Origin: Escherichia coli | GTDB taxonomy: Bacteria; Pseudomonadota; Gammaproteobacteria; Enterobacterales; Enterobacteriaceae | Assembly (NCBI RefSeq): GCF_050320075.1 | Contig: NZ_CP190018.1 | Strand: one strand, 5' to 3' | DNA: 64,000 nt | Part shown: piece by piece, positions 1 through 64,000 of the stretch | Layout: every line of letters begins with the position of its first letter | Position numbering within the stretch: the first letter of the stretch is position 1 | The notes under the pieces: model-generated | Database searches by the model: none | Told to the model about the DNA's origin: nothing | Seen by the model: only the letters and a program-made list of their open reading frames with translations | Made by a program: the position numbers and the translations under genes

Positions 1-1437
1 ATTGCGATAAAGCTGGGTTAATACCGAGCGTTCAAAACGGCTGGTGATTTCGTCCAGCGAACCTTCCATCGCATCTTCGCCCACGGCTACCGTTGCGGCG
101 TCATAATCCGGTAACAAAATATCCTGTGGACGCAGCTCATAACCGTCCAGTTGTGTCAGTGCGCGATAAATAGCGTTCTTTAACTGCCGCACATTTCCCG
201 GCCACGCATAACGCGTAAGTACAGTATTCAGGTCAGCGGCCAGTTTCGGACGCGGCACGCCCTGCTCGTCGGCAAAGCGGGCGACGAACAGCTCGGTTAA
301 CGGCATGATGTCCTGCGGACAGTCACGTAGCGGCGGCAGATTAAGCGTCAACACGTTCAGACGATAATAAAGATCTTCACGGAACACGCCTTTTTGCACC
401 AGTTCGACAAGATTCTTCTGCGTCGCGCAAATCACCCGCACATCGACATGCACCTCATGGTCTTCGCCAACCCGACGGAAAGTGCCATCATTAAGGAAAC
501 GCAGTAATTTCGCCTGCATCCGTGGTGACATCTCACCTATTTCATCCAACAGCACCGAACCACCGTTCGCCTGCTCAAAGAACCCTTTCTTCCCTTCCGG
601 AGCATGACCAAACAGTTCACTCTCGACCGCATCTTCCGGTATAGACGCACAGTTCAGCGCCAGATAGGGTTTGCCCGCGCGTGGGCTTGCCTGATGACAG
701 GCATATGCAAAGAGATCTTTTCCGGTGCCGGTATCACCGGTTATCAGCAATGGCGCGCTTAGCATCGCCAGTTTCTGCGCCTGTTCGACAACATGCTTCA
801 TTTTCGGGCTGACGGCGACAATTTGACTGAAGGCGCTGACGTCCTGGGCGGCGACATTTTGCAACTGACGACCCATACGAATCGTTGATCGCAACATCAC
901 CACCGCACCGGTCAGGACGTGTTGATCATTTTCATCCTGAAGATAAACAGGCGTAATCTCCATCAGGAAATTCTGTCCATTAATAACGACATGCTCGTTA
1001 TGGGAATCCTGCGGTTCGCTTTCCAGCCAGCGTAAAAAATTAAAGCCGTTAATCAATTGCGCGGCGGTATGGTTGCGCAGGCGATCCAATTTTTGCCCAA
1101 AAAGCTGACAGCTCGCCGGGTTCGCCATATCCACTTTGCTTTTCATATCGACAGAGAGCACAGGTTCAGGCAACGCTTCCAGTAACGCGCTCAACGCCAG
1201 ATGCTCACGTTCAGAAGGCATCCACGGGACAGTACGGACATCGGTAACACCTGCAATACGGCGTATTTCGGCCATCAGACTGCTGAAACTCTCAAACTCC
1301 AGTTCAGCAAAATTGAGGTAGATTCGCCCAATGGGATCAATCTCAATACCGCGTAAATCAATGCCTCTTAGCACGAGTAGATCGAGTAATTCGCGGGTCA
1401 GACCGAGTCGGTCTTCACAAAAGACTTCCAGACGCAT
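1..1437 (-). CDS. tyrR: Transcriptional regulator TyrR, sigma-54-interaction-domain family; N-terminal ~479 codons, 3' end lies beyond the window start
   Basis: Reverse-strand translation from the ATG near 1437 reads MRLEVFCEDRLGLTRELLDLLVLRGIDLRG..., matching the TyrR N-terminus; the frame stays open to position 1; position upstream of ycjF matches K-12 synteny. Confidence 0.9.
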   Translation of the reverse strand, partial: MRLEVFCEDRLGLTRELLDLLVLRGIDLRGIEIDPIGRIYLNFAELEFESFSSLMAEIRRIAGVTDVRTVPWMPSEREHLALSALLEALPEPVLSVDMKSKVDMANPASCQLFGQKLDRLRNHTAAQLINGFNFLRWLESEPQDSHNEHVVINGQNFLMEITPVYLQDENDQHVLTGAVVMLRSTIRMGRQLQNVAAQDVSAFSQIVAVSPKMKHVVEQAQKLAMLSAPLLITGDTGTGKDLFAYACHQASPRAGKPYLALNCASIPEDAVESELFGHAPEGKKGFFEQANGGSVLLDEIGEMSPRMQAKLLRFLNDGTFRRVGEDHEVHVDVRVICATQKNLVELVQKGVFREDLYYRLNVLTLNLPPLRDCPQDIMPLTELFVARFADEQGVPRPKLAADLNTVLTRYAWPGNVRQLKNAIYRALTQLDGYELRPQDILLPDYDAATVAVGEDAMEGSLDEITSRFERSVLTQLYRN

Positions 1438-1507
1438 GGGAACCTTCACCTGAAAAAAGAACAATTAATATGATGATATGACACTATTTGGATAGCAGGA
1501 AGGTTTC

Positions 1508-1525
1508 TGTCAACAATCATTGACA
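1508..1525. promoter_or_regulatory. Candidate TyrR box (TGTCAA-N6-TTGACA palindrome) in the tyrR promoter region
   Basis: Palindrome tgtcaacaatcattgaca seen in the tyrR–ycjF gap; resembles the TGTAAA-N6-TTTACA TyrR-box consensus; tyrR is known to be autoregulated. Coordinates approximate. Confidence 0.5.
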
Positions 1526-1584
1526 CAAAGACGGAAAAACGGGCACTTCGGCGTAAAGATATCCGGTCAGCACCCGATATTGCA

Positions 1585-2646
1585 TTATTTTTCGCTGGGC
1601 GTTTTGCCTTTTTGCAGAGTTTCTTTCACCTGACCGATAAGCTGACGACGGAAATCCCCGAGGCGTGGCTTGTCATCGTCAATCCACGGCAGCGGGCGGC
1701 AAAGCTCCATAGCTTTAATCCCCAGTCGTGCCGTCAGAAGTCCTGCACCAATCCCCTGAGCTGCGCGGGTAGACAAACGCGCAGCGAGATCTTGCGACAT
1801 CCAGTCCATCCCCACTTCGCGAACCAGTTCGCTGGCTCCGGCGAAAGCGATATTCAGCAATACCAGCTTGAACAGGCGCAAACGGCTGTAATACCCCAGT
1901 TCAATGCCATACAGCGTGGCGATGCGATTAATCAAACGCAGATTGCGCCAGGCGATAAATGCCATATCCACCAGCGCCAGCGGGCTAACGGCGATCATTA
2001 ACGTTGATTCCGCTGCCGAACGGCTGATTTCGCGCCGTGCCTGGGCATCTAAAACCGGCTGGACCAGATGAGCATACAGGCTGACCACTTCACGATCGTT
2101 CTGCGTTTCATGGATTGAGGCATACCAGCGTTGCAGCGCCGGATGCGACTGATCAATACCCGCCTGCTGCGCCAGTTTTTCGCAGAATGCACGGCCTTTA
2201 CCCGTGCCGTGACTGTGCAACAAATCGCGCGCTTCGTCGCGTTCATGGGCGCGCTGTCGCAAGCGCCATAAGCGCCGCCACTCTGTTACCACAGAACCTA
2301 CGCCAGCGCCGATAATCAATGCCCCAGCGGCACATCCACCCAGCGCCACCCAGTCCTGGGTTTGCCAGGCGTTCATTGTCCACTGTACACCCTGCCCGAC
2401 AACGCTTGCGCCAAACAGAGCCAACCCGCCCATCACCATTTTGCGCCACAGGCTGCGTTTCGGACGTAACGCTGCATCCATTACCGCTTCAACTTGCCCC
2501 TCTTCTTCCTGCGCTTCATCGAGCGTGGCCGGGGCAAAATTTTGCGCCTGATTTTCGTCAAAGGTCTGCTGCACCCTGAATTTTGGATTCTGATCGACCT
2601 CCAGTGGACCGTCGAAATCAATACGTGGTTTTAACGGTTCGGTCAT
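1585..2646 (-). CDS. ycjF: UPF0283 inner-membrane protein YcjF
   Basis: 353-aa ORF, same length and N-terminus ([13 protein letters not shown]...) as K-12 YcjF; overlaps the ycjX stop by 4 nt. Confidence 0.9.
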
Positions 2647-4040
2647 CGCAATTTATCTCCTATTAAAAATTCCAGCGCAGCATCAAGGCGAATATGCGGC
2701 AGCGGTTTGTCGACATCCATCACCTGCGGACGAAACGCCTCAAACTGGAAGCCTTGCTTATCCCAGAACGCCTGACCAGGCAAACGTGCGGGAACTTCGC
2801 CAGGATAAACAGTGAGCGGTGCGCCATCACTGAGTCGATTACCGCGCAGCGCCGGGATTTTCTCACCGTTAACATCAATAATGCCGCTGGTGGTCGCCTG
2901 AACTGACGCCAGCCCCAGGCAGTCCATGCTGATCCCTTCGAACGCCGCATTTTGCCAGGCATCCTGAATTAGTTGTTGCAGTAATGAAACCATATTGGCG
3001 TGCTGATCGATGGTCACATGGTCTGCTTTAGTCGCAGCAAACAATAGCTTATCGATAACCGGCGAAAACAAACGCCGGAACAGGGTTCGCTGCCCGTAGT
3101 GGAAACTTTGCATCAGCTGCGTCAGCGCCAGACGCATATCATTAAATGCCTGTGGCCCACTGTTGAGAGGCTGCAGGCAATCCACCAGCACAATCTGGCG
3201 GTCAAAGCGCAGAAAATGATTCTTATAGAACCCCTTCACCACCTTCTCGCAATAATAATTAAAGCGCTCGCGCAGCATTCCGGCATTGGTATGCTTATCG
3301 GCCTGCGCCAGTTTGGACTCGCCCCAGGCATCGACATCCGGCCACGGGAAGAATTGCAGCGCGGGTGCTCCTGCCATATCTCCCGGCAAGACAAAGCGCC
3401 CAGGCTGAATAAAGTGCAACCCCTGCTGTTTGCAGTGGTGGAGATACTCGGTCCAGGCGGCGGCAATGTCTGCCAGCCGGTTTTCGTCGGCAGGCGCTAG
3501 CGGGTCCAGCCCTTCGCACATCATTCGCCATTTCGCCGACCATTCGCCGCGCTGACCATTGAGTAAGCCCGTCATCTGGCGCGACCAGCTTAAATAGTCC
3601 TGCGCCAGCATCGGCAGGTCGAGCAACCATTCGCCGGGGTAATCCACAATTTCCAGATACAGCGTGGAGGTGTCCTTAAAGTGGCGTAGCAGCGAATCGT
3701 TCGATTTAAAACGTAACGCCAGGCGAATTTCACTGACGCCGCGCGTAGGCGTCGGCCAGGCGGGAGGATCGCCATATAACTGCGCCAACCCTTCATCATA
3801 GGTGAAGCGCGGAATGCCAAAGTCACGCTGGGGAATGCGTTTTACGCCCAGCAGGCGCTCTTCACGCACCGCACTTAAAAGCGGCAAACGTGCTCCGGCA
3901 TGAATATTGAGCAACTGATTAACCATCGCGGTGATAAACGCTGTTTTGCCGCTGCGGCTAAGTCCGGTTACAGCGAGGCGCAGATGTCTGTCGACACCCC
4001 GATTCACCAGCGCATTAAGTTCATTTTTAAGTCGCTTCAT
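2643..4040 (-). CDS. ycjX: P-loop NTPase YcjX (DUF463)
   Basis: 465-aa ORF; Walker A motif GLSRSGKT near the N-terminus; synteny with ycjF. Confidence 0.9.
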
Positions 4041-4158
4041 TGCTGTCCTGTGCCAGAAAGCTGTAGAAAGGATTAGATACTGGAGATAATAATGTGGGTT
4101 AATTTTGATTTATCAAATGAGTAAGCGGCGTTGTTTACACCGCTCAATAAGTAATTTG

Positions 4159-4473
4159 TTAACCTTTGACCTTCGGCATTGCGATGTCTTTCAGGCCGCC
4201 GGCGTTCTCAACGTGGGTATATCCCATCTCGCTAAGGATCTCTTTTGCCTGCCCTGACTGGCGTCCGGCATTGCAATACACTTTCACGGTGTCGTTTTTA
4301 TCCGGAACGGCGGTGGCAATGCGCTCTTTCACTTCCTTCAGGGGAATATTGATGGCTCCCTGAACGTGCTCTTGCTGATACTGCTCTGGAACACGAACAT
4401 CGATCCAGTGTTCAGCGGCGAAAACGGGCAGTGAAAACACCAGTGTCAGAGCAAGTAAGCCTTTTTTAAACAT
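4159..4473 (-). CDS. pspE: Periplasmic rhodanese (thiosulfate sulfurtransferase) PspE
   Basis: 104-aa ORF with signal peptide and rhodanese active-site region (VYCNAGRQS); last gene of the psp cluster. Confidence 0.9.
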   Translation of the reverse strand: MFKKGLLALTLVFSLPVFAAEHWIDVRVPEQYQQEHVQGAINIPLKEVKERIATAVPDKNDTVKVYCNAGRQSGQAKEILSEMGYTHVENAGGLKDIAMPKVKG

Positions 4474-4547
4474 GTAAGCGTCCTTCTATGGATGAAAATT
4501 GCCATCCATAATATGCCTTAGCTTTAACAATTTTTGCGAAACTCCCC

Positions 4548-4769
4548 TCACCTTTTATAACGCTGCGCCAGTTTATTGGCAGCCCGACTTAACAGCGGTT
4601 CCAGCGCCACGGCCAGCAACATTTTCAGTGGTCGGCGAGCAACTGATTTTATCGCCCAGCCAGCTACACCCGCCGGGCCATAGCGCAGTGCGGTAAGAAG
4701 TACCAGCTTGCCTGCTAATTTGAAACCAGGCTTCACCTTTTGCCCGGCCTGTTGCCAGCGAGTATTCAT
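4548..4769 (-). CDS. pspD: Phage-shock protein D
   Basis: In-frame start at [20 protein letters not shown]... gives 73 aa, matching K-12 PspD. Confidence 0.85.
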
Positions 4770-4777
4770 AACTTTCC

Positions 4778-5137
4778 TCACAGTTGACGGAAACGGCTAC
4801 GTAACGTGAAAGTATCGGAAGTGACATAACGTTCCATCTCGCGTAAACGCGTTTCACTTGCCGCCAGTTCACGGTCGACTTCATCCAGCAATTCACTGCT
4901 GGAAGGTAGCTGCTCACCAAAGGCCATGTTGTCCGGCATTGGATCAAGCGCAAATGACAAAATGATGTAAGCAACCAGGGTAAACAGCGCCAGACCGAAG
5001 AAAATCGACAGCACCACCAGGATACGCACCAGTTTTACTGGTACATCAAAATAGTTGGCAATCCCGGCGCAGACGCCACGGACCATGCCCTGCTGTGGAA
5101 TACGCCATAATTTTTTATTGAGATTAATGCCCGCCAT
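4778..5137 (-). CDS. pspC: Phage-shock protein C
   Basis: 119 aa, [30 protein letters not shown]...; PspC domain. Confidence 0.9.
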
Positions 5138-5361
5138 TAGCGATCCCTCCAGTTCGGATGTTCTGCATCAAGAATGGATTCCAGCGCCTGAATACGTTCG
5201 CGCATCCGTTTTGCTTCATCAGCCAGTTGCGCTAATCGCTGCTGCTCACTTTGCGACAATTCACTGCGACCAGAACGATTGCTGTAATGCAGCCATAACC
5301 AGATCGGTAAAACAAACAGCACAAAAATGGTTAACGGAATAGCCAGAAATAGCGCGCTCAT
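5137..5361 (-). CDS. pspB: Phage-shock protein B
   Basis: 74 aa, MSALFLAIPLTIFVLFVLPIWLWLHY...; overlaps the pspC start. Confidence 0.9.
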   Translation of the reverse strand: MSALFLAIPLTIFVLFVLPIWLWLHYSNRSGRSELSQSEQQRLAQLADEAKRMRERIQALESILDAEHPNWRDR

Positions 5362-5414
5362 AAGGACTCCTTAGACGATGAGCGGCGGCGCGTTCAGACG
5401 CCGCCTGGATGTTA

Positions 5415-6155
<741 letters not shown>

Positions 6156-6249
6156 TTATCTTTTTGATTTATAAAGATCTGATTGAAGAATCAACAGCAA
6201 CATGCCAGGATGAGTTAGCGAATTACACTAACAAGTGGCGAATTTCATC

Positions 6250-7227
6250 ATGGCAGAATACAAAGATAATTTACTCGGTGAGGCGAACAGCTTTCTCGAA
6301 GTGCTGGAACAGGTTTCGCATCTCGCACCGCTGGACAAACCGGTGCTCATCATCGGCGAGCGCGGCACAGGTAAAGAGCTGATTGCCAGCCGTCTGCATT
6401 ATCTCTCCTCCCGTTGGCAGGGGCCGTTTATTTCCCTTAACTGCGCGGCGTTAAATGAAAATCTGCTGGATTCCGAACTGTTTGGTCACGAAGCGGGCGC
6501 GTTTACCGGTGCGCAAAAACGTCATCCAGGGAGATTTGAACGTGCCGACGGCGGTACGCTATTTCTTGATGAACTCGCTACGGCACCGATGATGGTGCAG
6601 GAGAAATTATTGCGCGTGATTGAGTACGGTGAACTGGAGCGCGTTGGCGGCAGCCAGCCATTGCAGGTGAATGTGCGGTTGGTATGCGCGACGAATGCCG
6701 ATCTCCCGGCGATGGTCAATGAAGGTACTTTTCGCGCTGACCTGCTCGACCGGCTGGCTTTCGATGTAGTGCAACTGCCGCCCCTGCGCGAGCGCGAAAG
6801 CGACATTATGCTGATGGCAGAACACTTTGCCATTCAGATGTGTCGGGAAATCAAGCTGCCTCTGTTCCCGGGGTTTACGGAGCGCGCCAGAGAAACATTG
6901 CTGAATTATCGCTGGCCGGGAAATATTCGTGAATTGAAAAACGTGGTGGAACGTTCAGTATATCGCCACGGCACCAGCGATTATCCGCTTGATGACATTA
7001 TTATTGATCCCTTTAAACGGCGTCCGCCTGAAGACGCTATCGCCGTTTCAGAAACCACCTCGCTTCCAACACTGCCGCTGGATTTACGTGAGTTTCAGAT
7101 GCAGCAGGAAAAAGAGTTGCTGCAACTCAGTTTGCAACAAGGGAAATATAACCAGAAGCGCGCAGCTGAATTGCTGGGGTTAACCTATCATCAGTTCCGC
7201 GCGTTGTTGAAAAAGCACCAGATTTAG
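6250..7227 (+). CDS. pspF: Sigma-54-dependent activator PspF (AAA+ enhancer-binding protein)
   Basis: Track ORF 6235..7227 begins at a GTG; the in-frame ATG at 6250 (MAEYKDNLLGEANSFLEV...) gives 325 aa as in K-12; GAFTGA motif present; divergent from pspA. Confidence 0.9.
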   Translation: MAEYKDNLLGEANSFLEVLEQVSHLAPLDKPVLIIGERGTGKELIASRLHYLSSRWQGPFISLNCAALNENLLDSELFGHEAGAFTGAQKRHPGRFERADGGTLFLDELATAPMMVQEKLLRVIEYGELERVGGSQPLQVNVRLVCATNADLPAMVNEGTFRADLLDRLAFDVVQLPPLRERESDIMLMAEHFAIQMCREIKLPLFPGFTERARETLLNYRWPGNIRELKNVVERSVYRHGTSDYPLDDIIIDPFKRRPPEDAIAVSETTSLPTLPLDLREFQMQQEKELLQLSLQQGKYNQKRAAELLGLTYHQFRALLKKHQI

Positions 7228-7248
7228 CGAAGTTGGGCAATACAACTT

Positions 7249-7330
7249 GCCGGATGCGGCGTGAATGCTTTGTCCGGCATACATAATCAATACGTCGTTT
7301 GCAGGCCTGATAAGCGCAGCGCATCAGACA
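7249..7330. repeat. Two REP (repetitive extragenic palindromic) units forming a BIME between pspF and puuE
   Basis: gccggatgcggcgtgaatgctttgtccggcatac and gcaggcctgataagcgcagcgcatcag match the canonical E. coli REP consensus in opposite orientations. Coordinates approximate. Confidence 0.7.
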
Positions 7331-7346
7331 TTATTGCGTTGGGCTA

Positions 7347-8612
7347 TTAATCGTTCAGCGCATCCTGCAATATTTTCATTGCCGCATCGAATTGCGCATC
7401 CGGGATGGTCAGCGGATACAGGAAACGAATCACGTTGCCGTATGCGCCACAGGTCAGCAGAAGCAGCCCCTGCGCCAGCGCGCGTTGCTGGATTTTCTGT
7501 GCAATCGCCGCTGACGGCTCGCCCGTTTGCGGATCGTTAAACTCTGCCGCAATCATAGACCCCAGACCGCGTACCGCCGCGATGGACGGAACGCTTTCTT
7601 TGGCATCAATCAGCGTGTTTGTCAGACGCTGGCCCAGTTGATTCGCGCGTTCGCAGAGTGATTCTTTGTCGATAATGTTGAGCACCGCGTGCGCGGCAGC
7701 CACCGCCAGCGGGTTCCCGGCGTAGGTACCACCAAGCCCGCCCGGCGCGGGTGCGTCCATAATGTTGGCATTACCGACCACGCCCGAAAGCGGCATCCCG
7801 CCCGCGAGGCTTTTCGCCATCGTCATTAAATCCGGCTTATCGGCGTAGTGATCCATGGCAAACAGTTTACCGGTACGCGCAAAGCCGCTTTGCACTTCAT
7901 CGGCAATCATCACAATGCCGTGATCGTCGCACAGGCGGCGAATGGCGGCAACCAGCTCTTTTGGTGCAACGTTGAAACCGCCTTCGCCCTGCACCGGTTC
8001 GAAAATAATCGCCGCCACCTGCTTCGCTTCAATGTCCGATTTAAACAAGCGTTCGATGGCGTCGAGGGAGTCCTGCGTTGAAATGCCGTGTAAATCTGAC
8101 GGATAAGGTACGTGATATACCGAACCGGGGAACGGGCCGAAGCCGATTTTGTACGGCGCGACCTTTCCGGTCAGCGCCATAGTCATATATGTACGACCGT
8201 GGAAGCCGCCGCTAAACGCAATCACGCCAGGGCGTCCGGTATGGGCGCGGGCGATTTTCACCGCGTTCTCAACCGCTTCCGCACCGGTGGTGAAGAACGC
8301 AGTTTTAGCCTGCCCGCTCACCGGGGCAAGGGCGTTAATTTTCTCCGCCAGCGTGACGTAGCTTTCGTACGGCACAATCTGATACGCCGTGTGGGTAAAC
8401 TGTTGCAATTGCTGCTCCACCGCCGCGACCAGATCAGGGTGGCGATGCCCGGTATTCAGCACCGCAATGCCTGCGGCGAAATCGATATATTCGTTGCCCT
8501 CTACATCCTTCAGCGTAGCGTTTTCTGCCGACTGGGCGAAGAAGTTACACATCACGCCAACCCCGCGTGGGGTAGCAGAAAGACGACGCTGATGGAATTC
8601 ATTGTTGCTCAT
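7347..8612 (-). CDS. puuE: 4-aminobutyrate aminotransferase (PLP-dependent), putrescine utilisation pathway
   Basis: 421 aa, MSNNEFHQRRLSATPRGVGVM...; class-III aminotransferase; position after puuB. Confidence 0.9.
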   Translation of the reverse strand: MSNNEFHQRRLSATPRGVGVMCNFFAQSAENATLKDVEGNEYIDFAAGIAVLNTGHRHPDLVAAVEQQLQQFTHTAYQIVPYESYVTLAEKINALAPVSGQAKTAFFTTGAEAVENAVKIARAHTGRPGVIAFSGGFHGRTYMTMALTGKVAPYKIGFGPFPGSVYHVPYPSDLHGISTQDSLDAIERLFKSDIEAKQVAAIIFEPVQGEGGFNVAPKELVAAIRRLCDDHGIVMIADEVQSGFARTGKLFAMDHYADKPDLMTMAKSLAGGMPLSGVVGNANIMDAPAPGGLGGTYAGNPLAVAAAHAVLNIIDKESLCERANQLGQRLTNTLIDAKESVPSIAAVRGLGSMIAAEFNDPQTGEPSAAIAQKIQQRALAQGLLLLTCGAYGNVIRFLYPLTIPDAQFDAAMKILQDALND

Positions 8613-8649
8613 GTTTCACACCTTTTGACTCTTCACTGTTAATCGGAAA

Positions 8650-9930
8650 TTAAACGCCCAGACGATCGCGCAGGCTGTAATAAGCCGCGCCCATCGCGGT
8701 AAACGGAACGCGCAGCGTGCGCCCGCCGGGGAACGGGTAATGCGGCAGATTGGCGAAGGCGTCGAAGCGTTCGGCGTCACCGCGCAGCAGTTCAACAATC
8801 AAACGCCCGGCAAGATGGGTACAGGTGACGCCGTGGCCGCTGTAACCCTGCATGTAATAGATGTTGGTATCAAGGCGACCGAACTGCGGCATGCGCGACA
8901 AGGTCAGCAGGAAGTTGCCCGTCCAGCGGTAATCAATTTTCACGCCCTTCAGCTGCGGGAAGGTTTTCAGCAGTTTCGGCACCACAAGGCGCTCAACGTC
9001 ATCCGGGTCGCGCGCGCCGTAGACCACACCGCCGCCGTACAGCAGGCGGTTATCGGCGGTAAGACGGTAGTAATCAAGCAGATAGTTACAGTCTTCCACA
9101 CAGTAGTTTTTCGGGATCAGCGAACGGGCTAAATCTTCCGACAGCCGTTCAGTGGTGATCACCTGCGTGCCGCACGGCATGCTGCGTTTCGCCAGTTCCG
9201 GCTCTACTTTATCGCCCAGATACGCATTCCCGGCGACAATCACATACTTCGCCGTCACCTGACCATTGGCAGTCCGCACCACGGCTGGCGTGGTGTGCTG
9301 GATCTGCGTCACGGCGGAAAGCTCATACACGCGCCCTCCGTTCAGGCGGATGGCATCGGCTTCACCAATGGCGAGGTTTAGCGGGTGAATATGCCCACCG
9401 CTGTGATCCAGAAGCGCACCAGTGTAGCGATCGCTGGCGACCTCGCGGCGAATAGCGTTGGCGTCCAGCAGCTCCAGCTGTTTATTGCCGTAGCGTTCCC
9501 AGTTCTCTTTCTGCTCTTCCAGAGTCGCGAGCTGTTTATCATTCATCGCCACAAACAGGCCGCCGGGGCGGTAGTCGCAATCAATCTGATAACGTTTGAT
9601 ACGTTCGCGGATGATCTCGCCGCCTTCGAACATCATGCTGCCGAGCATACGGGCGGTGTCCATGCCGTAGCTTTTTTCAATGACGTCGATGTCGCGGCTG
9701 TAGGAGTTCACAAGCTGCCCGCCGTTGCGTCCGCTTGCGCCGAAGCCGATGCGTGAGGCTTCAAGAACCACCACGTCAAAGCCCGCTTCCGCCAGATGCA
9801 GCGCGGAGGAAAGCCCGGTATAGCCGCCGCCGACCACGCAAACATCGCAGGAAATCGACTCATTCAGCGTGTCGAATGGTGCGTATTTATTCGCACTGGC
9901 GGCGTAATAACTGCTGGTATGTTCGGTCAT
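8650..9930 (-). CDS. puuB: Gamma-glutamylputrescine oxidase (FAD-dependent)
   Basis: 426 aa with N-terminal FAD-binding motif VCVVGGGYTGLSSA. Confidence 0.9.
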   Translation of the reverse strand: MTEHTSSYYAASANKYAPFDTLNESISCDVCVVGGGYTGLSSALHLAEAGFDVVVLEASRIGFGASGRNGGQLVNSYSRDIDVIEKSYGMDTARMLGSMMFEGGEIIRERIKRYQIDCDYRPGGLFVAMNDKQLATLEEQKENWERYGNKQLELLDANAIRREVASDRYTGALLDHSGGHIHPLNLAIGEADAIRLNGGRVYELSAVTQIQHTTPAVVRTANGQVTAKYVIVAGNAYLGDKVEPELAKRSMPCGTQVITTERLSEDLARSLIPKNYCVEDCNYLLDYYRLTADNRLLYGGGVVYGARDPDDVERLVVPKLLKTFPQLKGVKIDYRWTGNFLLTLSRMPQFGRLDTNIYYMQGYSGHGVTCTHLAGRLIVELLRGDAERFDAFANLPHYPFPGGRTLRVPFTAMGAAYYSLRDRLGV

Positions 9931-9931
9931 T

Positions 9932-11419
9932 TCAGGCCTCCAGGCTTATCCAGATAGTTTTCAGTTCGGTGAATTTTTCAAGGGCGTGCAGGGATTTGTC
10001 GCGACCATTGCCGCTCTGCTTATAGCCGCCAAACGGCACGGTCATATCGCCGTCGTTGTAGTTATTGACAAAGACGGAACCGGCTTTCAGGCGACGGCTC
10101 ATGCGGTGCGCGCGGGAGAGGTCGCGCGTCCATACTGCCGCGCCAAGTCCGTACTGGCTGTCGTTAGCAAGCTGTAGCGCCTGTTCTTCTGATGTGAAAC
10201 GCGTGACCACCAGCACTGGACCGAAAATCTCTTCGCGGCTTAAGGACGCATTCGGGTCTACATCCACAAAGATCGTCGGGCCGATGGCGGCAGCCAGCTC
10301 GGCGTTACGGCCATCCAGCAGCAGTTGCCCTTTGCTTTCGCCTTCACGAATAAAGCTATGGACCGAGTCGGCGTGGGCGCAGTCGATTAAGGTGCCCATG
10401 GTGGTTGCGGGATCAAGTGGATGGCCCGGCTGCCAGTTTTGCGCCTGCTGTTTTAACAGGTCTAAGAATTCATCGGCGATGCTCTCTTCCAGCAACAGGC
10501 GCGTTCCGGCGATACACACCTGCCCCTGGTTGTAGAAGATGCCTGCTGCGGTCGCGCTCGCCGCTTTTTGCAAATCCGGACAGTCAGCGAAAACGATGTT
10601 GGCGCTTTTGCCGCCCGCTTCCAGCCAGACGCGTTTCATGTTGCTGTCGCCTGCATCTTTCAGCAGCTGTTTCCCGGTACGGGTCGAACCGGTAAAGGCG
10701 ATGGCATCGATATCGTTATGACGCGACAGCGCCTGCCCCGCTTCATGACCAAAACCCGTCACCACGTTCAACACGCCATCCGGCAGACCTGCTTCTTTCG
10801 CCAGCCCGGCGAGACGAATCGCACTGAGCGGTGATTTTTCAGACGGTTTTAGGATCACGCTGTTTCCCGCCGCCAGCGCCGGGCCGAGTTTCCAGCAAGT
10901 CAGCAGCAGCGGGAAGTTCCACGGCACGATGGCGGCAATCACGCCGACCGGTTCACGCACGATCATCGCCAGCTCATGGCTACTGGTGGTCGCCACTTCG
11001 CCATACACTTTGTCGATAGCCTCGGTGTACCAGCGAATGGCGCGCGCCGCGCCGGGAATATCATCACGCAGGCTGTGACGAATCGGTTTGCCGGTGTCGA
11101 GCGTTTCCAGCAGCGCCAGCTCTTCGGCGTTGGCTTCCATAAAATCGGCGAGTTTATTCAGTACCGCTTTACGTTTAGCCGGAGAAGAGAGTGACCAGTC
11201 GCCGCGTTCAAATACGCCGCGTGCTGCGCTCACCGCACGGTCGATATCGACGCTCTTGCCGCGGGCAATTTTCGCCAGCGGTGCCTGGGTGACCGGATCA
11301 ACGGTTTCAAAAGTTTCATTTTCCGCCGCAGCAGTATATTCACCGTTAATAAATAAGCGGGTTTCAATGGCGAGACTTAACGCTTTATCCTGCCAGTAAG
11401 CCAGATGATGAAAATTCAT
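9932..11419 (-). CDS. puuC: Gamma-glutamyl-gamma-aminobutyraldehyde dehydrogenase (NAD(P)-dependent aldehyde dehydrogenase)
   Basis: Track ORF extends to 11515, but the in-frame ATG at 11419 (MNFHHLAYWQDKALSLAIETRLFINGEY...) gives 495 aa as in K-12 PuuC. Confidence 0.9.
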   Translation of the reverse strand: MNFHHLAYWQDKALSLAIETRLFINGEYTAAAENETFETVDPVTQAPLAKIARGKSVDIDRAVSAARGVFERGDWSLSSPAKRKAVLNKLADFMEANAEELALLETLDTGKPIRHSLRDDIPGAARAIRWYTEAIDKVYGEVATTSSHELAMIVREPVGVIAAIVPWNFPLLLTCWKLGPALAAGNSVILKPSEKSPLSAIRLAGLAKEAGLPDGVLNVVTGFGHEAGQALSRHNDIDAIAFTGSTRTGKQLLKDAGDSNMKRVWLEAGGKSANIVFADCPDLQKAASATAAGIFYNQGQVCIAGTRLLLEESIADEFLDLLKQQAQNWQPGHPLDPATTMGTLIDCAHADSVHSFIREGESKGQLLLDGRNAELAAAIGPTIFVDVDPNASLSREEIFGPVLVVTRFTSEEQALQLANDSQYGLGAAVWTRDLSRAHRMSRRLKAGSVFVNNYNDGDMTVPFGGYKQSGNGRDKSLHALEKFTELKTIWISLEA

Positions 11420-11568
11420 TATGACTCCTGTTTCACGTCTATCAGATATATGCAGTTTGTGAACGTCAGGGCGCAGAGATCCCCGGGCCGTATGCCCGTT
11501 TATTTCTGGCGACATTCTTTATAGATTGCCGGGCGCATTGCGCTTACCCGGCTTACAGAACAAAAAGA

Positions 11569-12126
11569 TTAAAACGTGGTGGGCGTATGGGCGCTGATAA
11601 TTCGGCAAATACCTGCCGACGTATTACTGAAACTGTGCGGGATGCCGGTATTAATGGCATAACTTTGCCCCGCGACGAGGTGGTAATCCTGACCATTAAT
11701 CGTCAGAACAATTTCACCTTCCAGTACAGTGCCTATTTCCTCACCCTGATGCTTAATTCTTTCCCCAGTGGTTGTGCCCGGCTGGTAAGTTTCAAAGATC
11801 ATCGCCAGCGTGCGATTCGGGTTACCGTTATGAACCAGCTTCATTGACACACCCTGACTGCCCATCTCAATTAAGTCGTCCTGATTAATGACGACCTGCG
11901 GCTCATCAGGTTTTTCCGGCTCGGAAAAGAATTCCGAGAGTGACAGACCATACACCTTCAGCAGCTTTTGCAGCGTACTGATGGCAGGGCTGACTTTATC
12001 TTGTTCTATCGTACTGATAGCACTGTGAGTCAGCCCGGAGAGTTCGGCGGCACGACGTTGTGAAAGCCCCTGCTGCTGGCGGATTTCCGACAAGCGTTTT
12101 CCTGGCGCCAGTCCCTCATCACTCAT
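11569..12126 (-). CDS. puuR: HTH/cupin repressor of the puu genes
   Basis: 185 aa, N-terminal XRE-type HTH (LSQRRAAELSGLTHSAISTIEQ) plus C-terminal cupin; synteny. Confidence 0.9.
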   Translation of the reverse strand: MSDEGLAPGKRLSEIRQQQGLSQRRAAELSGLTHSAISTIEQDKVSPAISTLQKLLKVYGLSLSEFFSEPEKPDEPQVVINQDDLIEMGSQGVSMKLVHNGNPNRTLAMIFETYQPGTTTGERIKHQGEEIGTVLEGEIVLTINGQDYHLVAGQSYAINTGIPHSFSNTSAGICRIISAHTPTTF

Positions 12127-12152
12127 ATTTGCATTTCCTTAAACTGTAGTGG

Positions 12153-12917
12153 TCAGAGTCGCTGTTTTTCAGCGATATGGTGCTGACAAGCGGTGATAAA
12201 GCCCTCGAACAATATACGCGAAAGCGCGTACTCGCTACTGTTCCATTCCGGGTGCCACTGTACGCCCAGCGCAAAAGGATGATTGATGACGCTAACCGCC
12301 TCAACTAAGCCATCCGGCGAGCGAGCTTCAACACGCAACCGTGGGCTAACGACCTTTGCCCCTTGTCCATGCAGAGAGTTTACCCAAAAGTTGCTACATT
12401 CAGGTAACAACGCAGACAGTAATCCCCCCTCTTCAACCAGAACTTCATGCGACGGCGCATATTGCTGCTCCACCGGCAGTTCGGGATCTTCCCGATGTTC
12501 CAGCAATTCAGGCTGTTCGCACAGCTTGCGATGCAACGAACCACCGGTTGCCACCACCAGTTCCTGTAAACCCCGGCAGATGGCGAAAATGGGGATGCGC
12601 CTTTCGAGTGCGGCATTAATTAACGCCATGCTCAGAAGATCACGCCCGGGATCGGCGTCAGGCTCATCGCCGTTTTCACCATATAGGTGCGGCTGCACAT
12701 TGCTGGGACTACCAGGAAGATAAATACCATCGAGTTTCGGCAAAAGTTGTTCAAGTAATGACGGTTCCGCCAGCGCATGTGGCAGCGCAATTGGCAAGCC
12801 GCCTGCGTGGATGATGGCATTCAGGTACTTTTCTTGCAGAGTCTGGGTCGCATGACCCTTAAGCCTGTTCCTGCACATTACGACACCGATAACCGGATTG
12901 TTCATTATATTTTCCAT
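12153..12917 (-). CDS. puuD: Gamma-glutamyl-GABA hydrolase (class-I glutamine amidotransferase-like)
   Basis: In-frame ATG at 12917 (MENIMNNPVIGVV...) gives 254 aa. Confidence 0.9.
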   Translation of the reverse strand: MENIMNNPVIGVVMCRNRLKGHATQTLQEKYLNAIIHAGGLPIALPHALAEPSLLEQLLPKLDGIYLPGSPSNVQPHLYGENGDEPDADPGRDLLSMALINAALERRIPIFAICRGLQELVVATGGSLHRKLCEQPELLEHREDPELPVEQQYAPSHEVLVEEGGLLSALLPECSNFWVNSLHGQGAKVVSPRLRVEARSPDGLVEAVSVINHPFALGVQWHPEWNSSEYALSRILFEGFITACQHHIAEKQRL

Positions 12918-13128
12918 GCTCAATCTCACAAAGTGGACTAAATTATCGCCATTACTGCGCTTTAAATGACCTTTATGTTCAATATTTTTTCAATCTAGCA
13001 GTGGGTTTTCATTTTTGCAAACTCAATTTAACATTTGACAAACATTTAGTTTGCATACAGATTCGAATGGTGGTCATTATATTTTACGCTTTGATAACGA
13101 GCGGAAAACAAACCAAAGGCGAAGAATC

Positions 13129-14547
13129 ATGGAAACCAATATCGTTGAAGTAGAGAACTTTGTTCAGCAGTCAGAAGAGAGGCGGGGTAGCGCCTTTACG
13201 CAGGAAGTGAAACGCTACCTGGAGCGCTACCCGAATACACAATATGTTGATGTTTTACTTACCGATTTGAATGGTTGCTTCCGTGGAAAACGTATTCCTG
13301 TTTCAAGCCTTAAGAAGCTCGAGAAAGGGTGTTATTTCCCGGCCTCGGTATTTGCAATGGATATTCTGGGTAATGTAGTAGAAGAAGCGGGCCTGGGTCA
13401 GGAAATGGGCGAGCCGGATCGTACCTGTGTTCCTGTTCTCGGTTCCTTAACCCCTTCTGCCGCCGATCCAGAGTTTATAGGTCAGATGCTCCTGACCATG
13501 GTCGATGAAGATGGCGCTCCCTTTGACGTTGAGCCGCGGAACGTTCTTAACCGCCTGTGGCAGCAGCTGCGCCAGCGCGGATTGTTCCCGGTCGTAGCGG
13601 TAGAGCTGGAGTTCTATTTACTGGATCGCCAGCGCGACGCTGAAGGGTATCTGCAACCGCCCTGCGCGCCCGGCACCGATGACCGCAATACACAAAGCCA
13701 GGTTTACTCCGTTGATAACCTCAACCACTTCGCCGACGTGCTCAATGATATTGATGAGCTGGCGCAGTTACAGCTGATTCCGGCAGATGGCGCGGTCGCC
13801 GAGGCCTCGCCAGGTCAGTTTGAAATCAATCTTTACCATACCGATAACGTGCTGGAAGCTTGCGATGATGCGCTGGCACTAAAACGCCTGGTGCGTCTGA
13901 TGGCAGAAAAGCATAAGATGCACGCCACTTTTATGGCGAAGCCGTATGAAGAGCACGCGGGCAGCGGGATGCATATCCATATCAGTATGCAAAATAACCG
14001 TGGCGAGAACGTGCTTTCTGACGCGGAAGGCGAAGATTCGCCGCTGCTGAAAAAGATGCTCGCCGGGATGATTGACCTGATGCCGTCATCAATGGCGTTG
14101 CTGGCACCAAACGTGAACTCGTATCGCCGCTTCCAGCCGGGAATGTATGTGCCGACGCAGGCGTCGTGGGGCCATAACAACCGCACCGTCGCCCTGCGTA
14201 TTCCCTGCGGCGATCGCCATAATCACCGCGTGGAATATCGCGTGGCGGGTGCCGATGCCAACCCGTATCTGGTGATGGCGGCGATTTTTGCCGGTATTTT
14301 GCATGGCCTTGATAACGAACTGCCATTACAGGAAGAAGTCGAAGGCAACGGGCTGGAACAGGAAGGCTTACCCTTCCCGATTCGCCAGAGCGATGCCCTG
14401 GGTGAGTTTATCGAGAATGATCACCTGCGCCGCTATTTAGGCGAACGCTTCTGCCATGTCTATCACGCCTGTAAAAATGATGAGCTGTTGCAGTTTGAGC
14501 GCCTCATCACAGAAACAGAAATTGAGTGGATGTTGAAAAACGCGTAA
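13129..14547 (+). CDS. puuA: Glutamate–putrescine ligase (glutamine-synthetase family)
   Basis: Track ORF starts at a TTG at 13051; the in-frame ATG at 13129 (METNIVEVENFVQQ...) preceded by a purine-rich stretch gives 472 aa; divergent from puuD. Confidence 0.9.
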   Translation: METNIVEVENFVQQSEERRGSAFTQEVKRYLERYPNTQYVDVLLTDLNGCFRGKRIPVSSLKKLEKGCYFPASVFAMDILGNVVEEAGLGQEMGEPDRTCVPVLGSLTPSAADPEFIGQMLLTMVDEDGAPFDVEPRNVLNRLWQQLRQRGLFPVVAVELEFYLLDRQRDAEGYLQPPCAPGTDDRNTQSQVYSVDNLNHFADVLNDIDELAQLQLIPADGAVAEASPGQFEINLYHTDNVLEACDDALALKRLVRLMAEKHKMHATFMAKPYEEHAGSGMHIHISMQNNRGENVLSDAEGEDSPLLKKMLAGMIDLMPSSMALLAPNVNSYRRFQPGMYVPTQASWGHNNRTVALRIPCGDRHNHRVEYRVAGADANPYLVMAAIFAGILHGLDNELPLQEEVEGNGLEQEGLPFPIRQSDALGEFIENDHLRRYLGERFCHVYHACKNDELLQFERLITETEIEWMLKNA

Positions 14548-14849
14548 TACCCCTTGCGGGGTTGTTTCATCGGCCTGAGCGGAGCCAGGCCTGACATTTG
14601 CTGGTAATCCAGACATTTCCCGGATGTCGCGTTATGGAGCGCAGGCGGCAACGGGCTTCCGTTAACGATTAAGACTGTGACGAGGAAATGAGATGATGCC
14701 GATGATTAAATCCCCGCATGGCGAGGGAGGCTGCGTATGCGCCCCTCCTGCGACTGACTGGACTCCGCCCCCTTTGCTTCCCTTGCTAAACAGGTTTGAT
14801 TTCAGGTCGACACGACCGCAAACCTTATTACGCAGGGGAGGCAGCAACT

Positions 14850-16235
14850 ATGGCTATTAATTCATCACTGACTATTGCTGCGCAATCTGGCAAAACCCGT
14901 CTGCGAAAATCACTGAAATTGTGGCAGGTGGTGATGATGGGTCTGGCCTATCTCACGCCGATGACCGTATTTGATACTTTTGGTATTGTCTCCGGCATTA
15001 GCGACGGTCACGTTCCGGCGTCCTATTTGCTGGCGCTGGCGGGCGTGCTGTTTACCGCTATCAGCTACGGCAAACTGGTTCGCCAGTTTCCGGAGGCCGG
15101 TTCGGCCTATACCTACGCGCAAAAGTCGATTAACCCGCACGTCGGATTTATGGTCGGCTGGTCATCACTGCTGGATTATCTCTTTTTGCCAATGATCAAC
15201 GTTTTGTTGGCGAAAATCTATCTCTCCGCCCTCTTCCCGGAAGTGCCGCCGTGGGTGTGGGTGGTAACCTTCGTCGCCATTTTAACCGCCGCGAATCTGA
15301 AGAGCGTCAACCTGGTCGCTAACTTCAATACCCTGTTTGTACTGGTGCAAATCTCCATCATGGTGGTGTTTATCTTCCTGGTGGTTCAGGGACTGCATAA
15401 AGGAGAAGGCGTTGGCACCGTCTGGTCACTTCAGCCGTTTATCAGCGAGAACGCGCACCTGATCCCGATTATTACCGGGGCGACGATTGTCTGTTTCTCC
15501 TTCCTCGGTTTCGATGCGGTGACCACGCTTTCGGAAGAGACGCCGGACGCCGCACGCGTGATCCCGAAAGCCATCTTCCTGACGGCGGTATACGGCGGCG
15601 TTATCTTTATCGCTGCGTCGTTCTTTATGCAGCTGTTCTTTCCCGATATCAGCCGCTTTAAAGACCCGGACGCCGCACTGCCTGAAATTGCGCTATACGT
15701 CGGCGGCAAGCTCTTCCAGTCGATTTTCCTCTGTACCACGTTTGTGAACACGTTAGCGTCTGGCCTGGCGTCGCACGCCAGCGTGTCGCGTCTGCTGTAT
15801 GTGATGGGGCGTGACAATGTGTTTCCGGAGCGCGTGTTTGGCTATGTGCACCCGAAATGGCGGACTCCGGCACTGAACGTCATTATGGTCGGGATTGTCG
15901 CGTTGTCAGCGCTGTTCTTTGATTTAGTCACCGCGACAGCATTGATTAACTTCGGTGCTCTGGTGGCATTTACCTTCGTAAATCTGTCGGTGTTTAATCA
16001 TTTCTGGCGGCGTAAAGGAATGAATAAAAGCTGGAAGGATCACTTCCACTATTTGCTGATGCCGCTGGTTGGCGCGCTGACGGTGGGTGTGCTGTGGGTT
16101 AATCTCGAGTCAACGTCACTGACACTCGGTCTGGTATGGGCTTCGTTAGGCGGCGCATATTTGTGGTATCTGATCCGCCGCTATCGCAAAGTGCCGTTGT
16201 ATGATGGTGACAGAGCGCCGGTGAGCGAAACGTAA
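14850..16235 (+). CDS. puuP: Putrescine importer (APC-family amino-acid/polyamine permease)
   Basis: In-frame ATG at 14850 ([22 protein letters not shown]...) preceded by aggggagg gives 461 aa; multi-TM hydrophobic protein. Confidence 0.9.
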
Positions 16236-16368
16236 TAGTCGGATGCGCGGCGCATTATCCTGCCTGAGGGTAATGCACCGCGCCATTAACTATAAAAAGA
16301 TGTATGACCCGGATCACGAGTGCTATCATCCGCCCTTATGCTTAGCGCATTAACCCCAGGGGGAAATA

Positions 16369-16614
16369 ATGAACCACGATATCCCGCTAAAATATTTTGA
16401 TATTGCCGATGAGTACGCGACCGAATGCGCAGAGCCTGTCGCAGACGCTGAACGCACACCGCTGGCCCTCTACTTCCAGTTACTGCTCACCCGTTTGATG
16501 AACAATGAAGAGATCAGCGAAGAAGCCCAACATGAAATGGCTGCTGAAGCGGGGATTAATCCCGTACGCATTGATGAGATCGCAGAGTTTTTGAATCAAT
16601 GGGGTAATGAGTAA
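16369..16614 (+). CDS. ymjA: Small protein YmjA (DUF2543)
   Basis: 81 aa, [40 protein letters not shown]...; synteny between puuP and sapA. Confidence 0.8.
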
Positions 16615-16647
16615 TTATTTCATTGCAGACGCTCGGTCAGTATCGTT

Positions 16648-16679
16648 GCCCGGATAAAGCGTTCACGCCGCATCCGGCT
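16648..16679. repeat. REP element downstream of ymjA
   Basis: gcccggataaagcgttcacgccgcatccggc matches the REP consensus. Coordinates approximate. Confidence 0.65.
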
Positions 16680-16926
16680 AACAATGACGCGCACTGCAGC
16701 GTGCTTTAATGGGTTTCTCACGATCGTACCGCTCTGCTCCTCGCTAAGTTGTTCTGTGAGTTATAGTTATAGAGAAATCACGGGTACGAATGTTGAACAG
16801 ATGGCGACGTCACCTGTTCAACGACCAACCACACGGCCCTCATTACGACCCCTGAACACAAACGGTAATGGCAAATGTCATTAAATATTAGTAAGATAGC
16901 CTCTTTACATAAAATCCATTAATATT

Positions 16927-18570
16927 ATGCGCCAGGTATTATCGTCTCTTTTGGTGATTGCTGGACTTGTGAGTGGTCAGGCAATCGCCGCGCCTGAATC
17001 CCCCCCGCATGCTGATATCCGCGATAGCGGTTTTGTCTATTGCGTCAGCGGGCAAGTCAACACCTTTAACCCATCCAAAGCGAGCAGTGGGTTAATTGTC
17101 GATACCCTTGCCGCCCAGTTTTATGATCGACTGCTGGATGTCGATCCCTATACCTATCGCCTGATGCCGGAACTTGCCGAAAGCTGGGAAGTTCTCGACA
17201 ACGGCGCGACCTATCGCTTCCACCTGCGTCGCGATGTTCCGTTTCAAAAAACCGACTGGTTTACTCCCACTCGTAAAATGAATGCCGACGATGTGGTGTT
17301 TACCTTCCAGCGAATTTTTGACCGCAACAACCCGTGGCATAACGTCAACGGCAGCAACTTCCCCTACTTCGACAGCCTGCAATTTGCCGATAACGTGAAA
17401 AGCGTCCGCAAACTGGATAATCATACGGTTGAGTTCCGACTCGCCCAGCCGGATGCTTCTTTTTTGTGGCACCTGGCGACCCATTATGCATCGGTCATGT
17501 CGGCAGAATATGCCCGGAAGTTAGAGAAAGAAGATCGTCAGGAACAACTCGACCGTCAGCCGGTCGGCACTGGACCGTATCAGTTGTCGGAATACCGCGC
17601 CGGGCAATATATTCGCTTACAACGTCATGATGATTTCTGGCGTGGTAAGCCGTTGATGCCACAAGTGGTGGTGGATTTAGGCTCTGGCGGTACCGGACGT
17701 CTGTCGAAACTCCTGACCGGGGAGTGCGACGTTCTGGCCTGGCCTGCTGCCAGTCAGCTATCCATTTTGCGTGACGACCCACGCTTGCGTTTAACGCTGC
17801 GTCCTGGGATGAACGTCGCCTATCTGGCATTCAACACCGCCAAACCGCCGCTAAATAATCCCGCTGTCCGCCATGCGCTGGCACTGGCGATTAATAACCA
17901 GCGTCTGATGCAATCCATCTATTATGGTACGGCTGAAACGGCAGCCTCTATTTTACCGCGCGCCTCGTGGGCCTATGACAACGAGGCTAAAATTACTGAA
18001 TATAATCCGGCGAAATCGCGCGAACAGTTGAAGGCGTTGGGGCTGGAAAACTTAACGCTGAAACTGTGGGTACCAACACGTTCGCAGGCGTGGAACCCCA
18101 GTCCACTGAAAACTGCCGAATTGATTCAGGCGGATATGGCACAGGTTGGCGTAAAAGTGGTGATTGTGCCGGTAGAAGGTCGCTTTCAGGAGGCGCGGTT
18201 GATGGATATGAGCCATGATCTGACGTTATCCGGTTGGGCGACTGACAGTAACGACCCGGACAGTTTCTTCCGTCCGTTACTGAGCTGCGCGGCAATTCAT
18301 TCGCAGACCAACCTCGCCCACTGGTGCGATCCGAAATTCGACAGCGTGTTGCGTAAGGCGCTCTCCTCGCAGCAGCTGGCGGCGCGTATTGAAGCCTATG
18401 ACGAAGCGCAGAGTATTCTGGCGCAGGAATTACCCATTCTGCCGCTGGCGTCGTCATTGCGCTTGCAGGCCTATCGGTATGATATCAAAGGTCTGGTACT
18501 TAGTCCGTTTGGTAACGCCTCCTTTGCTGGGGTGTATCGCGAGAAACCGGATGAGGTGAAAAAACCATGA
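16927..18570 (+). CDS. sapA: ABC transporter periplasmic substrate-binding protein SapA
   Basis: 547 aa with signal peptide ([21 protein letters not shown]); family-5 solute-binding protein; first of sapABCDF. Confidence 0.9.
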
Positions 18571-19532
18571 TTATCTTCACCTTACGCCGCATTTTGTTAT
18601 TGATTGTCACCTTGTTCCTGCTGACCTTCGTTGGCTTCAGCTTGAGCTATTTCACTCCACACGCGCCGTTACAAGGCGCGTCACTGTGGAATGCCTGGGT
18701 GTTCTGGTTTAATGGCCTGATCCACTGGGATTTTGGTGTTTCCAGCATTAACGGTCAACCGATTGCCGAACAGTTAAAAGAGGTCTTCCCGGCGACGATG
18801 GAACTGTGCATCCTCGCCTTCGGTTTTGCGCTGATTGTTGGCATCCCCGTGGGGATGATTGCCGGGATTACGCGCCATAAGTGGCAGGATAACTTGATCA
18901 ACGCCATCGCCTTACTGGGCTTTTCAATCCCGGTGTTCTGGCTGGCGCTTCTGTTGACGCTGTTTTGTTCACTCACGCTAGGTTGGTTGCCCGTTTCAGG
19001 GCGTTTCGATCTGCTCTACGAAGTGAAACCGATTACCGATTTTGCGTTGATTGATGCCTGGCTTTCGGACTCACCATGGCGGGATGAAATGGTCATGAGC
19101 GCAATCCGCCATATGATATTGCCCGTGATCACCCTGTCGGTTGCGCCAACAACTGAAGTGATCCGACTGATGCGTATCAGCACTATCGAAGTGTATGACC
19201 AGAACTATGTTAAAGCAGCGGCGACCCGCGGTTTGTCGCGCTTTACTATCTTGCGTCGCCACGTTCTGCATAACGCGTTACCTCCGGTTATTCCTCGCCT
19301 GGGCTTACAGTTTTCTACCATGCTGACGCTGGCGATGATCACCGAAATGGTTTTTAGCTGGCCGGGTTTAGGGCGCTGGTTAATTAACGCCATCCGCCAG
19401 CAGGATTACGCAGCCATTTCCGCCGGAGTGATGGTGTGTGGCTCACTGGTCATTATTGTTAACGTGATTTCTGATATTTTGGGTGCCATGGCTAACCCTC
19501 TGAAACATAAGGAATGGTATGCCTTACGATAG
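18567..19532 (+). CDS. sapB: ABC transporter permease SapB
   Basis: 321-aa hydrophobic ORF overlapping the sapA stop; synteny. Confidence 0.9.
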
Positions 19533-20409
19533 CGTATACAGCGAAAAGCGCCCGCCGGGCACGCTGCGTACCGCCTGGCGCAAATTTTATAGTGACGCCT
19601 CTGCGATGGTCGGCCTGTACGGCTGCGCGGGGCTGGCTGTACTGTGTATTTTTGGCGGCTGGTTTGCGCCTTACGGCATCGATCAGCAATTTCTCGGTTA
19701 TCAATTATTGCCGCCGTCATGGTCGCGCTATGGCGAAGTTTCTTTCTTCCTTGGGACTGACGACCTGGGACGCGATGTTTTAAGCCGTTTACTGAGCGGA
19801 GCTGCGCCAACCGTAGGCGGCGCATTTGTGGTGACGCTTGCCGCGACGATCTGCGGCCTGATACTGGGCACCTTCGCCGGCGCGACGCACGGCCTACGCT
19901 CAGCGGTGCTTAACCATATTCTGGATACCTTACTGGCGATCCCTTCCCTACTGCTGGCAATTATCGTTGTAGCGTTTGCCGGACCGAGTTTGTCTCACGC
20001 CATGTTTGCCGTCTGGCTGGCGCTGCTGCCTCGTATGGTACGTTCGATTTACAGCATGGTGCATGACGAACTGGAAAAAGAGTACGTTATCGCTGCCCGT
20101 CTGGATGGCGCATCAACGCTGAATATTCTCTGGTTTGCTGTGATGCCAAACATCACCGCCGGGCTGGTCACCGAGATCACCCGCGCACTGTCGATGGCAA
20201 TTCTCGATATCGCCGCGCTGGGCTTTCTCGATCTCGGCGCACAACTCCCCTCGCCTGAATGGGGAGCGATGCTCGGTGATGCGCTGGAACTGATTTATGT
20301 CGCCCCGTGGACTGTCATGCTGCCAGGTGCGGCAATTATGATTAGCGTGCTGTTGGTTAACCTCCTTGGCGACGGTGTCCGTCGTGCAATTATTGCGGGG
20401 GTGGAATAA
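19519..20409 (+). CDS. sapC: ABC transporter permease SapC
   Basis: 296-aa membrane ORF; synteny. Confidence 0.9.
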
Positions 20410-21401
20410 TGCCATTACTCGATATTCGTAACCTGACCATTGAATTTAAAACCGGTGATGAGTGGGTTAAAGCCGTCGACCGCGTAAGTATGACCTTAAC
20501 CGAAGGTGAAATCCGCGGTCTTGTTGGCGAATCCGGTTCCGGCAAAAGTTTGATTGCGAAAGCAATTTGTGGGGTGAATAAAGATAACTGGCGTGTTACA
20601 GCTGATCGTATGCGTTTTGATGATATCGATTTGCTGCGTCTCTCCGCACGCGAACGGCGCAAGCTGGTTGGTCACAACGTGTCGATGATTTTCCAGGAAC
20701 CGCAGTCGTGTCTTGATCCTTCAGAACGAGTGGGTCGCCAGTTGATGCAAAACATCCCAGCCTGGACCTATAAAGGCCGTTGGTGGCAGCGTTTTGGCTG
20801 GCGCAAACGCCGTGCCATTGAACTGCTGCACCGCGTGGGGATTAAAGATCACAAAGATGCGATGCGCAGTTTTCCCTATGAGTTGACCGAAGGCGAATGT
20901 CAGAAAGTGATGATAGCCATTGCACTGGCGAATCAACCGCGTCTGCTGATTGCTGACGAACCGACAAACTCAATGGAGCCAACAACCCAGGCGCAAATCT
21001 TTCGCCTCCTGACGCGTCTCAACCAAAACAGCAATACCACTATTTTGCTTATCAGCCATGACTTACAAATGCTTAGCCAATGGGCGGATAAAATTAACGT
21101 GCTTTACTGCGGTCAAACTGTGGAAACCGCGCCAAGTAAGGAGTTGGTGACGATGCCACATCATCCTTATACCCAGGCGCTGATCCGCGCGATACCAGAC
21201 TTCGGCAGCGCGATGCCGCATAAAAGTCGCCTCAATACGCTGCCCGGCGCTATCCCACTGCTGGAACAGTTACCGATTGGGTGTCGTCTGGGGCCGCGTT
21301 GCCCGTATGCACAACGAGAATGCATTGTGACGCCACGTTTGACGGGGGCGAAAAATCATCTCTATGCCTGTCATTTCCCGCTGAACATGGAGAAAGAGTG
21401 A
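20409..21401 (+). CDS. sapD: ABC transporter ATP-binding protein SapD
   Basis: 330 aa, Walker A GESGSGKS. Confidence 0.9.
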
Positions 21402-21402
21402 G

Positions 21403-22209
21403 ATGATCGAAACGCTGCTTGAAGTGCGTAATTTAAGTAAAACGTTCCGCTACCGGACCGGTTGGTTTCGTCGTCAGACCGTAGAAGCGGTAAAACCCTT
21501 GAGCTTTACGCTACGTGAAGGCCAGACACTGGCGATTATTGGCGAGAATGGTTCGGGTAAATCCACGCTGGCAAAAATGCTGGCGGGAATGATAGAACCT
21601 ACCAGCGGCGAGTTATTGATTGACGATCATCCGCTGCATTTTGGCGATTATTCCTTCCGCAGTCAGCGTATTCGCATGATTTTTCAGGATCCTTCGACCT
21701 CGTTGAATCCCCGTCAACGTATCTCGCAAATCCTGGATTTTCCACTGCGTCTGAACACCGACCTGGAACCGGAACAGCGTCGCAAACAGATTATTGAAAC
21801 GATGCGTATGGTTGGGCTGCTACCGGATCACGTCAGTTACTATCCGCATATGTTGGCACCCGGGCAAAAACAGCGTCTGGGGCTGGCGCGCGCGCTGATA
21901 TTGCGCCCAAAAGTCATTATTGCCGATGAAGCCCTCGCCTCACTGGATATGTCGATGCGTTCGCAGTTGATTAATCTGATGCTTGAGTTACAGGAAAAAC
22001 AGGGCATTTCGTATATTTATGTTACCCAGCATATCGGAATGATGAAGCACATTAGCGACCAGGTGCTGGTGATGCATCAGGGCGAGGTTGTCGAGCGAGG
22101 CAGCACCGCCGATGTGCTGGCATCGCCGCTGCATGAACTCACCAAACGGCTGATCGCCGGTCATTTTGGCGAGGCATTGACGGCGGATGCGTGGCGTAAG
22201 GACCGTTAG
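21403..22209 (+). CDS. sapF: ABC transporter ATP-binding protein SapF
   Basis: 268 aa, Walker A GENGSGKST. Confidence 0.9.
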   Translation: MIETLLEVRNLSKTFRYRTGWFRRQTVEAVKPLSFTLREGQTLAIIGENGSGKSTLAKMLAGMIEPTSGELLIDDHPLHFGDYSFRSQRIRMIFQDPSTSLNPRQRISQILDFPLRLNTDLEPEQRRKQIIETMRMVGLLPDHVSYYPHMLAPGQKQRLGLARALILRPKVIIADEALASLDMSMRSQLINLMLELQEKQGISYIYVTQHIGMMKHISDQVLVMHQGEVVERGSTADVLASPLHELTKRLIAGHFGEALTADAWRKDR

Positions 22210-22216
22210 TGTTCTG

Positions 22217-22253
22217 CACCTCATCCTGACAGGGCCCCCCTCAGGATGAGGTG
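22217..22253. terminator. Bidirectional intrinsic terminator shared by sapF and the convergent MFS gene
   Basis: Perfect 13-bp inverted repeat cacctcatcctga / tcaggatgaggtg around an 11-nt GC-rich loop, lying exactly between the two convergent stop codons. Confidence 0.6.
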
Positions 22254-22257
22254 TTCA

Positions 22258-23421
22258 TTACTTTTGATTGTCGATTCTGGTGAGAGCAACCAGCAATGCC
22301 AGCGTATAACACACCGTAATTGCCAGACTCATTTTTAACAGTGTTTCTCCGCCAAACCCCGACAATGGCGCGGCTATACCGCCGAAGACAAACATGCTCA
22401 TCCCCATCAACGCAGACGCCGTTCCAGATTCCTGCGTCCCTACTCCACTCATAGCCTCTGCCCCGCCAACAGTGCCGATGCCGCTACAAAATGCAATAGT
22501 GAAAAATAATGCCACCAGTGCCGGAATGGGCAATTGTGTCCATGCGCATAAGACCGTGAGCAATGCACACAAAATTGCCGCTATCAGGCCACCTCGCAAC
22601 AATGTCATCGCGTTAATCCGTCGCGCCAGGCGCGAGAAGATCCATGAAGCAATGATAAGTCCGATGCCGTTAAGGCCAAACACCAGGCTAAATTGCATTG
22701 GACTAAAGCCAAATTCCTTCTGCAACACGAACGACGAAGAGCCGATATATGCAAACAAACCGGCCAGCATAAAACTTTGAATCAGGCAAAAGCGCATAAA
22801 ACGGCGGTTCTGCACCACGCTTCGTCCGGTTAATAGCAATGATGAGCCCCTTTTATTTTCTGGCAAGGTCTCATTAATAAATAACAGGCAGCCCAGCAAC
22901 AGTACGGTGCTAATTTCAGCCATTACCCAGAATAAAGTGCGCCAGTCAAAAGTGCTGACAATGTACCCGCCCAGCACTGGCGACAACACCGGTGCCAGGC
23001 CATTCACCGTCATTAACAGCGCAAAAAACTGGGTCAACGTTACTCCCTGATATTTGTCACGAGCAATAGAACGAGAGAGCACCGAACCACCCGCCCCCGC
23101 GATCCCTTGAATAAAACGCCAGACCACCAGCCAGTAAATATTGTTCGTTGTCGCGCACAAAATGGAAGAAACAATAAACAATAGCAACGACAAGATTAAC
23201 GGACGTTTACGCCCTATTTTGTCGCTCAGAGGGCCAAATAACAGTTGTCCGACGCCAAGACCGATCAGCGATGCGGTCAGGGTTAATTGCGTTATGGTCG
23301 TGGTTGCCGCCAGTTGCTCAGACATCTCCGGCAAAGCCGGCAAATAAAGATCGGTACACATCGGGCCGATACCGGCTAAAAGACCAAGAATCAATGCCCA
23401 TGAAAGAGAGACTCTAGCCAT
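22258..23421 (-). CDS. MFS drug:H+ antiporter, Bcr/CflA (DHA1) family
   Basis: 387-aa, ~12-TM hydrophobic ORF; N-terminal motif region (…DLYLPALP…; …GPLSDKIGRKRP…) resembles E. coli Bcr as I recall it; begins 8 nt after the OMF stop. Not part of the K-12 sapF–fabI interval as I remember it. Confidence 0.75.
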   Translation of the reverse strand: MARVSLSWALILGLLAGIGPMCTDLYLPALPEMSEQLAATTTITQLTLTASLIGLGVGQLLFGPLSDKIGRKRPLILSLLLFIVSSILCATTNNIYWLVVWRFIQGIAGAGGSVLSRSIARDKYQGVTLTQFFALLMTVNGLAPVLSPVLGGYIVSTFDWRTLFWVMAEISTVLLLGCLLFINETLPENKRGSSLLLTGRSVVQNRRFMRFCLIQSFMLAGLFAYIGSSSFVLQKEFGFSPMQFSLVFGLNGIGLIIASWIFSRLARRINAMTLLRGGLIAAILCALLTVLCAWTQLPIPALVALFFTIAFCSGIGTVGGAEAMSGVGTQESGTASALMGMSMFVFGGIAAPLSGFGGETLLKMSLAITVCYTLALLVALTRIDNQK

Positions 23422-23429
23422 ATTATTCC

Positions 23430-24803
23430 TTACTTGAGTGATGACATGCCGCCGCCCAGCGACTGCCAGAGCGTGATTCGGTTTGTAAAATCAGTCAGTT
23501 GTAGTGCCAGCAGCGCCTGCTGTGCGCTCCACAAGCTGCGCTGCGCCGTCAACACGGTCAGGTAATCACCAACACCCGCCTGATAGCGACGCAAGCCAAC
23601 ATCGACCGTTTGTTGCTCAGCTTTAACATACTGGCGCTGTGCATCCAGTTGCTCTTCAAGCGTGGTCCGCCGCGCCAGTGCGTTAGCGACATCTTTAAAT
23701 GCGCTCTGAACGGTTTTTTCATAGGTGGCAATGAGTCCACGCTTTTGTGCTTCTGCGTAACGAAGCTGCGCCAGATTACTTCCGCCAGTGAACAGCGGTA
23801 ATGTGACCGATGGCGTAAATGACCAGATCTGCATTCCGTGGCTGAACAACGACGACAATGCTTCACTGCCAACACCAGCGCTGGCAGTCAGCGAAATCGT
23901 CGGAAAAAAGTTAGCCCGCGCCGCGCCAATATCGGCATTGGCGCTCTTCAAATTATGTTCCGCTTCCTGGATATCCGGGCGACGCAGCAGAACGTCAGAT
24001 GACACTCCCGCAGGAACCAGACTTATCATCTGTTCCGGCAGGCTTTCCAGTGTTCCCGGTAGCAAATTTTCCTCAAGCGTTGTACCTGCCAGTAAGTTCA
24101 GCGCATTTTTATCCTGCATCACGTGTGTCTGATAGCTGGCAACGCTGGCGCGCGCTTGCTGATAAACACTCATCGCCTCACTGACATCTGTCGCTGCCGC
24201 CGTGCCAACCTGTTGCTGGCGCTGGATAATTTTCAATGAGTTTTCTGCACTGGCCATCGTTTCTTTTGCCAGGGCCAGGTTGCTGTTATCAGCCGCCAGT
24301 GTCAGCCAGGCGGTGCTGATTTCAGCAATCAGCGTTAAACGAGTGTTCTGGGCTGTAAATTCACTGGCAAGCCAGGTTTCCCGCGCCGCCCGAGATAAAC
24401 TCTGATTACGACCAAACAGATCTAACGTAAAACTGGACACCGTGCCGTCAGCCTCGGCAGTGGTTTCCGTACCATTCGCCAGCGAACGACTGCGGGTTGA
24501 ACTTAAGGCCGCATTCACCGTCGGGAATAACGACGCATTAGTTTGCCCATAGAGCGCCCGTGCTGAGTCAATATCAGCAATCGCTTTTTGCACATCGCGG
24601 TTACTGTTCAGTGCAATAGTCACCACCTGCTGCAATCGGGGATCGTGGATCACCTGCTGCCAGTCATGGCTGATTGCCTTTCCCTGGCCCTGTGCTCCCG
24701 GCAAGGTCGCCGGGATTGGGGATTCAGGCGTGCTGTAGTGGGGCTCGAGCGAGACACATCCCGCACTCAACAGCACCAGAAAAATAAGAGAACGACGCAA
24801 CAT
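23430..24803 (-). CDS. Outer-membrane efflux lipoprotein, OprM/NodT (TolC-superfamily) type
   Basis: 457 aa; lipoprotein signal with lipobox (MLRRSLIFLVLLSAGC); length and composition typical of OprM-type outer-membrane factors; begins 3 nt after the RND stop. Confidence 0.8.
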   Translation of the reverse strand: MLRRSLIFLVLLSAGCVSLEPHYSTPESPIPATLPGAQGQGKAISHDWQQVIHDPRLQQVVTIALNSNRDVQKAIADIDSARALYGQTNASLFPTVNAALSSTRSRSLANGTETTAEADGTVSSFTLDLFGRNQSLSRAARETWLASEFTAQNTRLTLIAEISTAWLTLAADNSNLALAKETMASAENSLKIIQRQQQVGTAAATDVSEAMSVYQQARASVASYQTHVMQDKNALNLLAGTTLEENLLPGTLESLPEQMISLVPAGVSSDVLLRRPDIQEAEHNLKSANADIGAARANFFPTISLTASAGVGSEALSSLFSHGMQIWSFTPSVTLPLFTGGSNLAQLRYAEAQKRGLIATYEKTVQSAFKDVANALARRTTLEEQLDAQRQYVKAEQQTVDVGLRRYQAGVGDYLTVLTAQRSLWSAQQALLALQLTDFTNRITLWQSLGGGMSSLK

Positions 24804-24806
24804 AAC

Positions 24807-27800
24807 TTACTCCTGACGGCGCGGTTTACCGGCAAACAAACGTTTCACCAGTACAAAAAACAGAGGAACAAAGAAAATAGCCAGCAACGTAGCGGTCAGC
24901 GTACCGCCAATAATGCCCGTACCAATGGCGATGCGGCTGTTCGCCCCTGCGCCGGTTGCTATCGCCAGCGGCATTACCCCCGCAATAAACGCCAGCGAGG
25001 TCATGATGATTGGGCGTAAACGAGTCTGCGCCGCGCGTAATGCCGCACGACTCAAGGAATAGCCCTCTGCAACCGCCGCTTCAGCAAATTCCACAATCAG
25101 AATGGCGTTTTTCGACGACAAGCCGATAGTGGTTAATAGCGCCACCTGGAAGTAAACATCGTTGTTTAAATCACGCATCCAGGCCGCCAGCGCCGCGCCA
25201 AGAAGCCCCAGAGGGATCACCAGAATGACCGAGAACGGGACTGACCAGCTTTCGTACAGTGCTGCAAGGCAGAGGAAAACCACCAGAATAGAAACTGCAT
25301 ACAGACTCAATGCCTGACCGCTGGCCAGTTTCTCCTGCAATGACAAACCACTCCAGGCCCAGGTTGTTCCCGCAGGAAGACTGTTTGCCAGTTCCTCCAT
25401 TTTTGTCATTGCATCGCCGGAACTAAAGCCAGTCGCATTTTCCCCCTGAATTTCATAGGCTGCAGAACCGTTGTAGCGCACCAGTCTTTCCGGTCCATAC
25501 AGCCAGCGGGTGGTTGCAAAAGCAGAGAATGGTGTCATGGCGTTATCGCTACCGCGCACAAACCATTTACCTAAGTCTGACGGCGTGGAACGAAATTCAC
25601 TGTCGCCCTGAATGTAGACTTTTTTCACACGACCACGGTCAATAAAGTCATTCACATAAGTACCGCCCCACGCACTGGACAGGGTGTCGGTGACATCATT
25701 CAAACTCAACCCTAATGACACCGCTTTATTACTATCAATATCTACCTGCAATTGCGGCATTTGTGGCAAATCATTGGCACGCACAGAATGTAACTCCGGA
25801 CTTTGATTCGCTTTTTCTATCAACTGATTACGCATTTGCAGTAGTGTTTCGCGATCGGTTCCACCGTTAGCTAACAATTCAAACGTAAAACCATTGCTTT
25901 GCCCCAGCCCATCAACGGCTGGCGGCGTCATCGCAAATACCGTGGCATCACGAATTGTGCCCAGCTCTTTGGTTGCCCGTAGGGCGATAGCCTGGGCGGT
26001 GTTTTCTGCCCCTTTACGTTGAGACCAGTTTTTCAACGAAACAAACGCCATCCCGGTGTTCTGTCCGCTGCCGCTAAAACTGAAACCATCAACGGTAAAA
26101 ATGACATCGGTATTTGCTTTCTCATTAATCAGGAACCAGTCAACAATCTGGCGATTCACTTCTGCTGTACGGGCAGCGGTCGCCCCGGCCGGCAGCGTGT
26201 ACTGCACCATGATTTCGCCCTGGTCTTCAGTGGGTAAGAAACTGCCCGGCAGTTTCCACATCATCAGGGCCATTCCACCACCCAGTACGACATAAAGCCC
26301 CATCGTTCGAGCAGCACGGCGCAGGACATAAATTACGCCTCGCTGATATTTATCTTCAGTACGGCGGTAAAAGCGGTTAAATGCGCCGAAAAAGCCTTTT
26401 TTATGTGGCGGAACATGCTGGAGGACGGAACCGCACAGGGCGGGAGTCAAGGTCAATGCCACTACCACGGAAAGCAGCATTGCGGAGATAATGGTTATCG
26501 AAAACTGACGATAAATTACCCCCGTAGATCCCCCAAAGAAGGCCATAGGCAGGAATACGGCTGACAACACCAGCGCAATGGCAACCAGTGCGCCAGAAAT
26601 CTCGCCCATTGATTTTTCCGTGGCTTCACGCGCGGGCAACCCTTCGTCACGCATAATACGTTCGACGTTCTCCACCACCACAATGGCATCGTCCACCAGC
26701 AAGCCGATCGCCAGCACCATTGCAAACAACGTCAGGGTATTAATCGAATAGCCAAACAACGCAAGAACGCCGAATGTGCCCAGCAAAACGACGGGGACAG
26801 CTAACGCCGGAATCAGTGTGGCACGCAGGTTTTGCAGGAATAAATACATCACGCAAACCACCAATACGATGGCTTCAAACAGCGTCTGAATTACGTCCTC
26901 TACAGAGATTTTAATAAATTCAGTGCTGTCTTTCGGGTATGCGATGTCGTATCCCTGCGGCATGTTCCGCTGGAATTCGGCAATCTTATCCTTGACCAGC
27001 GTCGCCGTATTCAGCGCATTCGCACCGGGCGAAAGCATTACAGCAACCCCGGCAGACGGGTGACCGTTAAGTTTGCCGATAGCGGTATAATCTTCACTGC
27101 CCATCTCAACGCGAGCCACATCTTTTATACGAACAACTGCGCCGTCTGACTGGCTTTTCACGATAATATTTTTGAACTGATCCACCGTCTGCAAGCGAGA
27201 CTGCGCACGTACCGTTGCGGTCAGTTGCTGAGTATTCGGTGAAGGCAATGCCCCTATTTTCCCGGCAGTAACCTGCACGTTTTGCGCTTCAATAGCACTT
27301 TGCACGTCTGAAGGCATTAGCGAGTAAGACGCCAGTTTGGCCGGGTCAAGCCAGATGCGCATAGCGTATTCCGCGCCAAAGACTTGCAGACTCCCCACAC
27401 CTTCAACACGCGCCAGCGGATCCTGAACGTTACTAACCAACCAGTCGGCGATATCCGAACTGGAGGCTTTGTCAGTGGTGTCATACACGGCAGCAATCAG
27501 CAAAAAGTTGCTTTGTGATTTCTCCACCGTAACACCCGTTTGCTGCACTTCGCTGGGTAGACGCGACTCCGCCTGCTGAATTTTATTCTGCACCTGAACC
27601 TGTGCAGTATCTGGATCGGTACCTTGTTCAAAGGTCACATTAATACTGACCGAACCATCAGAGCTGCTGGTTGAGCTGAAATAGAGTAAATTATCAAGCC
27701 CAGTGAGTTGTTGCTCGATAACCTGAGTCACGCTGTTCTCCAGCGTTTCGGCAGAAGCACCAGTATAAGTGGCTGAAATTTTAATGGTCGGTGGCGCAAC

Positions 27801-27914
27801 GTCAGGATATTGCGCGACGGGCAATGTGCGAATAGCCAGAATCCCCGCCAACATAATCAAAATGGCGATAACCCAGGCAAAGACCGGGCGGCGAACAAAA
27901 AAGCGCGAAAACAT
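24807..27914 (-). CDS. RND multidrug efflux permease, HAE1 family (AcrB/MexB-like paralog)
   Basis: 1035 aa; long blocks recognisably similar to AcrB (e.g. AVPVVLLGTFGVLALFGYSINTLT…LLVDDAIVVVENVERIM…; …LYESWSVPFSVILVIPLGLLGAALAA…); start overlaps the MFP stop by 1 nt. Confidence 0.9.
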   Translation of the reverse strand: MFSRFFVRRPVFAWVIAILIMLAGILAIRTLPVAQYPDVAPPTIKISATYTGASAETLENSVTQVIEQQLTGLDNLLYFSSTSSSDGSVSINVTFEQGTDPDTAQVQVQNKIQQAESRLPSEVQQTGVTVEKSQSNFLLIAAVYDTTDKASSSDIADWLVSNVQDPLARVEGVGSLQVFGAEYAMRIWLDPAKLASYSLMPSDVQSAIEAQNVQVTAGKIGALPSPNTQQLTATVRAQSRLQTVDQFKNIIVKSQSDGAVVRIKDVARVEMGSEDYTAIGKLNGHPSAGVAVMLSPGANALNTATLVKDKIAEFQRNMPQGYDIAYPKDSTEFIKISVEDVIQTLFEAIVLVVCVMYLFLQNLRATLIPALAVPVVLLGTFGVLALFGYSINTLTLFAMVLAIGLLVDDAIVVVENVERIMRDEGLPAREATEKSMGEISGALVAIALVLSAVFLPMAFFGGSTGVIYRQFSITIISAMLLSVVVALTLTPALCGSVLQHVPPHKKGFFGAFNRFYRRTEDKYQRGVIYVLRRAARTMGLYVVLGGGMALMMWKLPGSFLPTEDQGEIMVQYTLPAGATAARTAEVNRQIVDWFLINEKANTDVIFTVDGFSFSGSGQNTGMAFVSLKNWSQRKGAENTAQAIALRATKELGTIRDATVFAMTPPAVDGLGQSNGFTFELLANGGTDRETLLQMRNQLIEKANQSPELHSVRANDLPQMPQLQVDIDSNKAVSLGLSLNDVTDTLSSAWGGTYVNDFIDRGRVKKVYIQGDSEFRSTPSDLGKWFVRGSDNAMTPFSAFATTRWLYGPERLVRYNGSAAYEIQGENATGFSSGDAMTKMEELANSLPAGTTWAWSGLSLQEKLASGQALSLYAVSILVVFLCLAALYESWSVPFSVILVIPLGLLGAALAAWMRDLNNDVYFQVALLTTIGLSSKNAILIVEFAEAAVAEGYSLSRAALRAAQTRLRPIIMTSLAFIAGVMPLAIATGAGANSRIAIGTGIIGGTLTATLLAIFFVPLFFVLVKRLFAGKPRRQE

Positions 27915-29035
27915 CAGGCGTTGCCTCCATTAGCCTGAACTTCAACAGCCTTGACGGTCTGCCCTGAAGTGACTTTGGCAGAACCTTCAACAATCAGTCG
28001 GTCGCCGTTGTGCAGGCCGTTCAGCACCAGCCATTTATCACCATACGTTTCTCCCGTTTCGAGCGTTCGCTGCTCTACTTTATTGTCTTTATTCACCACC
28101 AGCGCAGTTGCATTGCCTTTAGCATCGCGCGTGACGCCCTGTTGCGGCGCGAGAATAGCGTCTTCCATCACGCCTTCATCGACACGAGCGCGAACAAACA
28201 TTCCCGGTAATAACTGCTGTTGTGGATTGGGGAAAATCGCCCGTAATGTCACCGAACCGGTAGACTCATCTACAGCGACTTCGGTGAGTTCCAGACGCCC
28301 TTTTTCGCTGTAGGTTGTGCCATCTTCCAGAATAAGTGAGACGCTCATGGTGTCACTGTTGGTCGCCAGTGACTGTTTACGCAGACGTAATAAATCGACA
28401 CTGGAGCGAGTGAGGTCGACATACATTGTATCCAGACCACGAACAGTCGTTAACGCTGTATCTTGCGACGCGGTCACCAGTGCGCCAGGGGTTACCGACG
28501 AAATGCCAATGCGCCCTGAAATCGGTGCGGTTACCGTGGTCCAGTCAAGATTAATGCGCGCAGTTTCCAGTGCGGCTTTTTTCGCCTCTACACTGGCTTT
28601 ATCTTGTGCACAGGTAGACTGAGCATCATCAGCATCCTGTTGTGAAACACCGTTCTCTTTCACCAGTCGGGCATAACGCTGCGCTTTCTGGCAATCGGCT
28701 TTTACCAGTGCCTGTGCTTGTTGTAATGCTGCCCGAGCTTCATTCCATGCAGCCTGATAACTGGCCGCATCAATCTGGTAGAGCGGCTGTCCAGCCTTGA
28801 CCAGATCACCTTCCTTAAATAAGCGTTTCTGGATAATTCCCCCAACCTGCGGACGTACTTCAGCACTGAGCGCAGCACTGGTGCGTCCGGTTAATTCACT
28901 GACTACCGAAACCGGTTGAGATTTGACTGTAACAACGCCGACTTCTGTTTCTGACGGGGATGAATTGTTACTTTGCGTATTATCACAACCCGATAAGAGC
29001 AGCATTGCCACTACAGATGTTGCTATATACTTCAT
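27914..29035 (-). CDS. Periplasmic adaptor (membrane-fusion protein) of the RND pump, AcrA/MexA-like lipoprotein
   Basis: Track ORF extends to 29068; the in-frame ATG at 29035 gives MKYIATSVVAMLLLSGCDN… (lipoprotein signal) with ggag 7–10 nt upstream. Confidence 0.8.
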   Translation of the reverse strand: MKYIATSVVAMLLLSGCDNTQSNNSSPSETEVGVVTVKSQPVSVVSELTGRTSAALSAEVRPQVGGIIQKRLFKEGDLVKAGQPLYQIDAASYQAAWNEARAALQQAQALVKADCQKAQRYARLVKENGVSQQDADDAQSTCAQDKASVEAKKAALETARINLDWTTVTAPISGRIGISSVTPGALVTASQDTALTTVRGLDTMYVDLTRSSVDLLRLRKQSLATNSDTMSVSLILEDGTTYSEKGRLELTEVAVDESTGSVTLRAIFPNPQQQLLPGMFVRARVDEGVMEDAILAPQQGVTRDAKGNATALVVNKDNKVEQRTLETGETYGDKWLVLNGLHNGDRLIVEGSAKVTSGQTVKAVEVQANGGNA

Positions 29036-29183
29036 TATTTTCTCCAGGGTGAGAAATACCCTCCTCATTAAAATTAATGAGGATATGTCAGGGATATTCA
29101 GTTATAACGAACCCGCATCGCGAAATGAATTTCGCAATGAAATAAGGGGGATTAATATCCCCCGCTATTGGTTAATTCTGTTC

Positions 29184-29750
29184 TTATTTATTTATCAACA
29201 TACTAACAATATCCTGATATATTTCCTGCAGATGTTGTGGATCGCTTTTTTGCGGTGTTAAACGACGATAAACCGTACCTTCCATCATGGTAGCAAACAC
29301 TTCAACGCAGCAACGAATGTGCTCGTCGCTAAGATGGGGATGCATTCTTTTCATATGTGCACAACCGTTAGCGAACATTCTGGCGTCAGCTTCTTCAAGC
29401 ATTGCCATAACCCGCGGGTTGCGTGTGGCTTCTGCAGCCACTTCCAGCATCAGCGCGTCGTCGTCCTCATTTAAGGATTTACGCAAGGCAAGGACTTCCG
29501 GGAAGTGATCGGTACGCGCGTCAATGTCCATTTGGGCAATACGAAAGTCGATGATACGGCGAACCATCTCTTCAATAATGGCATCTTTGTTGGCGAAGTA
29601 ACGATATATCTGACCCACGCTAAGCTGAGCTTCGCTGGCAATTTGCGACATACTGGCGGCATGAAACCCGCAGCGACGAAAACACCGACGGGCGGCGTTA
29701 ATGATTTCATCCTGACGCTGTTTGTGGCGTATCTCCAGTTTGCTGGTCAT
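29184..29750 (-). CDS. TetR/AcrR-family transcriptional regulator
   Basis: Track ORF extends to 29849; the in-frame ATG at 29750 (MTSKLEIRHKQRQDEIINAARRCFRRCGFHAASMSQIASEAQLSVGQIYRYFANKDAI…) places the TetR HTH signature near the N-terminus, ~188 aa. Start choice is an inference. Confidence 0.7.
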   Translation of the reverse strand: MTSKLEIRHKQRQDEIINAARRCFRRCGFHAASMSQIASEAQLSVGQIYRYFANKDAIIEEMVRRIIDFRIAQMDIDARTDHFPEVLALRKSLNEDDDALMLEVAAEATRNPRVMAMLEEADARMFANGCAHMKRMHPHLSDEHIRCCVEVFATMMEGTVYRRLTPQKSDPQHLQEIYQDIVSMLINK

Positions 29751-30227
29751 TTCTGTCTCCTGGCCTATCACTTGGTGAGAATGATCGTTCTCATTTTTGC
29801 TGATTATACGTTTCTCCAAAGTAATGGAAAGTATTTTTATCTTATTCATGGTGCATATTCTGATAATGAAGAGATTGTGGAGATTCTGTGAAGATAGTTG
29901 ACAATATTAAGTTGGGGTCAATTCATCAGAAAGGCTGCTACTTGTTGTCGCCAGTTCTGTTTTCATCATCAAACTTATCGGAGCTAATACGAATAGTTTC
30001 AGAGTCAGATTCTATAAGATATTCCCCCAACCTACCCCTTGCAGGCGTCAAGAGTAGATAACGCAAAATGCTCTGTACCTCAGCTTCTCTCCGGTACAGA
30101 AAGCGCAACTATAGCCACCCACAGCCAGGTTGATTATAATAACCGTTTATCTGTTCGTACTGTTTACTAAAACGACGAATCGCCTGATTTTCAGGCACAA
30201 CAAGCATCAACAATAAGGATTAAAGCT

Positions 30228-31016
30228 ATGGGTTTTCTTTCCGGTAAGCGCATTCTGGTAACCGGTGTTGCCAGCAAACTGTCCATCGCCTACGGTATCG
30301 CTCAGGCGATGCACCGCGAAGGAGCTGAACTGGCATTCACCTACCAGAACGACAAACTGAAAGGCCGCGTAGAAGAATTTGCCGCTCAATTGGGTTCTGA
30401 CATCGTTCTGCAGTGCGATGTTGCAGAAGATGCCAGCATCGACACCATGTTCGCTGAACTGGCGAAAGTTTGGCCGAAATTTGACGGTTTCGTACACTCT
30501 ATTGGTTTTGCACCTGGCGATCAACTGGATGGTGACTATGTTAATGCCGTTACCCGTGAAGGCTTCAAAATTGCCCACGACATCAGCTCCTACAGCTTCG
30601 TTGCAATGGCAAAAGCTTGCCGCTCCATGCTGAATCCGGGTTCTGCCCTGCTGACCCTTTCCTACCTTGGCGCTGAGCGCGCTATCCCGAACTACAACGT
30701 TATGGGTCTGGCAAAAGCGTCTCTGGAAGCAAACGTGCGCTATATGGCGAACGCGATGGGTCCGGAAGGTGTGCGTGTTAACGCCATCTCTGCGGGTCCG
30801 ATCCGTACTCTGGCGGCTTCCGGTATCAAAGACTTCCGCAAAATGCTGGCTCATTGCGAAGCCGTTACCCCGATTCGCCGTACCGTTACCATTGAAGATG
30901 TGGGTAACTCTGCGGCATTCCTGTGCTCCGATCTCTCTGCCGGTATCTCCGGTGAAGTGGTCCACGTTGACGGCGGTTTCAGCATCGCTGCAATGAACGA
31001 ACTCGAACTGAAATAA
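30228..31016 (+). CDS. fabI: Enoyl-[acyl-carrier-protein] reductase (NADH), FabI
   Basis: 262 aa, [51 protein letters not shown]…; SDR fold. Confidence 0.95.
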
Positions 31017-31159
31017 TCGTTCTGTTGGTCAAGACGGGCGGCGTTCTGCCGCCCGTTATCTCTGTTATACCTTTCTGATATTTGTTATCGCCGATCCGTC
31101 TTTCTCCCCTTCCCGCCTTGCGTCAGGATAACGATTTCCTTTACGACCAAGGAGCGCCC

Positions 31160-32287
31160 ATGGAACAACGCCACATCACCGGCAAAAGCCACTGGTATCA
31201 TGAAACGCAATCCAGTACTGCGGAATATGACGTTCTGCCTCTGGTCCCGGAAGCCGCAAAGGTCAGCGATCCCTTTCTGCTCGACGTGATCCTTGATGAA
31301 GAAACGCTGGCCCCCTTCCTTTCATGGCTGGTCCCTGCGCGCGTTCTTGCAGTGGAGTTGTTCCCTGACCCGCTTACCGTGACCCGTTCACAGACCTTCA
31401 CCGCTTATGAACGCTTGTCGACGGCCCTGACGGTTGCTCAGGTTTGCGGCGTCCAACGGTTATGTAACTACTATTCGGCGCGACTTACGCCGCTCCCCGG
31501 GCCTGATTCCTCCAGGGAAAGTAATCATCGGTTGGCACAAATCACGCAATATGCCCGCCAACTGGCTAGCTCGCCTTCTATTATCGACAACCGATCGCGC
31601 CAGCATCTGAATGACGTCGGTCTTACTGTCTGGGACTGTGTGATCATTAATCAAATCATTGGTTTTATTGGCTTTCAGGCGCGGACCATTGCGACATTTC
31701 AGGCTTATCTCGGGCATCCGGTACGCTGGTTACCCGGTCTGGAGATACAAAACTATGCCGACGCGTCACTGTTTGCTGATGAATCAATACGCTGGCGAAG
31801 CAGCTATGAGGTGGAAAAACTACCTGAAGAGTACACAAAAAGTTCAACTACAGAACTTTGCCAACTGGCCGAAACACTCTCTCTCCACCCTATTTCACTT
31901 TCCCTTCTCGAAAAGTTGTTAAACAGCACACGGGTTAATACACAGCCGGATAATCAGCTTGCGGCGTTGATATGCGCGCGGATAAATGGCAGTCCTGCTT
32001 GTTTTGCCGCCTGTATGGATTCATCAAATGAATATAAAAAAATCAGCCCCCTTCTGCGCAAGGGCGAAAATGAAATTAACCAATGGGCTGACCGTCATTC
32101 TGTTGAGCGCGCTACCGTTCAGGCGATACAATGGCTGACCCGAGCACCCGATCGCTTTAGCGCCGCCCAGTTCAGCCCTTTACTCGAACACGAAAAATCA
32201 TCAACGCAGATTATTAATCTGCTGGTATGGAGCGGGCTGTGTGGCTGGATAAATCGCTTAGAAATCGCGTTGGGTGAGACATATTAA
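31160..32287 (+). CDS. yciW: Putative peroxidase-related/oxidoreductase YciW
   Basis: In-frame ATG at 31160 preceded by aaggag gives 375 aa as in K-12 YciW; synteny between fabI and rnb. Confidence 0.8.
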
Positions 32288-32354
32288 CCTTGCCGCGTCA
32301 GACAGATTCGCGTAAAACTGTCAGCCGCTCTAATGGCCACCAAAATAGACAATT

Positions 32355-34289
32355 ATGTTTCAGGACAACCCGCTGCTAGCGCAGCTTAAACAGCAACTGC
32401 ATTCCCAGACGCCACGCGCTGAAGGGGTGGTAAAAGCCACAGAAAAAGGCTTTGGCTTCCTGGAAGTCGACGCGCAAAAAAGTTATTTCATTCCGCCGCC
32501 GCAGATGAAAAAAGTCATGCATGGCGACCGAATTATCGCGGTTATCCACAGTGAAAAAGAACGTGAATCCGCAGAGCCAGAAGAACTGGTTGAACCGTTC
32601 CTGACTCGTTTCGTGGGTAAAGTTCAGGGCAAAAATGACCGTCTGGCCATCGTTCCTGATCATCCACTCTTAAAAGACGCCATTCCTTGCCGCGCAGCCC
32701 GTGGCCTGAACCACGAGTTTAAAGAAGGCGACTGGGCAGTTGCCGAAATGCGCCGCCATCCGCTGAAAGGCGATCGTTCTTTCTATGCTGAACTGACACA
32801 ATACATCACTTTTGGTGACGACCACTTTGTACCGTGGTGGGTTACCCTTGCGCGCCATAATCTGGAAAAAGAAGCACCAGACGGCGTCGCTACCGAAATG
32901 CTCGATGAAGGTCTGGTTCGTGAAGATCTGACCGCGCTGGATTTTGTCACCATCGACAGTGCCAGCACAGAAGATATGGATGACGCCCTTTTCGCTAAGG
33001 CGTTGCCGGATGGCAAACTTCAGCTGATTGTGGCGATTGCCGATCCAACCGCGTGGATTGCTGAAGGCAGCAAGCTGGACAAAGCCGCGAAAATTCGCGC
33101 ATTCACCAACTATCTGCCTGGCTTCAACATCCCTATGCTGCCTCGCGAGCTTTCTGACGATCTCTGCTCACTGCGCGCCAATGAAGTCCGCCCGGTACTG
33201 GCATGCCGCATGACGCTCTCCGCTGATGGCACCATTGAAGATAATATCGAATTCTTTGCTGCCACCATCGAATCCAAAGCGAAGCTGGTGTATGACCTGG
33301 TTTCTGACTGGCTGGAAAATACCGGTGACTGGAAGCCTGAAAGTGAAGCAATTGCCGAACAAGTCCGTTTGTTAGCGCAAATTTGCCAACGCCGCGGCGA
33401 GTGGCGTCATAACCACGCACTGGTATTTAAAGATCGCCCGGATTACCGCTTTATTCTCGGTGAAAAAGGTGAAGTGCTGGATATCGTCGCCGAGCCTCGT
33501 CGCATTGCCAATCGTATCGTCGAAGAAGCGATGATTGCCGCTAACATTTGTGCGGCCCGCGTACTGCGCGATAAGCTCGGTTTTGGCATCTATAACGTGC
33601 ATATGGGCTTTGATCCGGCGAATGCCGACGCGCTGGCAGCGTTGCTGAAAACCCACGGTCTGCATATCGATGCCGAAGAAGTGCTCACGCTGGACGGTTT
33701 CTGCAAACTGCGTCGTGAACTGGATGCGCAACCAACTGGTTTCCTCGACAGCCGCATTCGTCGCTTCCAGTCATTTGCTGAAATTAGCACTGAACCCGGT
33801 CCTCACTTTGGCCTCGGTCTGGAGGCATACGCCACCTGGACTTCGCCGATCCGTAAATATGGCGACATGATCAACCACCGTCTGCTGAAAGCGGTTATCA
33901 AAGGCGAAACTGCGACGCGTCCGCAGGATGAAATCACTGTCCAAATGGCCGAGCGTCGCCGTCTCAACCGAATGGCAGAACGTGATGTTGGCGACTGGTT
34001 ATACGCACGCTTCCTGAAAGACAAAGCCGGGTCCGACACCCGTTTCGCGGCGGAAATTGTCGATATCAGCCGTGGCGGCATGCGTGTGCGTTTGGTTGAT
34101 AACGGCGCTATTGCCTTTATTCCGGCACCTTTCTTACACGCTGTGCGCGATGAACTGGTTTGCAGCCAGGAAAACGGCACTGTACAAATTAAAGGTGAAA
34201 CGGCTTACAAAGTGACTGACGTTATTGACGTCACCATTGCCGAAGTCCGCATGGAAACCCGCAGCATTATTGCGCGCCCGGTCGCGTAA
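32355..34289 (+). CDS. rnb: Exoribonuclease II (RNase II)
   Basis: 644 aa, [39 protein letters not shown]…; RNB catalytic domain plus S1 domain. Confidence 0.95.
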
Positions 34290-34523
34290 TCTCCTTTCAC
34301 GGCCCATTCCTCATGAATGGGCCGTTTATTTCCCCGCTCCACCTTCGTCATATCCCGGCAGATTTTTAACTGACTTTCGTTTGAAAACTGGCGTTTTTCC
34401 AAAACTGGATTACAAATAAATATATAAAAAAAACAATGCGTTTAGCCGCCGTTAATTTCATGTAAGTCATGTTGTTCCTTTTATTTAACCGCGGACTCCG
34501 CTGTTAACCGGAGGATATGCATC

Positions 34524-36509
34524 ATGAAAACCGTTAGGGAGTCCACAACGTTGTACAACTTTCTCGGATCGCACAATCCATACTGGCGGTTAACGGAAAG
34601 CAGCGATGTTTTGCGCTTTTCTACCACCGAAACCACAGAACCTGAACGTACGTTGCAGTTATCTGCCGAACAGGCTGCTCGCATCAGGGAAATGACAGTC
34701 ATCACTTCCAGTCTGATGATGAGTCTGACCGTCGATGAAAGCGATCTTTCTGTGCATCTGGTAGGACGAAAAATCAATAAACGGGAATGGGCTGGCAACG
34801 CGTCGGCATGGCATGACACACCGGCGGTTGCTCGTGATTTATCACACGGGCTTTCCTTTGCTGAGCAGGTAGTTTCTGAAGCACATTCCGCAATAGTGAT
34901 TCTCGACAGTCGGGGGAATATCCAGCGCTTCAATCGGTTATGTGAAGATTACACAGGGTTGAAAGAACACGACGTCATTGGGCAAAGCGTGTTTAAACTG
35001 TTTATGAGCCGTCGTGAAGCTGCGGCATCCAGGCGCAATAACCGTGTATTTTTTCGAAGCGGCAATGCATATGAAGTCGAACTGTGGATACCAACACGTA
35101 AAGGCCAGCGGCTGTTTCTGTTTCGCAATAAATTTGTCCACAGCGGCAGTGGCAAAAACGAGATTTTTTTAATCTGTTCCGGCACCGACATTACCGAAGA
35201 GCGCCGCGCTCAGGAGCGACTGCGCATTCTGGCAAATACCGACAGTATCACCGGACTGCCGAATCGTAACGCAATGCAGGAGTTAATCGATCACGCTATT
35301 AATCAGGCAGATAACAATAAAGTTGGGGTTGTGTATCTTGATTTGGATAATTTTAAAAAGGTCAACGACGCCTATGGGCATTTGTTTGGTGACCAGCTAT
35401 TACGCGACGTGTCATTGGCCATTTTAAGCTGTCTGGAGCATGACCAGGTTTTGGCGCGTCCAGGTGGCGATGAGTTTCTGGTACTGGCATCCAATACCTC
35501 ACAAAGCGCGCTGGAAGCAATGGCATCACGAATTTTGACTCGCTTACGACTCCCCTTCCGCATTGGTTTAATTGAAGTTTATACCAGCTGTTCAGTGGGT
35601 ATTTCACTCTCTCCCGAACATGGTTCGGACAGCGCGGCTATTATTCGTCACGCCGACACAGCAATGTACACAGCGAAGGAAGGCGGACGAGGACAATTTT
35701 GCGTTTTTACTCCAGAAATGAATCAGCGGGTATTTGAATATCTCTGGCTGGATACCAACTTGCGTAAAGCACTGGAAAACGATCAGTTGGTTATTCACTA
35801 TCAACCGAAAATCACCTGGCGTGGCGAAGTGCGCAGTCTGGAAGCTCTAGTACGTTGGCAGTCAACTGAACGTGGGTTGATTCCACCGTTGGACTTCATT
35901 TCCTACGCCGAAGAGTCAGGGCTCATTGTGCCTTTAGGCCGTTGGGTGATTCTCGATGTCGTACGCCAGGTGGCAAAGTGGCGGGATAAAGGTATTAACC
36001 TGCGAGTGGCGGTAAACATTTCTGCACGTCAGCTCGCCGATCAAACCATTTTCACCGCCCTGAAACAGGTTCTCCAGGAACTCAATTTTGAATACTGCCC
36101 TATTGATGTTGAACTGACGGAGAGCTGCCTGATTGAGAATGATGAACTGGCACTTTCTGTTATTCAACAATTTAGCCAACTAGGTGCGCAAGTGCATCTG
36201 GACGATTTTGGTACCGGCTACTCTTCACTTTCGCAACTGGCGCGCTTTCCGATCGATGCGATTAAACTTGACCAGGTTTTTGTTCGAGATATTCACAAAC
36301 AACCTGTATCGCAGTCGCTAGTCCGGACGATCGTCGCTGTGGCCCAGGCATTGAATCTTCAGGTGATCGCTGAAGGTGTGGAGAGTAAAAAGGAAGATGC
36401 TTTTTTAACCAAGAACGGGATCAATGAGCGGCAAGGATTTTTGTTTGCCAAACCGATGCCCGCCGTCGCCTTCGAACGTTGGTATAAACGCTATCTGAAG
36501 CGCGCATAA
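34524..36509 (+). CDS. pdeR: Cyclic-di-GMP phosphodiesterase PdeR (YciR/Gmr), PAS–GGDEF–EAL
   Basis: 661 aa; GGDEF-type region (…RPGGDEFLVL…) and EAL domain; synteny after rnb. Confidence 0.9.
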   Translation: MKTVRESTTLYNFLGSHNPYWRLTESSDVLRFSTTETTEPERTLQLSAEQAARIREMTVITSSLMMSLTVDESDLSVHLVGRKINKREWAGNASAWHDTPAVARDLSHGLSFAEQVVSEAHSAIVILDSRGNIQRFNRLCEDYTGLKEHDVIGQSVFKLFMSRREAAASRRNNRVFFRSGNAYEVELWIPTRKGQRLFLFRNKFVHSGSGKNEIFLICSGTDITEERRAQERLRILANTDSITGLPNRNAMQELIDHAINQADNNKVGVVYLDLDNFKKVNDAYGHLFGDQLLRDVSLAILSCLEHDQVLARPGGDEFLVLASNTSQSALEAMASRILTRLRLPFRIGLIEVYTSCSVGISLSPEHGSDSAAIIRHADTAMYTAKEGGRGQFCVFTPEMNQRVFEYLWLDTNLRKALENDQLVIHYQPKITWRGEVRSLEALVRWQSTERGLIPPLDFISYAEESGLIVPLGRWVILDVVRQVAKWRDKGINLRVAVNISARQLADQTIFTALKQVLQELNFEYCPIDVELTESCLIENDELALSVIQQFSQLGAQVHLDDFGTGYSSLSQLARFPIDAIKLDQVFVRDIHKQPVSQSLVRTIVAVAQALNLQVIAEGVESKKEDAFLTKNGINERQGFLFAKPMPAVAFERWYKRYLKRA

Positions 36510-36655
36510 GTAGATGAATATATATACTTAGCGATATATTCCGTCATTATATATCGTATTACTGGATGATAATTAGCCGTTGCTGTTAAACACTTCTCTT
36601 TTAGCGGCAATTTTTGCATTATTCCTTTTCCACTTTTGCTATAAGGATGTCCTTG

Positions 36656-36829
36656 ATGTCTGAATTTGATGCCCAGCGCGTTGCCGAACGTATTGATATT
36701 GTGTTAGATATCCTTGTGGCAGGCGATTACCACTCTGCGATCCATAATCTCGAGATACTTAAAGCAGAACTCTTGCGCCAGGTTGCTGAATCTACGCCAG
36801 ACATCCCGAAGGCACCGTGGGAGATTTAA
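36656..36829 (+). CDS. yciZ: UPF0509 small protein YciZ
   Basis: In-frame ATG at 36656 gives the 57-aa [40 protein letters not shown]… product. Confidence 0.8.
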
Positions 36830-36918
36830 CAATCGTGCCTTCAGGTTTTCCTATTTGAGGATGCCCGGCGCGTCAGTATTTTTTTATTTAGTATTATAAC
36901 GTTATAAGAATTACAGCG

Positions 36919-37668
36919 ATGAATTCCCGACAACAAACAATTCTACAGATGGTCATTGACCAGGGTCAGGTTAGCGTAACCGATCTGGCAAAAGCCACTG
37001 GAGTTTCTGAAGTTACCATTCGCCAGGATCTCAACACCCTCGAAAAACTGAGTTACCTCCGCCGTGCACATGGCTTTGCAGTATCGCTTGATAGTGATGA
37101 CGTCGAAACTCGTATGATGAGCAACTATACGCTGAAGCGTGAACTCGCCGAGTTTGCCGCGTCACTGGTTCAACCGGGCGAAACCATCTTTATCGAAAAT
37201 GGCAGCAGCAATGCCCTGCTCGCCCGGACTCTGGGCGAGCAGAAGAAAAATGTCACTATCATCACGGTCAGCAGCTACATCGCGCATTTGCTGAAAGACG
37301 CGCCTTGTGAAGTTATTTTGCTCGGTGGCGTGTACCAGAAAAATAGCGAAAGTATGGTTGGTCCTTTGACACGCCAGTGCATCCAACAGGTGCATTTCAG
37401 CAAAGCATTTATTGGTATTGATGGCTGGCAACCTGAAACTGGGTTTACCGGTCGCGATATGATGCGTACCGATGTGGTCAATGCCGTGCTGGAAAAAGAG
37501 TGCGAAGCGATAGTCCTGACTGACAGCTCGAAATTTGGTGCTGTACATTCATACTCCATCGGCCCCGTTGAGCGATTCAATCGCGTGATTACCGATTCGA
37601 AAATACGCGCCAGCGATCTGATGCATCTTGAGCACAGTAAACTCACCGTTCACGTCGTTGACATTTAA
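36919..37668 (+). CDS. yciT: DeoR-family transcriptional regulator YciT
   Basis: 249 aa; N-terminal DeoR-type HTH ([31 protein letters not shown]) and sugar-binding-type C-terminal domain. Confidence 0.9.
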
Positions 37669-37936
37669 CCATTTCCCTTCTCTACGGATGATTTGCTGTT
37701 TTGCAAATCATCCGCTCTAAGATGATTCCTGGTTGATAATTAAGACTATTTACCTGTTATTAACACTCTCAAGATATAAAATTATTATCAGCGATATAAC
37801 AGGAAGTCATTATCACCTGCGTGATATAACCCTGCGCGCGAGCGGATTTCACGGAATAATTTCACCAGGCTTATTCTTAGCTATTATAGTTATAGTGAGC
37901 TTACTTCCGTGAATCATAAATTCAGGAGAGAGTATT

Positions 37937-38155
37937 ATGTTTGTAACGAGCAAAAAAATGACCGCGGCTGTTCTGGCAATTACCCTGGCAATGTCTCTGA
38001 GTGCCTGTTCTAACTGGTCTAAACGAGACCGTAACACCGCAATTGGCGCGGGTGCAGGTGCATTAGGCGGTGCAGTACTGACCGATGGCAGTACGCTGGG
38101 TACATTAGGTGGTGCTGCCGTCGGTGGTGTTATTGGTCACCAGGTCGGTAAATAA
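37937..38155 (+). CDS. osmB: Osmotically inducible lipoprotein OsmB
   Basis: 72 aa, lipobox (LSAC) followed by a Gly/Ala-rich repeat body (GAGAGALGGAVLTDG…). Confidence 0.95.
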   Translation: MFVTSKKMTAAVLAITLAMSLSACSNWSKRDRNTAIGAGAGALGGAVLTDGSTLGTLGGAAVGGVIGHQVGK

Positions 38156-38251
38156 TCGTAAATAAATGTCGATTATCGACTCGCAATTATAATACGCTTG
38201 ATTCTGTTCAGTACGAAATAACTGAATAATACACACAGTAAAATATTCGAA

Positions 38252-38277
38252 AGCCACGGATATATCCGTGGCTTTTT
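38252..38277. terminator. Bidirectional intrinsic terminator between osmB and yciH
   Basis: Hairpin agccacgga-tata-tccgtggct followed by ttttt on the plus strand and an A/T-rich run on the minus strand. Coordinates approximate. Confidence 0.6.
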
Positions 38278-38280
38278 ATG

Positions 38281-38607
38281 TTAACCGCCTGCGAGTTTTA
38301 CCTTCATCCCTTTCGCTTCAAGTAGTGATTTTAATAAATCACGCTTATCGCCCTGGATTTCAATAACTCCATCTTTAACTGCTCCGCCGCAGCCGCATTT
38401 TTTCTTCAGTTCCGCTGCAAGTTTTGTCAGTTCGGCATCATCGAGATCGACACCGGTAATCAAGCAAACGCCCTTACCTTTACGTCCACTGGTCTGACGC
38501 TGAATACGCACCACACCGTCGCCTTTAGGGCGTACAGGGGCCGCTTTTGGCTCATCAATACGTCCGGTTTCCGTTGAGTAGACCAGACGGCTGTTGGAAT
38601 CACTCAT
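38281..38607 (-). CDS. yciH: SUI1/eIF1-family translation-associated protein YciH
   Basis: [21 protein letters not shown]… (108 aa from the second ATG; the track ORF starts one codon earlier at 38610). Confidence 0.85.
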   Translation of the reverse strand: MSDSNSRLVYSTETGRIDEPKAAPVRPKGDGVVRIQRQTSGRKGKGVCLITGVDLDDAELTKLAAELKKKCGCGGAVKDGVIEIQGDKRDLLKSLLEAKGMKVKLAGG

Positions 38608-39344
38608 CATGCACTCCGCTGTAAAGAGGCGTTGATCGCTTTCAGCGTCTGCGCTGGATCTACCGATTGCGTTATCGGGCGACCAATCACCATATAATCA
38701 ACACCAGCCGCCGACGCCTGTTCTGGCGTCATAATGCGGCGCTGGTCACCAGCTTCACTCCCCTGCGGACGAATGCCCGGCGTAACCAGTTTGAACTCCT
38801 GACCAAATACCTGTTTAAAGCGCGCAGCTTCCTGAGCAGAACACACCACACCATCAAGGCCACATTTTTGCGTCAGTGCTGCCAGACGTTCTGCATAATC
38901 TGCAGGTGACAGTGTCACGCCAAGATCGGCCAGGTCGCTGGCTTCCATGCTGGTCAATACTGTCACAGCAATCAAAAGCGGTGCATCTTTGCCAAACGGC
39001 ACCAGTGCCTCACGCGCTGCGGTCATCATACGCGCCCCACCGGAGGCATGAACATTCACCATCCACACGCCTAAGTCAGCTGCAGCAGCGACAGCGTGCG
39101 CTGCAGTGTTGGGAATATCGTGAAATTTCAGGTCGAGGAAGATATCAAAACCCCGTTGTTGAAGTTCGCGTACAAATTGAGGTCCAAACAGCGTAAACAT
39201 CTCTTTGCCGACTTTCAGACGACAATCGCGTGGGTCGATCTTGTCGACAAAGGCCAGCGCGTCATCACGATTATGATAATCAAGGGCAACAACCACAGGA
39301 GAATTCGTAACAGCGCGGGAAGAAGATGAAGCAGTTAACGTCAT
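38607..39344 (-). CDS. pyrF: Orotidine-5'-phosphate decarboxylase
   Basis: Track ORF extends to 39404; the in-frame start [33 protein letters not shown]… gives 245 aa. Confidence 0.9.
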
Positions 39345-39535
39345 GACCAGACCTTCTTGATGATGGGCACCGGAAGTGGCGCGAAACAGGTAAACGGCGA
39401 GCATTCTACCCGTGGAAATAAAAAATTAACAGTTGCGATTTCTCCCCTGGCAGGCTTTTCTGCGCCTGAGTTACCGGAGCACAATGGAACATCAACAATT
39501 AGTATGTTGTAACTAAAGTCGGATTTTTTTAAAAA

Positions 39536-40705
39536 TTACAGGCCATCAAGACCGCGAATCGGTTTAATGGTTGACCAGGCCCGACAAGACGGACAATGCC
39601 AGTAGAGAGCGTATGCGGTAAAACCACATTTCTGGCAGCGATAACGAGGCTTACTACGCACCTTCTCGCCAACCATGTCACGCAGCACCATCAGACTCTC
39701 TTTGGCACGCCCTTCTTCCGCTTCATTTAAGTGGTAATCCATAAGCTTATGGAACACACGCATGGTCGGATGACGCTGAAGCTGACGCGTAATATAGACC
39801 TGTGCGGCCTCACTACCGTCGCGCGCTTCGATGATGTCCGCAAGCATCAGTTCAGCATCGGCACCGGTGTTCTCTTCCACCGCGCGCTGCAGGAACTCTG
39901 CCCATTCGGCAGTTTTACCCAACTGCTGGTAGCAGGTTTGCAGCATTTCCAGCGTTTCGCTGACCAGTTCTCTGTCCTGGGATATCACGCGTTGCAGACT
40001 TTCGACGGCTTTGGCGTATTCTCCTTTCGCCATAAATACGCGTCCCATCATGATGGATACGCGGGCGCTGTTTTTATCTGCCGCCGCACCTTTTTTTAAC
40101 AAGGCCATGGCACGATCGAGATCGTCGCTGGCCATATGCTGCAGGGCTAACTCACAGTAGAAATGGGCAATTTCGACGCGCTGTTTATCTTTACCCAGCT
40201 TCACCAGGCGTTCGGCAACATCAATTGCTTTCTGCCACTCGCTGGTAGCCTGGTAGATTTGTAGCAACTGTTGCAGCGCGCCAATGCGGAAGTCAGTTTC
40301 ATCGGTCAGCTGATTGAACATGTCTTCCGCGCGGTCGTATAACCCGGCGGCCATGTAATCACGCCCCAGTTGTTGAATCGCCAACAGACGCTGTTCATAG
40401 GTCAGCGAGGCGCTTTCCATTAGGGTCTGATGGATGCGAATAGCGCGATCAACTTCGCCACGCGAACGGAACAGGTTTCCGAGCGTAAGGTGGGCTTCAA
40501 CGGTACCCGTATCCTCTTTAAGCATATCGAGAAACAGGTCTACCGCTTTATCCTGTTGATTACTAAGCAGAAAGTTAACCCCCGCTACGTAATCACGCGA
40601 CAAGCGGTTGGCTTCATCTTGCTTGTTTTGTTGCGCACTTCTGCGGCCCATATACCAGCCATAGGCAGCGGCTACAGGCAAAAGCAGAAACAACAACTCC
40701 AGCAT
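39536..40705 (-). CDS. lapB: LPS assembly regulator LapB (YciM): TPR repeats plus C-terminal rubredoxin-like zinc finger
   Basis: 389 aa; N-terminal TM segment, TPR region, C-terminal CQKCGF…CPSC motif. Confidence 0.9.
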   Translation of the reverse strand: MLELLFLLLPVAAAYGWYMGRRSAQQNKQDEANRLSRDYVAGVNFLLSNQQDKAVDLFLDMLKEDTGTVEAHLTLGNLFRSRGEVDRAIRIHQTLMESASLTYEQRLLAIQQLGRDYMAAGLYDRAEDMFNQLTDETDFRIGALQQLLQIYQATSEWQKAIDVAERLVKLGKDKQRVEIAHFYCELALQHMASDDLDRAMALLKKGAAADKNSARVSIMMGRVFMAKGEYAKAVESLQRVISQDRELVSETLEMLQTCYQQLGKTAEWAEFLQRAVEENTGADAELMLADIIEARDGSEAAQVYITRQLQRHPTMRVFHKLMDYHLNEAEEGRAKESLMVLRDMVGEKVRSKPRYRCQKCGFTAYALYWHCPSCRAWSTIKPIRGLDGL

Positions 40706-40711
40706 AGAAAG

Positions 40712-41020
40712 TTATTCCTTCGCCGCTGACGAATGCGGCGCTACAGCCACGTCAGTCGCGGGTGAAAGCTGGTTTTCCAGTCGCTTTATTTTACGTTCAG
40801 CGCGCGCCAGGGAAACACGAACTCGCAGCCAGAACAGACCGCAAATCAGCCAACCGATAGCAAACCCCGCAGCAAACAATACCGCCAGCAATGTGGAAAT
40901 ACGGTACTCCCCTTGCGCTAACAGATAATTAAACGTCACCTGTTGATCGTTCTGCGCACCTAACGTGACCGAAATCACGAAGATCGCTAACACCAGTAAG
41001 AAAATGAGTAAATATTTCAC
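40712..41020 (-). CDS. lapA: LPS assembly protein LapA (YciS)
   Basis: 102-aa two-TM ORF (MKYLLIFLLVLAIFVISVTLGAQNDQQVTFNYLLAQGEYRIST…) immediately upstream of lapB. Confidence 0.9.
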   Translation of the reverse strand: MKYLLIFLLVLAIFVISVTLGAQNDQQVTFNYLLAQGEYRISTLLAVLFAAGFAIGWLICGLFWLRVRVSLARAERKIKRLENQLSPATDVAVAPHSSAAKE

Positions 41021-41168
41021 ATTACTTCCCGTTATGTGGTTAGAGCGAATAAATTATGGTCAACTTACCGCAATAGCCCTTTAAAGTACCATTTTCGCGC
41101 CGTCTGCGAAATGGCATCCACGCGCATTGTTGATGATTTAAGGGCTAAATTCGGAAAATCAACCAGCG

Positions 41169-41933
41169 TTAACTTTCTTGTTCTCGTTGTGCAATTTCGC
41201 GATTTTCTTCCACAGGTGGTGTTAATGGCCCACAAATTCGTTGCGCAAGCCACGTTGCCACCGCCACCAGCGCCCACGAAATCAACGTAGCTACCACCAG
41301 ATCGCGTGGCCAATGCATCCCGAGCAGCAGGCGGCTTCCCATGACTCCCGTTGCCCAGACCAACAAGATAGCAATGGTTAACGTTCGACGACGCGGCCAC
41401 AGCAAACCAACGGCCAGCAGAGCCCAACTGGCAGCAAACATCGTGTGACCGGAAGGAAAGGCAAACCCCGTCTCTTTTTGCCAGTGTGAACGCAAATATT
41501 GTGGGATATTTTTCTCTTCAGCCAACTGTTCTTTCACTAGATTTCCGCGTTCTGCTCGCTTTAAAGTGTAGAACTCATCAACCGGAATATGATGTATTTT
41601 TTCCAGCCAGATAACAAAAGGTCGTGGTTCCTGGACTTTGTCTTTGATCCAGGATTTAACTCCTTGTCCCACAAGGATTGCCGCCGCCAGAATGGCAAAT
41701 AACATAATGGCAGCCTTAATGCGAAAACGCAGACACCAGAGAAACCAGCCGAATAAAATCAAATGTGTAATGACGCCCCAGGGCTGGGTGACAGTTTCAG
41801 TAACCCAAAAAGCCGCTTTTAGTAGCCAACTTTGTTCTCCAGGTTGCCAACGCCAGCCAGAAATCCATACGGCTACTGGCATAACAAGCAATAGTGCAGC
41901 TCCCACTGCGGTACGTCTGGCAATCGAACGCAT
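41169..41933 (-). CDS. pgpB: Phosphatidylglycerophosphatase B (PAP2 family)
   Basis: 254-aa membrane ORF; contains PSGH, a PAP2-type phosphatase motif; divergent from ribA. Confidence 0.9.
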   Translation of the reverse strand: MRSIARRTAVGAALLLVMPVAVWISGWRWQPGEQSWLLKAAFWVTETVTQPWGVITHLILFGWFLWCLRFRIKAAIMLFAILAAAILVGQGVKSWIKDKVQEPRPFVIWLEKIHHIPVDEFYTLKRAERGNLVKEQLAEEKNIPQYLRSHWQKETGFAFPSGHTMFAASWALLAVGLLWPRRRTLTIAILLVWATGVMGSRLLLGMHWPRDLVVATLISWALVAVATWLAQRICGPLTPPVEENREIAQREQES

Positions 41934-42102
41934 GGCCTCTCCTTTTTGATAAGTCCCACAATCATAACTGAAAATGCCAGTTCCAGGAAAAATTGACAGA
42001 TTTGTGCCATTCCGTGAACGATCGACGCGTCGTGATTAGGTGAACCCCTTCTCGTTATGGCAAAATAAGCCAATACAGAACCAGCATTATCTGGAGAATT
42101 TC

Positions 42103-42693
42103 ATGCAGCTTAAACGTGTGGCAGAAGCCAAACTGCCAACCCCATGGGGCGATTTCCTGATGGTGGGATTTGAAGAACTGGCAACCGGACACGATCATGT
42201 CGCGCTAGTCTATGGCGATATTTCCGGGCATACCCCGGTACTTGCGCGCGTCCATTCCGAATGTCTGACCGGTGACGCCCTGTTCAGCTTGCGCTGCGAT
42301 TGTGGCTTCCAGCTCGAAGCGGCACTGACGCAAATTGCCGAAGAAGGCCGTGGTATTTTGCTGTATCACCGTCAGGAAGGTCGTAACATTGGTCTGCTGA
42401 ATAAAATCCGCGCTTATGCACTGCAGGATCAAGGTTACGATACCGTAGAGGCTAACCACCAGTTAGGCTTCGCCGCTGATGAGCGCGACTTCACTCTTTG
42501 CGCTGATATGTTCAAACTCCTTGGCGTCAATGAAGTCCGCTTGTTAACCAATAACCCGAAAAAAGTCGAAATTCTGACCGAAGCAGGGATTAATATTGTT
42601 GAACGCGTACCGTTGATTGTAGGTCGTAACCCCAATAACGAACATTATCTCGATACCAAAGCCGAGAAAATGGGTCATTTGCTGAACAAATAA
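42103..42693 (+). CDS. ribA: GTP cyclohydrolase II
   Basis: In-frame ATG at 42103 ([25 protein letters not shown]…) gives 196 aa; zinc-binding CxxC…C region ([18 protein letters not shown]). Confidence 0.95.
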
Positions 42694-42715
42694 CCCTCTT
42701 GCATTGTGTAATTCA

Positions 42716-42750
42716 TTTGCTTGCCGGAAGCAAAATAACCGGCAAGCAAA
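42716..42750. terminator. Bidirectional terminator between ribA and acnA
   Basis: 12-bp perfect inverted repeat tttgcttgccgg / ccggcaagcaaa between the convergent stop codons. Coordinates approximate. Confidence 0.6.
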
Positions 42751-42756
42751 TACTCG

Positions 42757-45432
42757 TTACTTCAACATATTACGAATGACATAATGCAAAATGCCGTCGT
42801 TCTGGTAGTAGGTCAACTCCGTCGCGGTGTCGATACGACAACGGCAGGGTACGACTTCCTGGCTACCATCCGCGCGCGTAAACGTCACCGGAACCGTCGC
42901 GCCGGGTTGTAGACTTTGCAGATCGACAATATCAATCTTCTCTTCCCCGATTAGCCCTAACGTTTTACGCGTCACGCCTTGCGGAAATTCTAGCGGCAGG
43001 ATGCCCATGCCAATTAAATTCGAACGGTGAATTCGTTCAAACGATTCGGCAATCACCACACGAATTCCAAGCAGACGAGGACCTTTTGCCGCCCAGTCAC
43101 GGCTGGAGCCTGATCCATACTCTTTCCCGGCAATCACCGCCAGCGGCGTTTGCTCCTGCTTATAGCGCATCGCGGCATCATAAATAGAGATGACCTCGCT
43201 GTCAGGTAAATGCCGCGTCATCCCCCCTTCAACGCCAGGCACCATTTCATTACGGATGCGAATATTGGCGAAGGTGCCGCGCATCATCACTTCATGGTTA
43301 CCACGCCGCGAACCGTAGGAGTTAAAGTCTTTTCGCTCAACACCCCGGCCTTGTAGATATCGACCCGCTGGGCTGTCGGGCTTAATACTGCCCGCCGGAG
43401 AGATATGGTCAGTGGTGACTGAATCCCCAAGCATTGCGAGGATCCGCGCACCGTGAATATCTTCCACAGGTGCTGGTGTTGCCTGCATTTCATCAAAGAA
43501 AGGCGATAAGCGAATATAGGTTGAATCCTCCTGCCAACCGTAGGTATCGGATCGTGCGACGTTAATTTCCTTCCACTCTGCTATGCCTTCAAAAACTTCT
43601 GCGTACTCTTTACGGAACATTTCTGTGGAGACTTGTTCTACCGCACGGGCAATTTCTTGTGCCGATGGCCAGATATCTTTCAGATATACCGGATCGCCTT
43701 TGCGATCGTGACCAATAGGCTCAGATGCGAGGTTGATATTCATATTTCCCGCCAGCGCATAGGCAACCACCAGCGGCGGCGAGGCCAGCCAGTTGGTTTT
43801 AACCAGCGGATGGATACGGCCTTCAAAGTTACGGTTGCCGGACAGCACTGCACCGACGGTTAAATCGCCTTTTTTGATTGCCGTTTCGATAGGATCGGGC
43901 AGCGGCCCAGAGTTACCAATACAGGTGGTACAACCATATCCCACAAGGTTAAACCCCAGTTCGTCGAGATACGGTGTCAATTTCGCTTTTGCCAGATAGT
44001 CAGAAACAACTTTCGAGCCTGGTGCCAGCGACGCTTTGACCCACGGTTGCCGCTTGAGGCCCAGAGTTACGGCTTTTTTCGCCAGCAAGCCTGCGGCCAT
44101 CAGCACACTTGGGTTAGAGGTATTGGTGCACGACGTTATCGCTGCAATGACCACAGCGCCATCAGGTAACTGATACTGATGTCCGTTCATAACATAATCG
44201 ACCGGCTGGCGATCTTTATGCGTGGCATTTACTTCCAGTTCGTTACTGGCGGCAAATGCTTTTGGTACATCGGGCAGTGCAACGCGATCCTGTGGGCGTT
44301 TTGGCCCTGCCAGGCTCGCTTCAACGTCATTCATATCCAGTTCTAACGTACTGGTAAAAATCGGTTCATCGCCCGGGTTACGCCACATGCCCTGCGCTTT
44401 GGCGTATTTTTCGACCAACTCGACCTGATCTTCACTGCGCCCGCTTAAACGCATGTAATCGAGGGTGACAGCATCGATTGGGAAGAAGCCACAGGTGGCA
44501 CCATATTCTGGCGACATATTGGCAATGGTGGCGCGATCCGCCAACGGTAGTGAATCCAGACCATCACCATAAAATTCGACGAATTTCCCCACCACGCCAT
44601 GTTTGCGCAGCATTTGGGTAACGGTGAGAACCAGGTCTGTGGCGGTAATACCTTCACGTAATTTTCCGGTGAGTTTAAAGCCCACTACGTCCGGGATAAG
44701 CATGGAAACCGGCTGACCTAACATTGCGGCTTCTGCTTCGATCCCCCCCACGCCCCACCCCAGCACGCCAAGGCCGTTGATCATGGTGGTGTGCGAGTCA
44801 GTACCAACGAGTGTATCCGGATAAGCAATCCATTCACCGTCCTGCAATTCGCTCCACACTGCTTTGCCGAGATATTCGAGGTTAACCTGATGGCAAATGC
44901 CTGTGCCTGGCGGCACGACGCTAAAACGACTGAACGCCTGCTTTCCCCATTTCAGGAACACATAACGTTCGTGGTTGCGCTCCATTTCCAGGCGCACGTT
45001 TTCTTCAAATGCCTCATCATCACCAAAACGATCGACGGTCACCGAGTGGTCAATGACCAGGTCGACCGGTGAGAGCGGGTTAACCTTTGCAGTATCGCCG
45101 CCGAGGCGTTTAACCGCTTCGCGCATTGCCGCCAGATCAACAACGGCAGGTACGCCGGTAAAGTCCTGCATCAGCACCCTTGCCGGGCGGTAGGCAATTT
45201 CACGGTCAGCATGGGCATTTTTCAGCCATCCCGCCAGCGCGTAGATATCCTCTTCGGTAACCGAGTTACCATCCTGCCAGCGCAGCAGGTTTTCGAGCAA
45301 AACTTTGAGTGACTTAGGCAAACGGGTGATATCGCCCAGTGATTTGGCAGCAAGCGGCAGGCTGTAGTAGTGGTAAGTTTTATCTTTGGCCTGCAACGTG
45401 TCCTTACTGGCTTCTCGTAGGGTTGACGACAT
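42757..45432 (-). CDS. acnA: Aconitate hydratase A
   Basis: 891 aa, [34 protein letters not shown]…. Confidence 0.95.
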
Positions 45433-45595
45433 AGCTCCTCCTTAATGACAGGGTTGCGAAGCCCTGATTCTCTTCAGGGTGAATATTAAAGATAACACAA
45501 ACATCGCGTAACGATTTGATAACAACCCAAATTGATAAAAGAGGAGAAAGCTTGTGGCAAAACAAATGAAAACCCCGCCGCAGCGGGGTCAGGGA

Positions 45596-45691
45596 TCAGT
45601 GAGTAATGATCCAGAGGAGTTCGGCCCAGAAGAGCATCGACAGAGAAAATGCGCCCATCCAGGACCAATATTTCATATTTGTGTTGATCAT
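45596..45691 (-). CDS. Candidate 31-aa hydrophobic small protein (MINTNMKYWSWMGAFSLSMLFWAELLWIITH)
   Basis: Short ORF below the track's length cut-off, found by hand in the acnA upstream region; an AAGGTG-like motif lies ~7 nt upstream; single predicted TM helix. Whether it is translated is unknown. Confidence 0.35.
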   Translation of the reverse strand: MINTNMKYWSWMGAFSLSMLFWAELLWIITH

Positions 45692-45804
45692 AGGCTACAC
45701 CTTTAACGGTTATTACTTTGTGTTGAGATAACTCAACCTGTTATTGCTGCGGTGTATTAAAAGCCCTGTAATTCATTAAAAATGGGTAATAAGAATGATG
45801 ATAA

Positions 45805-45972
45805 TTATTGTTTCGGCTGATCATCTTCAGCAAACAGTTCTATAAAGGCTTGCTGCTGCGATGTTAGTTGCCAGTCGTCTGGAATAACGACGGAACATTC
45901 CCGTTTCGTTTCTGTTTCATTGTCACTATGCTGGCATAATGGTGACGACTCCAGTTGCTCCTGACCGACCAT
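45805..45972 (-). CDS. yciX: Small protein YciX
   Basis: The in-frame start MVGQEQLESSPLCQHSDNETETKRE… gives 55 aa, the K-12 YciX length as I recall it; position between cysB and acnA. Symbol assignment is from memory. Confidence 0.6.
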   Translation of the reverse strand: MVGQEQLESSPLCQHSDNETETKRECSVVIPDDWQLTSQQQAFIELFAEDDQPKQ

Positions 45973-45974
45973 AG

Positions 45975-46115
45975 TTATCCCCACACTTTCCAAATCAGCA
46001 GTGCGACAACCACCCAGAAAAGTGCAGAACCAAGAAAAACCGCCAGCCAGGCTTTACGTTTTAATTCAGGATCGCGGCGGGGTTCCTGATTTCCAGAAGG
46101 CATTGCTAACCTCAT
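45975..46115 (-). CDS. ymiA: Small membrane protein YmiA (46 aa)
   Basis: Hand-found ORF MRLAMPSGNQEPRRDPELKRKAWLAVFLGSALFWVVVALLIWKVWG with one TM helix; ends 3 nt before the yciX start. Symbol assignment is from memory. Confidence 0.55.
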   Translation of the reverse strand: MRLAMPSGNQEPRRDPELKRKAWLAVFLGSALFWVVVALLIWKVWG

Positions 46116-46433
46116 ATAATCGCCATCACTTATCAGAAAGACGTTGAACGATTGGTGTAATTAATCATACGATGAGACAAATCCTAAAGAAACTTTAGTC
46201 AAAAATCCAGCGAATTTACGAATCGTCTCCAGTGAATAATTCAATCTTTTGACCTGAAATAGATATTTGAAAACTGGAGTTTGCGAGGCGGGTAATTAGA
46301 CACTACTTTACAGGTAATTTACCCTATAAATATGAGGGATAAAAATATTGTGCACGGTATACAAATAAGCAACAAAAGAGAATATATTCCGGCACCTTCG
46401 CTACATAAAAGGTGCCGAAAATAACGCAAGAAA

Positions 46434-47432
<999 letters not shown>

Positions 47433-47562
47433 TCAGAACATCGTTTTTTCGTCACACCTGGCGGGTGACTAATACGATTTAATAATAAAAAAGGTGCTAA
47501 CTATAACCACTATATCATTTATAGCCTTAGTGTATAGGTGTGAAGAAAAAATAATATGCAAT

Positions 47563-47590
47563 AAAAAAGGGCCGCTTTCGCGACCCTTTG
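47563..47590 (-). terminator. Intrinsic terminator of topA
   Basis: On the minus strand, hairpin aagggtcgc-gaaa-gcggccctt followed by a T-run, ~30 nt after the topA stop. Coordinates approximate. Confidence 0.6.
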
Positions 47591-47617
47591 TTTATAAAAA
47601 CCTGACAGAATTAAAGG

Positions 47618-50215
47618 TTATTTTTTTCCTTCAACCCATTTGCCATCAACATAAAATGCTGACCAGCCAGTCGCCTTTCCGTCTTTTTCCGAAGAGACAT
47701 ATTGCTGTTTGGTTTTACGGCTAAAGCGAACCATGGTCTTATTACCTTCCGGATCCTGCTGTGGCGCATCGGCCAGATAACGCAGTTTTTCCGGCAGACG
47801 GTCGCGGAAGCGATAAAGCTCTTCCACCAGTGGCGCACGTGTTTCACGCGATTTCGGGAAGGTATTGGCCGCCAGGAACACACCGGCAGCACCGTCACGC
47901 AGCACGAAATAAGCATCTGATTTTTCGCACGGCAGCTCCGGTAATGGCACCGGATCTTCTTTCGGTGGTGCCACTTCGCCGTTACGTAAAATCTTACGCG
48001 TGTTTTTACACTCTTCGTTAGTGCAGGCCATGTATTTACCGAAACGCCCCATTTTCAGGTGCATTTCAGAGCCACATTTTTCACACTCAACGATCGGGCC
48101 GTCATAACCTTTAATGCGGAATTCGCCCTCTTCGATCTCGTAACCGTCGCAGGTTGGGTTATTACCACAGACATGCAACTTACGTTTCGGATCGATGAGA
48201 TAGCTGTCCATCGCCGTGCCGCATTTCGGGCAACGACGTTTTGCGCGCAGCGCGTTGGTTTCAGCGTCTTCGCCTTCCAGCACGTTCAGCACTTCGTTTT
48301 CCGGCACCAGGTTAATGGTGGTTTTGCAACGCTCTTTCGGCGGCAGCGCATAGCCAGAACAGCCAAGGAATACCCCGGTGCTCGCTGTGCGAATCCCCAT
48401 TTTGCGACCACAAGTCGGGCAGTCAATGCTGGTCAGAACCATCTGGTTCGGGCGCATCCCCCCCTCTTCCGGATCTTTTTCAGCTTTATCTAACTGCTGG
48501 GTGAAATCCGAGAAGAAGTGATCCAGTACAGCTTTCCACTCTGCTTCGTGATTTGCCACCTGGTCGAGGCTGTTTTCCATCTGTGCGGTGAAGTCGTAGT
48601 TCATTAACTCATGGAAATTTTCTTCAAGGCGATCGGTGACAATTTCACCCATTTTTTCCGCGTAGAAACGACGATTTTCTACTCGCACATAGCCACGATC
48701 CTGAATGGTCGAAATGATCGACGCATAGGTAGACGGACGACCGATGCCGCGTTTTTCCAGCTCTTTAACCAACGATGCTTCACTGAAACGCGCTGGCGGC
48801 TTGGTAAAGTGCTGGGCTGGTGTCAGTTCAACGAGTGTCAAAGCATCGCCTTTATCGACTGCCGGTAAGATACGATCTTCATCGCCTTTACGCAGCGCAG
48901 GCATCACTTTCGTCCAGCCATCAAAGCGCAAAATACGACCGCGTGCTTTCAGGCGGAAATCGCCCGCACCAACGGTCAGCGTCGTGGAGTCATATTTCGC
49001 TGGGGTCATCTGGCAGGCAACGAACTGACGCCAGATTAACTGGTACAGTTTCTGCGCATCTGCTTCCATATCCTTCAGCGATTCCGCCATCACATTGACG
49101 TCAGAAGGACGAATCGCTTCGTGCGCTTCCTGTGAGTTTTCTTTGCTGGCGTACTGATTCGGACTTTCCGGCAGATATTTCTTACCAAAATTATCGCTGA
49201 TATAACCGCGAACCATATTTACCGCGTCCTGACTCAGGTTGGTGGAGTCGGTACGCATGTATGTGATATAGCCAGCTTCATACAAACGCTGCGCCATCAT
49301 CATGGTTTTTTTCACGCCAAAACCAAGACGGGTGCTGGCAGCTTGTTGCAGCGTAGAGGTAATAAAAGGAGCGCCAGGTTTACTGGTTGTCGGTTTGTCT
49401 TCACGTTCCAGCACGCTGTAGCGCGCTTTTTCCAGCAGACTTACCGCAGCCTGAGTTTGTTCTTTGTTGACCGGACGGAACGGTTTGTCGTTCTGATGAG
49501 TCACCTGCAACGCCAACGCTTCACCAGATGGCGTGGTCGTGCTGGCATCGACTTCCCAGAACTCTTCCGGTACGAACGCTTTAATTTCACGCTCACGCTC
49601 GACCACCAGGCGGACCGCCACCGACTGCACACGACCGGCAGACAGACCACGAGCGATCTTTTTCCACAGCAGCGGCGAAACCATATACCCCACCACGCGG
49701 TCCATAAAGCGACGCGCCTGCTGGGCATTAACACGATCAATATTCAGCTCACCTGGTTTGTTAAATGCCTGGCGGATCGCGTTTTTAGTAATTTCGTTAA
49801 ACACCACTCGGCTATAGCGCGCATCATCACCACCAATCACTTCCCGCAGGTGCCATGCAATGGCTTCCCCTTCGCGGTCAAGGTCGGTTGCGAGATAGAT
49901 GTGGTCGGCTTTTTCAGCCAGTTGTTTCAGTTCAGAGACGACCTTCTCTTTACCAGGCAACACTTCATAGTGCGCCTCCCAATTGTGCCACGGGTCAACC
50001 CCCATACGGTTGACGAGAGCGCCACGTTCATCCTTTTTAGGCTTTTTAGCCGTCTTGGTGGAGGTAGAGTCGGCACTCTTTTTGGCAGCTGAGCCACTGG
50101 TCGGCAAATCGCGGATGTGACCGACGCTGGATTTCACCACGTAGTCACTACCCAGATACTTGTTGATCGTTTTGGCTTTTGCCGGGGACTCAACGATGAC
50201 AAGAGCTTTACCCAT
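47618..50215 (-). CDS. topA: DNA topoisomerase I
   Basis: Track ORF starts at an upstream GTG; the in-frame ATG ([27 protein letters not shown]…) gives 865 aa; C-terminal zinc-ribbon Cys clusters present. Confidence 0.95.
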
Positions 50216-50594
50216 ATTCACCTTACCTAATTTGATTCTTCCAGGAATGCGTCGCACGTTGATAAACCTTCCACTGGCAACGAGTTACCGATATGGACTC
50301 GCTCTCTGCGGATATCAACCCCTTGTCGTGACTCTGTTCACGAAAATTCAGGTGACTGAGTTAACAGGTCTTGGCCTACAGGCGCTATAGCACGACGGAA
50401 TTTTGGTCGAATGTCAAGCAAATCTATTGCCAGATTGACGAAAGCGTCACACTGTACCTGATAAAATCCGATACGCAACTTTATTAGCATGCAAAATCCA
50501 AAGTTGCCAGTAAGGCGCTCTTGCCACCAGCGTGGTATATTTGTCTGCAAGCCATGCCTGGCGTAGACTAATGTCCTTGTTTAAGGAGTAAATA

Positions 50595-50846
50595 ATGAAC
50601 AAAGAGACACAACCCATCGACCGCGAGACGCTGTTGAAAGAGGCCAACAAAATCATTCGTGAGCATGAGGATACGCTCGCAGGGATTGAAGCCACCGGCG
50701 TCACGCAGCGTAATGGCGTGCTGGTATTTACCGGCGACTACTTTTTAGATGAACAAGGATTGCCAACAGCCAAAAGCACCGCGGTGTTTAATATGTTCAA
50801 ACACCTGGCCCATGTGCTTTCAGAAAAATATCACCTGGTTGATTAA
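50595..50846 (+). CDS. yciN: Small protein YciN (DUF2498)
   Basis: 83 aa, [36 protein letters not shown]…; aggag upstream. Confidence 0.85.
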
Positions 50847-50881
50847 AGCAAAACGCGAGGTCTTAGCCTCGCGTTTGTCTT

Positions 50882-51931
50882 TTACATCAATGGCTTTTGA
50901 CCCCGCTGCCACCAGCGTAGCAACAATCGATCGGCGCTCTCTGCCGCGCTGCCGGTGAATCGGTCAATGAGTCGTTTACGCTGCATATAGCGTACATTGA
51001 CCACTTCACGGCCTTCCATCAGGCTAAGAATAACTTCATCACTGGTGTTGATTTCATCAACCAGGCCTTTCTCTACCGCCTGTTGTCCGTACCAGTGTTC
51101 ACCCGTTGCCACCTGTTCAATATCCAGAGACGGACGCATACGCTTCACAAAATCTTTAAATAACTGATGCGTTTCGTTCAGCTCTTCGCGGAATTTCTCC
51201 CGCCCTTCTTCGGTATTTTCACCCAGCAACGTCAGCGTGCGCTTATACTGCCCGGCGGTGTGCAGTTCGATATCAATATCTTTGCTTTTCAGGAAGCGGT
51301 TAAAGTTGGGCATTTGCGCCACCACGCCAATAGAACCCACAATAGCAAACGGTGCGGAAACAATTTTGTCTGCCACACAGGCCATCATGTAACCGCCACT
51401 GGCAGCAACTTTGTCTACCGTAACAGTTAAAGGAATGTTTTTATCACGCAGACGCTGCAGCTGCGAAGCCGCCAGCCCGTAACCATGCACCATGCCACCA
51501 GGGCTTTCCAGACGTAGCACAACCTGATCCTGCGGTTTGAATGCTGCGAGTACCGCCGTTATCTCTTCACGTAGCGAGTTCACTTCATGGGCGTCCATGC
51601 TGCCTTTAAAATCCAGCACCCAGACGCGAGGTTTACTGTCAGTTGCCACCTCGCCCAGTTTGGCTTTCGCTTTTGCTGCTTTCGCTTCTTGTTTGTGCTT
51701 TTTCTTCTGCGTTTTGTGCCACTGTTTTTGCTGATGAGTGTCCATCAGCGCCGCAGCCAGTTCTTCTTTCATCTCCTTATACTGTTCGCTGATATTGTTG
51801 ACCCGTAACTCGCCACGCTGGCGTTTATTACGTTGAGCAACATTGACAATAATGGCGGCAATCGCCGCAATCGCTAGCACAACGGTAACGATTTTCGCCA
51901 AAAACAAACCATATTCAGACAACAATTCCAC
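50882..51931 (-). CDS. sohB: S49-family periplasmic protease SohB
   Basis: 349 aa; N-terminal TM segment, Lys-rich linker, ClpP/SppA-type peptidase domain. Confidence 0.9.
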   Translation of the reverse strand: MELLSEYGLFLAKIVTVVLAIAAIAAIIVNVAQRNKRQRGELRVNNISEQYKEMKEELAAALMDTHQQKQWHKTQKKKHKQEAKAAKAKAKLGEVATDSKPRVWVLDFKGSMDAHEVNSLREEITAVLAAFKPQDQVVLRLESPGGMVHGYGLAASQLQRLRDKNIPLTVTVDKVAASGGYMMACVADKIVSAPFAIVGSIGVVAQMPNFNRFLKSKDIDIELHTAGQYKRTLTLLGENTEEGREKFREELNETHQLFKDFVKRMRPSLDIEQVATGEHWYGQQAVEKGLVDEINTSDEVILSLMEGREVVNVRYMQRKRLIDRFTGSAAESADRLLLRWWQRGQKPLM

Positions 51932-52150
51932 GAGTCCCCACCTTGGTTAAACAACGCTTTGGCTCACAGTTTACAACAGGCATGTTAAGCCGTCTCGCAG
52001 AGATGTTATTGCAGCGAAAGTATGACAAAGTATCCATTTTGCGGTGTTATCGCCCCAGGCTGATTGAAATGCCCTTCTGTTTCAGGCATAAAGCCCCAAA
52101 GTCATAAAGTACACTGGCAGCGCGACAGACAACGTCGTTGAGGAGTAGCC

Positions 52151-52909
52151 ATGCATTACCAGCCAAAACAAGATTTACTCAATGATCGCATTATCCTAGT
52201 GACGGGAGCCAGCGATGGTATTGGCCGTGAAGCCGCGATGACGTATGCACGCTATGGTGCGACAGTGATTCTGTTGGGCCGTAATGAAGAAAAATTACGT
52301 CAGGTAGCCAGCCACATAAACGAAGAAACTGGACGTCAGCCACAGTGGTTTATTCTCGATTTGCTGACCTGCACGTCCGAAGATTGCCAACAACTGGCAC
52401 AGCGCATTGCCGTTAATTATCCGCGTCTGGATGGTGTTTTGCATAATGCCGGATTGCTCGGCGATGTTTGCCCAATGAGCGAACAAAATCCGCAGGTCTG
52501 GCAGGACGTCATGCAGGTCAACGTTAATGCCACCTTTATGCTCACCCAGGCACTGCTTCCTTTATTACTCAAATCGGACGCCGGTTCACTGGTCTTTACT
52601 TCATCAAGCGTTGGACGTCAGGGACGAGCCAACTGGGGCGCATATGCAGCGTCGAAATTTGCCACCGAAGGGATGATGCAGGTACTGGCCGATGAATATC
52701 AGCAGCGCCTGCGCGTCAACTGCATTAACCCAGGCGGTACGCGCACCGCAATGCGGGCCAGCGCCTTCCCGACCGAAGATCCACAGAAACTTAAAACACC
52801 CGCTGATATCATGCCGCTCTACCTCTGGCTGATGGGCGATGACAGCCGCCGTAAAACCGGCATGACCTTTGACGCCCAACCGGGCCGTAAACCAGGAATT
52901 TCCCAATGA
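52151..52909 (+). CDS. yciK: Short-chain dehydrogenase/reductase YciK
   Basis: 252 aa; Rossmann motif VTGASDGIGRE and catalytic YxxxK (YAASK). Confidence 0.9.
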   Translation: MHYQPKQDLLNDRIILVTGASDGIGREAAMTYARYGATVILLGRNEEKLRQVASHINEETGRQPQWFILDLLTCTSEDCQQLAQRIAVNYPRLDGVLHNAGLLGDVCPMSEQNPQVWQDVMQVNVNATFMLTQALLPLLLKSDAGSLVFTSSSVGRQGRANWGAYAASKFATEGMMQVLADEYQQRLRVNCINPGGTRTAMRASAFPTEDPQKLKTPADIMPLYLWLMGDDSRRKTGMTFDAQPGRKPGISQ

Positions 52910-53496
52910 GTGATGAACGCTACCAACAGCGTCAGCAGCGAGTGAAAGAAAAAGTCGATGCTCGTGTGGCCCAGGCCCAGGATGAACGCGGTATTATCAT
53001 CGTTTTTACCGGCAATGGAAAAGGCAAAACCACCGCGGCATTTGGTACGGCAACTCGTGCAGTAGGCCATGGCAAAAAAGTGGGTATCGTGCAGTTTATT
53101 AAAGGCACCTGGCCTAATGGCGAGCGCAATCTACTGGAGCCACATGGCGTTGAGTTTCAGGTGATGGCAACGGGCTTTACCTGGGATACACAAAATCGCG
53201 AATCTGATACCGCGGCCTGCCGTGAAGTCTGGCAACATGCCAAACGAATGCTGGCCGATCCTTCACTGGATATGGTTTTGCTCGATGAGCTGACTTATAT
53301 GGTGGCGTATGATTATTTGCCACTTGAAGAAGTGGTGAAGGCGTTAAATGAACGTCCACATCAGCAAACCGTCATTATTACGGGTCGTGGTTGTCATCGG
53401 GATATACTTGAACTGGCGGATACGGTAAGTGAATTACGCCCCGTGAAACATGCGTTTGATGCCGGTGTAAAAGCGCAGATAGGGATTGACTACTAA
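52906..53496 (+). CDS. btuR: Cob(I)yrinic acid a,c-diamide adenosyltransferase
   Basis: 196 aa; P-loop GNGKGKTTAAFG; overlaps the yciK stop. Confidence 0.9.
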   Translation: MSDERYQQRQQRVKEKVDARVAQAQDERGIIIVFTGNGKGKTTAAFGTATRAVGHGKKVGIVQFIKGTWPNGERNLLEPHGVEFQVMATGFTWDTQNRESDTAACREVWQHAKRMLADPSLDMVLLDELTYMVAYDYLPLEEVVKALNERPHQQTVIITGRGCHRDILELADTVSELRPVKHAFDAGVKAQIGIDY

Positions 53497-53501
53497 GTGA
53501 A

Positions 53502-53531
53502 AGCACCTCAAAAGAAGCCTCTTGAGGTGCT
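53502..53531 (+). terminator. btuR intrinsic terminator hairpin
   Basis: Perfect 10-bp stem agcacctcaa / ttgaggtgct with an 11-nt loop, followed by ttt; the IS1 end starts about 6 bp downstream. Confidence 0.6.
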
Positions 53532-53592
53532 TTAATCGGTAATGGTGCCAACTTACTGATTTAGTGTATGATGGTGTTTTTGAGGTGCTCCC

Positions 53593-53868
53593 GTGGCTTC
53601 CATCTCCATCAGTTGTCCCTCCTGCTCAGCTACTGAAGGCGTGGTGCGTAACGGTAAAAGTACTGCCGGACATCAGCGCTATCTCTGCTCTCACTGCCGT
53701 AAAACATGGCAACTGCAGTTCACTTACACCGCTTCTCAACCCGGTACACACCAGAAAATCATTGATATGGCCATGAATGGTGTTGGATGCCGGGCAACCG
53801 CCCGCATTATGGGCGTTGGCCTCAACACGATTTTACGTCACTTAAAAAACTCAGGCCGCAGTCGGTAA
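53593..53868 (+). CDS. insA: IS1 InsA (transposition inhibitor / N-terminal part of the transposase)
   Basis: 91 aa, [43 protein letters not shown]…; differs at a few positions from the InsA sequence I recall (V4I, D15E). Confidence 0.9.
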
Positions 53869-54290
53869 CCTCGCGCATACAGCCGGGCAGTGATGTGATT
53901 GTCTGCGCTGAAATGGACGAACAGTGGGGCTACGTCGGTGCTAAATCACGTCAGCGCTGGCTGTTTTACGCGTATGACAGGATACGGAGGACGGTTGTGG
54001 CGCACGTCTTCGGTGAACGCACTCTGGCCACACTGGAGCGTCTTCTGAGCCTGCTGTCGGCCTTTGAGGTCGTGGTATGGATGACGGATGGCTGGCCGCT
54101 GTATGAATCCCGCCTGAAGGGAAAGCTGCACGTAATCAGCAAGCGTTACACTCAGCGCATTGAGCGACATAACCTGAATCTGAGACAACATCTGGCAAGG
54201 CTGGGACGGAAGTCACTGTCGTTCTCAAAATCGGTGGAGCTGCATGACAAAGTCATCGGGCATTATCTGAACATAAAACACTATCAGTAA
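53787..54290 (+). CDS. insB: IS1 InsB (transposase C-terminal part, expressed as an InsAB' fusion by -1 frameshift)
   Basis: 167-aa ORF in the -1 frame relative to insA; contains the A-run region where IS1 frameshifting is known to occur. Confidence 0.85.
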
Positions 54291-54358
54291 GTTGGAGTCA
54301 TTACCGCTTCAAATGAAGAAAAGGCCCCGCAGGGCCTTTATTTTATACTTATCTTAAA

Positions 54359-55234
54359 TTAACCGTTATTATTACGTCCACCAGAACGACGACCGCCGCT
54401 CACCTGACTGTGACGCTTAACCGCTCGACGAATCTGATTCGCCTTCATACGACGACGGTCTTTTTCTACAGCGACTTTAGAGCTGGTTTCTGGCGGTAGC
54501 TCCACCAGTTCGCGCAGATAGTTAGTCTGGGCGAGGTCCAGCTCCGTCCAGCCACCGCGTGGCAGACCTTTCGGCAGTGGGATATCACCGTAACGAACAC
54601 GGATCAGGCGGCTTACCTGCACACCAACCGCTTCCCAAAGACGACGAACTTCACGGTTACGGCCTTCGGTCAGAGTAACGTTGTACCACTGGTTGATCCC
54701 TTCGCCGCCGCTGAACTTGATGGTTTTAAAGGCTGCCGGACCATCTTCCAACTGCACGCCACGACTCAAATCACGCAGTTTCGCGTCGTCAACCTGACCA
54801 AATACACGCACGGCATATTCACGTTCAACTTCACGGCTTGGATGCATTAAGCGGTTTGCCAGTTCACCGTCGGTGGTAAACAGCAGCAGACCGCAGGTAT
54901 TAACGTCCAGACGACCCACGGCAATCCAGCGCGCACCGCGCAGCTTTGGCAGACGGTCAAACACCGTTGGACGCCCTTCCGGATCGTTACGGGTACACAA
55001 CTCACCTTCCGGTTTGTAATAGGCCAGAACGCGACAAATTTGTTCAGCGGACTCACGTACCGAAATAAGGTGACCATCGATACGGATTTTCAATCCAGGG
55101 GTAACTTCAACGCGATCGCCGAGTTTAGCAATTTTGCCATCAACACTCACACGACCGGCTTCAATAATAGATTCGATTTCACGGCGAGAACCGTGGCCGG
55201 CACGCGCCAGCACTTTCTGTAGCTTTTCGCTCAT
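54359..55234 (-). CDS. rluB: 23S rRNA pseudouridine(2605) synthase RluB
   Basis: The in-frame start [34 protein letters not shown]… gives 291 aa; S4 domain plus RsuA-family catalytic domain; Arg/Gly-rich C-terminus. Confidence 0.9.
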
Positions 55235-55444
55235 AGAGCTTCCTTTTGGTGTCGCCTTCCCAGGCGTCTGATATGCTTTTGTGCAACAGTGAGTCAGAAC
55301 TGACATCTGACTCACTGATAGTAAAGTCTGTTTGAACTCTTCAGGCCTTAAGTAAACGACTCGACGTTTATCGGCCTGGCTTTGAGGCGCAACATACTAC
55401 ACTATCTTTATGGTTAAAGCTTGTTTCGATTAACGTCGATTTGG

Positions 55445-57340
55445 TTACCAACCACCACCGCCTCCGCCACCCGCACCGCCGCCAGCACCACCACCGGAAT
55501 AGCTTCGCCCCAACAAACTGGTATAGGCCCCGCAACTCAGGTGCGTCTGCAATGAGAATAAAACGCCACTACGGGCAATTTCCGGGGCGCTAACAGCCGC
55601 TGTGAGTGATGGGGTGATACGTTCTGCCCATTCTCTACCAAGGTTTGCCGAGACCGCCCAACCTAACAACGCGTAATCCAGTTTCCGTGTTTCCCCTTTC
55701 CGCCGCCGCCCACTGTGTGTTGCCGCCTCTTTACGCGCAAGATAGTTAACGATAGCTTCACCGTGGGCATAACGTTGCTGCCCAGTTTGGGTAAACTTTG
55801 GCAGAAAAATATACCCCATGCCAGTGAGATAACCGGTCAGGACAACAGCGCTAAAATAACCCGCTGGCATATACCAGTAAAAGAATACATCTCCGACATT
55901 GATATAGAGAGAATAGAAGGCCACACCTGAACAAATCAGTGGTAAAAACAAAGTGATGATTACACGATTAACGCAAGGCTTGTCATCATCGCGGGCAAAC
56001 AAAAGCTCAAGGGAACAAAATAAAAAAGGAAGAAGCCAGCAGATCATAATAAACATATCGCCCACCAGACTCATTCCTGCCCAGCCTACGGGACTCAGGT
56101 TACCGTAGAGAATGACCGCCAATATTGCCATTCCGCCCCATTGCAAAAACGCATCAGGTCGGTAAAACGAAGACTTTTTACGCGGCAGATAAAATTTCTG
56201 CATCCGTAAAAATGCCCTGCGTAACACTCTGTTGCGTCTCCCCGTAAGAACGACCTTATCGCCTTTACGAAATAACGCTTCCAGTAATAACTGCTCTGCG
56301 GGCAGTAATACCGCATTATTTCTGGTCGCGCCTTCATTAACACGAATCAGGATTTGCTGGTTCTTGTCATACTGATCTTCCAGATGAATTTTGCCTTTCA
56401 CAATCAGATTTACGATATCGGCACAAAAACCTTTATCGTCGTAAACCAGCTTCGCATCGAGACGTAACATGCCGGGCGTGTAATCTGGCGGAATGACATC
56501 GGTTTCAATCACATCTACCGGCGTAAATTGCGGCCTGCGCTTCCAGAGATATAACCATCCACAAACCATGAGCAGACACGGAAACCAAATTAACAACGAT
56601 GACGTGGAGGGTAAAAGAAGATGGCTGAAAATATTCGTCGTTTGTAGAGCCGGGGCATTGCTAAGTAAAGCGTGAGGCCAGCGATAGAGGACCGTGAAGT
56701 CTTCACGATAAAACGGATCGCGGGATTCAATTCTTCCGTCCTCAAGGATGCGGCCATTTCGATATGTGTCGCCCTCTTCTCCGGTAAAGAGATCAATTTC
56801 GCTAAATGGATTACCCGCAATATTAGAGATCTGGAGAGAAAATCGGGTCTTATAAATTTCAAACGGCCACTTGTTACCGGTCACGTTCCAGATTAACAGA
56901 TCAGAATCTCCCTCACGCAGGAAAGCATTTTTAACCTGATAATGAATTTGATAATGATAGTCACCTTGAGGCAAGAAACGTTGTTTATCGCCCACGACAA
57001 TACTCATTAAACCGATATGCCAGTCAAGATGCCAGGGTTCAGGAACACCATCACGGGTGACGCCAACAATATGATAGTTCAGCAGTGCAGCGTCACCATC
57101 AGGCTGCATCCATAGTCGTGGTAAATCACGATAAAATCCGTGCTTAATCTGCTGATTTCGCGCCTGAAAATGAATGTTCTCTTTGATGTCGAGCACCCCA
57201 TCCAGTTGCAGGGTGGCTTCAACATCAAAGAGCGAGATCCCTTCTTCATAAGAAGGGATCTCCGTGTTTTCTGCATAACTTAGAGATGATACAAACAGCC
57301 CTGCTATCAACAGCAAAATGCAGCGAAACTTCCCTGCCAT
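55445..57340 (-). CDS. yciQ: Inner-membrane protein YciQ (DUF2207)
   Basis: 631 aa; signal/TM N-terminus, several TM helices, C-terminal Gly-rich tail (SYSGGGAGGGAGGGGGGGW). Confidence 0.85.
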   Translation of the reverse strand: MAGKFRCILLLIAGLFVSSLSYAENTEIPSYEEGISLFDVEATLQLDGVLDIKENIHFQARNQQIKHGFYRDLPRLWMQPDGDAALLNYHIVGVTRDGVPEPWHLDWHIGLMSIVVGDKQRFLPQGDYHYQIHYQVKNAFLREGDSDLLIWNVTGNKWPFEIYKTRFSLQISNIAGNPFSEIDLFTGEEGDTYRNGRILEDGRIESRDPFYREDFTVLYRWPHALLSNAPALQTTNIFSHLLLPSTSSLLIWFPCLLMVCGWLYLWKRRPQFTPVDVIETDVIPPDYTPGMLRLDAKLVYDDKGFCADIVNLIVKGKIHLEDQYDKNQQILIRVNEGATRNNAVLLPAEQLLLEALFRKGDKVVLTGRRNRVLRRAFLRMQKFYLPRKKSSFYRPDAFLQWGGMAILAVILYGNLSPVGWAGMSLVGDMFIMICWLLPFLFCSLELLFARDDDKPCVNRVIITLFLPLICSGVAFYSLYINVGDVFFYWYMPAGYFSAVVLTGYLTGMGYIFLPKFTQTGQQRYAHGEAIVNYLARKEAATHSGRRRKGETRKLDYALLGWAVSANLGREWAERITPSLTAAVSAPEIARSGVLFSLQTHLSCGAYTSLLGRSYSGGGAGGGAGGGGGGGW

Positions 57341-57367
57341 AGTCTTCCATCCGTGGAACGCAATTTG

Positions 57368-57988
57368 TTATAAGAAAGGCTTCACATCACCTACGCCTTC
57401 ACGCACCACGACCGGCGTATCATCAGTAAGATCAATAACCGTTGTTGGTTTCTGCCCGAGATAGCCGCCGTGAATAATCAAATCTACCTGTTTTTCCAGA
57501 CGGTCTTTAATTTCTTCCGGATCGGATTCGGTAAATTCGCTACCTGGCAGCATCAGTGATGTGGAAAGCATCGGTTCGCCCAATGCTTCAAGCAGCGCCT
57601 GCGCAATCGGGTTAGAAGGCACACGCATACCGATGGTTTTGCGTTTTTCCTGCAACAGACGGCGTGGCACCTCCTTCGTCCCTTTCAGGATGAAGGTGTA
57701 GTTGCCCGGCGTGTTGTTTTTCATTAAACGAAACGCAACGTTATCCACGAATGAATAGGTCGAGAGCTCAGAAAGATCGCGACACATCAGGGTAAAGTTG
57801 TGACCGTCCGGCAGCTGGCGAATACGACAAATACGCTCCATGGCGTTTTTATCTTCAATTTTACAGCCGAGCGCATAGCCGGAATCAGTTGGATAAACAA
57901 TCACCCCGCCTTTACGCACGATCTCCACCGCCTGGTTGATCAGACGTTGCTGCGGGTTATCAGGATGAATATAAAAAAACTGGCTCAT
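57368..57988 (-). CDS. yciO: Sua5/YciO/YrdC-family dsRNA-binding protein YciO
   Basis: The in-frame start MSQFFYIHPDNPQQRLINQAVEIVRKGGVIVYPTDSGYALGC… gives 206 aa. Confidence 0.9.
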   Translation of the reverse strand: MSQFFYIHPDNPQQRLINQAVEIVRKGGVIVYPTDSGYALGCKIEDKNAMERICRIRQLPDGHNFTLMCRDLSELSTYSFVDNVAFRLMKNNTPGNYTFILKGTKEVPRRLLQEKRKTIGMRVPSNPIAQALLEALGEPMLSTSLMLPGSEFTESDPEEIKDRLEKQVDLIIHGGYLGQKPTTVIDLTDDTPVVVREGVGDVKPFL

Positions 57989-58866
57989 AATTCCCTCTCT
58001 GTGGTGTTCTGCGGCTGTTCCCATAGCTGCCAGACGCCTTCAACGCCTGCAGGCAGCCAGAGTTTACGACCCAGTTCAATCCACGGGCACGGCTGATGAA
58101 AATCAGATCCTTGTGATGCCCATAAATGATGCTGACGCGCAAGTGTGGCCAGCTGGGTGCGTTCATTGGGCGATTGCTGGCACTGCGCGACTTCCATCGC
58201 GTCGCCGTGGTGTTCGGCAAAATGCGCAACCAATCTTTTCAGCCATTTAGCACTAAGATTGTACCGCCCAGGATGAGCTAGCACCGCCTTACCGCCAGAA
58301 TGATGAATGACATCAATAGCTTGTTCTATTGTACACCACTGTGGCGGAACGTATCCGGTTTTCCCGCGCGCCAGATATTTTTTAAAGACATCCGCCATTG
58401 AACTGGCTTTGCCGCACTCCACAAGGAAACGCGCAAAATGACCGCGCGTCACCGCACCGCCCTGCGCCAGTCGTTGCGCGCCTTCCAGCGCCCCAGGTAT
58501 TTGCGCTTTTTCAAGTCTTTCAGCAATCAGCTGCGCCCGCTGATTGCGCCGTTCTGTCTGCTGCGCGAGGAACTCACACATTAGCGGATGAGTAATATCA
58601 ATATTCAGCCCGACAATATGAATTTCATGATTTTCCCAGACCGTGGAAATTTCCACGCCGGGAATAAGATTCAGCGCCAGTCCCGAACGTGAAATTTCCT
58701 CTCTTGCTGGTGAGATTGCAGCTGTGGTGTCATGGTCGGTGATCGCCAGGGTGCCGACGCGCATCTCGACTGCACGGTGCACCAATGCTTCTGGCGTCAG
58801 GCAGCCATCGGAAGCTGTGGTATGGCTGTGCAGGTCGTAAATCACTGCGTAATTCGTGTCGCTCAA
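57985..58866 (-). CDS. trpH: PHP-domain phosphoesterase TrpH (YciV)
   Basis: 293 aa, MSDTNYAVIYDLHSHTTASDGCLTPEALVHRAVEM…; overlaps the yciO start by 4 nt. Confidence 0.9.
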   Translation of the reverse strand: MSDTNYAVIYDLHSHTTASDGCLTPEALVHRAVEMRVGTLAITDHDTTAAISPAREEISRSGLALNLIPGVEISTVWENHEIHIVGLNIDITHPLMCEFLAQQTERRNQRAQLIAERLEKAQIPGALEGAQRLAQGGAVTRGHFARFLVECGKASSMADVFKKYLARGKTGYVPPQWCTIEQAIDVIHHSGGKAVLAHPGRYNLSAKWLKRLVAHFAEHHGDAMEVAQCQQSPNERTQLATLARQHHLWASQGSDFHQPCPWIELGRKLWLPAGVEGVWQLWEQPQNTTEREL

Positions 58867-58941
58867 GGCGCACTCCCGTTCTGGATAATGTTTTTTGCGC
58901 CGACATCATAACGGTTCTGGCAAATATTCTGAAATGAGCTG

Positions 58942-58980
58942 TTGACAATTAATCATCGAACTAGTTAACTAGTACGCAAG
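58942..58980 (+). promoter_or_regulatory. trp promoter (-35 TTGACA, -10 TTAACT) with overlapping TrpR operator
   Basis: gagctgTTGACAattaatcatCGAACTAGTTAACTAGTACGcaagttcacg is the classical trp promoter/operator; the operator is the palindrome around ACTAGTTAACTAGT. Confidence 0.9.
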
Positions 58981-59003
58981 TTCACGTAAAAAGGGTATCG
59001 ACA

Positions 59004-59048
59004 ATGAAAGCAATTTTCGTACTGAAAGGTTGGTGGCGCACTTCCTGA
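59004..59048 (+). CDS. trpL: trp operon leader peptide
   Basis: atgaaagcaattttcgtactgaaaggttggtggcgcacttcctga encodes [14 protein letters not shown] with the tandem Trp codons. Confidence 0.9.
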
Positions 59049-59089
59049 AACGGGCAGTGTATTCACCATGCGTAAAGCAATCAGATACC

Positions 59090-59118
59090 CAGCCCGCCTA
59101 ATGAGCGGGCTTTTTTTT
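59090..59118 (+). terminator. trp attenuator (3:4 terminator hairpin plus U-run)
   Basis: cagcccgcctaatgagcgggc followed by tttttttt, ~20 nt upstream of trpE. Confidence 0.9.
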
Positions 59119-59139
59119 GAACAAAATTAGAGAATAACA

Positions 59140-60702
59140 ATGCAAACACAAAAACCGACTCTCGAACTGCTAACCTGCGAAGGCACTTATCGCGACAACC
59201 CGACTGCGCTTTTTCACCAGTTGTGTGGGAATCGTCCAGCAACGCTGCTGCTGGAATCCGCAGATATCGACAGCAAAGATGATTTAAAAAGCCTGCTGCT
59301 GATAGACAGTGCGCTGCGCATTACAGCATTAGGTGACACTGTCACAATTCAGGCACTTTCTGGCAATGGCGAAGCCCTGCTGGCACTACTGGATAACGCC
59401 CTGCCTGCGGGTGTGGAAAGTGAACAATCACCAAACTGCCGTGTGCTGCGCTTCCCCCCTGTCAGTCCACTGCTGGATGAAGACGCCCGCTTATGCTCCC
59501 TTTCTGTTTTTAACGCTTTCCGTTTATTGCAGAATCTGTTGAATGTACCGAAGGAAGAACGAGAAGCCATGTTCTTCGGCGGCCTGTTCTCTTATGACCT
59601 TGTGGCGGGATTTGAAGATTTACCGCAACTGGCAGCGGAAAATAACTGTCCTGATTTCTGCTTTTATCTCGCAGAAACGCTGATGGTGATTGACCATCAG
59701 AAAAAAAGCACCCGCATTCAGGCCAGCCTGTTTGCTCCGAATGAAGAAGAAAAACAACGTCTCACTGCTCGCCTGAACGATCTTCGCCAGCAGCTGACCG
59801 AAGCCGCGCCACCGCTGCCGGTGGTTTCCGTGCCGCATATGCGTTGTGAATGTAATCAGAGCGATGAAGAGTTCGGTGGCGTAGTGCGTTTGTTGCAAAA
59901 AGCGATTCGCGCTGGAGAAATTTTCCAGGTGGTGCCATCTCGCCGTTTCTCTCTGCCCTGCCCGTCACCGCTGGCGGCCTATTACGTGCTGAAAAAGAGT
60001 AATCCCAGCCCGTACATGTTTTTTATGCAGGATAATGATTTCACCCTGTTTGGCGCGTCGCCGGAAAGTTCGCTCAAGTATGACGCCACCAGCCGCCAGA
60101 TTGAGATCTACCCGATTGCCGGAACACGCCCGCGCGGTCGTCGCGCCGATGGCTCGCTGGACAGAGACCTCGACAGCCGCATCGAACTGGAAATGCGTAC
60201 CGATCATAAAGAGCTTTCTGAACATCTGATGCTGGTGGATCTCGCCCGTAATGATCTGGCACGCATTTGCACCCCCGGCAGCCGCTACGTCGCCGATCTC
60301 ACCAAAGTTGACCGTTACTCTTACGTGATGCACCTGGTCTCCCGCGTGGTCGGTGAGCTGCGCCACGATCTCGACGCCCTGCACGCTTACCGCGCCTGTA
60401 TGAATATGGGGACGTTAAGCGGTGCGCCGAAAGTACGCGCTATGCAGTTAATTGCCGAGGCGGAAGGTCGTCGCCGCGGCAGCTACGGCGGCGCGGTAGG
60501 TTATTTCACCGCGCATGGCGATCTCGACACCTGCATTGTGATCCGCTCGGCGCTGGTGGAAAACGGTATCGCCACCGTGCAAGCCGGTGCTGGCGTGGTA
60601 CTTGATTCTGTTCCGCAGTCGGAAGCCGACGAAACCCGTAATAAAGCCCGCGCTGTACTGCGCGCTATTGCCACCGCGCATCATGCACAGGAGACGTTCT
60701 GA
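59140..60702 (+). CDS. trpE: Anthranilate synthase component I
   Basis: 520 aa, [30 protein letters not shown]…. Confidence 0.95.
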
Positions 60703-62297
60703 TGGCTGACATTCTGCTGCTCGATAATATCGACTCTTTTACTTACAACCTGGCAGATCAGTTGCGCAGCAATGGTCATAACGTGGTGATTTACCGCAAC
60801 CATATTCCGGCGCAGACCTTAATTGAACGCCTGGCGACAATGAGCAATCCGGTGCTGATGCTTTCTCCTGGCCCCGGTGTGCCAAGTGAAGCCGGTTGTA
60901 TGCCGGAACTCCTCACCCGCCTGCGCGGCAAGCTGCCAATTATTGGCATTTGCCTCGGTCATCAGGCGATTGTCGAAGCTTATGGGGGGTATGTCGGTCA
61001 AGCGGGCGAAATTCTTCACGGTAAAGCCTCCAGCATTGAACATGACGGTCAGGCGATGTTTGCCGGATTAACAAACCCGCTGCCAGTGGCGCGTTATCAC
61101 TCGCTGGTTGGCAGTAACATTCCGGCCGGTTTAACCATCAACGCCCATTTTAATGGCATGGTGATGGCGGTGCGTCACGATGCAGATCGCGTTTGTGGAT
61201 TCCAGTTCCATCCGGAATCCATTCTTACTACCCAGGGCGCTCGCCTGCTGGAACAAACATTGGCCTGGGCGCAGCAGAAACTGGAACCGACTAACACGCT
61301 GCAACCGATTCTGGAAAAACTGTATCAGGCGCAGACGCTTAGCCAGCAAGAAAGCCACCAGCTGTTTTCAGCGGTGGTGCGTGGCGAGCTGAAGCCAGAA
61401 CAGCTCGCGGCGGCGCTGGTGAGCATGAAAATTCGCGGCGAGCACCCGAACGAAATCGCCGGGGCAGCAACTGCCCTTCTGGAAAATGCTGCGCCATTCC
61501 CGCGCCCGGATTATCTGTTTGCCGATATCGTCGGCACCGGTGGTGACGGCAGCAACAGTATCAATATTTCTACCGCCAGTGCGTTTGTCGCCGCGGCCTG
61601 TGGGCTGAAAGTGGCGAAACACGGCAACCGTAGTGTCTCCAGTAAATCCGGTTCGTCGGATCTGCTGGCGGCATTCGGTATTAATCTTGATATGAACGCC
61701 GATAAATCGCGCCAGGCGCTGGATGAGTTAGGCGTCTGTTTCCTCTTTGCGCCGAAATATCACACCGGATTTCGCCACGCGATGCCGGTTCGCCAGCAAC
61801 TGAAAACCCGCACCCTGTTCAACGTGCTGGGGCCACTGATTAACCCGGCGCATCCTCCGCTGGCGTTAATTGGTGTTTATAGTCCGGAACTGGTGCTACC
61901 GATTGCCGAAACCTTGCGCGTGCTGGGGTATCAACGCGCGGCAGTGGTGCACAGCGGCGGGATGGATGAAGTTTCATTACACGCGCCGACAATCGTTGCC
62001 GAACTGCATGACGGCGAAATTAAGAGCTATCAATTGACCGCTGAAGATTTTGGCCTGACCCCCTACCACCAGGAGCAACTGGCAGGTGGAACACCGGAAG
62101 AAAACCGTGACATTTTAACACGCTTGTTACAAGGTAAAGGCGACGCCGCCCATGAAGCAGCCGTCGCGGCGAATGTCGCCATGTTAATGCGCCTGCATGG
62201 CCATGAAGATCTGCAAGCCAATGCGCAAACTGTTCTTGAGGTACTGCGCAGTGGTTCCGCTTACGACAGAGTCACCGCACTGGCGGCACGAGGGTAA
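60702..62297 (+). CDS. trpD: Bifunctional anthranilate synthase component II / anthranilate phosphoribosyltransferase
   Basis: 531 aa; start overlaps the trpE stop (…TGATGG…); N-terminal glutamine amidotransferase plus PRTase domain. Confidence 0.95.
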
Positions 62298-63659
62298 ATG
62301 ATGCAAACCGTTTTAGCGAAAATCGTCGCAGACAAGGCGATTTGGGTAGAAACCCGCAAACAGCAGCAACCGCTGGCCAGTTTTCAGAATGAGATTCAGC
62401 CGAGCACGCGACATTTTTATGATGCGCTACAGGGTGCACGCACGGCGTTTATTCTTGAGTGCAAGAAAGCCTCGCCGTCAAAAGGCGTGATCCGTGATGA
62501 TTTCGATCCGGCACGCATTGCCGCCATTTATAAACATTACGCTTCGGCAATTTCGGTGCTGACTGATGAGAAATATTTTCAGGGGAGCTTTGATTTCCTC
62601 CCAATCGTCAGCCAAATCGCCCCGCAGCCGATTTTATGTAAAGACTTCATTATCGACCCTTACCAGATCTATCTGGCGCGCTATTACCAGGCCGATGCCT
62701 GCTTATTAATGCTTTCAGTACTGGATGACGAACAATATCGCCACCTTGCCGCCGTCGCCCACAGTCTGGAGATGGGCGTGCTTACCGAAGTCAGTAATGA
62801 AGAGGAACTGGAGCGCGCCATTGCATTGGGGGCAAAGGTCGTTGGCATCAACAACCGCGATCTACGTGATTTGTCGATTGATCTCAACCGTACCCGCGAG
62901 CTTGCGCCGAAACTGGGGCACAACGTGACGGTAATCAGCGAATCCGGCATCAATACTTACGCTCAGGTGCGCGAGTTAAGCCACTTCGCTAACGGTTTTC
63001 TGATTGGTTCGGCGTTGATGGCCCATGACGATTTGAACGCCGCCGTGCGCCGGGTGTTGCTGGGTGAGAATAAAGTATGTGGCCTGACGCGTGGGCAAGA
63101 TGCTAGAGCCGCTTATGACGCGGGCGCGATTTACGGTGGGTTGATTTTTGTTACAACGTCACCGCGTTGCGTCAACGTTGAACAGGCGCAGGAAGTGATG
63201 GCTGCGGCACCGTTGCAGTATGTTGGCGTGTTCCGCAATCACGATATTGCCGATGTGGTGGACAAAGCTAAGGTGTTATCGCTGGCGGCAGTGCAACTGC
63301 ATGGTAATGAAGATCAGCTGTATATCGATACGCTGCGTGAAGCTCTGCCAGCACACGTTGCCATCTGGAAAGCATTAAGCGTCGGTGAAACCCTGCCCGC
63401 CCGCGAGCTTCAGCACGTTGATAAATATGTTTTAGACAACGGCCAGGGTGGAAGCGGTCAACGTTTCGACTGGTCACTGTTAAACGGTCAATCGCTTGGC
63501 AACGTTCTGCTGGCGGGGGGCTTAGGCGCAGATAACTGCGTGGAAGCGGCACAAACCGGCTGCGCCGGACTTGATTTTAATTCTGCTGTAGAGTCGCAAC
63601 CGGGCATCAAAGACGCACGTCTTTTGGCCTCGGTTTTCCAGACGCTGCGCGCATATTAA
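62298..63659 (+). CDS. trpC: Bifunctional indole-3-glycerol-phosphate synthase / phosphoribosylanthranilate isomerase
   Basis: 453 aa, [18 protein letters not shown]…. Confidence 0.95.
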
Positions 63660-63670
63660 GGAAAGGAACA

Positions 63671-64000
63671 ATGACAACATTACTTAACCCGTATTTTGGT
63701 GAGTTTGGCGGCATGTACGTGCCACAAATCCTGATGCCTGCTCTGCGCCAGCTGGAAGAAGCTTTTGTCAGCGCGCAAAAAGATCCTGAATTTCAGGCTC
63801 AGTTCAACGACCTGCTGAAAAACTATGCCGGGCGTCCAACCGCACTCACCAAATGCCAGAACATTACGGCTGGCACTAACACCACGCTGTATCTCAAGCG
63901 CGAAGATTTGCTGCACGGCGGCGCGCATAAAACCAACCAGGTGCTCGGCCAGGCTTTGCTGGCGAAGCGGATGGGTAAAACGGAAATCATCGCCGAAACC
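63671..64000 (+). CDS. trpB: Tryptophan synthase beta chain, N-terminal 110 codons (continues past the window end)
   Basis: ATG at 63671 preceded by aggaaagg; [32 protein letters not shown]…; truncated by the window edge. Confidence 0.9.

Follow-up and report, generated by a model that had tools for sequence, protein, structure and literature searches.

The island-free pspE-ycjX junction of a phylogroup D-type Escherichia coli, very probably an ancestral empty site

By virtue of their order in Escherichia coli K-12, pspE and ycjX are distant neighbours, kept apart by a block of ycj genes together with ompG. In the stretch of DNA analysed here, 64 kb in length and referred to below as the window, the same two genes are separated by little more than one hundred base pairs. 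The locus therefore raises the question of whether the short junction is the scar of a deletion from a K-12-like ancestor or a site that the island (the ycjM-ycjW/ompG cluster) never entered. In our assessment, the window very probably derives from a phylogroup D-type E. coli with the ancestral island-free psp-ycjXF allele, the island found elsewhere in the species being one ancient acquisition. It is the K-12 arrangement that is the derived state, and not that of the window. Gene order, distribution among genomes, collinearity with outgroups and the absence of remnants are matters of direct observation; the course of events that would have produced the two alleles is set out in conditional terms.

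The junction in the window and in K-12

On the minus strand, the junction runs from the pspE stop codon (4159) to the ycjX start (4040), and the gap at 4041-4158 measures exactly 118 bp. The sequence-only reading had placed the gap here at about 118 bp, and the listing of open reading frames (ORFs) and the family scans agree with it. Downstream of the gap, ycjX (2643-4040, minus strand) is an ORF of 465 aa for a YcjX family GTP-binding protein that is 99% identical to K-12 YcjX and is annotated as such in RefSeq. Its downstream partner ycjF (1585-2646, minus strand; 353 aa) is an ORF matching TIGR01620 (E=3e-129), is 99.7-100% identical to K-12 YcjF, and carries the same name in the RefSeq annotation of an identical genome. 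Upstream of the gap, pspE (4159-4473, minus strand; 104 aa) encodes a thiosulfate sulfurtransferase/rhodanese with a match to the NCBIfam PspE equivalog NF007627 (E=4e-64) and 99% identity to K-12 PspE. It is preceded on the same strand by pspD (4548-4769; NF007795, E=3e-40; annotated in the identical genome) and by the ORFs of pspC (4778-5137), pspB (5137-5361) and pspA (5415-6083), whose products are 99.5-100% identical to the K-12 proteins and agree with the RefSeq annotation. The divergent activator of the psp operon, pspF (6250-7227, plus strand), is identified by RefSeq annotation and a K-12 protein match. The gene order of the window is also that of the RefSeq annotation of CFSAN061763, a genome 100% identical to it, and the PspE protein WP_000473128.1 is annotated alike in CFSAN061763, 042 and UTI89.

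Two further observations concern the surroundings of the psp operon. A PspF query also matches the window at 157-792 (minus strand) with 40% identity; the match is to the TyrR AAA+ sigma-54-activator domain, and the region is tyrR, the gene downstream of ycjF, rather than a second pspF. Directly beyond pspF, the window holds puuE, puuB and puuC (7347-9930 onward), as do K-12 and 042. In UTI89 (phylogroup B2), the ymjA-pspF interval contains a gene fragment only, which makes the puu cluster a second presence/absence difference within a few kilobases of the junction.

Turning to K-12, the annotation of MG1655 places the end of pspE at 1370003 and the start of ycjX at 1384117, so that 14,113 bp lie between them as against 118 bp in the window. 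The interval comprises ycjM, N, O, P, Q, R, S, T and U, the pseudogenes ycjV and ymjB, ompG and ycjW, in keeping with the cluster that the sequence-only reading had described at this place. The genes on either side are 97-100% identical between MG1655 and the window and share both order and orientation. The same reading had seen no ORF remnants of the cluster in the gap, and its impression holds for the window as a whole: searches of the 64 kb with the K-12 ycj/OmpG proteins (tblastn, E<=1e-3) and with the whole K-12 island (blastn) returned no remnant, the sole match of the island being a 33-nt chance match at 7244-7276. No RNA family was found by an Rfam scan of 3800-4700 at E<=1. Of ORFs of at least 20 aa, the spacer contains a single 24-aa one with a TTG start and is entered from the flanking genes by three more, 50-58 aa long; as candidate genes, they were set aside as trivial noise. 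Within the island itself, ycjV (with ymjB) is a pseudogene in K-12, but UTI89 and IAI39 have it intact, as a 1,083-bp gene for an ABC-transporter ATP-binding protein (L002, 14822-15903; L085, 26970-28052; L086, 18984-20066).

Distribution among E. coli genomes

A set of 5,426 complete E. coli genomes was screened with a 141-bp probe centred on the spacer. The island-free allele (4041-4158 in the window) was detected in 372 of them (6.9%), once in each, on the chromosome and at 98.6-100% identity. The ompG-ycjW pair is present in 5,046 genomes (about 93%), and the two states sum to 5,418 of the 5,426, which makes them essentially complementary; the polymorphism is as clean a presence/absence difference as had been proposed from the window alone. 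Full-length junctions of the K-12 type were recovered from 5,018 genomes on the left (pspE-ycjM) and from 5,039 on the right (ycjW-ycjX). Both ompG-ycjW and the empty junction are missing from about eight of the 5,426, and in several island-bearing genomes (e.g. H91, H101), IS1 insertions lie in or beside the island. Such cases may represent independent secondary deletions or disruptions.

Among reference genomes, the island is present in K-12 (phylogroup A), in UTI89, ST131 and ATCC 11775 (B2), in O157:H7 (E) and in IAI39 (F). The window is 100% identical over 25 kb to CFSAN061763, Ec-U3, MS14384 and about 20 others, and a chromosome labelled ST38 has a junction 100% identical to that of the window. 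Both strain 042 (PMC7500659) and CC38 (PMC12946264) belong to phylogroup D. The enteroaggregative strain 042 (NC_017626.1, 1505516-1505633) shares with the window its gene order, its PspE accession and a 118-bp spacer identical at 117 of 118 positions; it differs by that one substitution and by about 1.5% divergence over 12 kb. In the window, as in the island-free allele at large, pspE and ycjX are adjacent and co-stranded, the spacer is about 118 bp long and nearly identical to that of 042, and ycjM-ycjW/ompG is lacking.

The survey across phylogroups that the sequence-only reading had called for thus finds the island in reference genomes of A, B2, E and F and the empty junction in the D strains checked. 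Its placement of the strain outside the K-12 lineage is sustained by the junction held in common with 042 and the ST38-labelled strain. By its identity to D-lineage genomes, the window would be assigned to an E. coli of phylogroup D type, the loci of the Clermont marker pattern (arpA+, chuA+, yjaA-) themselves lying outside the 64 kb. That the empty junction is a marker of phylogroup D is supported by its 6.9% frequency and by the reference strains 042 and ST38, which is support short of exhaustive proof. Literature searches on CFSAN061763 and on ycj/ompG with phylogroups found no paper describing the polymorphism, but nothing about it is new in kind. It amounts to a commonplace variation in gene content that marks a lineage, would not surprise a specialist and is already contained in hundreds of annotated public genomes.

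Outgroup comparison and origin of the two alleles

Outgroups were compared by searching one representative genome per species for YcjX relatives, and psp and ycj genes were located in at least 80 loci. In most of the 80 loci listed (Enterobacterales, Vibrionaceae and Aeromonas), the psp genes directly abut ycjX-ycjF. Among the matches listed, this adjacency spans Escherichia, Citrobacter, Enterobacter, Serratia, Yersinia, Photorhabdus, Proteus, Photobacterium, Aliivibrio and Aeromonas, and it is consistent with the "extended" psp operon with ycjXF of the literature (PMC3041696, PMC3467454). The matches listed include two non-coli Escherichia genomes; E. fergusonii, clade I, Salmonella and the named cryptic-clade type strains are not among them. 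The record NZ_JAATUR010000011.1 is titled "Escherichia coli strain SCPM-O-B-8794" and is about as distant from the window as E. albertii is; from this distance, it is probably a member of a cryptic Escherichia clade deposited as E. coli.

Both E. albertii NBRC 107761 (90.4% identity over 11 kb) and the cryptic-clade sequence NZ_JAATUR010000011.1 (90.8% over 7.2 kb) align with the window by blastn as one unbroken alignment across the junction. Their spacers measure 120 bp and 118 bp, with 102/120 (85%) and 106/118 (90%) positions identical to those of the window, a divergence similar to that of the flanks. E. albertii, the cryptic clade and Citrobacter youngae resemble the window in having pspABCDE followed by ycjXF and a spacer of 118-148 bp with a hairpin and TTGATAA; they differ from it by about 10% divergence in the Escherichia outgroups and by about 45% in the spacer of Citrobacter. 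The suggestion that the short junction preserves the ancestral empty site is upheld by this collinearity and by the flank-like divergence of the spacers.

A different picture emerges from the occupied allele. When K-12, UTI89 and IAI39 are aligned to the window, the match breaks off exactly at the pspE stop codon (4159) and is regained at 4053 or 4059, 13-19 bp short of the ycjX ATG (the blastn breakpoints 7842/7948 in the oriented window correspond to window 4159/4053). In K-12 and UTI89, 105 bp of the spacer (4054-4158; 4060-4158 for IAI39) are thus swapped for unalignable sequence, with about 14.1 kb in their place. When the window was aligned with the MG1655 junctions as the sequence-only reading had advised, the absence of the island was evident, while a simple insertion into the spacer did not hold, as these 105 bp have no K-12 counterpart. 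By local alignment with shuffle controls, the terminator half of the spacer shows no significant similarity to the K-12 spacers (p about 0.5), and the promoter half is significant solely through the 13 bp beside the ATG (p=0.002), the remainder being marginal (p about 0.05). Given these shuffle tests, we do not claim that K-12 retains both halves of the spacer, although TGAGCGG lies at an equal offset after the pspE stop in both alleles and the TTGATAA...CCCACAT motif upstream of ycjX is retained in MG1655. It may be that the terminator of K-12 is the window hairpin in diverged form, in which case the left boundary is not sharply defined.

With respect to the island, the junctions are identical in phylogroups A, B2, E and F, and its divergence among K-12, UTI89 and IAI39 is 4.2-4.7% as against 2.5-3% in the neighbouring psp and ycjXF genes (L002, 4005-18117, versus L085 and L086). 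Since one set of junctions is found in all four phylogroups and the divergence is of this order, the island is at least as old as the phylogroups and was acquired once. A segment of about 77 bp near position 12,880-12,958 of the K-12 island is unalignable with UTI89 or IAI39. The annotations of K-12, UTI89 and IAI39 list neither an integrase nor an IS element nor a tRNA within the island or next to it, and its G+C content of 51.0%, compared with 49.9% and 55.3% in the flanks, is not deviant as that of a classical genomic island would be. The ycj cluster behaves as a flank-anchored indel and not as a site-specific mobile element. Compared with the window spacer, the intergenic sequence adjoining the island is no more similar than the Citrobacter spacer is, with agreement at about half of positions. 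The coding flanks show ordinary intraspecific divergence up to the junction, with 0-13 (mostly 2-7) mismatches per 150 bp, and the raised divergence of an imported tract was not seen in the 1.5 kb on each side.

Beyond E. coli, the cluster adjoins ycjX in Enterobacter cloacae, an Enterobacter metagenome-assembled genome (MAG), Superficieibacter and Siccibacter among the matches listed, and no close donor of the island was seen among them. In Enterobacter cloacae and the MAG (L006, L010), ycjS..ompG-ycjW stand directly before ycjX and the 7 kb of upstream sequence compared contain no pspE, and in E. asburiae (L007) pspD is the immediate upstream neighbour of ycjX; the same presence/absence polymorphism is thus found in another genus. 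Citrobacter werkmanii and Citrobacter sp. FP75 have the ycj/ompG cluster upstream of pspE (ycjW-pspE-ycjX) and not downstream as in E. coli, while Citrobacter youngae is island-free (pspD-pspE-ycjX), so that the island is polymorphic within Citrobacter as well (loci compared: L058, 5318-7001; L030, 5321-7001; L005, 6243-7001). The different position relative to pspE suggests independent insertions at a psp/ycjX hotspot.

A course of events can be proposed from these comparisons. In the island-free allele, the psp operon (pspABCDE) is followed directly by ycjX-ycjF-tyrR, the spacer containing only a conserved hairpin and the putative ycjX promoter. The 14-kb ycjM-ycjW/ompG cluster is very probably one ancient acquisition, with equal junctions in A, B2, E and F, and extends from the pspE stop codon to about 13 bp upstream of the ycjX start (about 75 bp if the conserved promoter motifs are counted). 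The occupied allele may have come by homologous exchange with a diverged donor in which the cluster already lay beside ycjX, bringing its own intergenic DNA, and the coding flanks may later have been homogenised by recombination within the species. The lineage leading to phylogroup D would have retained the original allele, the empty allele being vertical within the E. coli lineage. The usual E. coli phylogeny places phylogroup D among island-bearing groups, with B2/F/G on one side of it and E/A/B1/C on the other. Therefore, for D to have kept the empty allele, either the polymorphism must be long-lived or the island must have spread later by recombination.

The position of D in this tree also lends some weight to an unlikely but serious alternative, namely that the island was formerly present in phylogroup D and gave way, through homologous replacement, to an empty allele from another E. 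coli-like lineage; the sequence in D would then be of ancestral type yet re-acquired secondarily. Since the island is as old as the phylogroups and its junctions are equal in those on either side of D, a loss in D would be parsimonious on the standard tree. The flanks moreover recombine freely: ycjX of certain genomes with the island matches that of the window at 99.2-99.7% identity up to the junction. Against such a replacement stands the lack of any unusually diverged tract in the 1.5 kb on either side. In addition, spacer and flanks stand at about the same distance from E. albertii and the cryptic clade, and the donor must accordingly have been a strain of the E. coli lineage with an empty site; an ancestral empty allele within the species is therefore still required.

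A de novo deletion of ycjM-ycjW from a K-12-like ancestor, whether illegitimate or repeat-mediated, would be the simplest origin of the 118-bp junction if K-12 were taken as the reference, and the lack of ORF remnants would suit it. A fresh deletion would, however, leave a spacer of the K-12 type, and none is left: 105 bp are unalignable to either K-12 spacer, while the whole is collinear with the outgroup spacers, equal or nearly equal to them in length and 85-90% identical. A deletion is thus effectively refuted and hardly credible, and the junction is read as an ancestral-type empty site. An artefact or collapse in the assembly of the source genome is next to inconceivable, since 372 complete chromosomes, assembled independently and including that of 042, each contain the identical junction once.

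Spacer elements and the coupling of psp to ycjXF

Within the spacer, a hairpin at 4122-4146 (minus strand; 10-bp stem, loop AAACA) starts 13 bases after the pspE stop and dominates the predicted fold of the spacer RNA (-24.5 kcal/mol, z=-3.1). It is kept in E. albertii, the cryptic clade and three Citrobacter species, with compensatory double changes at 4 of 10 pairs in an alignment of six sequences only. The hairpin is terminator-like, with CUCAUUUGAU following it in place of a U-tract, and a scan of the pspE-ycjX spacer for the canonical intrinsic-terminator pattern called none. At the place of the hairpin, the island-bearing allele has a textbook terminator, GAGCGGCGC-TTAT-GCGCCG-T9. K-12 thus possesses a canonical pspE terminator as well as the YcjW repressor and its operators (PMC6599011), and the window has none of these.

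Closer to ycjX lies a promoter-like element (4089-4116, minus strand) identified as a sigma-70 pattern match. It consists of TTGATA (4116-4111), followed 12 bases on by CCCACATT (4098-4091), with CATTAT at 4094-4089. TTGATAA is invariant in all seven empty-type sequences of alignment A1, among them Phytobacter and three from Citrobacter (in two of these three the island is present, but upstream of pspE). In addition, TTGATAATCAA recurs in the spacer between ycjW and ycjX of K-12, UTI89 and Enterobacter. CCCACAT is conserved among the alleles of Escherichia; its place is taken by CCCCCCATCT/CCCCCAATCT in two of the three sequences from Citrobacter. The sigma-32 consensus is CTTGAAA ... CCCCATnT. 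By its letters, the TTGATAA motif appears to resemble this consensus and may correspond to the sigma-32 promoter reported for ycjX (PMC3041696).

The arrangement of the window invites comparison with Yersinia enterocolitica, in which ycjXF is described as part of the psp operon, pspABCD-ycjXF (PMC3467454). In both, ycjXF lies directly downstream of the psp genes on the same strand; Yersinia lacks pspE, whereas the window has pspE and, between it and ycjX, the hairpin and a separate promoter-like motif. It is conceivable, if doubtful, that the hairpin without a U-tract terminates only partly, allowing envelope-stress (PspF/sigma-54) transcription to read through into ycjX-ycjF-tyrR, and that pspE, with the H2S production that depends on PspE, does not answer to the YcjW/kojibiose circuit of K-12; this would apply to E. 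albertii and relatives as well as to island-free E. coli (phylogroup D). In most E. coli, the coupling of psp to ycjXF and the control of pspE would then both have been rewired when the island brought in its strong terminator, and island-free strains would have an extended psp operon like that of Yersinia.

Other consequences follow from the gene content known in K-12. Island-free strains would lack the OmpG porin, the YcjNOPV transporter and the LacI-type repressor YcjW, together with kojibiose phosphorylase, glucosylglycerate phosphorylase and the YcjQRS guloside pathway. When YcjW function is lost in K-12, pspE is expressed more strongly and more H2S is produced by way of PspE (PMC6599011); as YcjW is absent, this link between YcjW, pspE and H2S would not be able to operate in island-free strains. 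For the species, the junction offers a simple marker, verifiable by sequence, that sets about 7% of E. coli genomes, of phylogroup D in the cases checked, apart from the others. For the family, the window restores in E. coli the psp-ycjXF adjacency typical of other enterobacteria, which bears on the function of YcjX and YcjF.

Follow-up and report, generated by a model that had tools for sequence, protein, structure and literature searches.

The 119-bp interval between the convergent genes pspF and puuE of Escherichia coli is almost certainly occupied by an old, vertically inherited and degenerate BIME. A Y REP and an inverted Z1 REP, one of each, face each other tail to tail across an 18-nt linker that is private to this locus. 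This element probably acts mainly at the RNA level (rough probability 0.6), where its hairpins would protect the 3' ends of the pspF and puuE mRNAs. The pair is ordinary, is known in kind and has reportedly been described at this locus. The analysis covered a 64-kb stretch of DNA (the window), to which all positions refer unless another record is named. The junction is laid out as follows.

6235–7227, + strand: pspF coding sequence, TAG stop at 7225–7227 (ORF list; RefSeq annotation of the 100%-identical and K-12 matches)
7228–7229: spacer CG between the pspF stop and the small hairpin
7230–7248, + strand: small hairpin AAGTTGGGCAATACAACTT (inverted repeat, RNA fold)
7248–7282, + strand: Y REP TGCCGGATGCGGCGTGAATGCTTTGTCCGGCATAC, head to pspF, tail (CATAC, a degenerate CTAC) to the linker
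7283–7300: linker ATAATCAATACGTCGTTT, 18 nt, tail-to-tail, locus-specific, containing the IHF-like core AATCAATACGTCG at 7285–7297
7301–7330, − strand: Z1 REP GCAGGCCTGATAAGCGCAGCGCATCAGACA in inverse orientation, tail (GCAG, a degenerate GTAG) to the linker, head to puuE
7331–7346: right spacer TTATTGCGTTGGGCTA, 16 nt, from the Z1 head to the puuE stop, with an 11-bp length polymorphism
7347–8612, − strand: puuE coding sequence, stop at 7347–7349 (ORF list; RefSeq annotation)

The REP pair at the pspF–puuE junction

According to both the ORF list and the RefSeq annotation, positions 7228–7346 make up the entire non-coding interval between the two stop codons, in exact agreement with the earlier note, which had described a REP pair filling the convergent pspF–puuE gap. 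The tblastn identities to the K-12 and O55:H7 loci are 99.7–100% for pspF and 98.6–98.8% for puuE. A 371-nt query that spans the gap is matched in 5421 of 5426 complete E. coli genomes, in which the RefSeq genes at this place are pspF and puuE. Strain CFSAN061763 is 100% identical across this query, and the K-12 record agrees on pspF/puuE and lists no REP features at the junction. A 41-nt query centred on the linker is positive at the pspF–puuE locus in 5420/5426 genomes, which bears out the remark that the element is ordinary for E. coli. The pair is fixed in the species and is carried by essentially every genome. A few genomes have two matching places, and six to seven places fall on plasmid-typed E. 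coli records. Among 120 loci from a pattern scan of other species (described below), none was an orthologous pspF locus; only paralogous sigma-54 activators were present. Two mechanically called ORFs overlap the gap (7127–7324, − strand, 65 aa; 7265–7540, + strand, 91 aa) and run antisense through the annotated genes and the REPs.

The Y, Z1 and Z2 REP consensus sequences used here follow Bachellier and colleagues. The Y REP on the + strand agrees with its consensus at 31 of 35 positions (4 mismatches), and the Z1 REP in inverse orientation agrees at 27 of 30 (3 mismatches). In 100 dinucleotide-preserving shuffles of the window, neither the Y nor the Z1 consensus was matched at the limit of ≤3 mismatches. 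No part of the pair matches the Z2 consensus within 20% mismatches. A second, independent consensus was derived by scanning one genome per species for a Y tail and a Z1 tail separated by 5–35 nt, which yielded 45 canonical Y-L-Z1 copies in other enterobacteria; E. albertii and Pseudocitrobacter faecalis contribute most of those with a 35-nt linker. At the bases that the search pattern leaves unfixed, this empirical consensus is matched by the Y body at 23 of 27 positions and by the Z1 body at 12 of 14. The two REPs stand in opposite orientation, Y (+) and Z1 (−), tail to tail and 18 nt apart, and thus form a BIME in the generic sense, as had been proposed. Within 20% mismatches of the consensus, the only other REP in the 64 kb is a solitary Y-type unit at 16645–16679 (− strand; 4/35 mismatches, foot GTTG for GTAG), located between an 81-aa ORF (16369–16614, the counterpart of ymjA of other strains) and the 547-aa sapA ORF (16927–18570).

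The earlier note also called both REPs canonical. They do match the Y and Z1 consensus sequences, but they are degenerate, and the GTAG/CTAC foot is mutated in both. The Y foot reads CATAC in place of CCTAC (GTAT replacing GTAG), and three further substitutions lie in the Y stem. The Z1 foot (7301–7304) reads GCAG in place of GTAG. Among the natural alleles compared below, CCTAC is intact in Tig207 and s2547, and the Z1 GTAG is seen in Tig207 only. That Tig207 has both feet intact suggests decay from a canonical ancestor.

The Y assignment is also supported by an insertion in a natural strain. In Z1323PEC0014, an IS3 element of the IS1397 family (L005 3167–4593, equivalent to window position ~7265) occupies the loop of the Y REP (GCGTGAA / IS / GAACGC). 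It is bounded by imperfect terminal inverted repeats (TGAACTGAACCCC / TGAACTGCACCCC) and has duplicated 3 bp, GAA. According to the title of ref. 10 in PMC3333891, IS1397 inserts specifically into the palindromic units of BIMEs, so its presence in this loop argues for a genuine REP.

The Y REP is wholly extragenic, located between the pspF and puuE stop codons. As RNA, its hairpin has a folding energy of −18.0 kcal/mol in the pspF sense (z −3.3) and −13.7 kcal/mol in the antisense. As DNA, it folds with −8.4 kcal/mol (z −2.6), and it keeps the conserved G·T and C·T positions. The Z1 hairpin gives −10.5 kcal/mol in the puuE sense (z −1.4, unexceptional compared to shuffles) and −6.3 kcal/mol in the pspF sense; A7328 replaces a consensus G and breaks one pair in the + sense. 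Each REP thus forms its stronger hairpin in RNA transcribed from the neighbouring gene. The small pspF-proximal hairpin noted earlier is real: it begins 2 nt past the pspF stop and has a 6-bp stem, AAGTTG/CAACTT (7230–7235 with 7243–7248), a 7-nt loop, and an RNA fold of −5.4 kcal/mol (z = −2.6). No U-run follows its stem on the 3' side, and no intrinsic terminator was called there. Folds of the whole gap are unremarkable relative to shuffles (z −1.3 and −0.9).

The right spacer differs in length between lineages by 11 bp (GGGC versus a GCCCCTGCTTCTGCG-type sequence, L002 1735–1758), with other lineages carrying an extra CCCTGCTTCTGCG-type segment. Z1 is thus 16 nt away from the puuE stop here, and 27 nt away where the 11-bp insertion is present. 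A 10-nt direct repeat that flanks the pair (GTTGGGCAAT / GTTGGGCTAT) was considered as a target-site duplication and rejected: by our own estimate, a 221-nt region should contain about one 9/10 match of this kind by chance, and its right copy is found solely in the 11-bp-deletion alleles.

The linker and the relationship to known BIME classes

As defined by Ton-Hoang et al. (PMC3333891), BIME-1 elements consist of one z1 and one y REP in single copy with a long conserved L linker that often carries an IHF site. BIME-2 elements consist of y and z2 REPs in tandem (PMC3333891, PMC2817692), with a short S linker. The pspF–puuE element is similar to BIME-1 in being a single Y + Z1 pair in inverse, tail-to-tail orientation at the 3' ends of transcription units, with an IHF-consensus-like core between the tails. 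It differs in several respects. Its linker is 18 nt long compared to ~35 nt and lacks the conserved core AAATTCAATATATTGCAG; it is single-copy, the canonical outer flanks are missing, and both GTAG feet are mutated.

These differences are borne out by direct comparison with the empirical L linker, which is 35 nt long (AAAATCGTGCAAATTCAATATATTGCAGAAACCTT, 39 copies). Alignment of the pspF–puuE linker to the L consensus is no better than that of shuffles, 1128 of 2000 of which equalled its score. A position weight matrix (PWM) of the L core scores the linker at −3.6 (family median 27.1), again no better than shuffles, and flank matrices built on 45 reference copies give −5.0 on the left (family median 25.8) and −0.9 on the right (family median 20.1), neither above shuffles. 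With the 41-nt linker query, the median number of matching places in an E. coli genome is 1; for an L-consensus query of the same length, run at the same settings as a positive control and counted up to 40 places per genome, it is 26. A canonical BIME-1 with the L motif is therefore rejected on linker length, core, flanks and copy number. With neither an L linker nor BIME-1 flanks, IHF binding cannot be assumed from class membership.

Another parallel is a minority class of Y–Z1 pairs with short linkers in E. albertii (e.g. L017, L032, L035 and L037), in which, as here, a Y tail is followed by a non-conserved linker of 12–25 nt and a Z1 tail. The linker of L037 (AAAATCAATAAATTCCGCAGGTTTT) resembles L with a 10-nt internal deletion, and its start, AATCAATA, is shared with the pspF–puuE linker, but the linkers of this class and the one studied here show no demonstrable homology. 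That the pspF–puuE linker arose from L by deletion is no more than conjecture.

Two features of the L-bearing reference loci are worth recording. In E. albertii, canonical Y-L-Z1 units also occur in 3–4 tandem copies (L021 3662–4162 and L042 1479–1891, with ~147-nt and ~177-nt spacing), a small departure from the single-copy BIME-1 described for E. coli (PMC3333891). A 262-bp record labelled Desulfosporosinus sp. OT (L051, NZ_AGAF01000060.1) carries a perfect enterobacterial Y-L-Z1 BIME-1 and is most likely contaminating Escherichia-like DNA.

The Y REP and the alternating REP orientation are shared with BIME-2, but here the partner is Z1 rather than Z2 and the pair is single rather than tandem. 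The inverted doublet with a short spacer recalls the REPIN doublets associated with RAYT (TnpA_REP) proteins (PMC2817692), from which the pspF–puuE pair differs in lacking GTAG on both REPs and in residing at a fixed, vertically inherited locus. The latter property means that there is no sign of recent mobility. Since TnpA_REP needs GTAG in order to bind and cleave (PMC3333891), and both feet are mutated, the pair is probably no longer mobilisable. Membership in a known RNA family was rejected as well: the best scores against naRNA4 (Rfam RF02564) were 19.5, 13.8 and 13.6 bits, all below the gathering threshold of 59.5, and reflect only the resemblance of REP hairpins.

A DNA-level role through the binding of IHF to the linker is possible. 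In this reading, the element would be a RIB/RIP-type BIME-1 whose linker DNA is bent by IHF; the bound site would serve as a roadblock, mark a domain boundary or modulate termination between the two converging units. The composition, a single tail-to-tail Y + Z1 pair, is that of BIME-1, in which the linker frequently bears an IHF site (PMC3333891, PMC2817692). The sequence AATCAATACGTCG (7285–7297) matches the IHF consensus WATCAANNNNTTR with one mismatch, and the linker is the least variable segment of the element. However, one-mismatch matches occur about once per kb in the 64-kb window (71 observed versus 54 expected), and a core found at chance frequency does not suffice, as sequence, to establish an IHF site. 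Furthermore, the WATCAA box is altered in natural alleles, by a 2-bp deletion in 13P484A and by an A-to-T change in Tig207, and the linker is unlike the L motif in length, core and copy number. Taken together, these points leave IHF binding as a tentative alternative that deserves to be taken seriously. Two adjacent one-mismatch matches to the same consensus (AATCAAAAAGATA, AATCAGATCTTTA) lie at 6157–6184 (− strand) in the divergent pspA–pspF promoter region, where the psp promoter has a known IHF site.

In 1997 Jovanovic and Model (J Bacteriol) reportedly described a RIB element between goaG (puuE) and pspF, and are said to have observed IHF binding to this region and an effect on pspF transcripts. 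Such binding would favour the IHF reading. A full-text literature search found no description of a RIB or BIME at pspF, and the supplementary tables examined (Term-seq, REP and IHF-ChIP) mention neither pspF nor puuE.

Variation among natural alleles

Fifteen loci were compared and reduced to ten distinct alleles, all of which carry the REP pair at the same place. Their variable columns are distributed as follows.

Y REP: 11/35
Z1 REP: 9/30
Linker: 4/18, including the 2-bp deletion in the core of 13P484A
Right spacer, including the 11-bp indel: 14/25
pspF 3' coding flank: 33/320
puuE 3' coding flank: 48/320

About 30% of the columns in the REP bodies are variable, compared to 10–15% in the coding flanks. 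The REPs thus evolve faster than the genes around them, which fits relaxed constraint.

The pattern of change in the Y stem is asymmetric between strands. Over the ten alleles, 97.5% of the cells of the Y helix are paired in the pspF-sense RNA versus 76.7% in the antisense. Six independent-looking transitions fall in this stem, each of which results in G·U in pspF-sense RNA; in the antisense, none does. Transitions of the same classes in the flanks divide 28:27, which gives a Fisher p of 0.03 against 6:0, with the caveat that the six events were chosen post hoc. The Z1 transitions show no polarity (4:3), and pooling of both REPs (10:3 versus 28:27) gives p = 0.12, which is not significant. The polarity of the Y stem is a weak hint of selection at the RNA level and not a result. 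Compensatory covariation is limited, among the ten alleles, to one path from G-C through G-U to A-U. The small hairpin has 94.8% of its cells paired across these alleles, without covariation.

These data bear on the second serious alternative, namely that the pair is a neutral relic: a selfish REP doublet that long ago entered a permissive gap between convergent genes, now immobile and decaying, with any effects on pspF and puuE being incidental. The mutated GTAG feet of most alleles, intact in the divergent Tig207, agree with this, as do the high variability of the REP bodies and the indels in the linker and the right spacer. The loss of hairpin stability points the same way. The near-consensus Y allele of O55:H7 folds with −22.9 kcal/mol in the pspF sense and −21.9 kcal/mol in the antisense, so that the Y hairpin of the window is weaker by 4.9 and 8.2 kcal/mol, respectively.

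A further argument for a passenger comes from B2-type strains such as ATCC 25922. There, a deletion of ~8.7 kb (window 7410–16131) starts within puuE and takes out what remains of the puu cluster, so that the ymjA–sapA region directly adjoins pspF, the BIME and the last 63 nt of puuE (L003 3318–3321; also L004, L127 and L129). The puuE remnant is annotated by RefSeq as a partial hypothetical protein. The REP pair is unchanged in these strains, so its puuE-side role, at least, is dispensable in them.

On the other side, the pair has never been lost (5420/5426 genomes), the transitions of the Y stem are biased towards keeping the pspF-sense pairing, and a function has reportedly been found by experiment (Jovanovic and Model 1997). 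On balance, a purely neutral element appears somewhat doubtful. Both serious alternatives, the relic and the IHF site, are compatible with a role of the pair in protecting mRNA 3' ends.

Probable transcript ends and their consequences

Protection of the pspF and puuE mRNA 3' ends is the best-supported mechanism for the element, and three properties of the gap suggest it: the predicted hairpins, their strand asymmetry, and the lack of intrinsic terminators. No stem-loop followed by a T-run was found within 7228–7346 on either strand, terminator-like calls being confined to coding sequences; an intrinsic terminator in the gap is therefore rejected, and transcription from either side probably enters or crosses the REP pair. 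In E. coli, genome-wide 3'-end mapping places the steady-state ends of Rho-terminated transcripts at stable stem-loops without U-tails, REPs among them, which protect the RNA against PNPase and RNase II (PMC6061677). The REPs described here are similar to such stabilisers in being G+C-rich imperfect hairpins that lack a U-tail and lie just 3' of stop codons, and by this likeness may play the same role.

The sequence of events at the junction would then be as follows. Transcription from each side would be ended by Rho or by convergent traffic, and 3'-to-5' exonucleases would trim the RNA back to the first stable stem-loop. In the pspF mRNA, the Y REP hairpin would be this stop, and the small hairpin upstream of it would act as a further, minor one; in the puuCBE mRNA, the weaker Z1 hairpin would have this part. 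The REP hairpins would in this way set and stabilise both mRNA 3' ends.

A more elaborate version of the same idea is that the BIME has been domesticated: having lost its mobility, it would retain the Y REP as an RNA hairpin for pspF and the private linker as an IHF site, which would jointly tune PspF dosage. This is speculative and rather unlikely. If true, it would mean that substitutions in the Y REP are tolerated only when they produce G·U in the pspF sense, and that the set-point of the phage-shock response is tuned by the element.

The REP pair might instead act as a bidirectional terminator or attenuator, in which the hairpins halt RNA polymerase whichever side it comes from, on their own or as an aid to Rho. 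Such a function would suit the convergent geometry and the presence of hairpins on both strands, and a link between BIMEs and Rho-dependent attenuation has been reported (Espeli et al. 2001, cited in PMC6061677). It is nevertheless unlikely given that neither strand of the gap contains a stem-loop with a T-run and that, in the general model, Rho ends transcription at points downstream of the protective REPs (PMC6061677).

Translational down-regulation, in which a REP near the stop codon stalls the terminating ribosome and triggers tmRNA action, is very improbable. The rule, reportedly set out by Liang, Rudd and Deutscher in 2015, is a REP within ~15 nt of the stop. The Z1 REP is 16 nt from the puuE stop and the small hairpin begins 2 nt past that of pspF, but the Y REP is 21 nt away from the latter, and the Z1 distance (16 versus 27 nt, depending on the lineage) shows that REP-to-stop spacing is not conserved.

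Equally little speaks for a strong gyrase binding and cleavage site that would relieve positive supercoils between the two genes: gyrase does prefer Y-type REPs and BIMEs (PMC6379681) and convergent transcription builds up positive supercoiling, but the enrichment is documented for tandem Y + Z2 BIME-2 elements (PMC6379681, PMC2817692), so that, contrary to the gyrase remark of the earlier note, it is not expected for a lone Y + Z1 pair in which nothing matches Z2.

For annotation, the element is best recorded as a degenerate Y/Z1 REP pair, neither a canonical IHF-binding BIME-1 nor a gyrase-binding BIME-2. Beyond annotation its importance is slight, REPs and BIMEs being among the best known bacterial repeats. 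The locus does show an old REP pair that is decaying, through loss of GTAG and transitions in its stems, yet is fixed in the species. PspF is a low-abundance activator that is made constitutively, so the stability of the pspF mRNA 3' end could matter for the Psp response, and the Y hairpin would be a sensible target for any study of pspF dosage.

Follow-up and report, generated by a model that had tools for sequence, protein, structure and literature searches.

Comparative evidence for a structured RNA leader and leader ORF, ymjE, that may couple to translation of the putrescine importer gene puuP in Enterobacterales

PuuP is the chief importer feeding putrescine catabolism, and its gene lies downstream of puuA. 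To our knowledge, control of puuAP has so far been described at the puuA promoter only (PuuR, ArcA, FNR, sigma-S). The two genes are handled in the literature as a single putrescine-induced operon (PMC8674398 among other sources). The window analysed here is a stretch of 64,000 nucleotides of the Escherichia coli chromosome, which is matched in 4374 of 5426 complete genomes, with 100% identity in NZ_CP123240. The spacer between puuA and puuP measures 302 bp (14548-14849), in agreement with the gap of about 300 bp in a preliminary description of the sequence, and the two hairpins and the proline-rich 55-codon frame reported there are all located where that description had placed them. Its suggestion that the spacer holds no annotated element was wrong, as RefSeq annotates ymjE at 14696-14860. 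The features of the locus are the following:

14545-14547, plus strand: puuA stop codon TAA (sequence and annotation)
14549-14570, plus strand: hairpin 1, an ACCCC-UUGC-GGGGU stem-loop (14549-14562) with an interrupted U-rich tail, UGUUUCAU
14562-14704, plus strand: conserved, structured, multi-helix ymjE-puuP leader, the region of covariance model R1
14564-14570, plus strand: 5' strand of helix 1, GUUUCAU in E. coli and GCAUCAU in most genera, 95% paired
14572-14591, plus strand: helix 2, GGCCTG-AGCGGAGC-CAGGCC, which is hairpin 2 of the preliminary description
14600-14614, plus strand: helix 3, GCUGG-UAAU-CCAG(A)C (dG -5.5, z -2.7)
14619-14655, plus strand: helices 4 and 5, CCCG/CGGG around GUCGC/GCGGC
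14656-14659, plus strand: helix 6, CUUC, candidate anti-Shine-Dalgarno partner of the ymjE Shine-Dalgarno, 98% paired and essentially invariant
14682-14688, plus strand: ymjE Shine-Dalgarno, GAGGAAA, with CGAGG invariant in 25 genera-level sequences
14693-14860, plus strand: ymjE leader ORF, ATG ATG at 14693/14696 and TAA at 14858-14860
14703-14722, minus strand: published, ChIP-positive AtoC motif GCCATGCGGGGATTTAATCA within ymjE codons 4-10 (PMC3118216; exact match)
14774-14845, plus strand: long hairpin within ymjE that sequesters the puuP Shine-Dalgarno (fold and covariation)
14834-14841, plus strand: puuP Shine-Dalgarno, AGGGGAGG
14850-16235, plus strand: puuP, putrescine:H+ symporter, ORF intact, ATG at 14850

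The 55-codon frame extends over the puuP start, as described earlier, with an overlap of 11 nt from the puuP ATG on. From the RefSeq start at 14696 it encodes a YmjE of 54 amino acids (b4742; K-12 coordinates 1359177-1359341). ymjE itself is already known as an annotated small protein validated by epitope tagging: SPA-tagged YmjE has been detected, and tetracycline ribosome profiling, a type of assay that had been proposed for the short frame, gave a positive signal (PMC6001520). YmjE-SPA was present at one of the lowest levels of the small proteins tested, an observation that fits a gated upstream ORF (uORF) and equally fits weak relevance. YmjE matches the Pfam family PF23692 over residues 1-54 of 54 with 147.6 bits (cut-off 27). 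An Enterobacter-type ortholog scores 18.3 bits and the Serratia type gives no match, so that PF23692 is limited to Escherichia-like members and the YmjE family reaches far beyond its coverage. Neither YmjE nor its orthologs are represented by an NCBIfam model.

For the comparative analysis we assembled 80 puuA-puuP loci from Enterobacterales, and used a core alignment of 25 genera-level sequences to assess pairing and covariation. Each uORF was located by the GAGGA/GAGGT core of its Shine-Dalgarno sequence, a core that the Serratia and Rahnella clades share. A uORF starting at a conserved GAGGAAA-N-AUG is kept in 67 of the 76 loci with a spacer below 700 bp. Measured from ATG to ATG, these uORFs have 14 different lengths between 157 and 211 nt, all of which equal 1 modulo 3. 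In the 74 loci in which a Shine-Dalgarno sequence and ATG were called, frame 0 contains 65 stop codons in total (mean 0.88), every one of them the terminal stop of the uORF, whereas the other two frames have means of 3.0 and 2.1 stops. The uORF stop (TAA or TGA) is always located at +10 of the puuP ATG, and the third codon of puuP ends in T at all 67 loci with a uORF (eight codons), versus one of nine loci without. The pattern argues for selective maintenance of the ymjE ORF across species.

The coding sequence itself is conserved unevenly. Over the first 13 ymjE codons the entropy at third positions is 0.85, compared with 0.33 and 0.45 at the others, and conservation at the amino-acid level is found in the N-terminal ~13 residues (MMQMFKYPHGEGG) and in an R-x-[KDE]-Y-G-P motif, which is entirely lost in Escherichia. 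Both the sequence and the length of the central part of the ORF are hypervariable. This part is rich in C, with a C-G skew of +0.21 in the mid-uORF region and more C than G at 66 of 67 loci, a bias that comes partly from the C run of the anti-Shine-Dalgarno strand described below.

The 3' half of ymjE contains zero indels across 93 nt in the 25 sequences, and it harbors the long hairpin. In this structure a C/U-rich 5' strand, UUGCUUCCCUUGC, which codes for PLLPLL, pairs with GCAGGGGAGGCAG, and the inner helix is formed by CAGGUUUG and CAAACCU. The hairpin has a dG of -38.1 kcal/mol in E. coli (z = -4.8), a value matched by none of 200 shuffled sequences, and seven of its pairs show compensatory changes. 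Independent evidence of equivalent anti-Shine-Dalgarno/Shine-Dalgarno pairing came from the Serratia, Franconibacter and Rahnella clades. The proline-rich stretch of YmjE is the C-rich anti-Shine-Dalgarno strand of the hairpin, and the sole invariant residue in the C-terminal half of the protein is a proline from the anti-Shine-Dalgarno CCC (14780-14782). The RNA hairpin and the puuP ribosome-binding site determine the C-terminal half of YmjE.

These observations bear on a possible role of YmjE as a small protein acting in trans, for instance as a modulator of PuuP or PuuA, in which case the overlap with puuP would reflect no more than ordinary gene packing, and the RNA structures would be secondary. 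The conserved N-terminal peptide could alternatively mean action of this kind, the R-x-[KDE]-Y-G-P motif is likewise conserved as amino acids, and the tagged protein is detectable. Nevertheless, we consider a trans-acting YmjE improbable: the middle of the ORF is highly variable in sequence and length, its C-terminal half is set by the hairpin and the puuP ribosome-binding site, the protein has no hydrophobic segment and a very low abundance, the R-x-[KDE]-Y-G-P motif is lost in Escherichia, and Pantoea keeps the RNA leader but drops the ORF.

This leader, of approximately 140 nt, spans 14562-14704 and thus takes in the ymjE start codons. The covariance model R1 matches it with 147 bits, uniquely in the 64-kb window, and finds one match per locus across 38 Enterobacteriaceae loci. 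Across genera, the identity to E. coli is 76% in the leader, compared with 46% at four-fold degenerate sites of puuA and 23% in the middle of ymjE. The pair cells of the leader are 95.8% paired versus 31-45% in slid controls, and the same analysis found 12 covarying pairs versus 3-6 in the controls. An Rfam 15 scan of positions 12800-16400 at E <= 10 gave noise only (no hit above 21 bits, all with E of 0.67 or more), and model R1 with its alignment is supplied here for this RNA leader.

Helix 2 is the part of the leader that was recognized first, as a hairpin that starts 10 nt past the end of hairpin 1 (about 22 nt from start to start). Its loop, GAGCGGAGC, is invariant and includes a GGA, and three pairs of the stem show compensatory changes, one of them occurring as CG, UA, GC and UG. 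As an isolated hairpin in E. coli it has a dG of -13.1 (z = -2.5), and an equally good fold occurs in 4 of 200 shuffles. We considered a REP element and a second terminator as identities for this hairpin and rejected both, as it lacks a U tract and has an invariant loop and a covarying stem that belongs to a larger fold. In helix 3, an A-U pair is replaced by U-A in 12 of the 25 sequences. The loop of helices 4 and 5 carries a conserved GGA (AUGGAGC), and a pair in helix 5 occurs as UG in 13, UA in 10 and CG in two sequences. These G-U pairs place the structure on plus-strand RNA, and they ruled out an antisense (minus-strand) RNA as the origin of the conserved block.

In the predicted fold, the closing helices of the leader pair with the Shine-Dalgarno sequence and start codons of ymjE. 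The 5' strand of helix 1 is complementary to the ymjE sequence AUGAUGC (14693-14699), and helix 6 is the candidate partner of the Shine-Dalgarno sequence. The E. coli minimum free energy structure uses another partner, pairing CAUUUCC with GGAAAUG. Helix 1 is weaker in Escherichia, where GUUUCAU introduces a U-U mismatch. It is near-invariant and without covariation in the core set, with two-sided changes only in distant sequences fitted by the covariance model. Occlusion of the ymjE ribosome-binding site by helices 1, 5 and 6, which are near-invariant in the core set, is accordingly backed by conservation and not by covariation. The leader recurs in Pantoea sp. BAV 3049 (R1, 36.7 bits), where it adjoins the ATG of puuP itself, without a uORF. 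This arrangement suggests that the leader is a module for gating ribosome-binding sites in its own right.

The preliminary description had considered an independent puuP promoter in the spacer, which our scans did not bear out. Scans of the spacers of E. coli and K. oxytoca returned no sigma-70-like site. Using the pattern TGGCAC-N5-TTGCW with up to 3 mismatches, we detected the sigma-54-like matches AGGCCTGACATTTGCT at 14587 and TGGAGCGCAGGCGGCA at approximately 14635, the best match in the spacer having 3 mismatches. Matches to this pattern show no enrichment (311 observed versus 350 expected), and the -24 GG, the -12 GC or the spacing of these matches is gone in Klebsiella and Citrobacter. 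The literature holds several indications of a separate ymjE-puuP promoter, dependent on sigma-54 (as given for puuP in RegulonDB/EcoCyc, and possibly activated by AtoC) or on sigma-70/sigma-S, for which the conserved sequence would be a promoter or operator at the DNA level. puuP is listed among the RegulonDB sigma-54 promoters, and the motif at 14703-14722 gave an AtoC ChIP signal (PMC3118216); RpoN and RpoS are given for puuP (PMC10100675); and PuuP has been remarked to possibly have its own promoter (PMC8674398), although the deletion data of the same work suggested that puuAP acts as an operon. A literature search that joined puuP with sigma-54 returned nothing relevant, and the accessible SMRT-Cappable-seq and Cappable-seq data contain no puu entries or coordinates. 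A promoter-like site is present in the spacer of type-2 Serratia loci. However, the compensatory changes and G-U pairs point to selection on RNA pairing and not on a DNA motif, and the AtoC motif, being inside ymjE, is located downstream of any promoter able to drive ymjE. Given also the scans above, we judge a separate promoter as the basis of the conserved sequence to be quite unlikely.

Hairpin 1, at the upstream end of the spacer, has the DNA sequence A-CCCC-TTGC-GGGG-T (14549-14562) followed by TGTTTCAT. Its stem of 5 bp has four GC pairs and closes a loop of 4 nt, and in the tail, which is interrupted, 5 of 8 residues are U. The dG of -7.9 kcal/mol (z = -2.0) is equalled in 10 of 200 shuffles. 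A consensus scan flagged hairpin 1 as terminator-like, against a chance expectation of 0.6 +/- 0.8 sites in the 800-bp region scanned; the same scan gave no flag for the K. oxytoca counterpart. The segment is the least conserved stretch of the spacer, and in other genera its position is occupied by REP-like palindromes or by another GC hairpin. A strong canonical terminator is located within the spacer of Serratia and Rahnella type-2 loci. We also surveyed which hairpin scored best downstream of the puuA stop at each locus; the result was too noisy to quantify terminator conservation and is used here qualitatively. Taken singly, hairpins 1 and 2 each barely beat chance, and their significance is derived from conservation and covariation across species. 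Hairpin 1 could be a weak terminator-like element or a 3'-end stabilizer for puuA.

Partial termination or attenuation between the two genes had been suggested in the preliminary description. Of this suggestion, the broad idea of a region of post-transcriptional control is supported, and hairpin 1 has a weak-terminator form that could reduce puuP relative to puuA, but hairpin 2 is not a terminator and belongs to the leader as helix 2. In its simplest form, termination after puuA would stop a constant share of transcripts and thereby set the puuA:puuP ratio, with ymjE and the remaining spacer being incidental. Hairpin 1 satisfies a loose terminator pattern, GC hairpins or REP-like palindromes past the puuA stop are found in many genera, and the terminators of the Serratia and Rahnella type-2 spacers are canonical and strong. 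We nonetheless find such a simple scheme unlikely, since hairpin 1 is short, its U tract is interrupted, its K. oxytoca equivalent is unflagged and its sequence is poorly conserved, and since the scheme leaves unexplained why the frame and stop of the uORF are maintained and why the puuP Shine-Dalgarno is sequestered in a hairpin. The accessible part of the Term-seq supplement of Adams 2021 (PMC7815308), in which the puu genes are weakly expressed, lists no sense-strand 3' end in the spacer, including at hairpin 1. The accessible part of its bicyclomycin (BCM) supplement contains no sense-strand Rho-dependent region in the spacer, and only one antisense to puuA.

The combination of a leader fold, a uORF and a hairpin that sequesters the puuP Shine-Dalgarno points to translational coupling rather than to simple partial termination. 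On the comparative evidence, we consider it rather probable that translation of puuP from a puuA-ymjE-puuP mRNA is coupled to translation of ymjE, and that the leader fold gates the process. In this model, hairpin 1 with its interrupted U tract would act as a weak terminator or 3'-end stabilizer, such that part of the puuA transcripts continue. The read-through RNA would fold into the ~140-nt leader, including hairpin 2, and initiation at ymjE would be gated by pairing of the closing helices with the ymjE Shine-Dalgarno and AUGAUG. The hairpin that locks up the Shine-Dalgarno of puuP is very stable and is contained entirely within ymjE. Ribosomes that translate ymjE would have to melt it, and they would end 8-10 nt beyond the puuP AUG, allowing re-initiation or fresh binding of a 30S subunit. 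Synthesis of PuuP would be coupled to ymjE translation because the same ribosomes open the puuP Shine-Dalgarno hairpin and terminate near the puuP AUG. Translation of the C-rich body of ymjE probably also shields the transcript from Rho.

The proposed coupling would explain the proline-rich sequence of YmjE, and it would give an orphan small protein a concrete and testable role as a cis-acting leader ORF. The comparative evidence suggests an extra post-transcriptional layer across Enterobacterales, in which a gated leader ORF relays to a locked puuP ribosome-binding site. The ymjE-puuP leader module appears to be undescribed in the searchable literature, where we found no paper linking puuP with a uORF, a leader peptide, Rho or Term-seq.

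Coupling of this kind resembles several known systems. In secM-secA, ermCL-ermC and the cat leaders, as in ymjE, the upstream ORF crosses a stable hairpin that carries the downstream Shine-Dalgarno as its 3' strand, and downstream translation is expected to need ribosomes in the upstream ORF. ymjE shares with the secM and ermCL type an upstream ORF that is translated (according to the literature) and maintained, and a downstream Shine-Dalgarno paired inside this ORF. What sets those systems apart from ymjE is their defined arrest peptide together with a known signal (secretion status, macrolide or chloramphenicol). The ymjE stop also differs in overlapping the downstream start, the classical geometry of termination-reinitiation. 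The phage MS2 coat-replicase and coat-lysis pairs and overlapping E. coli operons likewise have a closed ribosome-binding site that is opened only by upstream translation, as proposed for puuP, with stop and start codons a few nucleotides apart. In contrast to these genes, ymjE seemingly exists mainly for coupling and would itself be gated by a conserved leader.

Short leader ORFs also precede other enterobacterial polyamine genes, in the ornithine-sensing speFL-speF-potE and in mdtU-mdtJI, with a spermidine-responsive uORF (PMC7815308), and ymjE is a new candidate on this short list. In both, translation of the leader ORF controls the downstream transporter or enzyme with involvement of Rho, and the C-rich body of ymjE is compatible with a rut site, although the accessible data report no Rho-dependent 3' end at ymjE. 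ymjE has no sequence similarity to speFL or mdtU; at 54-78 codons it exceeds them in length, it runs into the downstream start, and it has a conserved structured leader of its own. tnaC-tnaAB is similar in placing a leader peptide ahead of an operon for a catabolic enzyme and a permease. In tnaC, however, stalling at its own stop codon blocks a rut site, and there is neither a hairpin that sequesters a Shine-Dalgarno nor a start overlap.

We speculate that the ymjE module might sense polyamines directly for the putrescine importer, a proposal that we regard as doubtful. The leader could refold upon binding putrescine or spermidine, in the manner of a riboswitch or a polyamine-modulon element, or the conserved nascent N-terminus of YmjE (MMQMFKYPHGEGG...) could stall the ribosome with putrescine, as SpeFL does with ornithine. 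By either route the puuP Shine-Dalgarno would become exposed and Rho would be blocked, and in Escherichia the PPP run (codons 25-27) on the anti-Shine-Dalgarno strand would bring dependence on EF-P. If the module indeed senses polyamines, it would be the third circuit in enterobacteria to do so through a uORF, and one not described before; its RNA or peptide might also be the first natural one to respond to putrescine.

Finally, the leader contains motifs of the type found in CsrA-repressed leaders. GGA occurs in the loop of helix 2 (14581-14583), in that of helix 5 (14636-14638) and in the Shine-Dalgarno (14684-14686), and all three sites are invariant in the 25 sequences. With two motifs presented in hairpin loops and a third in the Shine-Dalgarno, this is a candidate CsrA-bound leader. 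The leaders of glgC, pgaA and cstA likewise have GGA in loops, corresponding here to GCGGAGC and AUGGAGC, in addition to the Shine-Dalgarno GAGGAAA. The number of GGA motifs does not exceed expectation, with four found versus approximately three expected in 143 nt from a rough composition estimate. The accessible part of the data of Potts 2017 shows no CLIP peak for puuA, whose RNA and ribosome-protected fragments (RPF) increase modestly in the csrA mutant. Hairpins with GGA in the loop recur with different stems in Franconibacter, Serratia and Pantoea.

In the window, puuA and puuP lie on the same strand, separated by 302 bp. The 502 bases around this spacer are 100% identical in strain YZLc1-3, and the region is present in 4374 of 5426 complete E. 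coli genomes. The puuA-ymjE-puuP junction (14448-14949) is without a megablast match in 1052 of the 5426, so that it is missing or strongly diverged in about one fifth of E. coli strains. The features are as follows, in window positions:

13129-14547, + strand: puuA
14548-14849: puuA-puuP spacer
14549-14562, + strand: hairpin 1, A-CCCC-UUGC-GGGG-U, followed by UGUUUCAU
14572-14591, + strand: hairpin 2, GGCCUG-AGCGGAGC-CAGGCC (dG -13.1, z = -2.5)
14693-14860: 55-codon frame
14696-14860, + strand: ymjE (b4742), annotated by RefSeq between puuA and puuP
14850-16235, + strand: puuP

Both hairpins and the 55-codon frame were found as the preliminary description had them; its remark that nothing is annotated here does not hold, since RefSeq places ymjE in the spacer. 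The ymjE product matches the Pfam family PF23692 (YmjE-like) with 147.6 bits; a search of NCBIfam found no YmjE model. Chromosomally SPA-tagged YmjE has been detected, and ymjE, directly upstream of puuP, gave a positive result when screened by tetracycline ribosome profiling (VanOrsdel et al., 2018; PMC6001520); the protein was among the least abundant of the small proteins tested by Weaver et al. As a gene ymjE is already known, in the literature that we searched solely as a catalogue entry, and this search found no report tying puuP to a uORF, a leader peptide or Rho. The Term-seq and TSS supplement data covered show no entry for the spacer. What appears to be new, from comparative analysis, is that ymjE would serve as a leader ORF, conserved across many genera, whose translation is tied to that of puuP via a hairpin sequestering the SD; an RNA leader without a match in Rfam 15 precedes it.

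We located puuP in 80 loci with close PuuA relatives, using one genome per species. In nearly all of them puuA and puuP are co-directional, with spacers of 80-560 bp. An upstream ORF (uORF) that opens with a conserved GAGGAAA-N-AUG and has its end exactly 10 nt past the puuP ATG is present in 67 loci, from Escherichia, Klebsiella, Raoultella, Enterobacter, Citrobacter, Cedecea, Buttiauxella, Pluralibacter, Trabulsiella, Franconibacter, Serratia, Rahnella, Rouxiella, Ewingella, Hafnia and Chimaeribacter; this count includes three loci (L061, L066 and L068) in which our heuristic had first set the puuP start 48 nt too far upstream. Databases recognise only the Escherichia and Shigella members as YmjE, and those of Serratia, Rouxiella and Ewingella have sporadic ‘hypothetical protein’ calls. 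The long ymjE-type uORF is missing from nine short-spacer loci, several Serratia among them.

The distance between the two ATGs takes 14 values (157-211 nt), every one equal to 1 mod 3. Among the 74 loci in which an SD and ATG were called, frame 0 contains no internal stops, only 65 terminal uORF stops (mean 0.88), versus means of 3.0 and 2.1 stops in the two other frames. As stop codon, 62 loci have TAA and 2 have TGA (excluding the three corrected loci). It is read from puuP codons 3-4 as T-AA or T-GA in all 67 (65 AAT/AAC, 2 GAT), with codon 3 being any of ACT, GCT, ATT, GAT, TTT, AAT, CAT and CTT. Because the third position of codon 3 is T in 67/67 uORF loci versus 1/9 loci without a uORF, the stop is selected for itself and is no by-product of the PuuP sequence. 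By these patterns, the uORF is maintained by selection. Third-position entropy in codons 1-13 (0.85 versus 0.33 and 0.45 at the other positions) marks MMQMFKYPHGEGG as constrained at the level of the peptide. The middle of the uORF is essentially unalignable (23% identity to E. coli).

In its 3' half, ymjE forms a hairpin that sequesters the puuP SD. In E. coli, 14763-14856 folds with -38.1 kcal/mol (z = -4.8; 0/200 shuffles as good), with UUGCUUCCCUUGC paired to the puuP SD, GCAGGGGAGGCAG. The 93-nt stretch has no indels among 25 genus-level sequences, and its consensus helices, ACCCCC/GGGGGG(U) and CAGGUUUGC/GCAAACCUG, show compensatory changes at seven pairs. In independent alifold predictions, one for Serratia type-1 with Franconibacter and one for Serratia type-2 with Rahnella, the puuP SD is likewise paired to a UUUCCCC-like anti-SD. 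The sole invariant residue in the uORF peptide alignment is the Pro from the anti-SD CCC; the Pro-rich character mentioned in the preliminary description is the translation of this C-rich strand. A YmjE protein acting in trans is possible, given the conserved N-terminus, but is disfavoured by the hypervariable middle, a C-terminus dictated by the RNA and the scarcity of the protein.

Upstream of the uORF, from about 14562 to the ymjE start, identity to E. coli across genera is 76%, versus 46% at puuA four-fold degenerate sites. RNAalifold predicts six helices for this leader, of which hairpin 2 is a part:

Helices of the predicted leader fold (RNAalifold)
H1: GCAUCAU with ymjE AUGAUGC
H2: hairpin 2, with invariant loop GAGCGGAGC
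H3: GCUGG/CCAGC, or GCAGG/CCUGC in half of the sequences
H4 and H5: CCCG/CGGG around GUCGC/GCGGC
H6: CUUC with the ymjE SD GAGG

With these helices and the two of the 3' hairpin pooled, 95.8% of cells are paired versus 31-45% with slid partners, and 12 pairs show double changes versus 3-6 in slid controls; no shuffle reached the observed values. Covariation is found in H2, H3 and H4, and the nearly invariant H1, H5 and H6 are predicted from conservation. G-U pairs assign the fold to the mRNA strand. A covariance model built from the leader (R1) has one match per locus in 38 Enterobacteriaceae loci and a single match across all 64 kb of the window (147 bits, at 14562-14704), and our Rfam search returned no matching family. 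In Pantoea sp. BAV 3049 (L042 4443-4582) the same leader (36.7 bits) stops at the ATG of puuP itself, without a uORF. This suggests that the leader is an RBS-gating module, which has ymjE as its target in Enterobacteriaceae and puuP itself in Pantoea. In Erwinia sp. 198 (L043 4441-4567) the leader fold is kept and the uORF is cut to 25 codons.

Hairpin 1 (dG -7.9 kcal/mol, z = -2.0) is terminator-like in a consensus scan, with about 0.6 such sites expected by chance in that region; taken singly, hairpins 1 and 2 are only marginally unusual. The first tens of nucleotides past the puuA stop vary between genera in GC hairpins, REP-like palindromes and insertions. Pure partial termination after puuA would depend on the least conserved element of the spacer, and does not explain the uORF, its fixed stop or the SD hairpin. 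In some Enterobacter and Pluralibacter-like genomes (L024, L026, L027), REP-like palindromes (GCCCGG...CCGGGC, -20 to -25 kcal/mol) are inserted in the first ~110 nt after the puuA stop, ahead of the conserved leader, where E. coli has hairpin 1. Type-2 spacers of Serratia and Rahnella (L056 4542-4614, conserved in L056-L082) have a promoter-like TTGTCA-18-CAAAAT directly followed by a strong canonical terminator (AGATAGCCGACG...CGTCGGTTAT + T8), ~110 nt upstream of the uORF, which could be a transcription attenuator or yield a very short RNA.

An internal puuP promoter, also proposed in the preliminary description, is suggested by a sigma-54 promoter listed in databases and by a published AtoC motif (14703-14722, - strand, within ymjE), ChIP-positive with overexpressed AtoC (PMC3118216). 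However, we found no sigma-70-like site in the E. coli or K. oxytoca spacer, sigma-54-like matches are neither conserved nor enriched, conservation follows the pattern of RNA pairing, and puuAP is treated as one operon in the literature. The AtoC motif falls on ymjE codons 4-10, a stretch in which the peptide is conserved.

We infer a translational coupling mechanism of the well-known class of secM-secA, ermCL, speFL and mdtU. Transcripts from the puuA promoter would partly end, or be stabilised, at hairpin 1, and read-through RNA would adopt the leader fold, occluding the ymjE RBS. When ymjE is translated, ribosomes would open the hairpin holding the puuP SD and terminate 8-10 nt past the puuP AUG, rendering puuP translatable. 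While ymjE is silent, Rho might load on its C-rich body; C exceeds G in 66/67 uORF bodies, which is compatible with such loading. Separately, the supplement of Adams et al. (2021) lists a bicyclomycin-sensitive (Rho-dependent) region on the strand opposite puuA, at ~13374 on the - strand (K-12 1360663 +).

Candidate input signals include CsrA, given three invariant GGA motifs (two in hairpin loops, one in the SD) that recur in distant versions, polyamines acting on the RNA, and the conserved nascent YmjE N-terminus; direct polyamine sensing by the module seems to us improbable. The CsrA CLIP entry covered, that of puuA, shows no peak. A further candidate, restricted to Escherichia, is an EF-P-dependent pause at PPP (codons 25-27, anti-SD strand), which would free the puuP SD. 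The motif (14765-14773; PPPP in E. albertii) lies on or just before the anti-SD strand; it is shared by Escherichia and Pseudocitrobacter and lacks conservation beyond them.

In the best-matching strain (NZ_CP123240; L001 3403-4678) puuP is annotated as a frameshifted pseudogene, and the window puuP is intact (461 codons); either the window stems from a different assembly or, downstream of the 502-bp query, that assembly has a frameshift or a sequencing error. A locus from an assembly titled Chryseobacterium sp. 18061 and labelled Bacteroidota (L072) has a typical Enterobacteriaceae puuA-leader-uORF-puuP arrangement (PuuA identity 90%; full leader match, 161 bits), and the assembly is probably contaminated or mislabelled. 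Pseudocitrobacter vendiensis and P. faecalis (L005, L007) carry an Escherichia-like puuA-ymjE-puuP with the 55-codon Escherichia uORF, PuuA 97-98% identical and puuA four-fold sites 0.74 identical versus ~0.45 in other genera, which suggests that the puu cluster was recently transferred horizontally.

Follow-up and report, generated by a model that had tools for sequence, protein, structure and literature searches.

What is the five-gene efflux locus that lies between sapF and fabI in this strain of Escherichia coli, and how did it come to occupy a site where K-12 carries ycjD? The window, a 64,000-nucleotide stretch of DNA, had been described in a first-pass annotation as holding a TetR – MFP – AcrB-like RND – OprM-like OMF – Bcr-like MFS array, which was implied to be new and was said to be of unknown substrate range and regulation. 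To judge from its sequence, the locus is E. coli's chromosomal eefRABCD operon, which is already known. The best explanation as a whole, combining this identity with the mechanism set out below and with vertical inheritance at the sapF–fabI site, is given a probability of about 0.93.

The eefRABCD locus and its pump proteins

ORF calls and RefSeq annotation, the latter taken from record NZ_CP042899.1, which is 100% identical to the window, placed five intact genes at 22258–29750 on the minus strand. Their order between sapF and fabI is eefR-A-B-C-D, and their orientation is opposite to that of the flanks.

21403..22209, plus strand: sapF, conserved left flank (RefSeq annotation of the identical record)
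22217..22253: inverted repeat CACCTCATCCTGA...TCAGGATGAGGTG in the gap where sapF and eefD converge, read from the sequence
22258..23421, minus strand: eefD, MFS exporter (DHA1, Bcr/CflA family), 387 aa
23430..24803, minus strand: eefC, outer-membrane factor lipoprotein, NodT/OprM type, 457 aa
24807..27914, minus strand: eefB, RND (HAE-1) inner-membrane proton antiporter, 1035 aa
27914..29035, minus strand: eefA, periplasmic adaptor lipoprotein, 373 aa
29184..29750, minus strand: eefR, TetR-family repressor, 188 aa (RefSeq start)
30228..31016, plus strand: fabI, conserved right flank

The four pump genes are tightly packed, with a 1-nt overlap of eefA and eefB (TGATG) and gaps of 3 nt between eefB and eefC and 8 nt between eefC and eefD, while eefR is separated from eefA by 148 nt. 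The gene order proposed from the sequence was confirmed by the ORFs, the annotation and the HMMs, and the proposed spacing of the pump genes (overlapping or at most 8 nt apart) also held. The repeat at 22217..22253 is a candidate terminator shared by sapF and eefD; part of it was listed by a scan for terminator-like structures, and the stem CACCTCATTCTGA is present in the K-12-type allele too, about 25 nt farther from sapF. Searching the window against Rfam gave only STnc180 and the trp leader, with no match in the eef region.

The eef operon was placed at sapF–fabI by Pugh et al. 2026, in phylogroups B2, D, E, F and G and not in A, B1 or C (PMC12817139). The site, gene order, protein lengths, quoted residues and EefR operator of the window are all like those of the published E. 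coli operon (ATCC 25922, SMS-3-5, ATCC 35218), and all 20 of the 20 EefA, EefB and EefC residues quoted in PMC12817139 are present at the quoted positions. There is no difference of substance, and the window strain is one more carrier. The first-pass annotation had itself allowed that the genes might prove to be a described and named E. coli efflux operon, and this is what they are (PMC12817139, PMC12482432), so that the implied novelty falls away. The window strain is identical to CFSAN061763, which originated from raw-milk cheese.

The pump proteins were assigned with NCBIfam HMMs, at scores well above anything that chance would give. EefB scored 1553.6 bits against TIGR00915 (cut-off 940) and 1501.6 against NF000282 (cut-off 1250), making it an RND HAE-1 multidrug permease. 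Its scores against the AcrB model (1379.7, cut-off 2150) and the AcrD model (1409.3, cut-off 1854) did not reach the equivalog level, indicating that EefB is a paralog and neither AcrB nor AcrD; the earlier description of the RND protein as a distinct AcrB paralog was therefore right. AcrB and MexB are its best relatives of solved structure, and the proton relay is intact, with D408, D409, K935 and T972 at the published positions. EefA is an RND adaptor (TIGR01730, 274.4, cut-off 94.9) with AcrA and MexA as best solved relatives. Its residues R120, R123, L124, V125, S131, D134, D136 and Q221 match the published numbering, R120, L124 and S131 belonging to the RLS motif of RND adaptors, and its lipobox is intact (LLSG-C17). 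A longer, 384-aa eefA ORF (to 29068) was rejected because the start at 29035, unlike the in-frame ATG upstream of it at 29068, is kept across genera, and because of the position of the ribosome-binding site. EefC is a NodT outer-membrane factor (TIGR01845, 372.3, cut-off 210) whose best solved relative is OprM (E 8e-101); D206, G412, L415, T416, L418 and T419 match the published numbering, and the lipobox is intact (LSAG-C16). EefD falls in the Bcr/CflA subfamily (TIGR00710, 280 bits, cut-off 200.9), lies below the equivalog cut-offs for TcaB (315.6, cut-off 475) and Bcr (227.3, cut-off 303), and is closest among solved structures to EmrD and MdfA.

In the proposed mechanism, EefB would work in the inner membrane as a proton-driven RND transporter, with EefA as its lipoprotein adaptor and EefC as an OprM-type outer-membrane channel. 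The EefABC tripartite pump would move amphiphilic compounds from the periplasm or the inner-membrane leaflet to the outside, while EefD, as a Bcr/CflA-type MFS exporter, would carry its substrates through the inner membrane. The tripartite architecture and the proton-relay residues are common to EefABC, AcrAB-TolC and MexAB-OprM. However, eef has a linked OprM-type channel of its own, whereas the TolC used by AcrAB is unlinked, and it differs from both systems in its linked MFS pump and in having another TetR repressor and operator.

EefR, its operator and the role of the operon

EefR belongs to the TetR family, as indicated by PF00440 on all of its close homologs, by N-terminal matches to TetR structures and by its operator. 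It reaches no NCBIfam equivalog; among solved structures it comes nearest to UidR/GusR (E 1.4e-12, 51 bits), with most of the match in the DNA-binding domain. AGGAG is found 7 nt upstream of the eefR ATG, and the length of 188 aa is also given in PMC12482432. A 221-aa ORF (to 29849) was rejected, since promoter position, ribosome-binding site and cross-genus conservation favour 188 aa; the candidate eefR promoter lies inside the extension of the longer ORF, which argues for the 188-aa start.

29776..29793: EefR operator, palindrome TGAGAACGATCATTCTCA, identical to the site validated by EMSA in PMC12482432
29803..29830, minus strand: candidate eefR promoter, TTTCCA-16 nt-TATAAT (10/12 matches in a consensus scan, a consensus match only)

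In the operator search of the window, 0.09 chance matches were expected at one mismatch or fewer. Among the eefRAB-carrying loci checked, all 12 have the operator 20–34 nt upstream of eefR; in Erwinia the distance is 70 nt. In the window the candidate promoter ends 9 nt upstream of the operator. A second operator-like site upstream of eefA (29050–29067, one mismatch) was rejected as functional because it is kept in no other species and because its fragment failed EMSA competition for EefR.

Shen et al. 2025 reported that EefR represses the operon through the same palindrome, with evidence from EMSA, a GFP reporter and RT-PCR across the gene junctions, and that point mutations in eefR raise eefA-D expression 27- to 83-fold (PMC12482432). 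In the proposed mechanism an EefR dimer binds just downstream of the −10 site of the promoter before eefR and keeps the five-gene transcript nearly silent, so that loss of EefR function turns the pumps on. Repression, co-transcription and efflux were demonstrated in ATCC 35218 and ATCC 25922 (PMC12482432, PMC12817139), and the identity of sequence leads us to expect the same in the window strain.

When EefABC or EefD was overexpressed in acrB-null cells, the MICs of several drugs rose, namely those of sanguinarine, tetracycline, erythromycin, chloramphenicol, clindamycin and fusidic acid (PMC12482432). The regulation and substrates that had been taken as unknown are thus in print: repressor, operator, co-transcription and the substrates seen on overexpression (PMC12482432). 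Ethidium and rhodamine 6G are also effluxed (PMC12817139). The two studies disagree on substrates, Pugh et al. finding antibiotic MICs unchanged on deletion or on uninduced pET expression (PMC12817139) and Shen et al. finding 8- to 32-fold MIC changes with the pBR322 tet promoter (PMC12482432).

A reading that we rate at somewhat below even odds is that the operon was selected to export a putative compound, host-derived or endogenous, while the bacterium colonises the gut or extra-intestinal sites, drug efflux being a side activity seen on artificial overexpression only. The unchanged antibiotic MICs of the ATCC 25922 deletion (PMC12817139) and the strong repression of the operon in culture (PMC12482432) are consistent with this, as are a conservation of eef comparable to that of acrAB-tolC, the conservation of regulator and operator across genera, and the poorer gut colonisation of K. 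pneumoniae eefA mutants, as cited in PMC12817139. The nearest characterised relative of EefR, UidR, is a glucuronide sensor and points the same way, but the similarity is weak and lies mostly in the DNA-binding domain. The proposal is about physiology and is compatible with the mechanism proposed above, not opposed to it.

The spacer between eefR and eefA

The 148 nt between the repressor gene and the first pump gene are structured.

29036..29183, minus strand: structured eefR–eefA spacer with three hairpins, H1, H2 and H3
29146–29163: H1, terminator-like, a GC stem and then a U-run, immediately behind the eefR stop codon
29117–29138: H2, spacer hairpin
29062–29083: H3, just upstream of the eefA ribosome-binding site

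The fold of the spacer has a z-score of −3.8, and none of 200 shuffled sequences was equally stable. The three-hairpin layout recurs, built from other sequences, in Enterobacter, Cronobacter, Kluyvera and Dryocola. In the hairpins 92.6% of cells were paired, compared with about 50% in slid controls, and both sides had changed in 17 of the 25 spacer pairs. These compensatory changes extend over at least five genera and are accompanied by G-U pairs of the sense strand. The element is mentioned in neither PMC12817139 nor PMC12482432. The role that we infer for the hairpins is a tentative one: the spacer might be a conserved RNA element on the eef transcript that sets how much transcription or translation continues past eefR to the pump genes. 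H1 might then be a leaky terminator, and H2 and H3 might determine processing or stability, or form an attenuator that responds to a ligand or a condition, a possibility that we likewise hold at well under even odds.

The position of H1 right after eefR fits a simple single transcript less easily. It could mean that eefR and eefABCD are transcribed as separate units, eefR ending at H1 and a second promoter lying in the spacer. The GC-rich stem and U-run, kept in position after the eefR stop across genera with compensatory changes, are what this arrangement would predict, and the length of the spacer stands out against pump genes that overlap or nearly touch. However, RT-PCR spans the eefR–eefA junction, and the eefR point mutations lift expression of all four pump genes (PMC12482432); together, the RT-PCR product and the derepression of eefA indicate read-through past H1. 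Furthermore, the 148-bp spacer fragment was not bound by EefR and served as the non-specific competitor (PMC12482432), and a consensus scan of the spacer gave no good sigma-70 match. We consider separate units unlikely, and transcription of the five genes from the promoter before eefR remains the preferred reading.

Inheritance at the sapF–fabI site

The full eef locus is present in 2037 of 5426 complete E. coli genomes (about 38%), and the window copy is 98–100% identical to these in nucleotide sequence. K-12 thus under-represents the efflux repertoire of E. coli, since these genomes hold a seventh RND pump that can be switched on by a single eefR mutation. The arrangement sapF-eefRABCD-fabI is also found in E. 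albertii, E. whittamii, the cryptic-clade Escherichia sp. MOD1-EC7003 and a divergent 'E. coli'. Nucleotide identity is 88–95% in the eef genes and 87–97% in five of the six flanking core genes, with yciW lower (78–94%). GC is 0.49–0.54 across the pump genes, and GC and GC3 are like those of the neighbours, so the base composition is E. coli-like, as had been judged by eye. At the eef junctions no integrase, transposase, tRNA or direct repeats were found, and the locus holds no mobility genes.

The earlier statement that K-12 has ycjD alone at this site was correct, the layout in MG1655 being sapF-ycjD-fabI.

22223..30104: alternating segment, 7882 bp, with a K-12-type counterpart of 652 bp (the K-12-type interval compared with the window by BLAST, plus junction alignments)

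Homology with K-12-type strains extends to window position 22222, and on the other side a promoter-like site of fabI (30112–30140) begins 8 nt inside the shared sequence. The K-12-type interval was depicted in PMC12817139 as aligning in 'fragments'. In our BLAST comparison (word size 7) the K-12-type sapF–fabI interval held no eef remnant better than E 0.65 besides the shared flanks and one short hairpin stem, so the ycjD segment was treated as unrelated sequence and not as a deletion scar. The K-12 state is, on this alignment evidence, a replacement by an unrelated 652-bp ycjD segment rather than a plain deletion. E. ruysiae carries ycjD at the same site, and ycjD is an old alternative allele there; eef and ycjD are two unrelated alleles that persist at one site across Escherichia species. 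Homologs of ycjD (DUF559) in Enterobacter and Klebsiella lie at unrelated sites and so do not settle the polarity between ycjD and eef.

The suggestion of the first-pass annotation that the locus is ancestral in Escherichia and was lost in K-12 is supported by its presence at the same site, with flank-like divergence, in E. albertii, E. whittamii and the cryptic clade, and probably holds. Since eef is absent from E. fergusonii and E. ruysiae, an ancestral origin needs several losses or allele replacements. We infer the direction of change as follows: eef would have passed vertically at sapF–fabI within Escherichia, and in the lineage containing K-12 it would have been swapped for the unrelated ycjD segment.

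Pugh et al. raised lateral transfer because the proteins resemble Pseudomonas Mex/Opr systems (PMC12817139). The cassette occupies unrelated chromosomal sites in Enterobacter, Cronobacter, Kosakonia, Kluyvera, Dryocola and K. aerogenes and is plasmid-borne in a few E. coli (7 plasmid places found; five strains in PMC12482432), which indicates that it has moved on long time scales. That it is a recently acquired genomic island of pathogenic lineages is nevertheless very improbable, given the single site within Escherichia with clean junctions, the match of GC and GC3 to the flanks, a divergence from E. albertii (88–92% nt) equal to that of sapC, sapD, sapF and rnb (87–90%), and closest relatives that are enterobacterial and not from Pseudomonas. 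Vertical inheritance within Escherichia is therefore retained.

A scan of genome contigs with exact peptide words missed Klebsiella and Enterobacter, whose cassettes were found instead through EefR homologs. The cassettes of Klebsiella (Enterobacter) aerogenes, Enterobacter, Kluyvera, Kosakonia and Cronobacter are collinear (eefR-A-B-C(-D)) and have the same operator upstream of eefR, with identities to the window of 84–89% for EefB, 75–79% for EefA, 74–77% for EefC, 59–69% for EefR and 65–68% for EefD. They differ from E. coli in chromosomal location, and those of Cronobacter and Dryocola are without eefD. H-NS silencing has been reported for the K. aerogenes operon.

The additions made here to the published work are small: ycjD as an old allele, the spacer hairpins and a reduced pair of genes in Erwiniaceae. 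The spacer and this pair are cheap leads on the natural substrate, the EefR inducer and the persistence of the two alleles. In three Erwiniaceae genomes (Erwinia persicina, E. toletana and Pantoea sp.) only an eefR-eefD-like TetR–MFS pair is found, with no RND, adaptor or channel genes. Its regulator is about 59–64% identical to EefR, and in E. persicina the MFS protein shares 47% identity with EefD, and upstream there is a copy of the operator with one mismatch. The TetR and MFS genes of the pair overlap, and their site, between an osmE-like gene and nadE, is fixed.

Gene content of the sapF-fabI interval and the published operon

The window carries five intact genes between sapF and fabI, an interval that in MG1655 has the order sapF-ycjD-fabI. 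The features are as follows:

21403-22209, plus strand, sapF, the left flank
22258-23421, minus strand, MFS transporter gene (eefD), intact
23430-24803, minus strand, outer-membrane factor gene (eefC), intact
24807-27914, minus strand, RND permease gene (eefB), intact
27914-29035, minus strand, periplasmic adaptor gene (eefA), intact
29184-29750, minus strand, TetR regulator gene (eefR), intact
30228-31016, plus strand, fabI, the right flank

The adaptor and RND genes share 1 base, gaps of 3 and 8 nt follow at the next two junctions, and 148 nt separate the regulator and adaptor genes. E. coli CFSAN061763 is 100% identical to the window across the sapF-fabI stretch, and its RefSeq annotation holds the same five genes, with the shorter start chosen for both the adaptor and the regulator. 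The first-pass annotation had described a five-gene, minus-strand efflux locus where K-12 has ycjD, and the ORFs, RefSeq and MG1655 bear this out in every detail.

Families were assigned with NCBIfam models at their curated cut-offs. The RND permease scored 1553.6 against TIGR00915 (cut-off 940), the NodT-type channel 372 (210), the RND adaptor 274 (95) and the Bcr/CflA MFS protein 280 (201). The RND protein scored below the NCBIfam equivalog cut-offs of both AcrB and AcrD, indicating a distinct paralog. The closest solved structures for the five proteins were AcrB/MexB, OprM, AcrA/MexA, EmrD/MdfA and UidR. The proton-relay residues are intact, and the lipoprotein signal cysteine is present in both lipoproteins.

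This locus has been published before. Pugh et al. (Microbial Genomics 2026, preprint 2024; PMC12817139) described precisely this operon of five genes between sapF and fabI under the name eefRABCD, and found it in phylogroups B2, D, E, F and G but not in A, B1 and C, which have ycjD instead; the EefA, EefB and EefC residues quoted there are all at the same positions in the window proteins. Shen et al. (Virulence 2025; PMC12482432) reported that EefR, of 188 aa, binds the palindrome TGAGAACGATCATTCTCA 5′ of eefR, that all five genes lie on one co-transcript, and that eefA-D expression goes up 27- to 83-fold when EefR is lost. Overexpression of EefABC or EefD in an acrB-null host increased the MICs of sanguinarine, tetracycline and erythromycin, as well as those of chloramphenicol, clindamycin and fusidic acid (PMC12482432). 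The description in the first-pass annotation stands and its novelty does not, because an operon already described and named, with known substrates (PMC12817139, PMC12482432), is what that annotation itself had said would count against it. The best supported mechanism is one in which EefR represses a normally silent tripartite RND pump together with an MFS pump. PMC12817139 and PMC12482432 conflict on antibiotics as substrates, most likely owing to expression level (uninduced pET in MG1655 versus the tet promoter of pBR322).

An exact copy of TGAGAACGATCATTCTCA is found in the window at 29776-29793; a promoter match (TTTCCA-16-TATAAT) ends 9 nt before it, and the eefR ATG follows 26 nt downstream. 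At 29050-29067, 14 nt ahead of the eefA start, lies a copy with one mismatch, TGAGGAGGGTATTTCTCA on the eef strand; it has no conserved counterpart in other species, and falls within the fragment that served as non-specific competitor in EMSA (PMC12482432).

Ancestry of the eef and ycjD alleles

Among 5426 complete E. coli genomes, 2037 carried the full locus (at least 80% of a 9.7-kb query) and essentially all of the others matched the flanks only, with ycjD; seven places were plasmid-borne. This carriage pattern agrees with PMC12817139 and PMC12482432.

Species-representative genomes were scanned with EefB and then searched by tblastn with all neighbours. Four Escherichia genomes (E. albertii, E. 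whittamii, Escherichia sp. MOD1-EC7003 and a divergent genome labelled E. coli) hold eefRABCD at sapF-fabI, with eef genes 88-95% identical in nucleotides to the window. Of the six core genes in the flanks, five (sapC, sapD, sapF, fabI and rnb) are 87-97% identical in the same comparison; the sixth, yciW, is lower at 78-94%. The GC and GC3 of the eef genes resemble those of the flanking genes, and no mobility genes or repeats were found at the junctions of the eef segment. The common site, flank-like divergence and composition, and clean junctions support vertical descent, which would date from before the E. albertii split. The earlier suggestion of an ancestral locus lost in K-12 gains support from the shared site and the divergence.

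The K-12 state, in which 652 bp take the place of the 7882-bp eef segment, is not a simple deletion, since these 652 bp (3825-4476 of L002, a K-12-type E. coli) have no significant similarity to the eef segment. The sole piece common to both is a hairpin stem adjoining sapF. This stem, CACCTCATYCTGA / TCAGRATGAGGTG, is seen in both alleles (window 22217-22253; L002 ~3836-3878), but its loops differ and its position is shifted by 25 nt, placing the left breakpoint within or beside the hairpin. The ycjD allele is also old, because E. ruysiae holds ycjD at the same site (L046 6001-6363) with 93% nucleotide identity, compared with 91% for sapF and 96% for fabI. From these comparisons, eef and ycjD appear to be old alternatives at one site, not a parent allele and its deletion form, and look like a long-standing pair exchangeable via the conserved flanks.

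Beyond Escherichia, EefR homologs with 59-72% identity occur widely across Enterobacterales, and the eef cassettes are collinear but at unrelated chromosomal sites. Enterobacter hormaechei, Kosakonia, Kluyvera intermedia and one genome labelled Salmonella have eefRABCD; Cronobacter and Dryocola have eefRABC without eefD; and in K. aerogenes eefR, eefA and eefB are followed by the start of eefC, where the contig ends. Identity of EefB across the cassettes is 84-89%, and the EefR operator is conserved 5′ of eefR in every one. In Erwinia persicina (L056 10001-11772), Pantoea sp. (L059 6001-7772) and Erwinia toletana (L060 6001-7772), an EefR-like gene overlaps a downstream MFS gene, whose product shares 47% identity with EefD in E. 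persicina. In all three genomes the pair lies at one fixed position, flanked by an osmE-like gene and nadE, with no RND genes beside it. These three genomes suggest that regulator and MFS gene may be the older unit, with eefABC nested inside.

Conserved hairpins in the eefR-eefA spacer

The 148-nt spacer (29036-29183, minus strand) folds into three hairpins:

29146-29163, minus strand, H1, a GC stem with a U-run, immediately past the eefR stop codon
29117-29138, minus strand, H2, part of the spacer fold
29062-29083, minus strand, H3, just upstream of the eefA ribosome-binding site

The fold was more stable than 200 of 200 shuffles (z −3.8), and matching spacers from five other genera gave z of −2.1 to −3.7. 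A covariance model built on four Escherichia sequences matched Cronobacter, Enterobacter, Kluyvera and Dryocola with E of 3e-7 to 4e-4, and K. aerogenes weakly. In the alignment obtained with this model, 92.6% of cells were paired, versus 44-57% with slid partners, and both sides had changed in 17 of 25 pairs, including 9/9 in H2. These figures call for caution, as the alignment was fitted to the model and comprises only nine sequences. Compensatory changes appear to preserve the three hairpins in Enterobacter, Cronobacter, Kluyvera and Dryocola. Pairing at the RNA level, as opposed to a DNA palindrome, is favoured by fourteen G-U cells on the sense strand. We hypothesize that H1 is a terminator, read as leaky because RT-PCR and mutant data show read-through, and that H2 and H3 may be stability or processing elements. 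Neither PMC12817139 nor PMC12482432 mentions a spacer terminator or hairpin.

In Escherichia sp. MOD1-EC7003, a 124-nt insertion (L003 ~8620-8745) separates the eefR stop codon from H1. This insertion may resemble an ERIC/IRU repeat.

Other features of the window

YciW (31160-32287) has 77-80% amino acid identity between the window and E. albertii, E. whittamii and the divergent 'E. coli', while the adjacent FabI and Rnb reach 97-99% identity in the same comparisons; yciW thus appears unusually fast-evolving or recombining. An IS1 copy is inserted at ~53535-54306, between cobO and rluB, an insertion common to only 15 of the 5426 complete genomes; the ORFs at this place (53547-53855 and 53866-54867) are 'hypothetical protein' in RefSeq. 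Rfam matches were the STnc180 sRNA (45562-45764, minus strand) and the trp operon leader (59025-59118, plus strand), both ordinary for that region.

Follow-up and report, generated by a model that had tools for sequence, protein, structure and literature searches.

The closest described system is the chromosomal eefRABCD operon of Escherichia coli, named in 2008 in strain SMS-3-5 and characterised in 2025-2026 (Pugh et al., Microb Genom 2026, PMC12817139; Virulence 2025, PMC12482432). It is located between sapF and fabI, and the gene set described there (PMC12817139) is the same as ours. Its carriers belong to E. coli phylogroups B2, D, E, F and G. The eefABC genes of Klebsiella aerogenes and K. 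pneumoniae, reported by Masi et al. 2005 and Coudeyras et al. 2008 as cited in PMC12817139, encode an adaptor, an RND permease and an outer membrane factor (OMF) orthologous to E. coli EefABC.

The earlier note on this DNA had regarded an MFS exporter gene placed in one transcriptional unit with an RND pump as departing from the textbook. There is, nevertheless, a precedent in E. coli K-12, and the name eefRABCD has been in use since 2008. The MFS gene mdtD lies within the K-12 RND operon mdtABCD-baeSR, where this distal gene (product MdtD/IceT) is co-transcribed and dispensable for the drug-resistance phenotype of the RND pump (PMC4462101). The mdt operon has two RND subunits, lacks an OMF gene, uses TolC and is controlled by the two-component system BaeSR, whereas eef has its own OMF and a TetR repressor. 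MdtD probably belongs to another MFS subfamily than EefD. The likeness between the two operons would be one of function only, an analogy.

We examined a window of 64,000 nucleotides of E. coli DNA. Positions 22258-24803 are eefC and eefD, the distal pair of the chromosomal operon eefR-eefA-eefB-eefC-eefD. Five same-strand genes follow one another in the order TetR, adaptor, RND, OMF, MFS; they occupy the chromosomal sapF-fabI site in place of K-12 ycjD, and the sequence upstream of eefR contains an exact match to the EefR operator. Many RefSeq E. coli chromosomes match the arrangement sapF / MFS-OMF-RND-MFP-TetR / fabI with 100% identity across 8 kb, and the allele of the source strain shares 98-100% identity with those of other E. 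coli. Species, site, gene order and operator all coincide with those of the published eefRABCD (SMS-3-5, PMC12817139, PMC12482432), so this is the same locus, with no substantive difference. The identities of E. coli Eef proteins to their Klebsiella counterparts also agree with published values. In K-12, the counterpart of the 7.9-kb distinguishing segment measures 651 bp and contains ycjD together with REP/boxC-like repeats.

We read the locus as an EefR-controlled five-gene operon for two co-regulated pumps that share part of their substrate range and are non-obligate partners; we give this reading a probability of about 0.9. Publications already cover the operon and its repressor, the co-transcription of its genes and the infection-associated E. 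coli lineages in which it occurs; the locus is real but ordinary.

Table 1. Features of the eef locus, in coordinates of the window.
Feature	Position	Strand	Basis
Hairpin, 13-bp stem, convergent sapF/eefD spacer	22217..22253	.	RNA fold
Segment distinguishing eef-positive strains from K-12, 7.9 kb	22223..30104	.	sequence comparison; same conclusion in PMC12817139
eefD, DHA1 MFS exporter, Bcr/CflA subfamily, last cistron, 387 aa	22258..23421	-	ORF and profiles; RefSeq WP_001551021.1
eefC-eefD junction, 8 nt, GGAATAAT	23422..23429	-	sequence
eefC, NodT-type outer-membrane-factor lipoprotein, 457 aa	23430..24803	-	ORF and TIGR01845
eefB, RND permease, HAE-1 (AcrB/AcrD-like), 1035 aa	24807..27914	-	TIGR00915, 1554 bits
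eefA, periplasmic adaptor, 373 aa	27914..29035	-	ORF and profile
Terminator-like stem-loop, GGGGGATATTAATCCCCC then TTATTTCATT, eefR-eefA spacer	29146..29163	-	fold
eefR, TetR-family repressor, first cistron, 188 aa	29184..29750	-	PF00440; published function
EefR operator palindrome TGAGAACGATCATTCTCA	29776..29793	.	minus-strand reading identical to EMSA-verified site, PMC12482432
Candidate PeefR, sigma-70-like, TTTCCA + 16-nt spacer + TATAAT, 10/12 matches	29803..29830	-	consensus match only

The eefD product scores 280 bits against TIGR00710 (Bcr/CflA; cutoff 200.9) over residues 7-378 of 387, which assigns it to this subfamily, and PF07690 (MFS_1) spans its full length with 172 bits. Motif A (GPLSDKIGRKRP) is present, and the nearest solved structures are EmrD (2GFP, E = 2e-26) and MdfA. 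A crude hydropathy scan gave overlapping segments that would fit roughly 11-12 helices; the published homology model has a 6+6 helix arrangement (PMC12817139). Judged by curated cutoffs, EefD belongs to none of the equivalogs TcaB (316 against a cutoff of 475), Bcr (227 against 303), EmrD (163 against 479), PunC (163 against 430) and MdtL (131 against 417), and its identity to Bcr is about 30% (PMC12482432). In its full-length MFS_1 domain and TIGR00710 score it resembles Bcr, EmrD and MdfA, single-component DHA1 drug/H+ antiporters of E. coli. The genes of these three stand alone, while eefD sits inside an RND operon.

The upstream cistrons are tightly packed, eefA stop and eefB start overlapping by 1 nt and eefB and eefC being separated by 3 nt. 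EefC scores 372 bits against TIGR01845 (NodT; cutoff 210) and its N-terminus MLRRSLIFLVLLSAGC includes a lipobox, read from the sequence, as in NodT-type lipoproteins. On the minus strand, the eefC stop codon TAA (23430-23432) is followed by the junction and by the eefD ATG (23419-21); the gap is exactly 8 nt, as had been noticed earlier, and a Shine-Dalgarno-like AAGGA overlaps the eefC stop. This short junction is consistent with co-transcription of the two genes, as is the lack of any operator or promoter match ahead of eefD.

Published experiments bear out the proposal of the earlier note that the MFS gene closes the RND operon as its final cistron. RT-PCR products cross every junction of eefR-A-B-C-D, and deletion of eefR raises eefD mRNA 27-fold, together with eefABC; the co-transcription evidence comes from a de-repressed mutant of ATCC 35218, a strain other than the source of our sequence (PMC12482432). 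It has therefore become hardly tenable that eefD is a separate transcription unit, read from a promoter within the 3´ end of eefC and only adjoining the RND operon. The RT-PCR product spanning the C-D junction essentially refutes this for E. coli, and eefD is de-repressed although none of the loci has an EefR operator near it. The 8-nt spacer also speaks against it, as does a consensus scan that found no sigma-70-like site for eefD on the minus strand inside eefC, although the scan weighs little either way because its 12 promoter-like matches in total did not stand out from shuffles (9.0 +/- 3.1). What a separate unit has in its favour comes from other genera, where eefD is lost or kept independently of eefABC and where longer C-D spacers leave room for a terminator and a promoter. 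Outside Escherichia these spacers measure 33-157 nt (510 nt in Phytobacter; 33-50 nt with a GC-rich hairpin in Klebsiella, as against 8 nt in E. coli), and in the majority of loci they hold a GC-rich stem-loop (-17 to -20 kcal/mol). A C-D junction of 8 nt is confined to Escherichia and represents a derived state, a new but minor observation.

The placement of the EefR operator points in the same direction as the five-gene operon reading. We scanned 50 loci across genera and found the operator in 43, one copy per locus and always 5´ of the first gene; in these 43 loci it was never present in the C-D spacer or before eefD, and the remaining 7 loci are truncated or distant. Klebsiella loci have no EefR homologue beside eefA, a GNAT gene and an unrelated-looking TetR gene lying upstream instead, but the operator is kept about 220 nt upstream of eefA. 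In our locus, the candidate PeefR lies directly upstream of the operator, consistent with the promoter predicted in PMC12482432. The stem-loop between eefR and eefA (-13.9 kcal/mol, z = -2.9), which has a counterpart at a similar place in Kluyvera, may to judge by its sequence act as an attenuator. Because of this hairpin, and because sequences upstream of eefA are required for the phenotypes (PMC12482432), the operon may contain a second promoter or a point of attenuation.

A strong bidirectional hairpin had been proposed to end the MFS gene. The hairpin itself is real: its arms CACCTCATCCTGA (22217-22229) and TCAGGATGAGGTG (22241-22253) fold with -31.3 kcal/mol (z = -4.7), 0/200 shuffles fold as well, and the structure fills the 48-nt spacer from the sapF stop (22209) to the eefD stop (22258). 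That it works as a bidirectional terminator is unproven, since a U-tract is absent on the eefD strand and K-12 has a counterpart. The minus-strand sequence after the hairpin, CAGAACAC, has no U-run, so that eefD has the stem of a Rho-independent terminator and lacks the run on the transcribed strand; the T-rich tail (TTCATTACTTTTG) is found on the plus (sapF) strand only. A terminator scan listed just a 5-bp sub-stem here, on the plus strand. Eef-less K-12 carries a closely similar hairpin after sapF, differing by one compensatory pair, and on these two grounds we rejected the hairpin as an eef-specific terminator. We infer the site of the eef transcript 3´ end.

What the two pumps do has been addressed with plasmids and deletions. 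The plasmid pBReefD alone gives 4-fold MIC increases, and the MICs of sanguinarine, chloramphenicol, tetracycline, erythromycin and clindamycin are raised by both pBReefD and pBReefABC (PMC12482432). Ethidium efflux is slower in an eefD deletion (PMC12817139). Published substrate ranges conflict, however, as Pugh et al. found MICs of clinical antimicrobials unaffected by deletion or expression of eefD or eefABC (PMC12817139), in contrast to the MIC increases in PMC12482432.

Of the two explanations put forward in the earlier note, co-regulated pumps with overlapping substrates match the published MIC and eefR-deletion data (PMC12482432), while two-stage export has found no support so far. In its obligate form, the latter would have EefD move substrates from cytoplasm to periplasm and EefABC expel them across the outer membrane, the genes being linked since neither module is useful alone. 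The principle is established for single-component and RND pumps (PMC4338810, PMC4822809), and the Escherichia junction would favour fixed co-expression. Against this, pBReefABCD equals pBReefABC, with no synergy for any drug tested, and either module is active alone on plasmids (PMC12482432); ethidium accumulation does fall further with both plasmids, but the extra fall is slight and not significant (PMC12817139). Taking these data together with the survival of each module without the other in several genera, described below, we consider obligate two-stage export unlikely.

Next, we examined the distribution of the genes. Among 5426 complete E. coli genomes, eefD is present in 2043 and eefABC likewise in 2043, and 2037 genomes contain at least 80% of an 8-kb query spanning both. 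The co-occurrence check suggested earlier thus came out positive, with no exception detected within the species, as two-stage export would also predict. The eefABCD synteny extends to Klebsiella, Raoultella, Kluyvera, Enterobacter, Kosakonia, Pseudocitrobacter and Phytobacter. In K. pneumoniae ATCC 13883, adaptor, RND permease and OMF are 78%, 87% and 74% identical to E. coli Eef proteins, and in six named species and one MAG of Klebsiella the gene after eefC is an eefD orthologue (68%). Pairwise distances of EefD follow those of EefA, EefB and EefC (r = 0.76-0.83), correlations that are merely consistent with co-inheritance because they are confounded by species phylogeny.

Some E. coli eef copies are recorded as plasmid-borne. 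One such record is 4.9 Mb long, and in a 385-kb record, the sole one inspected, sapABCDF and fabI-yciW-rnb flank the operon. These copies look like chromosomal sequence carrying a plasmid label and were set aside as evidence of mobility.

Outside E. coli, the two modules come apart. The earlier note held that an MFS gene at this locus without RND genes would refute its reading of a common operon; such loci are seen in other genera, though not in E. coli. An eefR-eefD pair without eefABC occurs in Kluyvera genomosp. 3, K. georgiana, Kosakonia sacchari, a soil MAG and three Mangrovibacter species, and, conversely, eefRABC or eefABC without eefD occurs in Trabulsiella, Superficieibacter and one E. 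cloacae record. The eefR-eefD loci of Kluyvera and Kosakonia are deletions, because they nest inside eefRABCD clades; eefABC was lost at least twice within these clades with eefR-eefD retained, which again argues against obligate two-stage export. The spacer of Kluyvera genomosp. 3 is not a simple join of R-A and C-D spacers. Only its last ~17 nt, including the Shine-Dalgarno region, resemble the C-D spacer of K. sichuanensis, and the end-points of the deletion are not definable because the 5´ part is not recognisably related. This separability of MFS and RND modules across Enterobacteriaceae is new but minor.

A different history, in which eefR-eefD is an ancestral TetR-plus-MFS unit and eefABC was inserted later between regulator and transporter, is suggested by Mangrovibacter. 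In the three species of this outgroup, EefD and EefR are 48% and 44% identical to ours, the two genes are separated by 3 nt and preceded by the operator, and eefABC was not found within 10 kb; small TetR-plus-pump units also typically begin with a co-oriented TetR gene. The nested Kluyvera and Kosakonia loci are, however, losses, Mangrovibacter could be a third one, and our sample was seeded on EefD and hence biased. We therefore regard this order of events as possible but doubtful. Somewhat more speculative still is the view that EefR, operator and EefD form a conserved core, complete in Mangrovibacter and kept each time eefABC was deleted, with RND and OMF genes as inserted cargo, Escherichia alone having removed the inter-cistronic hairpin and thereby coupled translation of EefD to EefC. 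If true, it would imply selection for fixed-ratio co-production and for sequential export of a native substrate.

Under the preferred reading, that of two co-regulated pumps, a single EefR-repressed promoter upstream of eefR, with the operator listed in Table 1, would give rise to a five-gene mRNA. EefABC would form a tripartite RND pump similar to AcrAB-TolC, with a NodT-type channel of its own, and EefD an independent 12-TM proton-antiport MFS pump of the inner membrane. In Escherichia, translation of eefD is probably coupled to that of eefC through the short junction and the Shine-Dalgarno motif overlapping the eefC stop. The two pumps would be co-regulated, with overlapping substrates, and neither would depend on the other. 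Co-transcription, EefR repression, operator binding and the phenotypes of the individual pumps were published by others; the present comparison adds the anatomy and identity of the locus, the co-occurrence data, the position of the operator and the finding that the modules come apart in other genera.

As a discovery, the locus carries little weight, and its remaining value is comparative. The 8-nt junction and the hairpin-containing spacers offer simple constructs for probing the effect of operon architecture on the ratio between the pumps. Separability of the modules, a 5´ operator kept even where eefR has been lost and a junction derived in Escherichia argue for co-regulated, independently functional pumps.

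Five co-oriented minus-strand genes were recognized in the window by ORF listing and profile searches, and together they constitute the operon eefRABCD. The genes eefA and eefB overlap by 1 nt, eefB and eefC are 3 nt apart, and 8 nt separate eefC from eefD. Since junction sequence and ORFs agree, the coordinates, strand and 8-nt spacing that the earlier note gave for the MFS gene are exact.

Features of the eef locus and other elements located in the window
Feature	Coordinates	Strand	Remarks
eefR, TetR family	29184-29750	-	188 aa with RefSeq start
eefA, RND adaptor	27914-29035	-	ORF listing, profile search
eefB, AcrB/AcrD-like RND permease	24807-27914	-	1035 aa
eefC, NodT-type OMF lipoprotein	23430-24803	-	457 aa
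eefD, Bcr/CflA-subfamily MFS	22258-23421	-	387 aa
EefR operator	29776-29793	-	identical to the EMSA-defined sequence
Terminator-like stem-loop	29146-29163	-	T-rich tail
Palindrome	29062-29083	-	22 nt
sapF/eefD hairpin	22217-22253		13-bp stem
Insertion relative to K-12	53497-54357		861 bp, btuR/rluB interval
sRNA STnc180	45562-45764	-	Rfam gathering-threshold match, 201.6 bits
trp operon leader	59025-59118	+	Rfam gathering-threshold match, 93.1 bits

Many RefSeq E. coli chromosomes match the 8-kb region at 100% identity, with sapABCDF and fabI-yciW-rnb as its two flanks. These flanks are common to K-12 up to 22222 and from 30105 on; the K-12 empty site measures just 651 bp and contains ycjD together with REP/boxC-like repeats. 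The operon owes its name to the 2008 genome paper on SMS-3-5 (according to PMC12817139 and PMC12482432). Pugh et al. (Microb Genom 2026; PMC12817139) surveyed ~19,000 assemblies; strains carrying it belonged to phylogroups B2, D, E, F and G, and its position was invariably the fabI/sapF interval, where other strains carry ycjD; its functional characterization appeared in Virulence in 2025 (PMC12482432). The exact locus has already been published in detail, and the finding of an MFS gene within an RND operon is correct but known.

The window differs from K-12 elsewhere too. The btuR/rluB insertion encodes IS1-like InsA (91 aa) and InsB (167 aa) ORFs. At 1-4139 (junction near 4140) pspE leads straight into ycjX-ycjF-tyrR, and ycjM, ycjN, ycjO, ycjP, ycjQ and onward, located 3' of pspE in K-12, are missing at this place. 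Around 11520-11523, the puuR-puuC intergenic region is devoid of ~120 bases present in K-12 (K-12 1362517-1362639). The STnc180 and trp leader matches are expected in this chromosomal region.

That eefD is the last cistron of the RND operon, as the earlier note proposed, is borne out by published RT-PCR products spanning all five eef junctions; RNA-seq likewise found eef genes the most up-regulated (PMC12482432), so that the read-through experiments suggested there are already in print. The sequence agrees with this membership in its 8-nt spacer, in operator placement and in the lack of any promoter-like match on the minus strand inside eefC (in a weak consensus scan). The EefR operator TGAGAACGATCATTCTCA, defined by EMSA (PMC12482432), occurs once in the window and precedes the eefR ATG by 26 nt, with a sigma-70-like match TTTCCA-16-TATAAT (10/12) directly upstream of it. 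In each of the 43 related loci that yielded an operator, it precedes the first gene; none has it before eefD.

The eefR-eefA spacer contains the terminator-like stem-loop right after eefR and the palindrome TCCTCATTAATTTTAATGAGGA just 5' of the eefA ribosome-binding site; Kluyvera has structures in similar places. They may act as attenuators of read-through or as binding sites for another regulator, either of which would fit the published remark that phenotypes need sequences upstream of eefA (PMC12482432).

Among 5426 complete E. coli genomes, separate searches gave equal totals of 2043 for eefD and for eefABC, and 2037 genomes matched at least 80% of the 8-kb query covering both. Across genera, the comparison took in a single genome for each species with an EefD alignment, searched by tblastn with all Eef proteins and supplemented by neighbourhoods of EefC homologues and one plasmid record. 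Complete eefRABCD is present in four Escherichia species, Enterobacter soli, E. hormaechei, most Raoultella, several Kluyvera, Pseudocitrobacter, two Kosakonia and Phytobacter. Six named Klebsiella species, one Klebsiella MAG, R. terrigena and Enterobacter sp. 10-1 have eefABCD without adjacent eefR, and those loci extending that far keep the operator ~220 nt upstream of eefA. The palindrome was seen without adjacent eefR in comparison loci L016 (at ~220 nt), L018, L020, L021, L024, L026, L034 and L039. In these eefR-less loci the operator either is an orphan or answers to a regulator whose gene lies elsewhere.

In other genera the two modules are also found apart. Kluyvera genomosp. 3, K. georgiana, Kosakonia sacchari, a soil MAG and three Mangrovibacter species possess eefR-eefD without eefABC; Trabulsiella odontotermitis, Superficieibacter and one E. 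cloacae record possess eefRABC or eefABC without eefD. In that E. cloacae record yicS comes 120 nt after eefC; E. hormaechei has eefD between these two genes. In neighbour-joining trees of EefD and EefR, Mangrovibacter is the outgroup and the Kluyvera and Kosakonia eefR-eefD loci nest within eefRABCD clades, which indicates that eefABC was deleted secondarily at least twice. Distribution and trees together show that the MFS-RND linkage is common and old, yet neither module needs the other.

Several eefRABCD records are labelled plasmids. NZ_CP141085.1 (385 kb) has sapABCDF on one side of the operon and fabI-yciW-rnb on the other, NZ_CP134663.1 is 4.9 Mb, the size of a genome, and CP054253.1 is a 252-kb E. 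coli record; all three are typed non-mobilizable. From the context of the first and the size of the second, the E. coli records look chromosomal, and the plasmid-mediated spread of eefRABCD suggested in print may rest on mislabelled or misassembled records. The E. cloacae record pAVS0889-b (IncFIB-typed, 90.8 kb) carries eefRABC-yicS-lacI-PTS, with eefD missing and an eefC-yicS gap of only 120 nt, in surroundings that match those on the E. hormaechei chromosome.

The E. coli eefC-eefD junction reads TAA-GGAATAAT-ATG, and an AAGGA motif there overlaps the stop codon of eefC. Among the loci compared, only Escherichia has the 8-nt junction (GGAATAAT, GGAATAGT, GGAGCAGT); in the other genera the spacer measures 33-157 nt, and 510 nt in Phytobacter. 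Most of these longer spacers contain one GC-rich stem-loop (7-8 bp, -17 to -20 kcal/mol), its sequence varying between genera and its pairing preserved; none of the non-Escherichia loci compared has a good U-run after it. Some spacers hold boxC/REP-like inserts: GC-rich GGGAGAGGGTTAGGGTGAGGGG-type repeats were observed in Kluyvera sichuanensis, Pseudocitrobacter and Phytobacter (L010, L022, L023, L051), and such repeats also flank ycjD at the K-12 empty site (L002 ~3700-3930). We infer that in other genera this stem-loop may tune mRNA stability or expression of the distal gene, and that its probable loss in Escherichia would have given tight coupling.

At the other end of eefD, its stop (22258) and that of sapF (22209) are convergent across a 48-nt spacer, nearly filled by a hairpin (-31.3 kcal/mol, z = -4.7). 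A strong hairpin is thus present, as the earlier note stated; its role as a bidirectional terminator is at most putative, sequence reading revealing no U-tract after it on the eefD strand. K-12 has a near-identical hairpin directly 3' of sapF, CACCTCATTCTGACA...TGTCAGAATGAGGTG (L002 ~4305-4265, minus strand), differing by one compensatory pair (T-A to C-G) and in the loop. The element is more aptly called a structure at the sapF end and the edge of the variable segment; lying exactly at this edge, it may also mark a recombination or indel boundary.

Profile evidence places EefD among DHA1 MFS antiporters: it has a full-length PF07690 match, a TIGR00710 score above cutoff and motif A GPLSDKIGRKRP, its nearest solved structures are EmrD and MdfA, and profile searches matched it to no named pump as an equivalog. 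Published phenotypes conflict. In one study pBReefD raised MICs of sanguinarine, chloramphenicol, tetracycline, erythromycin and clindamycin 4-fold and pBReefABC gave 8- to 32-fold rises, with pBReefABCD no higher (PMC12482432); Pugh et al. found no MIC effects, but ethidium efflux was slower in an eefD deletion and, with both plasmids, accumulation fell further, though not significantly (PMC12817139). An obligate two-stage relay from EefD to EefABC, one of two options raised initially, has its principle established for other pumps (PMC4338810, PMC4822809) and may still operate for a native substrate. The lack of gain with both pumps and the separability of the modules favour the other option, co-regulated independent pumps with overlapping substrates. 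Nor is the arrangement, which the earlier note did not regard as textbook, without precedent: in K-12 the RND operon mdtABCD likewise ends in an MFS gene, whose product MdtD/IceT the RND phenotype does not require (PMC4462101).

What is added to the published picture of eefRABCD is incremental: an Escherichia-specific junction, patterns of module loss, an orphan operator in Klebsiella and doubts on "plasmid-borne" copies.
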